From the UHGV virus genome UHGV-0209291: a DNA stretch of 8,042 nt; one strand, given 5' to 3'. A model generated the notes under the pieces. That model saw only the letters and a list, made by a program, of their open reading frames with translations, did not search any database and had not been told where the DNA came from. A program made the translations under genes and the position numbers. The DNA comes from a virus. Of the stretch, positions 1 to 8,042 are shown one piece after another; within the stretch, counting starts at the first letter, position 1, and the number at the start of each line of letters is the position of its first letter.

Positions 1-26
1 ATTGAAGGAATGAACCTAACATACAA

Positions 27-245
27 TCAACTCCCTTTATTAAGAATCTGGAACAGGATAGCCAGGCAGATAAACCCAAGCGCAAATGGTATCAGGAACG
101 GGGGAAGTTCATTGATGACACGCACCAGAAAACCAAACCCTTTTACAATAAGTTCCACCAGGCCAAGAAGCATCTGGAATAGGTCAATGACAAAATCAAC
201 AACCGTCTTAAAGATATTGGCAATGGATTCAAAGAACTTAAACAT
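27..245 (-). CDS. Small hydrophobic membrane protein (72 aa), candidate pVI-like minor virion protein.
   Basis: ATG at 245 directly abuts the TAA stop of the upstream 430-aa gene (TAAATG). A strong G-rich SD (AAGGGGGGTGGG) lies 3 nt upstream. The protein is almost entirely hydrophobic (two or more TM segments). Its position after a pIII-like gene mirrors gIII-gVI order. Confidence 0.55.
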   Translation of the reverse strand: MFKFFESIANIFKTVVDFVIDLFQMLLGLVELIVKGFGFLVRVINELPPFLIPFALGFICLAILFQILNKGS

Positions 246-1538
246 TTACCCACCCCCCTTTAAACGGTACAGACCAACGGCGCAGGAAGCGAGAGAGAGG
301 ATAAGGCATACATTTATGACCACCTGGAACCCACCGGAACGTTCATAAATACCTTGCAGGAAATCGGAAACAGTTGATATGACGGATAATGTACTGTCAA
401 AACTGAAATCAAAATCTATGTTCCCAATCCCTGTATTAACATCCTCCATTAGATTATCTTCGGCCTGGTCATATTCCGTAAGTGAACCATTCAATCGGTC
501 ATTATCGGAATTCATACCAGAATTATCATAGCCATTCGATAACTTATCCGTATTCGCATTGTTATTGTTAATGATGTTAGTGGTATTGGATTCCTCAGCA
601 GCTATGATATCATCCGTGTTATCCCTATCAGCCTGTAACTGTTCGGAATGTTGCTGGGTCATCTTGTTATAAAGATTCGTAAATTCACCTGCAAGCTGGT
701 TCCAAAAGGCTGTAAGCTGGCTTGATATTGTCTGTATCGTATTTTTAATGAGTTCAATGATAGTATCACCCTGTTCCACCTGCTGGGCCGTATTATTAGA
801 AATACTCTGGTTAATGTCCTGGTCAACATTGCCGGAATCAGGGGAACCCCCCTGTACAGGCGCATCACCGGAAAGACGGGTAAAGTTAATGCTGACATAA
901 CCGCCCCAAGGAGGGGTACCCGTATCCGATTTTAAAAAGTTAGAAATATTAAACTGACTTGTAGACGCACCAATTGAAACATCAGCCGAAAGGCTGAAAT
1001 CACCAGAAGAATACGTTCCATCAACAAAAATCTGAGAACCCTGTTCACTTACATTACTATACTTAACACCGAACCAAAAAGTAGTAAAATCATATGAAAT
1101 AAAAGTATTACTACCAAAATGAACAGACACCTTATATTTACCAGCAGGAGGAAGGGCGCGCTTACGCAAAACAAAACCGAACCAATAAGGTGATGCATAA
1201 TCAGACGGCCTAGCAATAGAAGCGTATCCATTATCATTTACCTGCGAAAAACTATGCTGGATACGTCCAGACATATCATAATAAGCAAGACACATCTGTA
1301 CACCAGAATAATCGACTGAATTGGATACAGTATCATCACCAGACGACATAAGGGCAGGGGCTTCCAAAGTATCAAAATCACCTGATTCCAAAAAATCATC
1401 TGAAGGCATTGCATTACTAGATATGGCAATATTTAATTGGGCATTAGAGGATGTAGCAATTTCAGACGCGAACGAACCAAAAGCACAAGTCAATGATATG
1501 AGAGATACTAAAATGATTGTTATGATACGCTTAGACAT
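246..1538 (-). CDS. Secreted, C-terminally membrane-anchored protein (430 aa), candidate pIII-like adsorption/minor coat protein.
   Basis: N-terminal signal peptide (MSKRIITIILVSLISLTCAFGSFASE). S/T/N/D/G-rich beta-like N-terminal half, then a Q/N-rich helical region. C-terminal hydrophobic anchor (VVINVCLILSLASCAVGLY-RLK). SD-like AGGGGGTGT lies 9 nt upstream of the ATG. Large ORF, no competing frame. Confidence 0.6.
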   Translation of the reverse strand: MSKRIITIILVSLISLTCAFGSFASEIATSSNAQLNIAISSNAMPSDDFLESGDFDTLEAPALMSSGDDTVSNSVDYSGVQMCLAYYDMSGRIQHSFSQVNDNGYASIARPSDYASPYWFGFVLRKRALPPAGKYKVSVHFGSNTFISYDFTTFWFGVKYSNVSEQGSQIFVDGTYSSGDFSLSADVSIGASTSQFNISNFLKSDTGTPPWGGYVSINFTRLSGDAPVQGGSPDSGNVDQDINQSISNNTAQQVEQGDTIIELIKNTIQTISSQLTAFWNQLAGEFTNLYNKMTQQHSEQLQADRDNTDDIIAAEESNTTNIINNNNANTDKLSNGYDNSGMNSDNDRLNGSLTEYDQAEDNLMEDVNTGIGNIDFDFSFDSTLSVISTVSDFLQGIYERSGGFQVVINVCLILSLASCAVGLYRLKGGG

Positions 1539-1666
1539 AAAAAAAATACACCCCCTAACAAATTGTTAAAAGATGTACTAAACAATACTTAATTTGTAAC
1601 TAACTATTCGTTAAACTAGACTATTATGAATAGTTACTTTATTTTATTAAGTGGATAGTACATCTG
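1539..1666 (-). promoter_or_regulatory. AT-rich intergenic region upstream of the 430-aa gene; putative promoter/operator with inverted repeat TAACTATTC (1601-1609) / GAATAGTTA (1628-1636) and one AACTAACTA copy (1598-1606).
   Basis: 128-bp AT-rich gap between minus-strand genes. The inverted repeat and an AACTAACTA motif are shared with other upstream regions (2344-2352, 2817-2875). No clean -35/-10 could be assigned. Confidence 0.3.
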
Positions 1667-1888
1667 TTATGACAAAGAAGAATCCGAAAGAGCATCAGCA
1701 ACCTTATCATGAACTGATTTCAAAACCTTGATTTCAGATTCCGCAATGCTGAAACGCTCTGACGTGTTTATATCATCAAGGGAACGAATACGGCGTATCC
1801 TGGCGCAACGTTCCAATAATTCATCCAGACGGACGTTTACTACCCGGTTAAGGTATCGTAATTCACGTTCCGTAAGTTCAATTTTCAT
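1667..1888 (-). CDS. Hypothetical small soluble helical protein (73 aa), possibly a regulator.
   Basis: Intact ORF with charged/helical composition (ELTERELRYLNRVVNVRLDELLERCARIRR). Only a weak SD (GTGGTTGG). Sits between the gV-like and pIII-like genes. Confidence 0.45.
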   Translation of the reverse strand: MKIELTERELRYLNRVVNVRLDELLERCARIRRIRSLDDINTSERFSIAESEIKVLKSVHDKVADALSDSSLS

Positions 1889-2014
1889 CCAACCACTACT
1901 TTCTTATAATCTGTAACACATTTCCCATATCCGCGACACCGTAGGTGCATCCGGGACATGATGAACCGCGACCGCCAGGAACCTGGCACCAATCAGCAAT
2001 CAAGGGGAAGGAGT

Positions 2015-2048
2015 ATCCCCGGCCCCTAGATAATACCTGGGGCCGGGG
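2015..2048. repeat. GC-rich stem-loop with an 11-bp perfect stem, TCCCCGGCCCC (2015-2025) / GGGGCCGGGGA (2038-2048), and a 12-nt loop. It lies in a GC-rich structured non-coding segment (about 1900-2060) downstream of the gV-like gene.
   Basis: Direct reading of the sequence. No T-run follows on either strand, so it is not a canonical intrinsic terminator. The stem core ATCCCCGGC is shared with the 4262-4284 hairpin. Confidence 0.55.
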
Positions 2049-2061
2049 AATAGTGCATACG

Positions 2062-2322
2062 CTAGTTAGGTGAATCAACTATCTGGACAGCATCAACAAA
2101 ACCCCTGCGGTCAAAATTAAAATCCACATAGTCCTCAGGATGGATACCGGAGATATCCGGCGCATACTGACCATTCCAGACATCCACATTCTCCACCCTG
2201 ACACCACGGACCTTATCCGGCTGACGGGAAGGAACAGAATAAAAACGGGTAAAATCATAAGGCTTACCTGTCTTTTTAGAAACGCCTTCGAACCTCTCAA
2301 TACCTAAAACATGATATACCAT
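2062..2322 (-). CDS. gV-like ssDNA-binding protein (86 aa) of filamentous phage.
   Basis: Length matches M13 gVp (87 aa). Motifs GVSKKTGKPY (compare M13 GVSRQGKPY) and GQYAP (compare M13 GQPAYAP). SD GTGAGGA upstream. Recognised by eye from memory of gVp, not by search. Confidence 0.7.
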   Translation of the reverse strand: MVYHVLGIERFEGVSKKTGKPYDFTRFYSVPSRQPDKVRGVRVENVDVWNGQYAPDISGIHPEDYVDFNFDRRGFVDAVQIVDSPN

Positions 2323-2406
2323 AACTAATCCTCACTTTCTTTAAACTAACTAATTGGTTATATTATAGACCAGGGCAGGGCCACGGAGGGATACCCTGGG
2401 GGCAAC

Positions 2407-2586
2407 CTAAACAGGCGGAATATCGTCTGAATCCTCATTTATGTAAGACAAGATGGCTTCAAGACGGGAAAAATGATACTGTAATACATCAACACGGCAC
2501 TGGTCATGCAACGCCATGGCACGACAGATTGCCACGCTGGTTTCATTTTGTTCCTGCTCTAAGAGAGCCTTGGAAAGTCTACGCAT
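2407..2586 (-). CDS. Hypothetical 59-aa protein (MRRLSKALLEQEQNETSVAICRAMALHDQC...), below the ORF-track cutoff.
   Basis: ATG at 2586 is preceded by AGGAGGGG at 7-nt spacing. It overlaps the 3' end of the 79-aa ORF in another frame by 28 nt. Confidence 0.4.
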   Translation of the reverse strand: MRRLSKALLEQEQNETSVAICRAMALHDQCRVDVLQYHFSRLEAILSYINEDSDDIPPV

Positions 2587-2798
2587 TCGGGACCCCTCCT
2601 GTTAGTTTTATAAGCGTGAGCAACAACACCACGCAAAGCATCGCGCTCCTCAGAAGTAATTGCATCAATGGTACATGCAAAACTCAGTTGTGAACAAATC
2701 CAAGTATAATCAAACATCAAATCAATAACATCATCACCACGAAGATAAACTTCCACAGCATCATTGATTGTCTTACGGATACGCTTTTCATCCATCAT
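2559..2798 (-). CDS. Hypothetical 79-aa protein; first gene transcribed divergently from the XRE cassette.
   Basis: Tandem ATG ATG with TAAGGAGGAT SD at 8-nt spacing. Acidic/helical N-terminus. No recognisable domain. Confidence 0.55.
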   Translation of the reverse strand: MMDEKRIRKTINDAVEVYLRGDDVIDLMFDYTWICSQLSFACTIDAITSEERDALRGVVAHAYKTNRRGPECVDFPRLS

Positions 2799-2816
2799 AT
2801 TAAATCCTCCTTATGC

Positions 2817-2875
2817 ACTAACTAAATCATTCTTGTGAACTAACTAAATTTGTGATAAAATAGATACTAACTAAG
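2817..2875. repeat. Three direct copies of ACTAACTAA(A/G) at 2817, 2839 and 2866 (spacing 22 and 27 bp), each partly flanked by TTGTGA, in the divergent intergenic region. Candidate operator array.
   Basis: Read directly. The region sits between the minus-strand 79-aa gene and the plus-strand XRE regulator gene, like a lambda OR-type switch region. Related AACTAACTA copies occur at 1598-1606 and 2344-2352 upstream of other minus-strand genes. Confidence 0.5.
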
Positions 2876-2882
2876 CGCTTAA

Positions 2883-2912
2883 TTGTTACTTATCTTATAC
2901 TAAGATTATACT
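2883..2912 (+). promoter_or_regulatory. Putative sigma70-type promoter for the XRE cassette: TTGTTA (2883-2888), 18 nt spacer, TATACT (2907-2912).
   Basis: Hexamers read from the sequence, with a 50-nt leader to ATG 2962. The duplicated CAATATTTTGGAG at 2914-2926 and 2943-2955 lies in the leader. Prediction only. Confidence 0.35.
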
Positions 2913-2961
2913 ACAATATTTTGGAGCAGTCAATAGTTAAATCAATATTTTGGAGTAGATT

Positions 2962-3303
2962 ATGGAAAATTATGTATCTAAACTTTTTAGAATAATGGAA
3001 GAAAAAGGAATAACAGCTTATCAAATAAGCAAAGGAACAGGAATAGGTCAAACAACATTATCAAGTTGGAAAACCGGAACCAAACCAGCAATGGATAAAT
3101 TTGTGTTAGTACTACAATATATTGGCATATCATCAGATGAATTATTTGGCCTAAGAGAACCAGAATACACCCCCAAAGAAAAAGAAATCATATCCAAATA
3201 CAGGAAATATGATGTACATCAAAAAGAATTATTAGAAGCTTATATGGACTTACTCGGAGGAGAAAAGCATCATGACACGGAAGATGCAAGATTATACGGT
3301 TAA
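2962..3303 (+). CDS. XRE-family (Cro/C1-type) helix-turn-helix transcriptional regulator, 113 aa; candidate phage repressor/immunity regulator.
   Basis: Classic HTH_XRE signature ITAYQISKGTGIGQTTLSSWKTGTKP. GGAG SD 7 nt upstream. AT-rich codon usage unlike the backbone. Confidence 0.85.
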   Translation: MENYVSKLFRIMEEKGITAYQISKGTGIGQTTLSSWKTGTKPAMDKFVLVLQYIGISSDELFGLREPEYTPKEKEIISKYRKYDVHQKELLEAYMDLLGGEKHHDTEDARLYG

Positions 3304-3354
3304 ACGACTACATCAATACTAAAAATAAATAGTCAACCCAAACGAGGAAAATGT

Positions 3355-3981
3355 ATGTATCAGACCTATATAACACTAATACTAATTATAATTCTACTTT
3401 ACATTATCATTAAACTAATCAAAGAAAAAAATAAAGACAATGACACAAACATAAGAAGAATTGAAGAACTAAAAGAAAAAGAACTAACAAAAGAAGATAA
3501 CAACATCAATAAAAATCAATATAAAAAGAAATATTTTCTAACAAACACAGAAAAACAATTTTTATCAATATTATACGAACTAAAAAAATATAATTTAATT
3601 ATTATACCCCAAATAAATTTAGCTACAATTATACAAAAAACAGGAGAATTTCGGTATCAAAATGAATTATATCGAAATATTGATTTCGGAATATTCGATA
3701 AAAATTATAATATTCTACTTTTAATTGAATTAAATGATATATCACATCAACAATACAAACGGCGAGAAAGAGACATGAAAGTAAAAGAAATCGTCAAACA
3801 AGCCGACATAAAACTTATCAATTTTTATACAGACAAACCTAATAAACCAGAATACGTAATAAAAAGAATCATGAATGAACTTGCGATATCTATACCGAAT
3901 TACGAAATAAATCAAATTGAACAAGATAAAAAAGACGAACAACCATCCATAACTCACCAGAATGAACAAGAATCGATTTAA
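3355..3981 (+). CDS. Membrane-anchored protein (208 aa) with a DUF2726 / Vsr-DUF559-like (PD-(D/E)xK restriction-endonuclease-like fold) domain.
   Basis: N-terminal TM (ITLILIIILLYIIIKLI). Domain signature NIDFGIFDKNYNILLLIELNDISHQQYKRRERDMKVKEIVKQADIKLINF matches the hhDFhhhD...hhhhE(L/V)D(D/G)xSH...R..RD...L...GI.hhR(F) pattern of the DUF2726/DUF559 families. GAGGA SD at 6-nt spacing. About 25% GC. Confidence 0.7.
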   Translation: MYQTYITLILIIILLYIIIKLIKEKNKDNDTNIRRIEELKEKELTKEDNNINKNQYKKKYFLTNTEKQFLSILYELKKYNLIIIPQINLATIIQKTGEFRYQNELYRNIDFGIFDKNYNILLLIELNDISHQQYKRRERDMKVKEIVKQADIKLINFYTDKPNKPEYVIKRIMNELAISIPNYEINQIEQDKKDEQPSITHQNEQESI

Positions 3982-4008
3982 GGGAATTTTAAGGAGGATA
4001 TAACCTAA

Positions 4009-4254
4009 ATGAATGAAAATGAAATGCTAGAAGCCATCAGAGGAATGCTACAAGAAGAACTTAAACCAATCCATGATAGCATAGAAACTCTAAAAGTACA
4101 AAACAAGGCTATAAAAAACAAATTAGAAGAAATAGACATAAGACTAACCAACCTAGAATACCAGACAAAGAAGGGAACCAAAGAAACCAGACAAGACATA
4201 GAAACATTAGTAGAAGTCCTAGAAGCAAAAGGCATATTACCAAAAGCACTATAA
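4009..4254 (+). CDS. Small coiled-coil protein (81 aa), function unknown.
   Basis: Perfect SD AAGGAGGA 8 nt upstream. Heptad-like, charged sequence (LEAIRGMLQEELKPIHDSIETLKVQNKAIKNKLEEIDIRLTNLEYQ). Immediately followed by a terminator hairpin. Confidence 0.75.
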   Translation: MNENEMLEAIRGMLQEELKPIHDSIETLKVQNKAIKNKLEEIDIRLTNLEYQTKKGTKETRQDIETLVEVLEAKGILPKAL

Positions 4255-4261
4255 CAGCAAA

Positions 4262-4290
4262 ATCCCCGGCTCTATGCCGGGGATATCTTT
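4262..4290. terminator. Bidirectional rho-independent terminator: 9-bp GC-rich stem ATCCCCGGC / GCCGGGGAT with 5-nt loop TCTAT. Followed by ATCTTTATCT on the plus strand and TTTTGCTGTT on the minus strand.
   Basis: Read directly. It ends the plus-strand cassette (stop at 4254) and likely also the minus-strand rep transcript. Confidence 0.6.
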
Positions 4291-4296
4291 ATCTAT

Positions 4297-4359
4297 GTAA
4301 CACATTTTCACCTGCAGGTGATTTCTGGCCTGGCCGGAGCCGGCATGACCATGTGTTAC
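4297..4359. repeat. Compound inverted repeat: outer 9-bp stem GTAACACAT (4297-4305) / ATGTGTTAC (4351-4359) enclosing the perfect 12-bp palindrome CACCTGCAGGTG (4309-4320) and GGCCGG-AG-CCGGC (4332-4344). Candidate packaging signal or single-strand origin of the intergenic region.
   Basis: Read directly. It sits immediately downstream of the rep operon, where inovirus intergenic regions carry packaging/origin hairpins. Confidence 0.45.
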
Positions 4360-4538
4360 TAATCATCATCAATTACCCCACGCTTGACGGCATCAGCCAG
4401 GCCAATTGATACTAACCGGGTAGCCAGTTCCGCAGGAGTGGCATAACATTCACAGTATTCCATGTAACGGCAGAGTTGGTTATACTGCTTCTTTGTAAGG
4501 TATGTACTAACTTTGATTTTTCCAATCGGCTTATTCAT
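4359..4538 (-). CDS. Hypothetical 59-aa Cys-rich protein (MNKPIGKIKVSTYLTKKQYNQLCRYMEYCECYATPAELATRLVSIGLADAVKRGVIDDD), below the ORF-track cutoff.
   Basis: ATG at 4538 overlaps the rep stop (ATGAATAA). AAGGGAAA lies upstream. A C-x5-C-x1-C pattern hints at metal binding. The stop overlaps the right arm of the compound inverted repeat. Weak support. Confidence 0.35.
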   Translation of the reverse strand: MNKPIGKIKVSTYLTKKQYNQLCRYMEYCECYATPAELATRLVSIGLADAVKRGVIDDD

Positions 4539-5547
4539 AAAAGTTTCCCTTCTGATATCTTAATAACTGATTCCGTAACTTGTTAAATATGGAACCCTCA
4601 ACTTCAAAGGGACGTTCCAGGAGCAGCGCCTTGTATCTACGTTTCGTAGGAGCCGACATCTGCCGGAGATAATAGTCCATCTTGTCAACAGGTTGTTCCG
4701 CAAGCAACTGCACAATAACCTTTGTCTCTGCAAGGTCAATCACTTTACGAGTATAGACATTGGGCCAACATCTACAGCAATCACTGTAATCCAGGCTGTC
4801 CAACGTGACCTCAATCCGAGTAAGTGGATAATCAAGTTCTGCCTCAATCTGTTTATTATATACCTTGACACGGCCTGGACTGGACATAGAACCTAAGTAT
4901 TCAGTAAAATCCTGGGCTGATTTATAAAACTGGCTGTATTTCCGGTTATCCTTGATAAGCTGCACACAATCACGACCGTACGGCACATCAACCGCCAAAT
5001 CCCATCTCTTGATTTTTATAGATTCCACACTTACAAAAAGCTGGTCCAATACTTCTCCCAGAATGTCGCCTATCTGGTCCCGTAAATCACGGAAGGAGAT
5101 TTCCTCCTGGGTAAAAGGGGATATTGTGGTACGAAGAAAGCCATCACCATAAGCAACTTCACCCAGCAGCTTATTAGGGTTGAAATCCAGGAAACCCCGT
5201 AAGACAGTTTCTTTCTTTACACCATTCATACAACAGCCAATACTGAATGACATCCCTTTCATCCCAAACACATATAAATACCGATAGTCAAAATCCTTGT
5301 AAGATGTATAGGACGTGGAGCCAGGCAGGTGGGAGAGGAGAGAAAGAAAGGATTCCACTGTATCAATATTGGGAAACTCGAAGGAGTAACGGAGGGAATC
5401 ACAGGAGTAGAAAACACCATCCTCAATGAGTGGATTGAAGTAGTAAAGCATGGGCAGGACCTCCAAAAAGATTGTTAAGTAACTATACAAAGTGAAAGAA
5501 TTTTTCAGGACTTCGGACCTAATTAGACGGAGGTCCGAAGTCATCAT
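4531..5547 (-). CDS. Rolling-circle replication initiator, Rep_trans (pT181 RepC/RepD-like) family, 338 aa.
   Basis: Motifs RWDLAVDV and VKVYNKQIE (candidate catalytic Tyr) resemble Rep_trans conserved blocks as I recall them. GAGGA SD 9 nt upstream of the ATG ATG start. Its position next to the Zot-like gene and structured intergenic region fits an inovirus gII equivalent. Confidence 0.7.
   Translation of the reverse strand: MMTSDLRLIRSEVLKNSFTLYSYLTIFLEVLPMLYYFNPLIEDGVFYSCDSLRYSFEFPNIDTVESFLSLLSHLPGSTSYTSYKDFDYRYLYVFGMKGMSFSIGCCMNGVKKETVLRGFLDFNPNKLLGEVAYGDGFLRTTISPFTQEEISFRDLRDQIGDILGEVLDQLFVSVESIKIKRWDLAVDVPYGRDCVQLIKDNRKYSQFYKSAQDFTEYLGSMSSPGRVKVYNKQIEAELDYPLTRIEVTLDSLDYSDCCRCWPNVYTRKVIDLAETKVIVQLLAEQPVDKMDYYLRQMSAPTKRRYKALLLERPFEVEGSIFNKLRNQLLRYQKGNFYE
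5508..5542. promoter_or_regulatory. Perfect 12-bp hairpin GACTTCGGACCT / AGGTCCGAAGTC with 10-nt loop (plus strand AATTAGACGG, gene-sense strand CCGTCTAATT) at the Zot-stop/Rep-start junction. Candidate double-strand origin or translational-coupling element.
   Basis: Read directly. The hairpin covers Rep codons 3-13, and the Zot stop codon (5519-5521) lies in the stem. The loop on the gene-sense (viral) strand contains TCTAAT, reminiscent of the pT181-family nick site ...ACTCT/AATAG..., which lies inside the 5' end of repC. Confidence 0.4.
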
Positions 5548-6283
5548 CCGTTTTATCCTCTATCGCTTCAACTACGGGCCCGCCACAGGCGGGGGCCCTT
5601 CGTTTCCGCTTGATGAATGGTGTGTATGTAAATTGACCTTCTGGAAGATAGGGAGGGTCAAACGAATTAAAGTATTTTATATACTTTGGCAGATAAGTAA
5701 TACGGATGGAGCCGGCCCAGAACAGAAGCAGACTCTCAAAATGTATATCATCCACAAGTTTAGATTCACCAGCCTGGTTAGAATCTGCATGGGTAATCGT
5801 GGGAGACTTGGCAATACCCCTGGCAACTGAAAATGCATTAAAGACATTAGTCGCTAAATACATACGGTCCGTAAGGTCCCTAAGTTTCTTATCAACATCA
5901 AAACTCTGGGAAAATAGATAAACCGTATGACGGTATTTCCGTTGGAAACGGAAATAGTCAAAGGTCTTTTTCTGGAAATTCTTAAAATCACGGTTATCCC
6001 AATACCTGGAAGCCTCGTCAACCATAATGATTGCGTTTTCAGGAAAACCGACAGAACCCAACATTTCAGGCTCAAAGTAATATGTACCAGGAATGTCAGG
6101 AGCATTGCAGAACACAGGCCGTTTCCGCTTGTTATACTTCAAAGACAGTTTGACCATTAACGTGGTTTTACCAGAGCCCTTTTTACCTATGACCATGATT
6201 AATTTATAGGGATTGCGATAGCGGATTAAATGGTACCCAATGAAAAGAATAAGAAACAGGATAATCAAAACGAAAAACACCAT
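5519..6283 (-). CDS. Zot / filamentous-phage pI-like P-loop NTPase (assembly ATPase), 254 aa from the preferred start; N-terminal TM anchor.
   Basis: Walker A VIGKKGSGKTT. Walker B plus downstream IIMVDEASRYWDNR (compare V. cholerae Zot FLFIDECGRIWPPR). A YFRFQRKYRHTVYLFSQ block. AGGAGGA SD 8 nt upstream of ATG 6283. The ORF-track start 6331 lacks an SD. N-terminal TM VFFVLIILFLILFIGYHLI. Confidence 0.85.
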   Translation of the reverse strand: MVFFVLIILFLILFIGYHLIRYRNPYKLIMVIGKKGSGKTTLMVKLSLKYNKRKRPVFCNAPDIPGTYYFEPEMLGSVGFPENAIIMVDEASRYWDNRDFKNFQKKTFDYFRFQRKYRHTVYLFSQSFDVDKKLRDLTDRMYLATNVFNAFSVARGIAKSPTITHADSNQAGESKLVDDIHFESLLLFWAGSIRITYLPKYIKYFNSFDPPYLPEGQFTYTPFIKRKRRAPACGGPVVEAIEDKTDDDFGPPSN

Positions 6284-6423
6284 GAAAATATCCTCCTGAC
6301 AAAGCGGAATACACAAAGGACAACCAGACATAAAGCAATAGGCACAAAAATAGGACTATCTATATCAAAGGCCAGGAGAGGGGAGAAGAAGAAATCCCAA
6401 AAGACCGGAAGAATCCCAAACAT
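6265..6423 (-). CDS. Small membrane protein (52 aa, two hydrophobic segments) between the coat-like gene and the Zot-like gene; candidate minor virion/assembly protein.
   Basis: ATG at 6423 with GGAGGT SD at 6-nt spacing. The ORF track extends to a GTG at 6483 with no SD. Overlaps the Zot start by 19 nt. Confidence 0.45.
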   Translation of the reverse strand: MFGILPVFWDFFFSPLLAFDIDSPIFVPIALCLVVLCVFRFVRRIFSWCFSF

Positions 6424-6482
6424 AATATACCTCCAAATATCAGACCGGGCGAAACCCGGCCTGACAAAGAAACGATAAGTCA

Positions 6483-6773
6483 CTAAAAACTGCTATAGAT
6501 ACGGGAAAGGACACCAATCACAGCACCGACAAAGAAAACAGCCAGTGACAGAAGGATGATGGGCTTGTCAAGCATCCAGGCCAGCAGGTTACCACCTTCC
6601 TGGAGGAACCAGGCGAACACCTCCGTGAAGATACTGAGCGTATCCGTAAGGGAAGCAGAACCTGCACCAGATTCAGACGCATAGGCCGGAAAAGCTGTCA
6701 TACCCATAAGGAACGGTACGGCAAAAAGGCCATACATGAACTTCTGGAACCTATTTCTTACTCTCTGCAACAT
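6483..6773 (-). CDS. Coat-like protein precursor (96 aa) with a signal peptide and one TM; candidate major coat protein (pVIII-like).
   Basis: GGAGGTG SD at 7 nt. Positively charged n-region plus h-region ending AYA|SE. Mature part has an acidic/amphipathic N-terminus, a TM (PIILLSLAVFFVGAVIGVL) and a short C-tail with R. Confidence 0.55.
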   Translation of the reverse strand: MLQRVRNRFQKFMYGLFAVPFLMGMTAFPAYASESGAGSASLTDTLSIFTEVFAWFLQEGGNLLAWMLDKPIILLSLAVFFVGAVIGVLSRIYSSF

Positions 6774-6784
6774 AAAAACACCTC

Positions 6785-6949
6785 CTAAAATAAATTTTTA
6801 AAAAACTTTATTAACCTGCCAAGCAGGGGCAGGAGAATAACAACAGCACCTAAATAAATACCATCACCTAAAAGGAAATCAATCAGGACCTTGGCATTGA
6901 CCAGAATCCCATCATTAAAAATAGTCGAGAAATCTTCCCACATGGTCAT
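6785..6949 (-). CDS. Small coat-like protein (54 aa, MTMWEDFSTIFNDGILVNAKVLIDFLLGDGIYLGAVVILLPLLGRLIKFFKNLF), not in the ORF track.
   Basis: The start overlaps the upstream stop (TGATG). Acidic N-terminus, single TM, basic C-terminus (R, K, K). This is the Pf3-type major-coat architecture without a leader. Confidence 0.5.
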   Translation of the reverse strand: MTMWEDFSTIFNDGILVNAKVLIDFLLGDGIYLGAVVILLPLLGRLIKFFKNLF

Positions 6950-7095
6950 CAACCCCAACGCAAAATGATAAGTTTAAGCAGCTCACCGAAAAAGGAGAGG
7001 AGCCAGAGGAACAGGACAGCAGTAATGGCAATCAGAACGGGCTCAAACTGCACCGGGACCGTAATGCCTAATAACGTTTGTAATTGTTCAAACAT
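6949..7095 (-). CDS. Small coat-like protein (48 aa, MFEQLQTLLGITVPVQFEPVLIAITAVLFLWLLSFFGELLKLIILRWG), not in the ORF track.
   Basis: AGGGGGTGT lies 9 nt upstream of the ATG, the same element and spacing as upstream of the 430-aa gene. Overlaps the end of the 277-aa gene by 28 nt. Acidic N-terminus, TM, basic C-terminus. Confidence 0.45.
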   Translation of the reverse strand: MFEQLQTLLGITVPVQFEPVLIAITAVLFLWLLSFFGELLKLIILRWG

Positions 7096-7901
7096 ATGAA
7101 TAAAACACCCCCTGTCACAACAAACAACATGATATAATCCATGGTCTGGGATACGTAAAACGGATTATGGTATTTATTTACCGTAATCACACCATAGGAT
7201 GTGGAATAAGTAAGACGGCTGGAACTCCAATAATAAGTACGCATATAATTAGGACTGCCGTATTCATTCACCGTGGAAAAGTTATTGCCAAGACAGGGAG
7301 AGAGATACATCAGCTTACCCTCTGTCACCAAAGGATTAAATCCAGCATCCACGATACGGCCTGTAATATTACTGGTAGACATGTTCCAAAGACGGTCATT
7401 ACCATCTATATAAAGATTATCCACGTATTCCGGCGGAATCAGTAAAATATAATCATGGTTGTTAAAAGTAATATCAAAACGCAACACATTAACGTAAGTA
7501 TCCTCAGAGCCCTGCGCAAAGGAATCGGCATCCAGAGTGTAAGAAGCTGTATCAACCTCCTCACCGTCAGGAGAAATTTCCTCATCCTCCAAGGCATCAC
7601 TGTCAGGCCTGGTAGCATCTGAAGGAGTAGCAACAGGGCCACCCATAGAATCGCTAATAGATACAACTTCGGCAAGTATACGTTTAAGAACCTCATCATC
7701 GTTCATGTCCTCCATGGATTCATAATAAAAATCGGGCCGGTCATCAAAGGCTGAAGAAATATCATCATCATCCACAATTTCATCATCTTCCAAAACATCA
7801 TCATCTTCCAACACCTTTCCTACCTCAGAAGGAGACGCAACCGGAACAGCATAAGAAGGAAAGGAGAACAGAAGCATGAATACCATTATCAAAAGAACCA
7901 T
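7068..7901 (-). CDS. Secreted protein (277 aa from ATG 7901) with a poly-acidic segment and C-terminal TM anchor; second pIII-like / host-interaction candidate.
   Basis: GGAGAA SD 5 nt upstream of ATG 7901. The ORF-track TTG start at 7913 is less likely. Signal peptide ...FSFPSYA|VP. A D/E-rich run (VLEDDDVLEDDEIVDDDD). Beta-rich Y/S/T/N C-half and terminal anchor IMLFVVTGGVLFICL-NNYKRY. Confidence 0.7.
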   Translation of the reverse strand: MVLLIMVFMLLFSFPSYAVPVASPSEVGKVLEDDDVLEDDEIVDDDDISSAFDDRPDFYYESMEDMNDDEVLKRILAEVVSISDSMGGPVATPSDATRPDSDALEDEEISPDGEEVDTASYTLDADSFAQGSEDTYVNVLRFDITFNNHDYILLIPPEYVDNLYIDGNDRLWNMSTSNITGRIVDAGFNPLVTEGKLMYLSPCLGNNFSTVNEYGSPNYMRTYYWSSSRLTYSTSYGVITVNKYHNPFYVSQTMDYIMLFVVTGGVLFICLNNYKRY

Positions 7902-7902
7902 A

Positions 7903-8042
7903 TCATTCTCCAAACTTTACAATCACAGTACGGGCAACAATCGTAACAATAAGGATGGCAACAAGGACATTCTCCAAGGTAAAACCGCCAAGTTCCGTAT
8001 ATTGAAGAAGCCCAATCATGCCACCGAATACATCAATAACAA
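7903..8042 (-). CDS. 3' end of an ORF entering from the right edge (...VIDVFGGMIGLLQYTELGGFTLENVLVAILIVTIVARTVIVKFGE*); C-terminal TM segment, partial.
   Basis: Open frame to the window edge. Its stop TGA (7903-7905) lies 1 nt from the next ATG (7901), which suggests operon coupling. No start is visible. Confidence 0.35.
   Translation of the reverse strand, partial: VIDVFGGMIGLLQYTELGGFTLENVLVAILIVTIVARTVIVKFGE

What the first reader, a model, noticed from the sequence alone, without database searches (positions are those of the whole stretch)
2800..4260. Compositionally foreign three-gene cassette (XRE regulator, TM-anchored DUF2726-like nuclease-fold protein, coiled-coil protein) on the opposite strand of a filamentous prophage
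The segment is far more AT-rich (about 25-30% GC by eye) than the 43-45% GC backbone. It is transcribed opposite to every phage gene. Upstream is a triple-repeat divergent operator-like region and downstream a GC-rich bidirectional terminator. Its position between the rep/intergenic region and the downstream phage genes is where inoviruses such as CTXphi (rstR) carry their variable immunity module. The cargo here is larger than a lone repressor. It may be a repressor-controlled superinfection-exclusion/defence or lysogeny-maintenance system, possibly undescribed as a unit.
Basis: partly seen in the sequence, partly recalled or inferred. Interest (0 to 1): 0.8.

Follow-up and report, generated by a model that had tools for sequence, protein, structure and literature searches.

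The report
Inovirus repressor operon carrying membrane nuclease
The AT-rich, opposite-strand block is the lysogeny (repressor) operon of a gut Enterocloster filamentous phage, and only its middle gene, a membrane-anchored nuclease-fold protein of unknown function, is optional cargo; the same kind of gene also turns up in Vibrio filamentous phages and in F-type conjugative plasmids.

Summary
Window 2800-4260 is 28% GC against 42% elsewhere and carries three + strand genes: an XRE regulator, a TM-anchored DUF2726 protein and an 81-aa coiled coil. It sits between a repeat-rich divergent control region and a bidirectional terminator. All phage genes are on the - strand.

The window is a complete 8042-nt circular inovirus of Enterocloster/Lachnospiraceae, a relative of phages published in 2023.

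It is not one foreign three-gene cassette. About 20 distinct relatives show that the basic unit is regulator plus coiled-coil gene.
- The regulator slot holds XRE alleles or unrelated omega-like RHH proteins, and each type has its own repeats at the main phage promoter.
- The coiled-coil gene is always present.
- DUF2726 is an optional insert between them, found in 5 of 15 informative Rep-sampled loci and with either regulator type.
- The ACTAACTAA triple repeat is shared by heteroimmune phages, so it is not the XRE operator.

DUF2726 has a Vsr/DUF559-like nuclease fold with invariant acidic and His residues, and is predicted to face the cytoplasm from an N-terminal anchor.

Most likely it is a lysogen-expressed, membrane-tethered nuclease that acts on DNA entering the cell, analogous to SNIPE. 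This is untested. I class it as a new variant of a known kind, of moderate interest.

The parts
2799..2961 (.). Divergent control region between the first phage-strand gene (p79, start at 2798) and the XRE gene; 25.8% GC.
   Evidence: The left half (up to about 2905) is nearly identical in relatives with a different regulator. The right half is regulator-specific.
2817..2874 (+). Three direct copies of ACTAACTAA (2817, 2839, 2866). They overlap a + strand promoter-like site, TTGTGA-17-TAAAAT with a TG extension (2833-2861).
   Evidence: (4 copies in the window, 0.09 expected). The repeats are conserved in RHH-type relatives L001, L017, L054 and L058, so they are not XRE-specific. They probably belong to the shared lysogeny-operon promoter or bind a conserved phage protein.
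2905..2933 (-). Near-consensus sigma-70-type promoter TTGACT-17-TATAAT (11 of 12), pointing into the phage genes.
   Evidence: The -35 hexamer (AGTCAA on the + strand) is kept in XRE-allele relatives, while the sequence on either side of it changes with the regulator.
2914..2955 (+). Two direct copies of CAATATTTTGGAG (2914-2926 and 2943-2955) flanking the -35 of the phage promoter; the proposed XRE operators.
   Evidence: They are kept (1 mismatch) in L054, whose XRE has the same HTH. They are replaced by AAGGTA...TACCTT in L058, whose XRE has a different HTH, and by ATCATGCACAATAG x3 or AAACATAGTACTATG x3 in RHH phages.
2962..3303 (+). XRE-family HTH protein, 113 aa; the proposed phage repressor and immunity determinant.
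   Evidence: HTH_3 32.2 bits; PHROG transcriptional repressor/regulator families. Alleles of 82% and 65% identity occur at the same position in relatives. The slot holds omega-like RHH proteins in other relatives.
3355..3981 (+). TM-anchored DUF2726 protein, 208 aa: TM at 4-22, a charged helix to about 42, a linker, a Vsr-like nuclease-fold domain at about 61-176, and an acidic tail. This is the optional cargo gene. The insert relative to empty-site relatives is about 3331-3990.
4009..4254 (+). 81-aa coiled-coil protein, a conserved member of the lysogeny operon; function unknown.
   Evidence: Present in every related module examined, in at least 3 allele types with 33-54% identity. It has an invariant C-terminus VEVLEAKGILPKA and a variable number of heptads. 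AF2 gives one helix, residues 3-73. Only 17 homologues were found in 5.8 billion proteins.
4262..4284 (.). Bidirectional intrinsic terminator ATCCCCGGC-5-GCCGGGGAT. It ends both the + strand operon and the - strand phage transcription unit of the circular genome.
   Evidence: found on both strands; 4 terminator-like sites in the region against 1.1 expected. The same hairpin is present in relatives.

Best explanation
The + strand block is the lysogeny operon of an 8-kb circular filamentous phage of Enterocloster/Lachnospiraceae.

(1) Architecture, shown by comparison. The basic operon is a repressor gene followed by a small coiled-coil gene. It is transcribed divergently from the single long phage transcription unit and ends at a shared bidirectional terminator.

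(2) Repressor, inferred from covariation. The XRE protein is the phage repressor and immunity determinant. It binds the two CAATATTTTGGAG repeats that bracket the -35 of the near-consensus phage promoter, so it shuts off the phage genes. Relatives with a different HTH or an RHH repressor carry different repeats at the same place, which would give heteroimmunity.

(3) Cargo gene: gene content is shown, function is inferred. DUF2726 is a separately mobile gene inserted between the repressor and the coiled-coil gene, so it would be co-transcribed with the repressor in lysogens. It is a single-pass membrane protein with N-out, C-in topology, whose cytoplasmic domain is a Vsr/DUF559-type PD-(D/E)xK nuclease with an intact catalytic signature.

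Most likely it cuts nucleic acid that appears at the inner face of the membrane: the naked ssDNA of a superinfecting filamentous phage, injected phage DNA, or conjugative or transforming DNA. Tethering would keep it away from the chromosome, and the resident phage's own ssDNA is coated by its RstB-like protein. This is the logic shown experimentally for SNIPE, an unrelated membrane-bound GIY-YIG nuclease.

Confidence by step: about 0.85 for the operon architecture and the optional status of DUF2726; about 0.7 for XRE as repressor acting on those repeats; about 0.35-0.4 for the exclusion or defence role of the nuclease.
For: Genome and host:
- The window end joins the window start seamlessly in integrated copies, with a 35-nt att overlap at 1601-1635.
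- A homologue is named as from Enterocloster clostridioformis, and related Rep genes occur in Clostridium porci.
- Relatives were shown to be secreted as filaments (PMC10061712).

Modularity. All four combinations of XRE or RHH with or without DUF2726 occur, and DUF2726 occurs with three coiled-coil allele types. The combinations are:
- XRE + DUF2726 + CC;
- XRE (82% or 65% identity) + CC;
- RHH + DUF2726 + CC;
- RHH + CC.
This rests.

Repressor:
- Operator and HTH covary.
- The promoter lies at 2933-2905, between the repeats.

DUF2726 protein:
- Pfam hit; conserved E...D...ExND..H..R..RD signature; confident model; Vsr/DUF559/I-Bth0305I fold matches.
- The N-terminal TM is present in 87 of 120 close homologues and 105 of 138 further cluster representatives.
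- K+R counts are 3.3 after the TM against 0.8 before it, which puts the nuclease domain in the cytoplasm.

Recurrence in mobile elements:
- A second, unrelated gut inovirus carries it right after rep (L013).
- The only three hits among 50,697 phage records are Vibrio Tubulavirales, all TM + DUF2726. In two of them it lies in the accessory locus next to the regulator, and in one beside PD-T7-4/DUF4145.
- One homologue lies beside AbiEii and RelB/YafQ. Another is on an element with serine recombinases and IS1595.
- 152 of 174 plasmid hits are conjugative plasmids. In the four IncFII plasmids inspected, it lies between traI and traX and also has an N-terminal TM.

Precedents:
- Accessory hotspot next to a regulator in filamentous prophages, enriched for defence genes (PMC11630473).
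- Membrane tethering as self/non-self discrimination for a nuclease (SNIPE preprint 10.1101/2025.11.03.685801).
Against: - No experiment on any DUF2726 protein was found. Only eight papers mention the family, and none addresses function.
- There is no match to any PADLOC defence model.
- Some family members sit in stable chromosomal neighbourhoods (mnmA ... xerD-like, rarA, holA) with no obvious mobile element. This fits a housekeeping role as well as a defence role.
- The DUF2726-positive phage is found in tandem with a heteroimmune sibling that lacks DUF2726, in both orders (L001 and L004). Exclusion of close relatives is therefore at best incomplete.
- Nuclease activity, substrate, topology and expression in lysogens are all predictions.
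- Promoter and operator assignments rest on consensus scans and comparison, not on binding data.
Confidence: 0.45

Rival explanations
1. DUF2726 serves the element's own DNA traffic at the membrane. It would process, trim or nick the phage's (or plasmid's) ssDNA during extrusion, entry or conversion to the replicative form, acting as an efficiency factor rather than a weapon.
For: The same TM + DUF2726 architecture is carried by inoviruses of Firmicutes and Vibrio, and by IncFII plasmids inside the tra operon between the relaxase traI and traX. All of these elements pass ssDNA through the membrane. Vsr-type enzymes are nickases (established knowledge; fold match).
Against: The gene is absent from about two thirds of otherwise near-identical phages that are evidently viable and widespread. 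It sits in the repressor-side operon, not in the replication or assembly unit. It also occurs in chromosomes with no such element nearby.
Confidence: 0.15
2. It is a selfish, free-standing homing-endonuclease-like gene. The nuclease cuts the empty regulator/coiled-coil junction of co-resident relatives and is copied in by repair. That would explain its presence or absence at one site across many allelic backgrounds.
Against: The N-terminal membrane anchor is conserved in most of the family, which would hinder access to a target on a replicon. No DNA-binding or specificity domain is present, only the approximately 115-residue core. The family occupies unrelated sites in other elements and chromosomes. 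The N-terminal third of the protein itself is swapped between phages.
Confidence: 0.1
3. It is a toxin-antitoxin or addiction pair: DUF2726 is a toxic nuclease and the XRE protein its antitoxin or controller. This would stabilise the prophage or episome, as PfiAT does in Pf4 or as a C-protein-controlled restriction gene would.
For: An XRE gene lies 51 nt upstream on the same strand. Inoviruses often carry TA modules (PMC6813254, PMC12328805, found). In two related chromosomal contexts a 255-aa HTH protein also lies upstream.
Against: DUF2726 occurs with an unrelated RHH regulator, and after rep with no regulator. It also occurs between traI and traX, and apparently alone in chromosomes. The XRE alleles occur without DUF2726, and their repeats lie at the phage promoter. 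No methyltransferase or other protective gene is present in the 8-kb genome.
Confidence: 0.1
4. DUF2726 is a non-catalytic membrane protein that blocks a receptor or entry channel, giving superinfection exclusion of the PfsE type, or it is a decaying passenger with no function.
For: It has a membrane anchor and lies in the lysogeny operon. One low-coverage relative has a disrupted copy (L043), and truncated variants exist (P0029, P0035).
Against: The acidic, His and Arg residues of the nuclease core are invariant across 56 homologues of 36-79% identity. The exact 208-aa sequence is listed in 307 blocks of the collection, which is not the pattern of decay.
Confidence: 0.05

Closest known systems
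Inovirus of Enterocloster clostridioformis 2_1_49FAA ('455'), genes 17-19 (Burckhardt et al. 2023, PMC10061712, Table S5). This is our locus L017.
   Same: Same phage clade: Rep 82%, flanking genes 73-78% identical. The same DUF2726 gene (85% identity over residues 40-208) lies between a divergent regulator and the same coiled-coil gene (95%), with the same terminator. Virion secretion was shown for that phage.
   Different: Its regulator is an omega-like RHH protein with different operator repeats. The N-terminal TM/linker of its DUF2726 protein is diverged. The paper lists DUF2726 as 'unknown, transmembrane' and the coiled coil as a structural (tail-needle-like) protein. It treats all three genes as strain-unique, without noting that the coiled coil is conserved in the other Enterocloster inoviruses.
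CTXphi rstR / ig-2 immunity region of Vibrio cholerae (established knowledge; NCBIfam NF041951)
   Same: A small HTH repressor is transcribed divergently from the phage replication genes. It has allelic, heteroimmune variants with matching operators. The prophages are tandem and the phage encodes no integrase.
   Different: Sequence membership is not met (20.8 bits against an 80-bit cutoff). Here the repressor heads an operon with one or two further genes, and the slot can also be filled by an unrelated RHH fold.
Accessory-gene hotspot of filamentous Vibrio prophages (Steensen et al. 2024, PMC11630473)
   Same: A variable locus beside a transcriptional regulator in genomes under 16 kb, enriched in defence-type genes. 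Two of those phages carry a TM + DUF2726 gene in that locus (PQ189324, PQ189337).
   Different: Different phage lineage and host phylum. DUF2726 was not singled out there.
SNIPE (Saxton et al. 2025 preprint, 10.1101/2025.11.03.685801)
   Same: A single N-terminal TM with N-out, C-in topology, a helical stalk and a C-terminal cytoplasmic nuclease. The N-terminal region is highly variable and two-TM variants exist. Tethering keeps the nuclease off the nucleoid while it cuts DNA entering the cell.
   Different: There is no homology. SNIPE has DUF4041 plus a GIY-YIG nuclease and is about 2-3 times longer; here the domain is a Vsr-like PD-(D/E)xK core with no DUF4041. Activity and phenotype are unknown here.
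Vsr / DUF559 / I-Bth0305I endonuclease fold (PDB 1cw0, 3hrl, 3r3p; PD-(D/E)xK group 58 of Steczkiewicz et al. 2012, PMC3424549)
   Different: Only 15-18% identity. It has a membrane anchor, no mismatch-recognition or DNA-binding extension, and an unknown substrate.
Pf phage lysogeny-side accessory functions (PfsE exclusion peptide PMC8764522; PfiAT PMC12328805; KKP PMC11341870)
   Same: Filamentous prophages express small accessory modules that control superinfection, polylysogeny or defence.
   Different: Unrelated proteins and mechanisms: pilus inhibition, a ParE-type toxin, and a kinase/phosphatase module.

Membership tests
Pfam DUF2726 (PF10881) | Score above the curated gathering threshold | tested here: met
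   44.3 bits against 24.7, residues 59-172 on profile positions 2-123 of 126.
Vsr-like PD-(D/E)xK nucleases (Vsr/DUF559/DUF2726 group) | Restriction-endonuclease-like alpha/beta core | tested here: met
Vsr-like PD-(D/E)xK nucleases (Vsr/DUF559/DUF2726 group) | Conserved catalytic acidic/His residues | tested here: met
   E66, E125, D128, H131, R136, R139 and D140 are invariant, and D110 is present in at least 90% of 56 homologues. Mapping onto the Vsr active site was not done residue by residue.
Vsr-like PD-(D/E)xK nucleases (Vsr/DUF559/DUF2726 group) | Nuclease activity | not testable with these tools
   No biochemical data were found for any DUF2726 protein.
XRE / Cro-C1 HTH regulators (PF01381) | HTH_3 domain above threshold | tested here: met
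   32.2 bits against 23; PHROG repressor/regulator families at 1e-10 to 1e-7.
RstR family repressors (NCBIfam NF041951) | Score above the curated cutoff | tested here: not met
   20.8 bits against 80, E 3e-4, although the alignment is full length. The analogy is positional, not family membership.
SNIPE defence system | N-terminal membrane anchor with a cytoplasmic C-terminal nuclease | tested here: met
   Hydrophobic segment at 4-22, positive charges after it, and two-TM variants with basic N-termini. This is a prediction only.
SNIPE defence system | DUF4041 domain and GIY-YIG nuclease | tested here: not met
   No such Pfam hits at E <= 1. The fold is Vsr-like. Not a member.
Known anti-phage defence systems (PADLOC-DB v2) | Match to any system component model | tested here: not met
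   No hit for DUF2726. Only noise hits (E >= 2.6e-4) for XRE and the coiled coil.
Type II toxin-antitoxin pair | Toxin always accompanied by its cognate antitoxin gene | tested here: not met
   DUF2726 is found with XRE, with RHH, after rep, between traI and traX, and alone. XRE is found without DUF2726.
C-protein-controlled restriction-modification | Cognate methyltransferase | tested here: not met
   No methyltransferase domain or ORF of suitable size in the 8042-nt genome.
Free-standing homing endonuclease gene | Presence/absence polymorphism at one intergenic site among close relatives | tested here: met
Free-standing homing endonuclease gene | Site-specific cleavage of the empty allele; DNA-recognition domain | tested here: inconclusive
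   No DNA-binding domain was detected beyond the core, and a TM anchor is present. Cleavage cannot be tested here.
Inovirus (Tubulavirales) | pI/Zot-type assembly ATPase plus a small circular genome with short coat-like ORFs | tested here: met
   Zot 28.5 bits against 20.3, phrog_197 and phrog_25712. The unit is an 8042-nt circle. Filament secretion was shown for relatives (PMC10061712), not for this genome.

The most novel reading that the evidence does not exclude
TM-DUF2726 proteins form a large, unrecognised family of single-gene, membrane-tethered Vsr-like nucleases: about 7,200 clusters at 50% identity, roughly three quarters of the sampled members with an N-terminal anchor. They would guard the inner face of the membrane against incoming DNA. 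They are spread preferentially by elements that themselves cross the membrane as ssDNA, namely filamentous phages of Firmicutes and Vibrio and F-type conjugative plasmids, where the gene lies between traI and traX. In those elements they would act as DNA-level entry exclusion against competitors. This would be a second, independently evolved case of the SNIPE principle of self/non-self discrimination by location.
Probability: 0.25. Interest if true: 0.75.

Novelty: new variant of a known kind. Interest (0 to 1): 0.5.

Why it matters
Filamentous phages of gut commensals were first characterised only in 2023, and their regulation is unexplored. This analysis gives a testable map of the switch in the Enterocloster group:
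- one promoter/operator region and one bidirectional terminator;
- at least five interchangeable repressor types, each with matching repeats;
- a conserved coiled-coil partner gene.

It also identifies the one truly optional gene. That gene belongs to a very large, uncharacterised nuclease family whose membrane anchor and carriage by inoviruses and conjugative plasmids suggest a simple, general way of excluding incoming DNA. If that holds, it adds a new single-gene defence or exclusion family and a Gram-positive, gut-relevant example of prophage-mediated protection. If it does not, the gene is still a clean marker of recombination in the inovirus immunity region.

Tried and rejected
- Megablast of the whole window against 50,697 phage records gave no match.
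- A sequence search of PDB with the DUF2726 profile gave only noise, E 0.16.
- Rfam at E <= 1 on the whole window gave nothing.
- PADLOC gave nothing for DUF2726. NCBIfam gave nothing for DUF2726, Rep, p59, p79 or p73.
- The IMG/VR scan with the DUF2726 alignment returned a single confirmed locus, because the derived peptide patterns were narrow. The species-representative genome scan with Rep gave only 3 loci.
- The ACTAACTAA triple repeat as the XRE operator was rejected, because it is identical in RHH phages.
- The three genes as one imported unit was rejected by the combination matrix.
- A shared C-terminal domain between the XRE protein and the 119-aa RHH regulator of L036 (both end in RLYG) is not significant (BLASTP E 2.0).
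- The coiled coil as an inhibitor or partner specific to DUF2726 was rejected, because it is present in all phages that lack DUF2726.
- The published 'tail needle gp26-like structural protein' label for the coiled coil was treated as a generic coiled-coil match, because Pfam gives only sub-threshold coiled-coil hits.
- Antisense ORFs inside the block (for example 3742-3969 and 4005-4235 on the - strand) were regarded as artefacts of the T-rich complementary strand.
Full report
**1. What is in the sequence**

The sliding GC profile drops from 38-52% to 19-34% between about 2700 and 4200. No equally long window elsewhere is below 38.1%.

Three + strand ORFs with good ribosome-binding sites fill the block:
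- 2962-3303: 113 aa, HTH_3 at 32.2 bits.
- 3355-3981: 208 aa, DUF2726 at 44.3 bits, with a hydrophobic N-terminus.
- 4009-4254: 81 aa, modelled as one long helix.

Every other ORF that recurs in related prophages is on the - strand. These include a Zot/pI ATPase, a putative Rep and an RstB-like ssDNA-binding protein.

ACTAACTAA occurs three times within 58 nt upstream, where 0.09 copies are expected in the whole window. A 9-bp GC-rich hairpin at 4262-4284 scores as a terminator on both strands.

**2. What the window is**

In integrated copies, window 1601-8042 is followed directly by window 1-1635. The window is thus one complete 8042-nt circular genome, cut arbitrarily, with a 35-nt attachment core at 1601-1635.

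The exact DUF2726 protein is listed in 307 blocks of the collection, in contigs of up to more than 1 Mb. A fragment is annotated from Enterocloster clostridioformis, and a 99% copy as 'Inoviridae sp.'. Related Rep genes occur in Clostridium porci.

Burckhardt et al. 2023 (PMC10061712) described inoviruses of E. bolteae and E. clostridioformis and showed that they are secreted. Their strain-455 phage is our locus L017. Their Table S5 already lists, as 'unique' genes, an 81-aa coiled coil, a DUF2726 protein with a TM segment (function unknown) and an omega-like RHH repressor. The window's own XRE, DUF2726 N-terminus and Rep sequences are not in that paper. The window has no megablast match in GenBank phages.

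**3. The block is modular, not a unit**

Loci came from four routes: exact-protein look-ups, a Rep-based metagenome scan, the IMG/VR locus and XRE homologues. I classified 23 distinct versions of the region between the flanking genes p59 and p79.
- All versions have a + strand regulator next to the control region and a coiled-coil gene next to the terminator.
- The regulator is the window XRE; XRE alleles of 82% or 65% identity; two omega-like RHH types; or a 119-aa RHH-like protein.
- The coiled coil comes in at least three allele groups (33-54% identity). All have an invariant C-terminus VEVLEAKGILPKA, and the number of heptads varies.
- DUF2726 is present in 8 of the 23 versions, always between the two other genes.
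- DUF2726 occurs with XRE or RHH upstream and with any of the coiled-coil groups downstream.
- Both XRE and RHH phages exist without it.

In the least biased sample, the Rep scan, 5 of 15 informative loci carry it.

An empty-site comparison (L058 against the window) places the insert at about 3331-3990.

Regulator plus coiled coil are AT-rich even where DUF2726 is absent: 35.8% against 42-44%. Low GC is therefore a standing property of this operon, with DUF2726 (23.9%) the extreme.

**4. Control region**

The left part, including the three ACTAACTAA copies and a + strand promoter-like site (TTGTGA-17-TAAAAT with a TG extension), is almost identical in phages with different regulators.

The right part holds a near-consensus - strand promoter, TTGACT-17-TATAAT (2933-2905), aimed at the phage genes. 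Its -35 is bracketed by two CAATATTTTGGAG repeats. These repeats track the regulator:
- They are retained where the HTH is the same (L054).
- They are replaced by an AAGGTA/TACCTT inverted pair where the HTH differs but the C-terminal half of the protein is identical (L058).
- They are replaced by three ATCATGCACAATAG or three AAACATAGTACTATG copies in the RHH phages.

This covariation is the main argument that the XRE protein is the phage repressor and that the alleles define immunity groups, as rstR does in CTXphi. The best NCBIfam match is in fact the RstR family, but far below its cutoff (20.8 against 80 bits). This is an analogy, not membership.

Because the genome is circular, the - strand promoter and the - strand face of the terminator delimit one long phage transcription unit. 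The + strand operon occupies the rest.

**5. The cargo protein**

An alignment of 56 homologues (36-79% identical to the window protein) leaves E66, E125, D128, H131, R136, R139 and D140 invariant. D110 is conserved in at least 90% of them. The motif reads D...ELND.SH...R..RD.

The anchor is a family trait:
- 87 of 120 close homologues and 105 of 138 further 50%-cluster representatives have one or more N-terminal TM segments.
- Single-TM members carry on average 3.3 Lys/Arg after the TM and 0.8 before it.
- Several two-TM members read by eye begin with a basic N-terminus.

All of this puts the nuclease domain in the cytoplasm. The family is large: 7,218 clusters at E <= 1e-3.

**6. Where else the gene is found**

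- Right after rep in an unrelated gut inovirus (Zot + REP_ORF2-G2P).
- In INPHARED, only three records match, and all three are Vibrio Tubulavirales (Vaf1, PQ189324, PQ189337). All have the TM + DUF2726 layout.
- In the last two, the gene lies in the accessory locus next to the divergent regulator. In one it is adjacent to a DUF4145/PD-T7-4 gene.
- Beside AbiEii and RelB/YafQ.
- On an element with serine recombinases and IS1595.
- In 174 plasmids, 152 of them conjugative. In the four IncFII plasmids inspected, a 188-aa TM + DUF2726 gene lies between traI and traX.
- In apparently stable chromosomal neighbourhoods.

No paper assigns a function, and PADLOC has no model for it.

**7. Interpretation**

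The architecture and the optional status of DUF2726 are shown by comparison. The repressor/operator assignment is a strong inference.

For DUF2726, three features point to a lysogen-expressed accessory function directed at other DNA. It sits in the repressor-side operon. It is carried by several kinds of mobile element. It has defence-type neighbours.

A conserved catalytic core, tethered to the inner face of the membrane, suggests it acts on nucleic acid as it enters. This is the mechanism demonstrated for SNIPE. SNIPE is a non-homologous N-out/C-in membrane nuclease that becomes toxic when untethered and cuts phage DNA during injection (10.1101/2025.11.03.685801).

Vibrio filamentous prophages are already known to carry a defence-enriched variable locus beside a regulator (PMC11630473). 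I put this reading at about 0.35-0.4.

Several points count against it:
- There are no functional data.
- Some family members are chromosomal copies with no mobile element nearby.
- DUF2726-positive and DUF2726-negative sibling prophages occur in tandem in both orders.

The rivals are a role in the element's own ssDNA traffic, a homing-endonuclease-like selfish gene, a toxin-antitoxin or controller pair, and a non-catalytic or decaying passenger. Each is weighed in its own section.

**8. Verdict**

The finding is real and well delimited. Its headline is only partly right.
- It is the resident lysogeny operon of a known group of gut inoviruses. The XRE repressor allele was not among the 2023 phages, and there is one optional, horizontally mobile gene.
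- That gene had already been seen and labelled 'unknown'.
- New here are the modular dissection and the operator/repressor covariation.
- Also new is the observation that membrane-anchored DUF2726 genes recur in filamentous phages of two phyla and in F-type tra operons.

I class it as a new variant of a known kind, with moderate interest (0.5). The upside depends on an easily testable nuclease-exclusion hypothesis.

Noticed in passing
window 1-8042; att core 1601-1635: The window is a whole circular inovirus genome. A 53-aa ORF runs across the window ends (7903-8042 plus 1-22). The 35-nt core TAACTATTCGTTAAACTAGACTATTATGAATAGTT, with inverted ends AACTATTC/GAATAGTT, is where integrated copies open. 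The phage encodes no integrase, which suggests host Xer-type recombination. This was not tested.
   Followed up: partly
L001 326-16323; L004 8248-20627: There are tandem arrays of two heteroimmune sibling inoviruses, XRE + DUF2726 type and RHH type, in both relative orders and at two different host loci. This resembles CTXphi/RS1-like polylysogeny.
   Followed up: partly
window 4297-4359 (and 4255-4365 as a whole): On the virion (-) strand, the region just beyond the terminator folds as DNA into a branched hairpin. MFE is -26.6 kcal/mol and z is -5.98, with 0 of 200 shuffles as stable. It is a candidate packaging signal or complementary-strand origin. Relatives have other genes inserted next to it.
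   Followed up: partly
window 1900-2060: This is the most GC-rich stretch of the genome (up to 52%). It has a strong hairpin at about 2015-2050 (CCCCGGCCCC.../...GGGGCCGGGG) between the RstB-like gene and p73. The overall fold z is -2.3.
   Followed up: partly
window 2345-2353: A fourth exact ACTAACTAA lies in the intergenic gap upstream of the RstB-like gene. The motif may be the site of a conserved phage protein, such as the RHH-like p59 or p79, rather than of the XRE repressor.
   Followed up: no
L058 6001-6339 vs window 2962-3303: The 65%-identical XRE allele has a different HTH half and a different operator, but its C-terminal half (PEYTPKEKEIISKYR...EDARLYG) is near-identical to the window's over the last ~48 residues (2 substitutions). 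This indicates recombination inside the repressor gene. A 119-aa RHH regulator (L036) also ends in RLYG, but the similarity is not significant.
   Followed up: partly
window 4009-4254; alignment A3: Coiled-coil alleles differ by whole NLDNRxS heptads (63-105 aa). They keep the N-terminal M(T/N)(D/E)xE(I/M)LEA and an invariant C-terminal VEVLEAKGILPKA, which looks like a docking peptide on a variable-length stalk. Only 17 homologues were found in 5.8 billion proteins.
   Followed up: partly
L001 2616-2816; L030 1975-2337; L033 6283-7417; L058 6817-7149: There is a second variable slot on the phage strand between p59 (RHH-like) and the terminator. It is empty in the window and holds a 66-aa membrane protein or a 110-120-aa protein (plus extras) in relatives.
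   Followed up: no
whole window: AT skew is positive on the + strand almost everywhere, including the opposite-strand block (A is 44-52% of its coding strand). The packaged strand therefore stays T-rich whatever the gene orientation. This suggests the block has long been resident in ssDNA phages.
   Followed up: no
L061 4827-5393; L062, L063, L064: IncFII conjugative plasmids of Salmonella, E. coli and Serratia carry a 188-aa TM + DUF2726 gene between traI and traX. In three of the four inspected it is followed, after traX, by a phospholipase-D-family (Nuc-like) gene.
   Followed up: partly
L014 6001-6525; L023 6169-7552: The chromosomal DUF2726 copy in L014 has an in-frame TGA, so the host probably uses genetic code 4. 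In L014 and L023 the gene follows a conserved 255-aa protein with an N-terminal HTH, near mnmA, a xerD-like gene, rarA and holA.
   Followed up: no
L002 2012-8164: A third, unrelated inovirus (Rep_trans Rep, Zot, gp8-like coat) lies next to the window-type prophage. It carries an RHH regulator 58% identical to the RHH of the sibling phages, so regulators are exchanged between inovirus lineages.
   Followed up: no

What the first reader, a model, noticed from the sequence alone, without database searches (positions are those of the whole stretch)
3355..3981. Membrane-anchored DUF2726/Vsr-like endonuclease-fold protein as phage cargo
An N-terminal TM helix is followed by a domain with the diagnostic hhDFhhhD...IELxDxSH...R..RD...L...I.L..F pattern of the DUF2726/DUF559 (Vsr-like PD-(D/E)xK) families. 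Membrane tethering of a nuclease-fold domain is unusual. It suggests an abortive-infection or exclusion effector acting on incoming DNA at the envelope, or a toxin held in check by the adjacent XRE regulator or coiled-coil protein.
Basis: partly seen in the sequence, partly recalled or inferred. Interest (0 to 1): 0.7.

Follow-up and report, generated by a model that had tools for sequence, protein, structure and literature searches.

The report
Membrane-anchored Vsr-like nuclease in inovirus
A filamentous prophage of gut Clostridia carries, in the same operon as its repressor, a small membrane-anchored nuclease of the uncharacterised DUF2726 family; the protein is typical of that family, and it probably cuts foreign DNA as it enters the cell, though no one has tested this.

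Summary
ORF 3355-3981 (+) encodes 208 aa: a strongly hydrophobic N-terminal helix, a charged linker and a DUF2726 domain (Pfam E 1.8e-11, above the curated cut-off). [quoted passage not shown] The residues I assign to the Vsr/EDxHD catalytic positions are invariant or nearly so in 69 homologues.

Membrane anchoring is the norm in this subfamily, with 88 of 116 relatives carrying one or two TM-like segments. Flanking charges place the nuclease domain in the cytoplasm. The toxin-antitoxin idea fails: the coiled-coil gene also occurs in a sibling phage without DUF2726, the regulator is swapped between phages, and chromosomal copies stand alone.

The window is a complete 8,042-nt inovirus genome. 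The gene is AT-rich cargo (24% vs 42% GC) lying between the repressor and a terminator, inside a horizontally exchanged immunity cassette. The only similar genes in 50,697 phage records are in three Vibrio inoviruses, one next to PD-T7-4.

Best explanation (untested): a lysogen-expressed nuclease that cuts incoming DNA at the membrane. That is analogous to SNIPE (Nature 2026) but uses an unrelated nuclease fold and has no DUF4041. Public annotation already calls it DUF2726.

The parts
3355..3981 (+). Gene for the 208-aa membrane-anchored DUF2726 protein (stop codon included)
   Evidence: ORF list and sequence. Pfam PF10881 E 1.8e-11. The identical protein is indexed in 307 blocks of the public assembly collection, on contigs up to >1 Mb.
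3344..3348 (+). GAGGA ribosome-binding site, 6 nt upstream of the ATG
   Evidence: Read directly from the sequence.
3364..3417 (+). Codons 4-21: N-terminal transmembrane helix (predicted N-out, C-in)
   Evidence: 17-residue Kyte-Doolittle mean 3.15. Helix with pLDDT 94-97. In 74 of 77 single-TM homologues the C-terminal flank has more K+R than the N-terminal flank, mean 3.7 vs 0.34.
3418..3528 (+). Codons 22-58: charged Lys/Glu-rich linker, helical to about residue 42 and then low-confidence
   Evidence: Model secondary structure and pLDDT 56-76. 11 K+R and 9 D+E in 37 residues.
3529..3870 (+). Codons 59-172: DUF2726 / Vsr-like nuclease domain. Invariant residues E66, Q86, E104, D110, E125, D128, H131, R139, D140, Y167
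3880..3978 (+). Codons 176-208: acidic, poorly conserved C-terminal tail (pI 4.25)
   Evidence: pLDDT 65-71. Most homologues of 155-180 aa lack it.
2962..3303 (+). XRE/HTH_3 regulator (113 aa), the probable phage repressor and first gene of the + strand operon
   Evidence: HTH_3 E 1.1e-7. PHROG transcriptional repressor families. Weak RstR-family match, E 3.4e-4, below cut-off.
4009..4254 (+). 81-aa coiled-coil protein, last gene of the operon. It is a phage backbone gene, not a dedicated partner of DUF2726
   Evidence: BLASTP E 4e-12 to the 76-aa protein of a sibling inovirus that lacks DUF2726. No family match.
4262..4284 (.). G+C-rich 9-bp-stem hairpin that closes the + strand operon (terminator-like on both strands)
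2799..2961 (.). Divergent regulatory region: promoter-like sites on both strands, two of the three 16-nt repeat copies (the third lies at 3110-3125, inside the XRE gene), a 22-nt tandem repeat and a palindrome (candidate operators)
   Evidence: Promoter-like sites on the - strand at 2933-2905 (11/12) and on the + strand at 2833-2861 and 2883-2912. Repeats D1, D2 and palindrome I1.
2790..4309 (.). The whole immunity cassette (regulatory region + XRE + DUF2726 + coiled coil + hairpin), exchanged as a block between diverged inovirus backbones
   Evidence: 96.9% identity to L007 across this stretch, against 70-80% for the flanking backbone. No nucleotide match for 2911-4197 in the sibling phage of L001.

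Best explanation
The gene encodes a single-pass membrane protein. A very short N-terminus faces outward, one TM helix spans the membrane, and a charged linker of about 35 residues leads to a cytoplasmic Vsr-like (EDxHD-type) Mg-dependent endonuclease domain of the DUF2726 family. It has no DNA-recognition domain.

It is accessory cargo of a temperate filamentous phage (inovirus) of gut Clostridia. It lies between the repressor gene and a terminator, on the strand opposite all replication and morphogenesis genes. It is therefore most likely made in the lysogen together with the repressor.

The proposed mechanism is that tethering to the inner face of the membrane keeps the nuclease off the nucleoid and next to DNA that is crossing the membrane. 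It would then cut incoming phage DNA, either a superinfecting inovirus or a tailed phage, or other incoming DNA. That would protect both the host and the resident prophage.

What is shown: domain identity, fold, conservation of the residues assigned to the catalytic positions, the hydrophobic anchor, cargo status and operon layout. What is inferred: topology (positive-inside rule), expression in the lysogen, nuclease activity, the target and the protective phenotype.

For: Active site: E66, D110, E125, H131 and D140 are invariant and N127 is >=90% conserved in 69 sequences. By spacing they correspond to Vsr E25/D51/H64/H69/D97 and I-Bth0305I E170/D196/N208/H213/D222 (PMC3239194); this mapping is my inference.

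Topology: 74 of 77 single-TM homologues have the K/R excess on the C-terminal flank. The 11 two-TM variants are positive at both ends. Both patterns place the domain in the cytoplasm.

Operon: 51- and 27-nt intergenic gaps. The only + strand promoter-like sites before the hairpin lie upstream of the XRE gene, and the hairpin is at 4262-4284.

Cargo: GC 0.239 vs 0.421; absent from a sibling inovirus with the same backbone; the cassette is 96.9% identical between backbones that are 70-80% identical.

Recurrence in inoviruses: the only tblastn hits in 50,697 phage records are three Vibrio Tubulavirales. Both proteins examined have an N-terminal TM segment followed by a K-rich flank. One sits beside a gene annotated PD-T7-4, in records from V. 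cyclitrophicus strains of the collection in which such phages were shown to carry an accessory-gene hotspot enriched for defence (PMC11630473).

Defence-island context: a 58%-identical homologue lies among HEPN RiboL-PSP, GmrSD, an EcoRI-type methylase and GmrSD-HNH.

Single-gene system: no conserved neighbour.

Precedent: SNIPE has an N-out TM helix and a cytoplasmic nuclease. It cleaves phage DNA during injection, and removing the TM helix makes it toxic (PMC13190303).
Against: No experiment exists for any DUF2726 protein; the literature lists the function as unknown (PMC3424549). There is no PADLOC match.

The protein has no counterpart of SNIPE's DUF4041, which SNIPE needs for defence and for binding DNA and tape measure proteins. 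How it would spare the host chromosome or recognise an invader is therefore unexplained.

Many relatives sit in ordinary chromosomal contexts. One clade has an amphipathic N-terminal helix instead of a TM helix and conserved synteny (mnmA - unknown - DUF2726 ... xerC-like - rarA). That pattern looks more housekeeping than defensive.

Among 106 neighbours, only sporadic defence genes were found.

The resident inovirus's own ssDNA must reach the membrane for assembly and would need to escape the enzyme.

Topology and transcription are predictions only.
Confidence: 0.45

Rival explanations
1. Abortive-infection or addiction toxin. The nuclease is harmless while membrane-bound or while neutralised by the XRE or the coiled-coil protein, and it kills the cell by cutting the chromosome once released.
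For: The gene order XRE then effector resembles antitoxin-toxin pairs. The DUF2726 and 81-aa genes overlap by 8 nt in L020 and L032. SNIPE lacking its TM helix is toxic through chromosome cleavage (PMC13190303). DUF2726 domains are fused to AbiJ N-terminal domains in other proteins (PMC3710099).
Against: The coiled-coil gene is present in a sibling phage without DUF2726. The regulator is swapped, XRE-113 versus an unrelated 80-aa protein, while DUF2726 stays the same. Chromosomal homologues stand alone behind long intergenic regions, and no recurrent neighbour appears among 106 scanned. The XRE protein looks like the phage repressor at a divergent promoter/operator region.
Confidence: 0.15
2. 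A cellular membrane-associated nucleic-acid processing enzyme with no immune role, for example DNA repair or processing at the membrane or septum. It could also act on RNA, as the Vsr-like RAP/FASTK domains do. On this reading the phage picked it up and it alters host physiology or has little effect.
Against: The gene has lower GC than its flanks in all 10 loci tested. Copies occur in a defence island, near transposase and recombinase genes, and in inoviruses of two phyla. It travels inside a horizontally exchanged immunity cassette.
Confidence: 0.2
3. A function in the inovirus's own life cycle at the membrane. Examples are processing replicative or ssDNA forms at the assembly site, helping excision, or degrading host DNA during production.
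For: Inovirus assembly and DNA entry both take place at the inner membrane (established knowledge of Inoviridae). Among viruses the subfamily was found only in inoviruses.
Against: Sibling phages with the same backbone lack the gene. It lies on the repressor strand rather than with the replication and morphogenesis genes. Most family members are chromosomal with no phage nearby.
Confidence: 0.1
4. A catalytically dead or decaying remnant that only binds DNA, or does nothing.
For: One metagenomic variant (P0001) has Gly at the otherwise invariant D140.
Against: Twelve positions, including all the putative metal and base ligands, are invariant across 69 sequences with as little as 36% identity to the window protein. 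The identical protein is indexed in 307 blocks of the collection.
Confidence: 0.05

Closest known systems
DUF2726 (Pfam PF10881), an uncharacterised PD-(D/E)xK-superfamily family
   Same: The whole-protein score is above Pfam's gathering cut-off. It has the same conserved motifs, and NR already names a 99%-identical protein 'DUF2726 [Inoviridae sp.]'. Steczkiewicz et al. 2012 list the function as unknown and note an association with mobile elements.
   Different: Nothing essential differs. This is the short, N-terminally anchored architecture, not one of the longer multi-domain forms such as the AbiJ-NTD3 fusion or the ~300-aa tailed-phage proteins.
SNIPE / PD-lambda-1 (Saxton et al., Nature 2026, PMC13190303)
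   Same: Both are single-gene proteins with a short external N-terminus, one TM helix and a cytoplasmic C-terminal nuclease. In both families about two thirds to three quarters of homologues have one or two TM segments, and the rest have other N-termini. Both are carried on mobile elements.
   Different: The nuclease fold is unrelated: GIY-YIG in SNIPE, Vsr-like here. This protein has no DUF4041 and no PADLOC hit, and at 208 aa it is much shorter. SNIPE's activity, topology and targets have been demonstrated experimentally; nothing has been here.
Vsr endonuclease (1cw0) and DUF559 (3hrl)
   Different: There is no Pfam hit to Vsr or DUF559 at E<=1. The protein contains no cysteine, so Vsr's zinc site is absent (sequence). 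It has no link to a Dcm methylase, and it is membrane-anchored.
EDxHD homing endonucleases (I-Bth0305I, 3r3p)
   Different: There is no NUMOD/HTH DNA-binding domain and no intron or intein context. A TM anchor takes the place of a DNA-binding N-terminus.
Accessory (defence) loci of filamentous prophages in marine Vibrio (PMC11630473) and the TM-DUF2726 genes of Vaf1 and PE001 phages
   Same: These are also small temperate inoviruses carrying a variable cargo locus. Both proteins examined (Vaf1 and one PE001 phage) have the TM + K-rich flank + DUF2726 architecture.
   Different: Identity is only 27-35% over the domain. The host phylum differs. In PE001 the gene is on the structural-gene strand and sits next to PD-T7-4.

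Membership tests
DUF2726 (PF10881) | Profile match above Pfam's gathering score | tested here: met
   44.3 bits against a cut-off of 24.7, E 1.8e-11, profile positions 2-123 of 126.
DUF2726 (PF10881) | Restriction-endonuclease-like (Vsr-type) alpha/beta core | tested here: met
DUF2726 (PF10881) | Conserved acidic and His residues of the putative active site | tested here: met
   E66, D110, E125, D128, H131 and D140 are invariant in 69 homologues.
DUF2726 (PF10881) | Nuclease activity | not testable with these tools
   No biochemical data were found for any family member.
Vsr (very short patch repair endonuclease) | Sequence-profile membership | tested here: not met
   No Vsr or DUF559 family listed at E<=1. 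No PDB sequence hit even with a profile.
Vsr (very short patch repair endonuclease) | Structural zinc site (Cys/His ligands) | tested here: not met
   The 208-aa sequence has no cysteine. I-Bth0305I also lacks this site.
EDxHD homing endonucleases | N-terminal NUMOD/HTH DNA-binding region, and residence in an intron or intein or a free-standing homing context | tested here: not met
   The N-terminus is a TM helix plus a charged linker with no DNA-binding domain hit. The gene lies in a repressor operon.
SNIPE / PD-lambda-1 | N-terminal TM helix with the nuclease in the cytoplasm | tested here: inconclusive
   The TM segment is clear. The orientation is only predicted, from flanking charges.
SNIPE / PD-lambda-1 | DUF4041 domain and GIY-YIG nuclease | tested here: not met
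   Neither appears in the Pfam scan at E<=1. No PADLOC model matches. The fold is Vsr-like.
Type II toxin-antitoxin module | A cognate partner gene conserved next to the toxin | tested here: not met
   The partner genes vary or are absent.
Inovirus accessory (moron) gene | Present in some but not all closely related phages, with atypical composition, and outside the core modules | tested here: met
   Sibling phages lack it. GC is 0.239 vs 0.421. It lies within the exchanged immunity cassette.

The most novel reading that the evidence does not exclude
Short membrane-anchored DUF2726 proteins would be a second, convergently evolved class of 'entry-point' nucleases. They would be a minimal SNIPE-like defence built on a Vsr fold, with no invader-sensing domain, so that self and non-self are told apart by membrane tethering alone. 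Filamentous phages of both Clostridia and Vibrio would spread them, as part of their immunity or accessory cassettes, to exclude competing phages. Several hundred close sequence clusters (381 at E<=1e-30; 7,327 in the wider family at E<=1e-3) would then be one uncharacterised single-gene immune system.
Probability: 0.3. Interest if true: 0.7.

Novelty: new member of a known kind. Interest (0 to 1): 0.45.

Why it matters
DUF2726 is a large nuclease-fold family (7,327 sequence clusters in the profile search) with no assigned function. The first membrane-bound nuclease that cuts phage DNA during injection (SNIPE) was described only in 2026. A second, structurally unrelated nuclease with the same anchor-linker-nuclease layout would suggest that spatial self/non-self discrimination is a general strategy that has evolved repeatedly. 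This case adds that the gene is carried by filamentous prophages in their repressor operon. It would also give small, tractable genes for testing that idea. Finally, it shows that very small gut inoviruses carry exchangeable cargo in their immunity cassettes. If the protein is not a defence, the result is simply that one more prophage gene receives a correct domain annotation.

Tried and rejected
- Sequence searches of the PDB with the protein and with a 69-sequence profile gave nothing meaningful; the only hits were Ctf4 at E~1.
- PADLOC had no model for the protein. NCBIfam gave nothing useful.
- Megablast of the whole window against 50,697 phage records found no match.
- The afdb50 fold library was unavailable.
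- The species-representative genome scan returned a single partial locus in a Clostridia MAG. The IMG/VR scan returned a single inovirus contig. Neither allowed a quantitative host or virus census.
- The plasmid search gave four weak proteobacterial hits.
- I considered whether the gene was captured by imprecise excision, because another inovirus is integrated directly downstream of a chromosomal homologue (L019). I rejected this for the window phage: its att core (1601-1635) is 1.7 kb from the gene, and the gene lies inside the immunity cassette.
- I considered a secreted nuclease with a signal peptide. The segment has no positively charged n-region; the positive charges follow it, in this protein and in 74 of 77 homologues.
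- The neighbour survey used crude ORF calling and only the two nearest ORFs on each side (ORFs called). It can show that no universal partner exists. It cannot measure enrichment in defence islands.

Full report
1. THE OBSERVATION

The ORF at 3355-3981 on the + strand is real and encodes 208 aa. A GAGGA ribosome-binding site lies at 3344-3348, 6 nt before the ATG.

Pfam DUF2726 (PF10881) matches residues 59-172 with E 1.8e-11 and 44.3 bits, against a curated cut-off of 24.7. PHROG family 14167, of unknown function, matches at 8.6e-16.

The predicted DUF559 (PF04480) hit did not appear at E<=1. The only other nuclease-type entry was REase_MTES_1575 at E 0.068, far below its cut-off.

The N-terminal segment ITLILIIILLYIIIKLI has a 17-residue Kyte-Doolittle mean of 3.15.

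A word-indexed search found 275 homologues at E<=1e-3, nearly all carrying PF10881. One is a 99%-identical NR entry already named 'MAG TPA: Protein of unknown function (DUF2726) [Inoviridae sp.]'. A profile search of 1.84 billion cluster representatives found 7,327 relatives at E<=1e-3, 2,914 at <=1e-10 and 381 at <=1e-30.

2. FOLD AND ACTIVE SITE

An AlphaFold2 model built on a 69-sequence alignment has mean pLDDT 86.7.
- Residues 2-42 form one long helix: the TM segment followed by a charged stretch.
- Residues 43-60 are low-confidence.
- Residues 64-176 form an alpha/beta core with pLDDT 92-98.

RAP domains, Bax1 and many type II restriction enzymes follow. Foldseek against viral models returns DUF2726, DUF559 and 'VSR homing endonuclease' proteins.

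Twelve positions are invariant in the alignment: E66, Q86, L89, E104, L105, D110, E125, D128, H131, R139, D140 and Y167. N127 is at least 90% conserved.

The I-Bth0305I paper equates the Vsr active-site residues E25, D51, H64, H69 and D97 with E170, D196, N208, H213 and D222. It also notes an extra conserved acid at the position of Vsr F62 (PMC3239194). From secondary-structure position and spacing I infer that these correspond here to E66, D110, N127, H131 and D140, with E125 as the extra acid. I could not superpose coordinates, so this mapping remains an inference.

The protein has no cysteine, so it lacks Vsr's zinc site. It also has no DNA-binding module of the NUMOD/HTH kind. Its active-site pattern is therefore consistent with a working Vsr-type nuclease, with nothing evident to confer sequence specificity.

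3. THE MEMBRANE ANCHOR IS THE FAMILY NORM, AND THE DOMAIN IS PREDICTED TO BE CYTOPLASMIC

I analysed 116 distinct close homologues.
- 77 have one TM-like segment before the domain.
- 11 have two.
- 28 have none. Many of these start with an amphipathic helix instead, for example MLIEIFEAILEFIIRLFKGK.

In 74 of the 77 single-TM proteins the 12 residues after the segment hold more Lys+Arg than the residues before it (mean 3.7 against 0.34). The segment usually starts within the first five residues. In most of the two-TM variants both ends are positively charged.

By the positive-inside rule both architectures put the nuclease domain in the cytoplasm. They also argue against a cleaved signal peptide. 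This is a prediction and has not been measured.

4. WHAT THE WINDOW IS, AND WHERE THE GENE SITS

The window has a Zot-type assembly ATPase (5519-6331, -) and an RstB-like ssDNA-binding protein (2062-2322, -). It also has several small membrane proteins and a weak Rep_trans-like replication protein (4531-5547, -). This is an inovirus.

The identical DUF2726 protein is indexed in 307 blocks of the public assembly collection. It occurs on contigs up to more than 1 Mb, inside prophages flanked by ordinary bacterial genes.

In locus L003 the window maps as 1601-8042 followed by 1-1635, with 35 bp (window 1601-1635) present at both ends. The window is therefore the complete 8,042-nt circular genome, and 1601-1635 is the attachment core.

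All replication and morphogenesis genes are on the - strand. The + strand carries only three genes:
- an XRE/HTH_3 regulator (2962-3303), with PHROG repressor-family matches and a weak RstR-like match;
- the DUF2726 gene;
- an 81-aa coiled-coil gene (4009-4254).

The gaps between them are 51 and 27 nt. Before the hairpin, promoter-like sites on the + strand occur only upstream of the XRE gene. A strong - strand site (11/12) faces the other way. A 9-bp G+C-rich hairpin at 4262-4284 follows the third gene. The divergent intergenic region holds repeated 16-mers, a 22-nt tandem repeat and a palindrome.

This is the layout of a phage immunity switch. I infer that DUF2726 is transcribed with the repressor in the lysogen.

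5. CARGO STATUS

The gene is 23.9% G+C against 42.1% for the rest of the genome (profile).

Loci L001 and L004 carry a second inovirus in tandem. Its backbone is about 77% identical to the window's. In place of window 2911-4197 it has an unrelated 82-aa regulator directly followed by a 76-aa gene.
- The 76-aa protein is a homologue of the window's 81-aa protein (E 4e-12, shared C-terminal LVEVLEAKGILPK).
- In phages L020 and L032, an 80-aa regulator 55% identical to that 82-aa protein precedes a DUF2726 gene and the same 81-aa gene.
- DUF2726 plus the 81-aa gene is 89% identical between the window and L020, while the backbones are 76-80% identical.
- In L007 the whole cassette 2790-4309 is 96.9% identical, while the backbone is 70-80% identical.

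DUF2726 is therefore an insertion between regulator and coiled-coil gene within an immunity cassette that moves between inovirus lineages. Neither neighbour is a dedicated partner.

6. WHERE ELSE THE PROTEIN OCCURS

Viruses. tblastn against 50,697 phage records gave three hits, all in Vibrio Tubulavirales: Vaf1 and two V. cyclitrophicus 'PE001' phages. The two proteins I examined again have an N-terminal hydrophobic segment followed by a Lys/Arg-rich flank. In one PE001 phage the gene lies between the morphogenesis genes and a gene annotated PD-T7-4, with a regulator beyond it. A study of V. cyclitrophicus and other Vibrionaceae prophages found that filamentous prophages have an accessory-gene hotspot enriched for defence genes (PMC11630473). 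IMG/VR yielded one relative, an 8.3-kb inovirus contig.

Chromosomes. The contexts are mixed.
- A 58%-identical TM-anchored copy sits among HEPN RiboL-PSP, GmrSD, an EcoRI-type methylase and GmrSD-HNH genes.
- Another lies near recombinase and IS1595 transposase genes.
- Others are among ordinary genes.
- One clade lies in conserved synteny: mnmA, an unknown 255-aa gene, DUF2726, then a xerC-like recombinase and rarA.

A survey of 106 neighbours from 27 non-redundant metagenomic loci found no recurrent partner. The commonest families were tyrosine recombinase (7), MnmA (4), Metalloenzyme (4), ZIP (4) and HTH_3 (3). Clear defence hits were sporadic: NsnA, PD-T4-2_A and a type II restriction enzyme.

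In all ten loci tested the gene has lower G+C than its flanks.

7. MECHANISM

The best-supported reading is as follows. The protein is a self-contained, lysogen-expressed nuclease held at the inner face of the membrane. There it is kept off the nucleoid and close to DNA that is being translocated into the cell. It cuts that DNA and so excludes superinfecting phages or other incoming elements.

The closest experimentally understood system is SNIPE (PD-lambda-1) (PMC13190303).
- It has a periplasmic N-terminus, one TM helix and a cytoplasmic nuclease.
- It cleaves lambda DNA during injection.
- Removing the TM helix makes it toxic by chromosome cleavage.
- 59% of its homologues have one TM segment and 7% have two.

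The resemblance is architectural only. SNIPE's nuclease is GIY-YIG, and it needs a DUF4041 domain that binds DNA and tape measure proteins. The window protein has a Vsr-like nuclease, no DUF4041 and no PADLOC match. It works like SNIPE at most; it is not a member.

The weak points of the hypothesis are these:
- there is no invader-sensing element;
- how the resident inovirus's own DNA escapes at the membrane is unexplained;
- one clade looks housekeeping-like by synteny;
- there are no experimental data for any DUF2726 protein.

I put the defence/exclusion mechanism at about 0.45. The rivals are:
- abortive-infection or addiction toxin, 0.15, weakened by the variable neighbours;
- a non-immune cellular nucleic-acid enzyme, possibly acting on RNA given the RAP-domain fold matches, 0.2;
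- a role in the phage's own life cycle, 0.1, weakened by its absence from sibling phages;
- an inactive remnant, 0.05, weakened by twelve invariant positions.

8. NOVELTY AND VERDICT

The protein is a regular member of a known but uncharacterised Pfam family, with the architecture typical of its subfamily. Public databases already annotate it as DUF2726 in an Inoviridae MAG. I therefore class it as a new member of a known kind.

What I add:
- the anchor is conserved and predicts a cytoplasmic domain;
- the residues I assign to the Vsr/EDxHD catalytic positions are invariant or nearly so;
- the gene is cargo of an exchangeable inovirus immunity cassette;
- the toxin-antitoxin idea is not supported;
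- among viruses the subfamily turned up only in filamentous phages, of two bacterial phyla;
- there is now an experimental precedent for the proposed mode of action.

Interest is moderate at 0.45. It is a good, cheap experimental lead into a large unknown family and into spatial self/non-self discrimination, but it rests on inference.

Noticed in passing
window 1601-1635; L003 8247-16323: The window is the complete circular 8,042-nt inovirus genome. In an integrated copy it maps as 1601-8042 followed by 1-1635, so this 35-bp stretch is duplicated at both prophage ends and is the probable attachment core.
   Followed up: partly
L001 ~300-8300 and 8200-16323; L004 8700-20627: Two related inoviruses are integrated in tandem (polylysogeny). 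Their backbones are about 77% identical but their immunity cassettes differ completely: XRE + DUF2726 + 81 aa in one, 82 aa + 76 aa in the other.
   Followed up: partly
window 2790-4309 versus L007 9435-10955: The whole immunity cassette is 96.9% identical between phages whose backbones are only 70-80% identical, which points to recent horizontal exchange of the cassette.
   Followed up: partly
window 4009-4254: The 81-aa coiled-coil protein has a conserved C-terminal LVEVLEAKGILPK motif. It is present in every related inovirus examined, with or without DUF2726, and matches no family. In L020 and L032 its start overlaps the DUF2726 stop by 8 nt.
   Followed up: partly
window 2801-2953 and 3110-3125: Candidate operators lie in the divergent regulatory region: a 22-nt tandem repeat (2801-2844), a 26-nt palindrome (2855-2898) and three copies of TACTACAATATTTTGG-like 16-mers, one of them inside the XRE gene.
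   Followed up: no
window 4262-4404: A G+C-rich hairpin (4262-4284) is followed by further G+C-rich inverted repeats (4297-4359 and 4326-4404) in an otherwise AT-rich stretch. These could be the terminator plus an origin or packaging signal of the phage.
   Followed up: no
L019 6616-12552: A different inovirus (Zot-like gene, Rep_OBD replication protein, HTH_3 regulator) is integrated immediately downstream of a chromosomal DUF2726 homologue. In three otherwise syntenic genomes no phage is present at that site.
   Followed up: no
P0001 (protein): One metagenomic variant of the window protein has Gly in place of the otherwise invariant Asp140 (RERGMKV instead of RERDMKV). It is either a sequencing error or an inactivated allele.
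   Followed up: no
L016-L018, L021; P0063, P0067, P0077, P0080, P0087: One clade of homologues has an amphipathic N-terminal helix instead of a TM helix. For P0080, and for the TM-anchored P0103, the gene lies in conserved synteny (mnmA, an unknown ~255-aa gene, DUF2726, later a xerC-like recombinase and rarA); the contexts of the other amphipathic proteins were not examined. For P0080 the stored gene did not translate to the protein with table 11, so that lineage may use another genetic code.
   Followed up: partly
P0064, P0077, P0058 (proteins): Variant architectures occur within the family: two tandem DUF2726 domains behind one TM helix (P0064, 295 aa), a ~150-aa C-terminal extension (P0077, 312 aa), and a long N-terminal extension with two TM helices (P0058, 274 aa).
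   Followed up: no
window 3742-3969 (-) and other short ORFs: The 75-aa antisense ORF inside the DUF2726 gene, and the many 40-80-aa ORFs listed across the window, have no support and look like composition artefacts.
   Followed up: no

Follow-up and report, generated by a model that had tools for sequence, protein, structure and literature searches.

A predicted pT181-type double-strand origin hairpin upstream of rep in an inovirus-like phage of gut Clostridia

A perfect 12-bp hairpin that lies between the gene for a Zot-like ATPase and the gene for a replication initiator (Rep) is, with high probability, the place where the pT181-type plus-strand (double-strand) origin of an 8-kb circular inovirus-like phage is nicked. 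This reading draws on the membership of Rep in the Rep_trans family, a hairpin loop that reads as the published nick motif, the covariation of the stem among relatives, a second inverted repeat at a fixed distance, and the strand on which the motif is found. The window, meaning the whole stretch of 8,042 nt that was analysed, represents a complete circle, since in contig L043 base 8042 runs directly into base 1. Judged from its genome, the element is a filamentous (inovirus-like) phage of gut Clostridia/Lachnospiraceae, and its inovirus-like traits comprise a small circular genome, a Zot-like ATPase, small hydrophobic coat-like ORFs, a rolling-circle Rep and a putative small ssDNA-binding protein. 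An 86-aa ORF at 2062-2322 gives weak PHROGs matches to RstB and SSB, one of the Rep homologues is annotated as 'Inoviridae sp.', and the main genes of the window are located on the minus strand. A megablast comparison of the whole window with GenBank phages returned no match. The features on which the argument depends are as follows.

5509-5542, minus strand: putative nick hairpin of the double-strand origin, the analogue of pT181 IR-II and pC221 ICRII
5523-5526, minus strand: CT'AA nick motif, with cleavage predicted between T5525 and A5524; CTAA is invariant in the alignments A2 and A3 described below
5493-5507, no strand assigned: second inverted repeat, TGAAA-AATTC-TTTCA as read on the minus strand, a candidate Rep-binding site and ICRIII analogue
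5519-6331, minus strand: gene for a Zot-like (Zot/pI-like) assembly ATPase (Pfam Zot, 1.3e-6; phrog_25712, 5.4e-26; the Zot-like phrog_197, 3.3e-10)
4531-5451, minus strand: rep, encoding a 306-aa Rep_trans (pT181 RepC/RepD-like) initiator, as judged from homologues, profile and AF2/Foldseek
5460-5464, minus strand: GGAGG ribosome-binding site, read from the sequence, 8 nt 5' of the rep ATG at 5451-5449
4359-4538, minus strand: 59-aa ORF (orf59) that overlaps the rep stop and forms, with the origin and rep, a single co-inherited cassette

The hairpin and its nick motif

The arms of the hairpin at 5509-5520 (GACTTCGGACCT) and 5531-5542 (AGGTCCGAAGTC) are complementary over all 12 bp (100%), just as the initial annotation had stated, and they enclose a loop of 10 nt at 5521-5530. 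On the minus (gene-sense) strand the 5' arm extends from 5542 to 5531, the loop from 5530 to 5521 and the 3' arm from 5520 to 5509, and the whole structure reads GACTTCGGACCT-CCGTCTAATT-AGGTCCGAAGTC. The loop had been described as TCTAAT, a hexamer that is indeed present within it but that forms only part of the full loop, CCGTCTAATT. Similarly, the range first given to the structure, 5508-5547, contains the hairpin together with one flanking base on one side and five on the other.

Is such a structure any more than a chance inverted repeat? When folded as single-stranded DNA the hairpin has an energy of -14.7 kcal/mol, compared with -5.97 +/- 1.87 kcal/mol for 200 dinucleotide shuffles (z = -4.67), none of which (0/200) folded as well. 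A perfect stem of at least 12 bp with a loop of 3-20 nt arose in 1/60 first-order Markov simulations of the window, and the window contains three perfect stems of at least 10 bp where such simulations lead to an expectation of 0.08. From the stability of the fold, together with the rarity of such stems in the simulations, the hairpin is real and beyond chance.

Central to the origin reading is the sequence that the loop presents. Rep_trans origins and MOBT oriT regions share CT'AA as their conserved nick sequence, which a GC-rich hairpin presents in its loop (PMC9371924), and in pT181 the nick is located within the loop of IR-II (PMC5062986). The pT181 sequence (L029, record NC_001393) was taken from PLSDB as a comparator, apart from the 121 related loci considered below. 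On its repC-sense strand, inside repC, this record contains AAAACCGGCTACTCTAATAGCCGGTTGGACGCACATACTGTGTGCATATCTG (a stretch also given as AAAACCGGCTACTCTAATAGCCGGTTGGACGCACATACTGTGTGC); IR-II itself reads CTACTCTAATAG, with the core TCTAAT, and its loop has CTCTAATAG. The pT181 nick-loop sequence that the initial annotation had quoted is present in the record and does lie within repC. The loop of the window, CCGTCT'AATT, shares the TCTAAT core with pT181, in both cases on the rep-sense strand. Here the strand that carries CT'AA is the minus, gene-sense strand, on which rep, zot and the remaining morphogenesis genes are also encoded and which is presumed to be the packaged plus strand. The exact bond that is cut, T5525/A5524, is predicted from homology. 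The earlier proposal of a candidate pT181-type double-strand origin that is nicked in its loop agrees with this motif and is strongly supported by the comparative data.

Conservation among relatives and the roles it favours

The 121 related loci were gathered from public assemblies, IMG/VR, GTDB genomes and metagenomes. Relatives with Rep identities of 24-93% keep one rep-strand hairpin per locus. At Rep identities of 79-100% the hairpin is nearly unchanged even though the adjoining zot 3' end is unrelated. At 24-50% identity it is found at the equivalent place with wholly different stems, and the lineage stems include GACTTCGGACC, TGTTTGCCCC, CATTGCCCC, AACCCGGC, TTAAGACCGC, CAACTTTTACCGC, CGGCCCC and ACATCGTCC, among others. 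Across the lineages in which the stems differ in this way the loop reads ..(G/A)TCTAA(T/C).., with CCAA, CTAG and GTAA as loop variants in some lineages. A perfect CTAA-loop hairpin of at least 7 bp, on the rep strand and between -300 and +60 of the rep start, is present in 33/46 non-redundant loci, and a perfect CTAA hairpin of that length near rep is absent in 13/46. Counted by site, 34 of the 71 CTAA tetranucleotides in this zone have such a hairpin versus 21/1620 elsewhere (Fisher p = 8e-37).

The 25 hairpins aligned with MAFFT (alignment A2) are anchored on CTAA, and their stems fall out of register because the loops differ in length; a subset of the same geometry (A3) and a covariance-model alignment (A4) were used in its place. 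All cells pair (100%) in the ungapped alignment of 11 lineages, where 7/8 pairs change on both sides, and 97.2% of cells pair in the model-fitted alignment of 52 sequences, percentages that are partly circular in that the hairpins were found via their stems. This circularity is addressed by the enrichment test described above and by the slid-partner control, with a covariation score of 0.81 in comparison to 0.17 +/- 0.03 for shuffles and at most 0.21 for slid partners. In 52/66 sources the covariance model built from the 11-lineage alignment, R1, finds exactly one match per locus, and every match is on the rep strand. Within the window its only strong match, at 36.2 bits, is at 5539-5512 on the minus strand, with a runner-up of 16 bits. 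In two loci (L039 and L086) the match is found ~240 nt downstream of rep, and a search with R1 at E <= 1 did not retrieve the IR-II of pT181 itself, the loop of which is 2 nt shorter. With stems that covary around a conserved loop, the comparison indicates that the hairpin is maintained by selection.

The pT181 family also possesses ICRIII, a Rep-specific binding repeat whose centre lies 23 bp downstream from the nick (PMC4797284). In the window the repeat at 5493-5507 is centred +25 nt from the predicted nick and forms a small hairpin in the fold, and in most of the unique relatives the best downstream inverted repeat has its centre at ~+23.5 to +25.5 nt from the predicted nick. These offsets were re-derived by hand for loci where CTAG precedes CTAA, the scripted values of +27.5 to +29.5 being the product of a ~4-5 nt artefact. 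Arms of at least 6 nt are seen in 48% of loci versus 5.7% of shuffles. The repeats are lineage-specific, and include CGTGTAA-TT-TTACACG, ATGACGAT/ATCGTCAT, TGCAGA-AA-TCTGCA and GGTCAAA/TTTGACC, while close relatives of the window have the compensatory variants GTAAA..TTTAC (L052) and AGCA..TGCT (L010). The window's own repeat has arms of 5 bp only, which by themselves are not significant. By its position and its behaviour, the second repeat would be the counterpart of ICRIII, and it is a candidate for Rep binding.

A hairpin placed between two co-oriented genes would also be transcribed; its 12-bp stem would be stable as RNA, and its position is conserved across relatives. These properties would suit a role at the RNA level, in which the hairpin would set how strongly rep is expressed from the morphogenesis transcript, be it as an intrinsic terminator, an attenuator or a stem-loop that stabilises the mRNA. 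Such a role is nonetheless improbable, save perhaps as a secondary effect, since the stem is not followed by a run of T residues, the loop is the part conserved most whilst the stems are free to change, a pattern that fits a site of recognition or cleavage by a protein, and the loop is the Rep_trans nick motif. A scan for terminators and promoters between 5300 and 5700 found nothing.

The hairpin could instead be some other signal of the ssDNA form, such as one for packaging, the origin of the minus strand (single-strand origin) or an Xer/integrase attachment site that folds from the plus strand, as in CTXphi. Filamentous phages have such hairpins in the stretch that separates rep from the last morphogenesis gene, many of the relatives are found in contigs of 100-290 kb and therefore integrate, and in CTXphi attP is formed by the stem of a hairpin in ssDNA (PMC4439123). 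However, in the integrated copy L046 (on a 289-kb contig) zot and rep are contiguous around the hairpin, which is thus internal and not a junction. Signals for packaging or for minus-strand initiation, for their part, are unlikely to retain the Rep_trans nick tetranucleotide over Rep identities of 24-93%, and they are not expected to travel with rep as a cassette. Better candidates for these two roles are the structured regions 4297-4359 and 5576-5598, and a function of this kind for the hairpin is very improbable.

The first of those regions, 4297-4359, had also been offered as an alternative nick site, and the nick-hairpin model does not match it. The region 4240-4420 is strongly structured but has no CTAA-loop hairpin, and the model gives it no more than 16 bits.

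The Rep protein, its start and the Zot stop

The family to which Rep belongs is visible only with a profile of 32 sequences. Searched singly, the protein has nothing significant in Pfam (Rep_trans E = 0.14) or PHROGs and no phmmer match in the PDB, and 6/32 family members reach significance for Rep_trans in Pfam on their own, the best of them at 1.3e-4. The 32-homologue profile, when compared with the PDB, finds RepDE/RepDN (4CWC/4CWE) with E = 1.7e-6, in an alignment that spans FNPNK, RxDlAxD (RxD), TxYxG, RvYNKxxE, xRxE and the C-terminal tKxKYkxLL, although the identity of Rep to these proteins is only ~16-17%. The AF2 model of Rep (pLDDT 87.6, pTM 0.85) has RepDE and RepDN as its best Foldseek matches in the PDB (~3e-10 to 5e-10), followed by RepSTK1 (~3e-8), and its C-terminus is modelled as four helices (245-300) that resemble the DNA-binding domain of RepD. 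Five motifs are described for the Rep_trans family, namely N'(D), RxD, T/SxYxG, YxKxxE and W/LxRxE (PMC5714925), and all five are fitted by residues that are invariant in the 32 homologues: D18, R149/D151, T183-E-Y185-L-G187, Y198-N-K200..E203 and L-T-R212-I-E214. On the basis of the sequence profile, the motifs and the predicted fold, Rep is a pT181-family Rep_trans protein, within which Tyr185, in TEYLG, is the predicted catalytic residue.

Where, then, does the protein begin? The longest rep ORF, 5547->4531, is 338 aa in length and would open just outside the hairpin. The 61 Rep homologues are nearly all 301-306 aa, covering ~90% of this ORF, and those that were aligned all start (31/31) at ML.YY.P, which corresponds to Met33 of the 338-aa ORF. 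In the majority of relatives an in-frame stop is found 1-23 codons 5' of the ATG equivalent to Met33, and GGAGG or AGGAGG is kept upstream of the rep ATG. Homologue lengths, the common start, the dedicated GGAGG and the upstream stops thus argue that Rep very probably starts at Met33 (ATG 5451-5449) and is a protein of 306 aa, with the start of the 338-aa ORF being wrong.

With rep starting at 5451, the hairpin falls outside the coding sequence of the gene, 57 nt upstream of its start. The initial annotation had placed the origin inside the 5' end of rep, with the hairpin encoding Rep residues 3-13; the hairpin in fact ends 57 nt before the ATG and is most likely untranslated as Rep, given that homologues start at Met33. 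In the same way, of the Zot-stop/Rep-start junction that the hairpin had been said to span, the Zot TAG is found at the hairpin, while the start that lies there is that of the longest ORF only.

The Zot TAG at 5521-5519 straddles the boundary between the loop and the 3' arm, such that its final two bases are the first two of that arm. The last nine Zot codons (DDDFGPPSN), together with the TAG, traverse the 5' arm and the loop. In most relatives, L001 and L008 among them, zot stops upstream of the hairpin, which is there wholly intergenic, and the overlap is peculiar to the sub-lineage of the window. The idea that the hairpin couples the translation of Rep to that of Zot, or sits within the rep coding region, is hardly tenable: the window's Zot stop falls in the hairpin and an ATG at 5547 with GAGGA upstream opens the 338-aa ORF, but every homologue starts at Met33, in-frame stops separate the hairpin from the rep ATG in the majority of relatives, the true rep start has a GGAGG of its own at 67 nt from the Zot stop, and zot mostly stops before the hairpin.

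Proposed origin function, possible cassette exchange and related systems

For the hairpin as a nick site, a mechanism can be proposed by analogy with pT181/pC221. The inverted repeat in the supercoiled replicative form would extrude as a cruciform, thereby exposing CCGTCT'AATT as single-stranded DNA. A dimer of the 306-aa Rep_trans protein, whose gene follows directly downstream, would dock on the adjacent repeat at 5493-5507, probably via the C-terminal helical domain, and would cut the gene-sense strand between T5525 and A5524, with Tyr185 becoming linked to the 5' A. From the 3'-OH, synthesis by a host polymerase with a PcrA/UvrD-type helicase would then proceed across rep, in the direction of decreasing coordinates. 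Once a round is complete, cutting and religation of the regenerated hairpin would release a circular plus-strand ssDNA, which could enter packaging or complementary-strand synthesis.

The otherwise mosaic relatives L001, L007, L046 and L055 share with the window, at 77-88% identity, a block of homology (4360-5547) that takes in rep and orf59 and has its outer edge 5 nt beyond the hairpin. Across the hairpin from this block the zot 3' ends are unrelated in mosaic relatives. The comparison points to the origin and rep (with orf59) being co-inherited as one cassette. In L010 a 17-nt tandem duplication, AATTAGGTCCGAAGTCC, starts exactly at the predicted nick +1, and a search for more copies of it found none; such a duplication would be the expected trace of Rep-mediated aberrant termination or strand transfer. 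In view of the edge of the block, the unrelated zot ends and the duplication at nick +1, it is conceivable, though rather doubtful, that the origin hairpin doubles as a joint where gut inoviruses recombine and exchange their replication cassettes. If this is true, then Rep_trans nicking would drive the modular evolution of these phages, and the L010 duplication would be a natural footprint that maps the nick.

How does this arrangement compare with known replicons? It has most of the elements of the double-strand origins of pT181 and pC221 that are served by RepC and RepD. These include an initiator of the Rep_trans family that shares both motifs and fold, a predicted C-terminal helical domain (helices 245-300 in the AF2 model of the phage Rep), a GC-containing hairpin with a TCTAAT or CT'AA loop on the rep-sense strand, and a further inverted repeat, specific to the element, whose centre is ~23-25 nt downstream from the nick. 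The differences lie in position, geometry and context. The origin of the phage is 57-90 nt upstream of the rep start, in the zot-rep spacer, whereas in the pT181 family it is ~60-110 nt inside rep; embedding in the 5' rep coding sequence is thus not seen for the phage hairpin, and the within-rep position is a trait of the plasmid family and not a mechanistic requirement. The phage stems are of 11-12 bp versus 7 in the pT181 type, with loops of 10-12 nt, and the replicon is a filamentous phage rather than a plasmid. The inactivation of Rep after a single round, as with RepC*, would be counter-productive for a phage.

The nic hairpins in the oriT regions of MOBT elements (ICEBs1 NicK, ICESt3 RelSt3 and Tn916 Orf20) are likewise GC-rich and have CT'AA in their loop, and the MOBT catalytic domain is related to that of Rep_trans (PMC9371924). 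However, MOBT relaxases have an N-terminal HTH that the phage Rep lacks, and the phage has no conjugation genes. RelSt3, moreover, binds an inverted repeat that is 68 bp away, whereas the candidate binding repeat of the phage abuts the hairpin, as it does in the plasmids. Among the filamentous phages, the Ff origin used by gpII and the ori(+) of CTXphi with RstA are likewise located between the last morphogenesis gene and rep, with a nick in the loop of a plus-strand hairpin and circular ssDNA for packaging as the product. Ff relies on an HUH endonuclease that nicks at another sequence, in contrast to the Rep_trans protein and CT'AA found here. [quoted passage not shown] Among the rolling-circle endonucleases of filamentous phages, Rep_trans is reported to be the most common (PMC13595969).

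As the CT'AA hairpin is the canonical target of Rep_trans proteins, an origin of this type is expected and no new mechanism is involved. What differs from the pT181 plasmids is the position upstream of rep, the longer stem and the phage context. The analysis has corrected the start of the rep gene to ATG 5451-5449, and the 28-nt covariance model could be used to annotate origins in Rep_trans inoviruses and could aid the construction of shuttle or phagemid vectors for gut Firmicutes. The analysis also provides a precise and testable origin, with a predicted nick bond, a hairpin and a candidate binding repeat, for widespread, uncultured filamentous phages of human-gut Clostridia/Lachnospiraceae. 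The compact two-part design of the pT181 origin is common to staphylococcal plasmids and inoviruses despite a Rep identity of ~16-17%.

The origin, rep and orf59 as a candidate cassette

The nick hairpin, a candidate pT181-type double-strand origin, lies at one end of a homology block (window 4360-5547) that is common to the window and to four otherwise mosaic relatives, L001, L007, L046 and L055, with which it shares 77-88% identity. This block runs from the end of orf59, the 59-aa ORF next to the Rep_trans gene rep, to 5 nt past the origin hairpin. The 3' ends of zot, the neighbouring Zot-like ATPase gene, lie outside it and are unrelated between the window and those relatives. On this sequence comparison, then, the origin, rep and orf59 behave as an exchangeable cassette with the origin as its boundary.

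Variants of the predicted origin among the relatives

In L039 and L086, which represent one lineage (Rep identity 36%), the match to the covariance model of the nick hairpin is found about 240 nt downstream of rep (L039:5158-5184; L086:4166-4192), and not upstream, where the position is held by a GC-rich hairpin, GTTGCCG-TGGCTATGCC-CGGCAAC. A separate rearrangement is seen in L010 (IMG/VR UViG_2654588144, 1611-1660), where a 17-nt sequence, AATTAGGTCCGAAGTCC, is present twice in tandem. The duplication starts at exactly the first base after the predicted CT'AA nick, ends one base beyond the 3' arm and is absent from all other fetched loci; it resembles the trace that aberrant termination or strand transfer by Rep, or else slippage, would leave.

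Other hairpins in the window

Further hairpins are found in the window:
5576-5598, minus strand: imperfect, GC-rich, GGGCCCCCGCC-TGT-GGCGGGCCC, within the Zot C-terminal coding region
4262-4284: 9-bp GC hairpin followed by TTTT, between convergent ORFs
4297-4359: long composite hairpin with ends GTAACACAT/ATGTGTTAC
2016-2049: perfect 11-bp hairpin of GC only, TCCCCGGCCCC...GGGGCCGGGGA, between the SSB/RstB-like 86-aa ORF (2062-2322) and the next gene

The first of these precedes the nick hairpin by about 35-40 nt, and its role could be that of an ICRI-like element, of a packaging signal or of a minus-strand origin. In many cases the relatives carry a different hairpin, frequently GC-rich, 30-70 nt upstream of their own nick hairpin, and a perfect upstream stem of at least 7 bp is present in 53% of 36 loci versus 5% of shuffles. 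Downstream of rep, the minus strand of 4240-4420 has strong secondary structure (z = -4.84). Here the 9-bp hairpin looks like a bidirectional terminator, and the composite hairpin may serve as a single-strand origin or as a packaging signal. A CTAA loop is absent from both.

Genome form and integration

An opposite-strand module (2962-4254), which varies among relatives and is probably a lysogeny or accessory region, contains three ORFs:
2962-3303, plus strand: HTH_3 repressor-like protein
3355-3981, plus strand: DUF2726 protein, membrane segment at its N-terminus
4009-4254, plus strand: 81-aa coiled-coil ORF

Base 8042 of the window is continuous with base 1 in a contig 99.9% identical to it (ERZ773118 NODE-2095, locus L043), and the genome in 1-8042 thus appears to be circular and complete. 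Some relatives are contigs about 8 kb long and others lie within larger ones of 100-290 kb (Clostridium porci, Enterocloster lavalensis, Lachnospiraceae), so this group of phages integrates as well.
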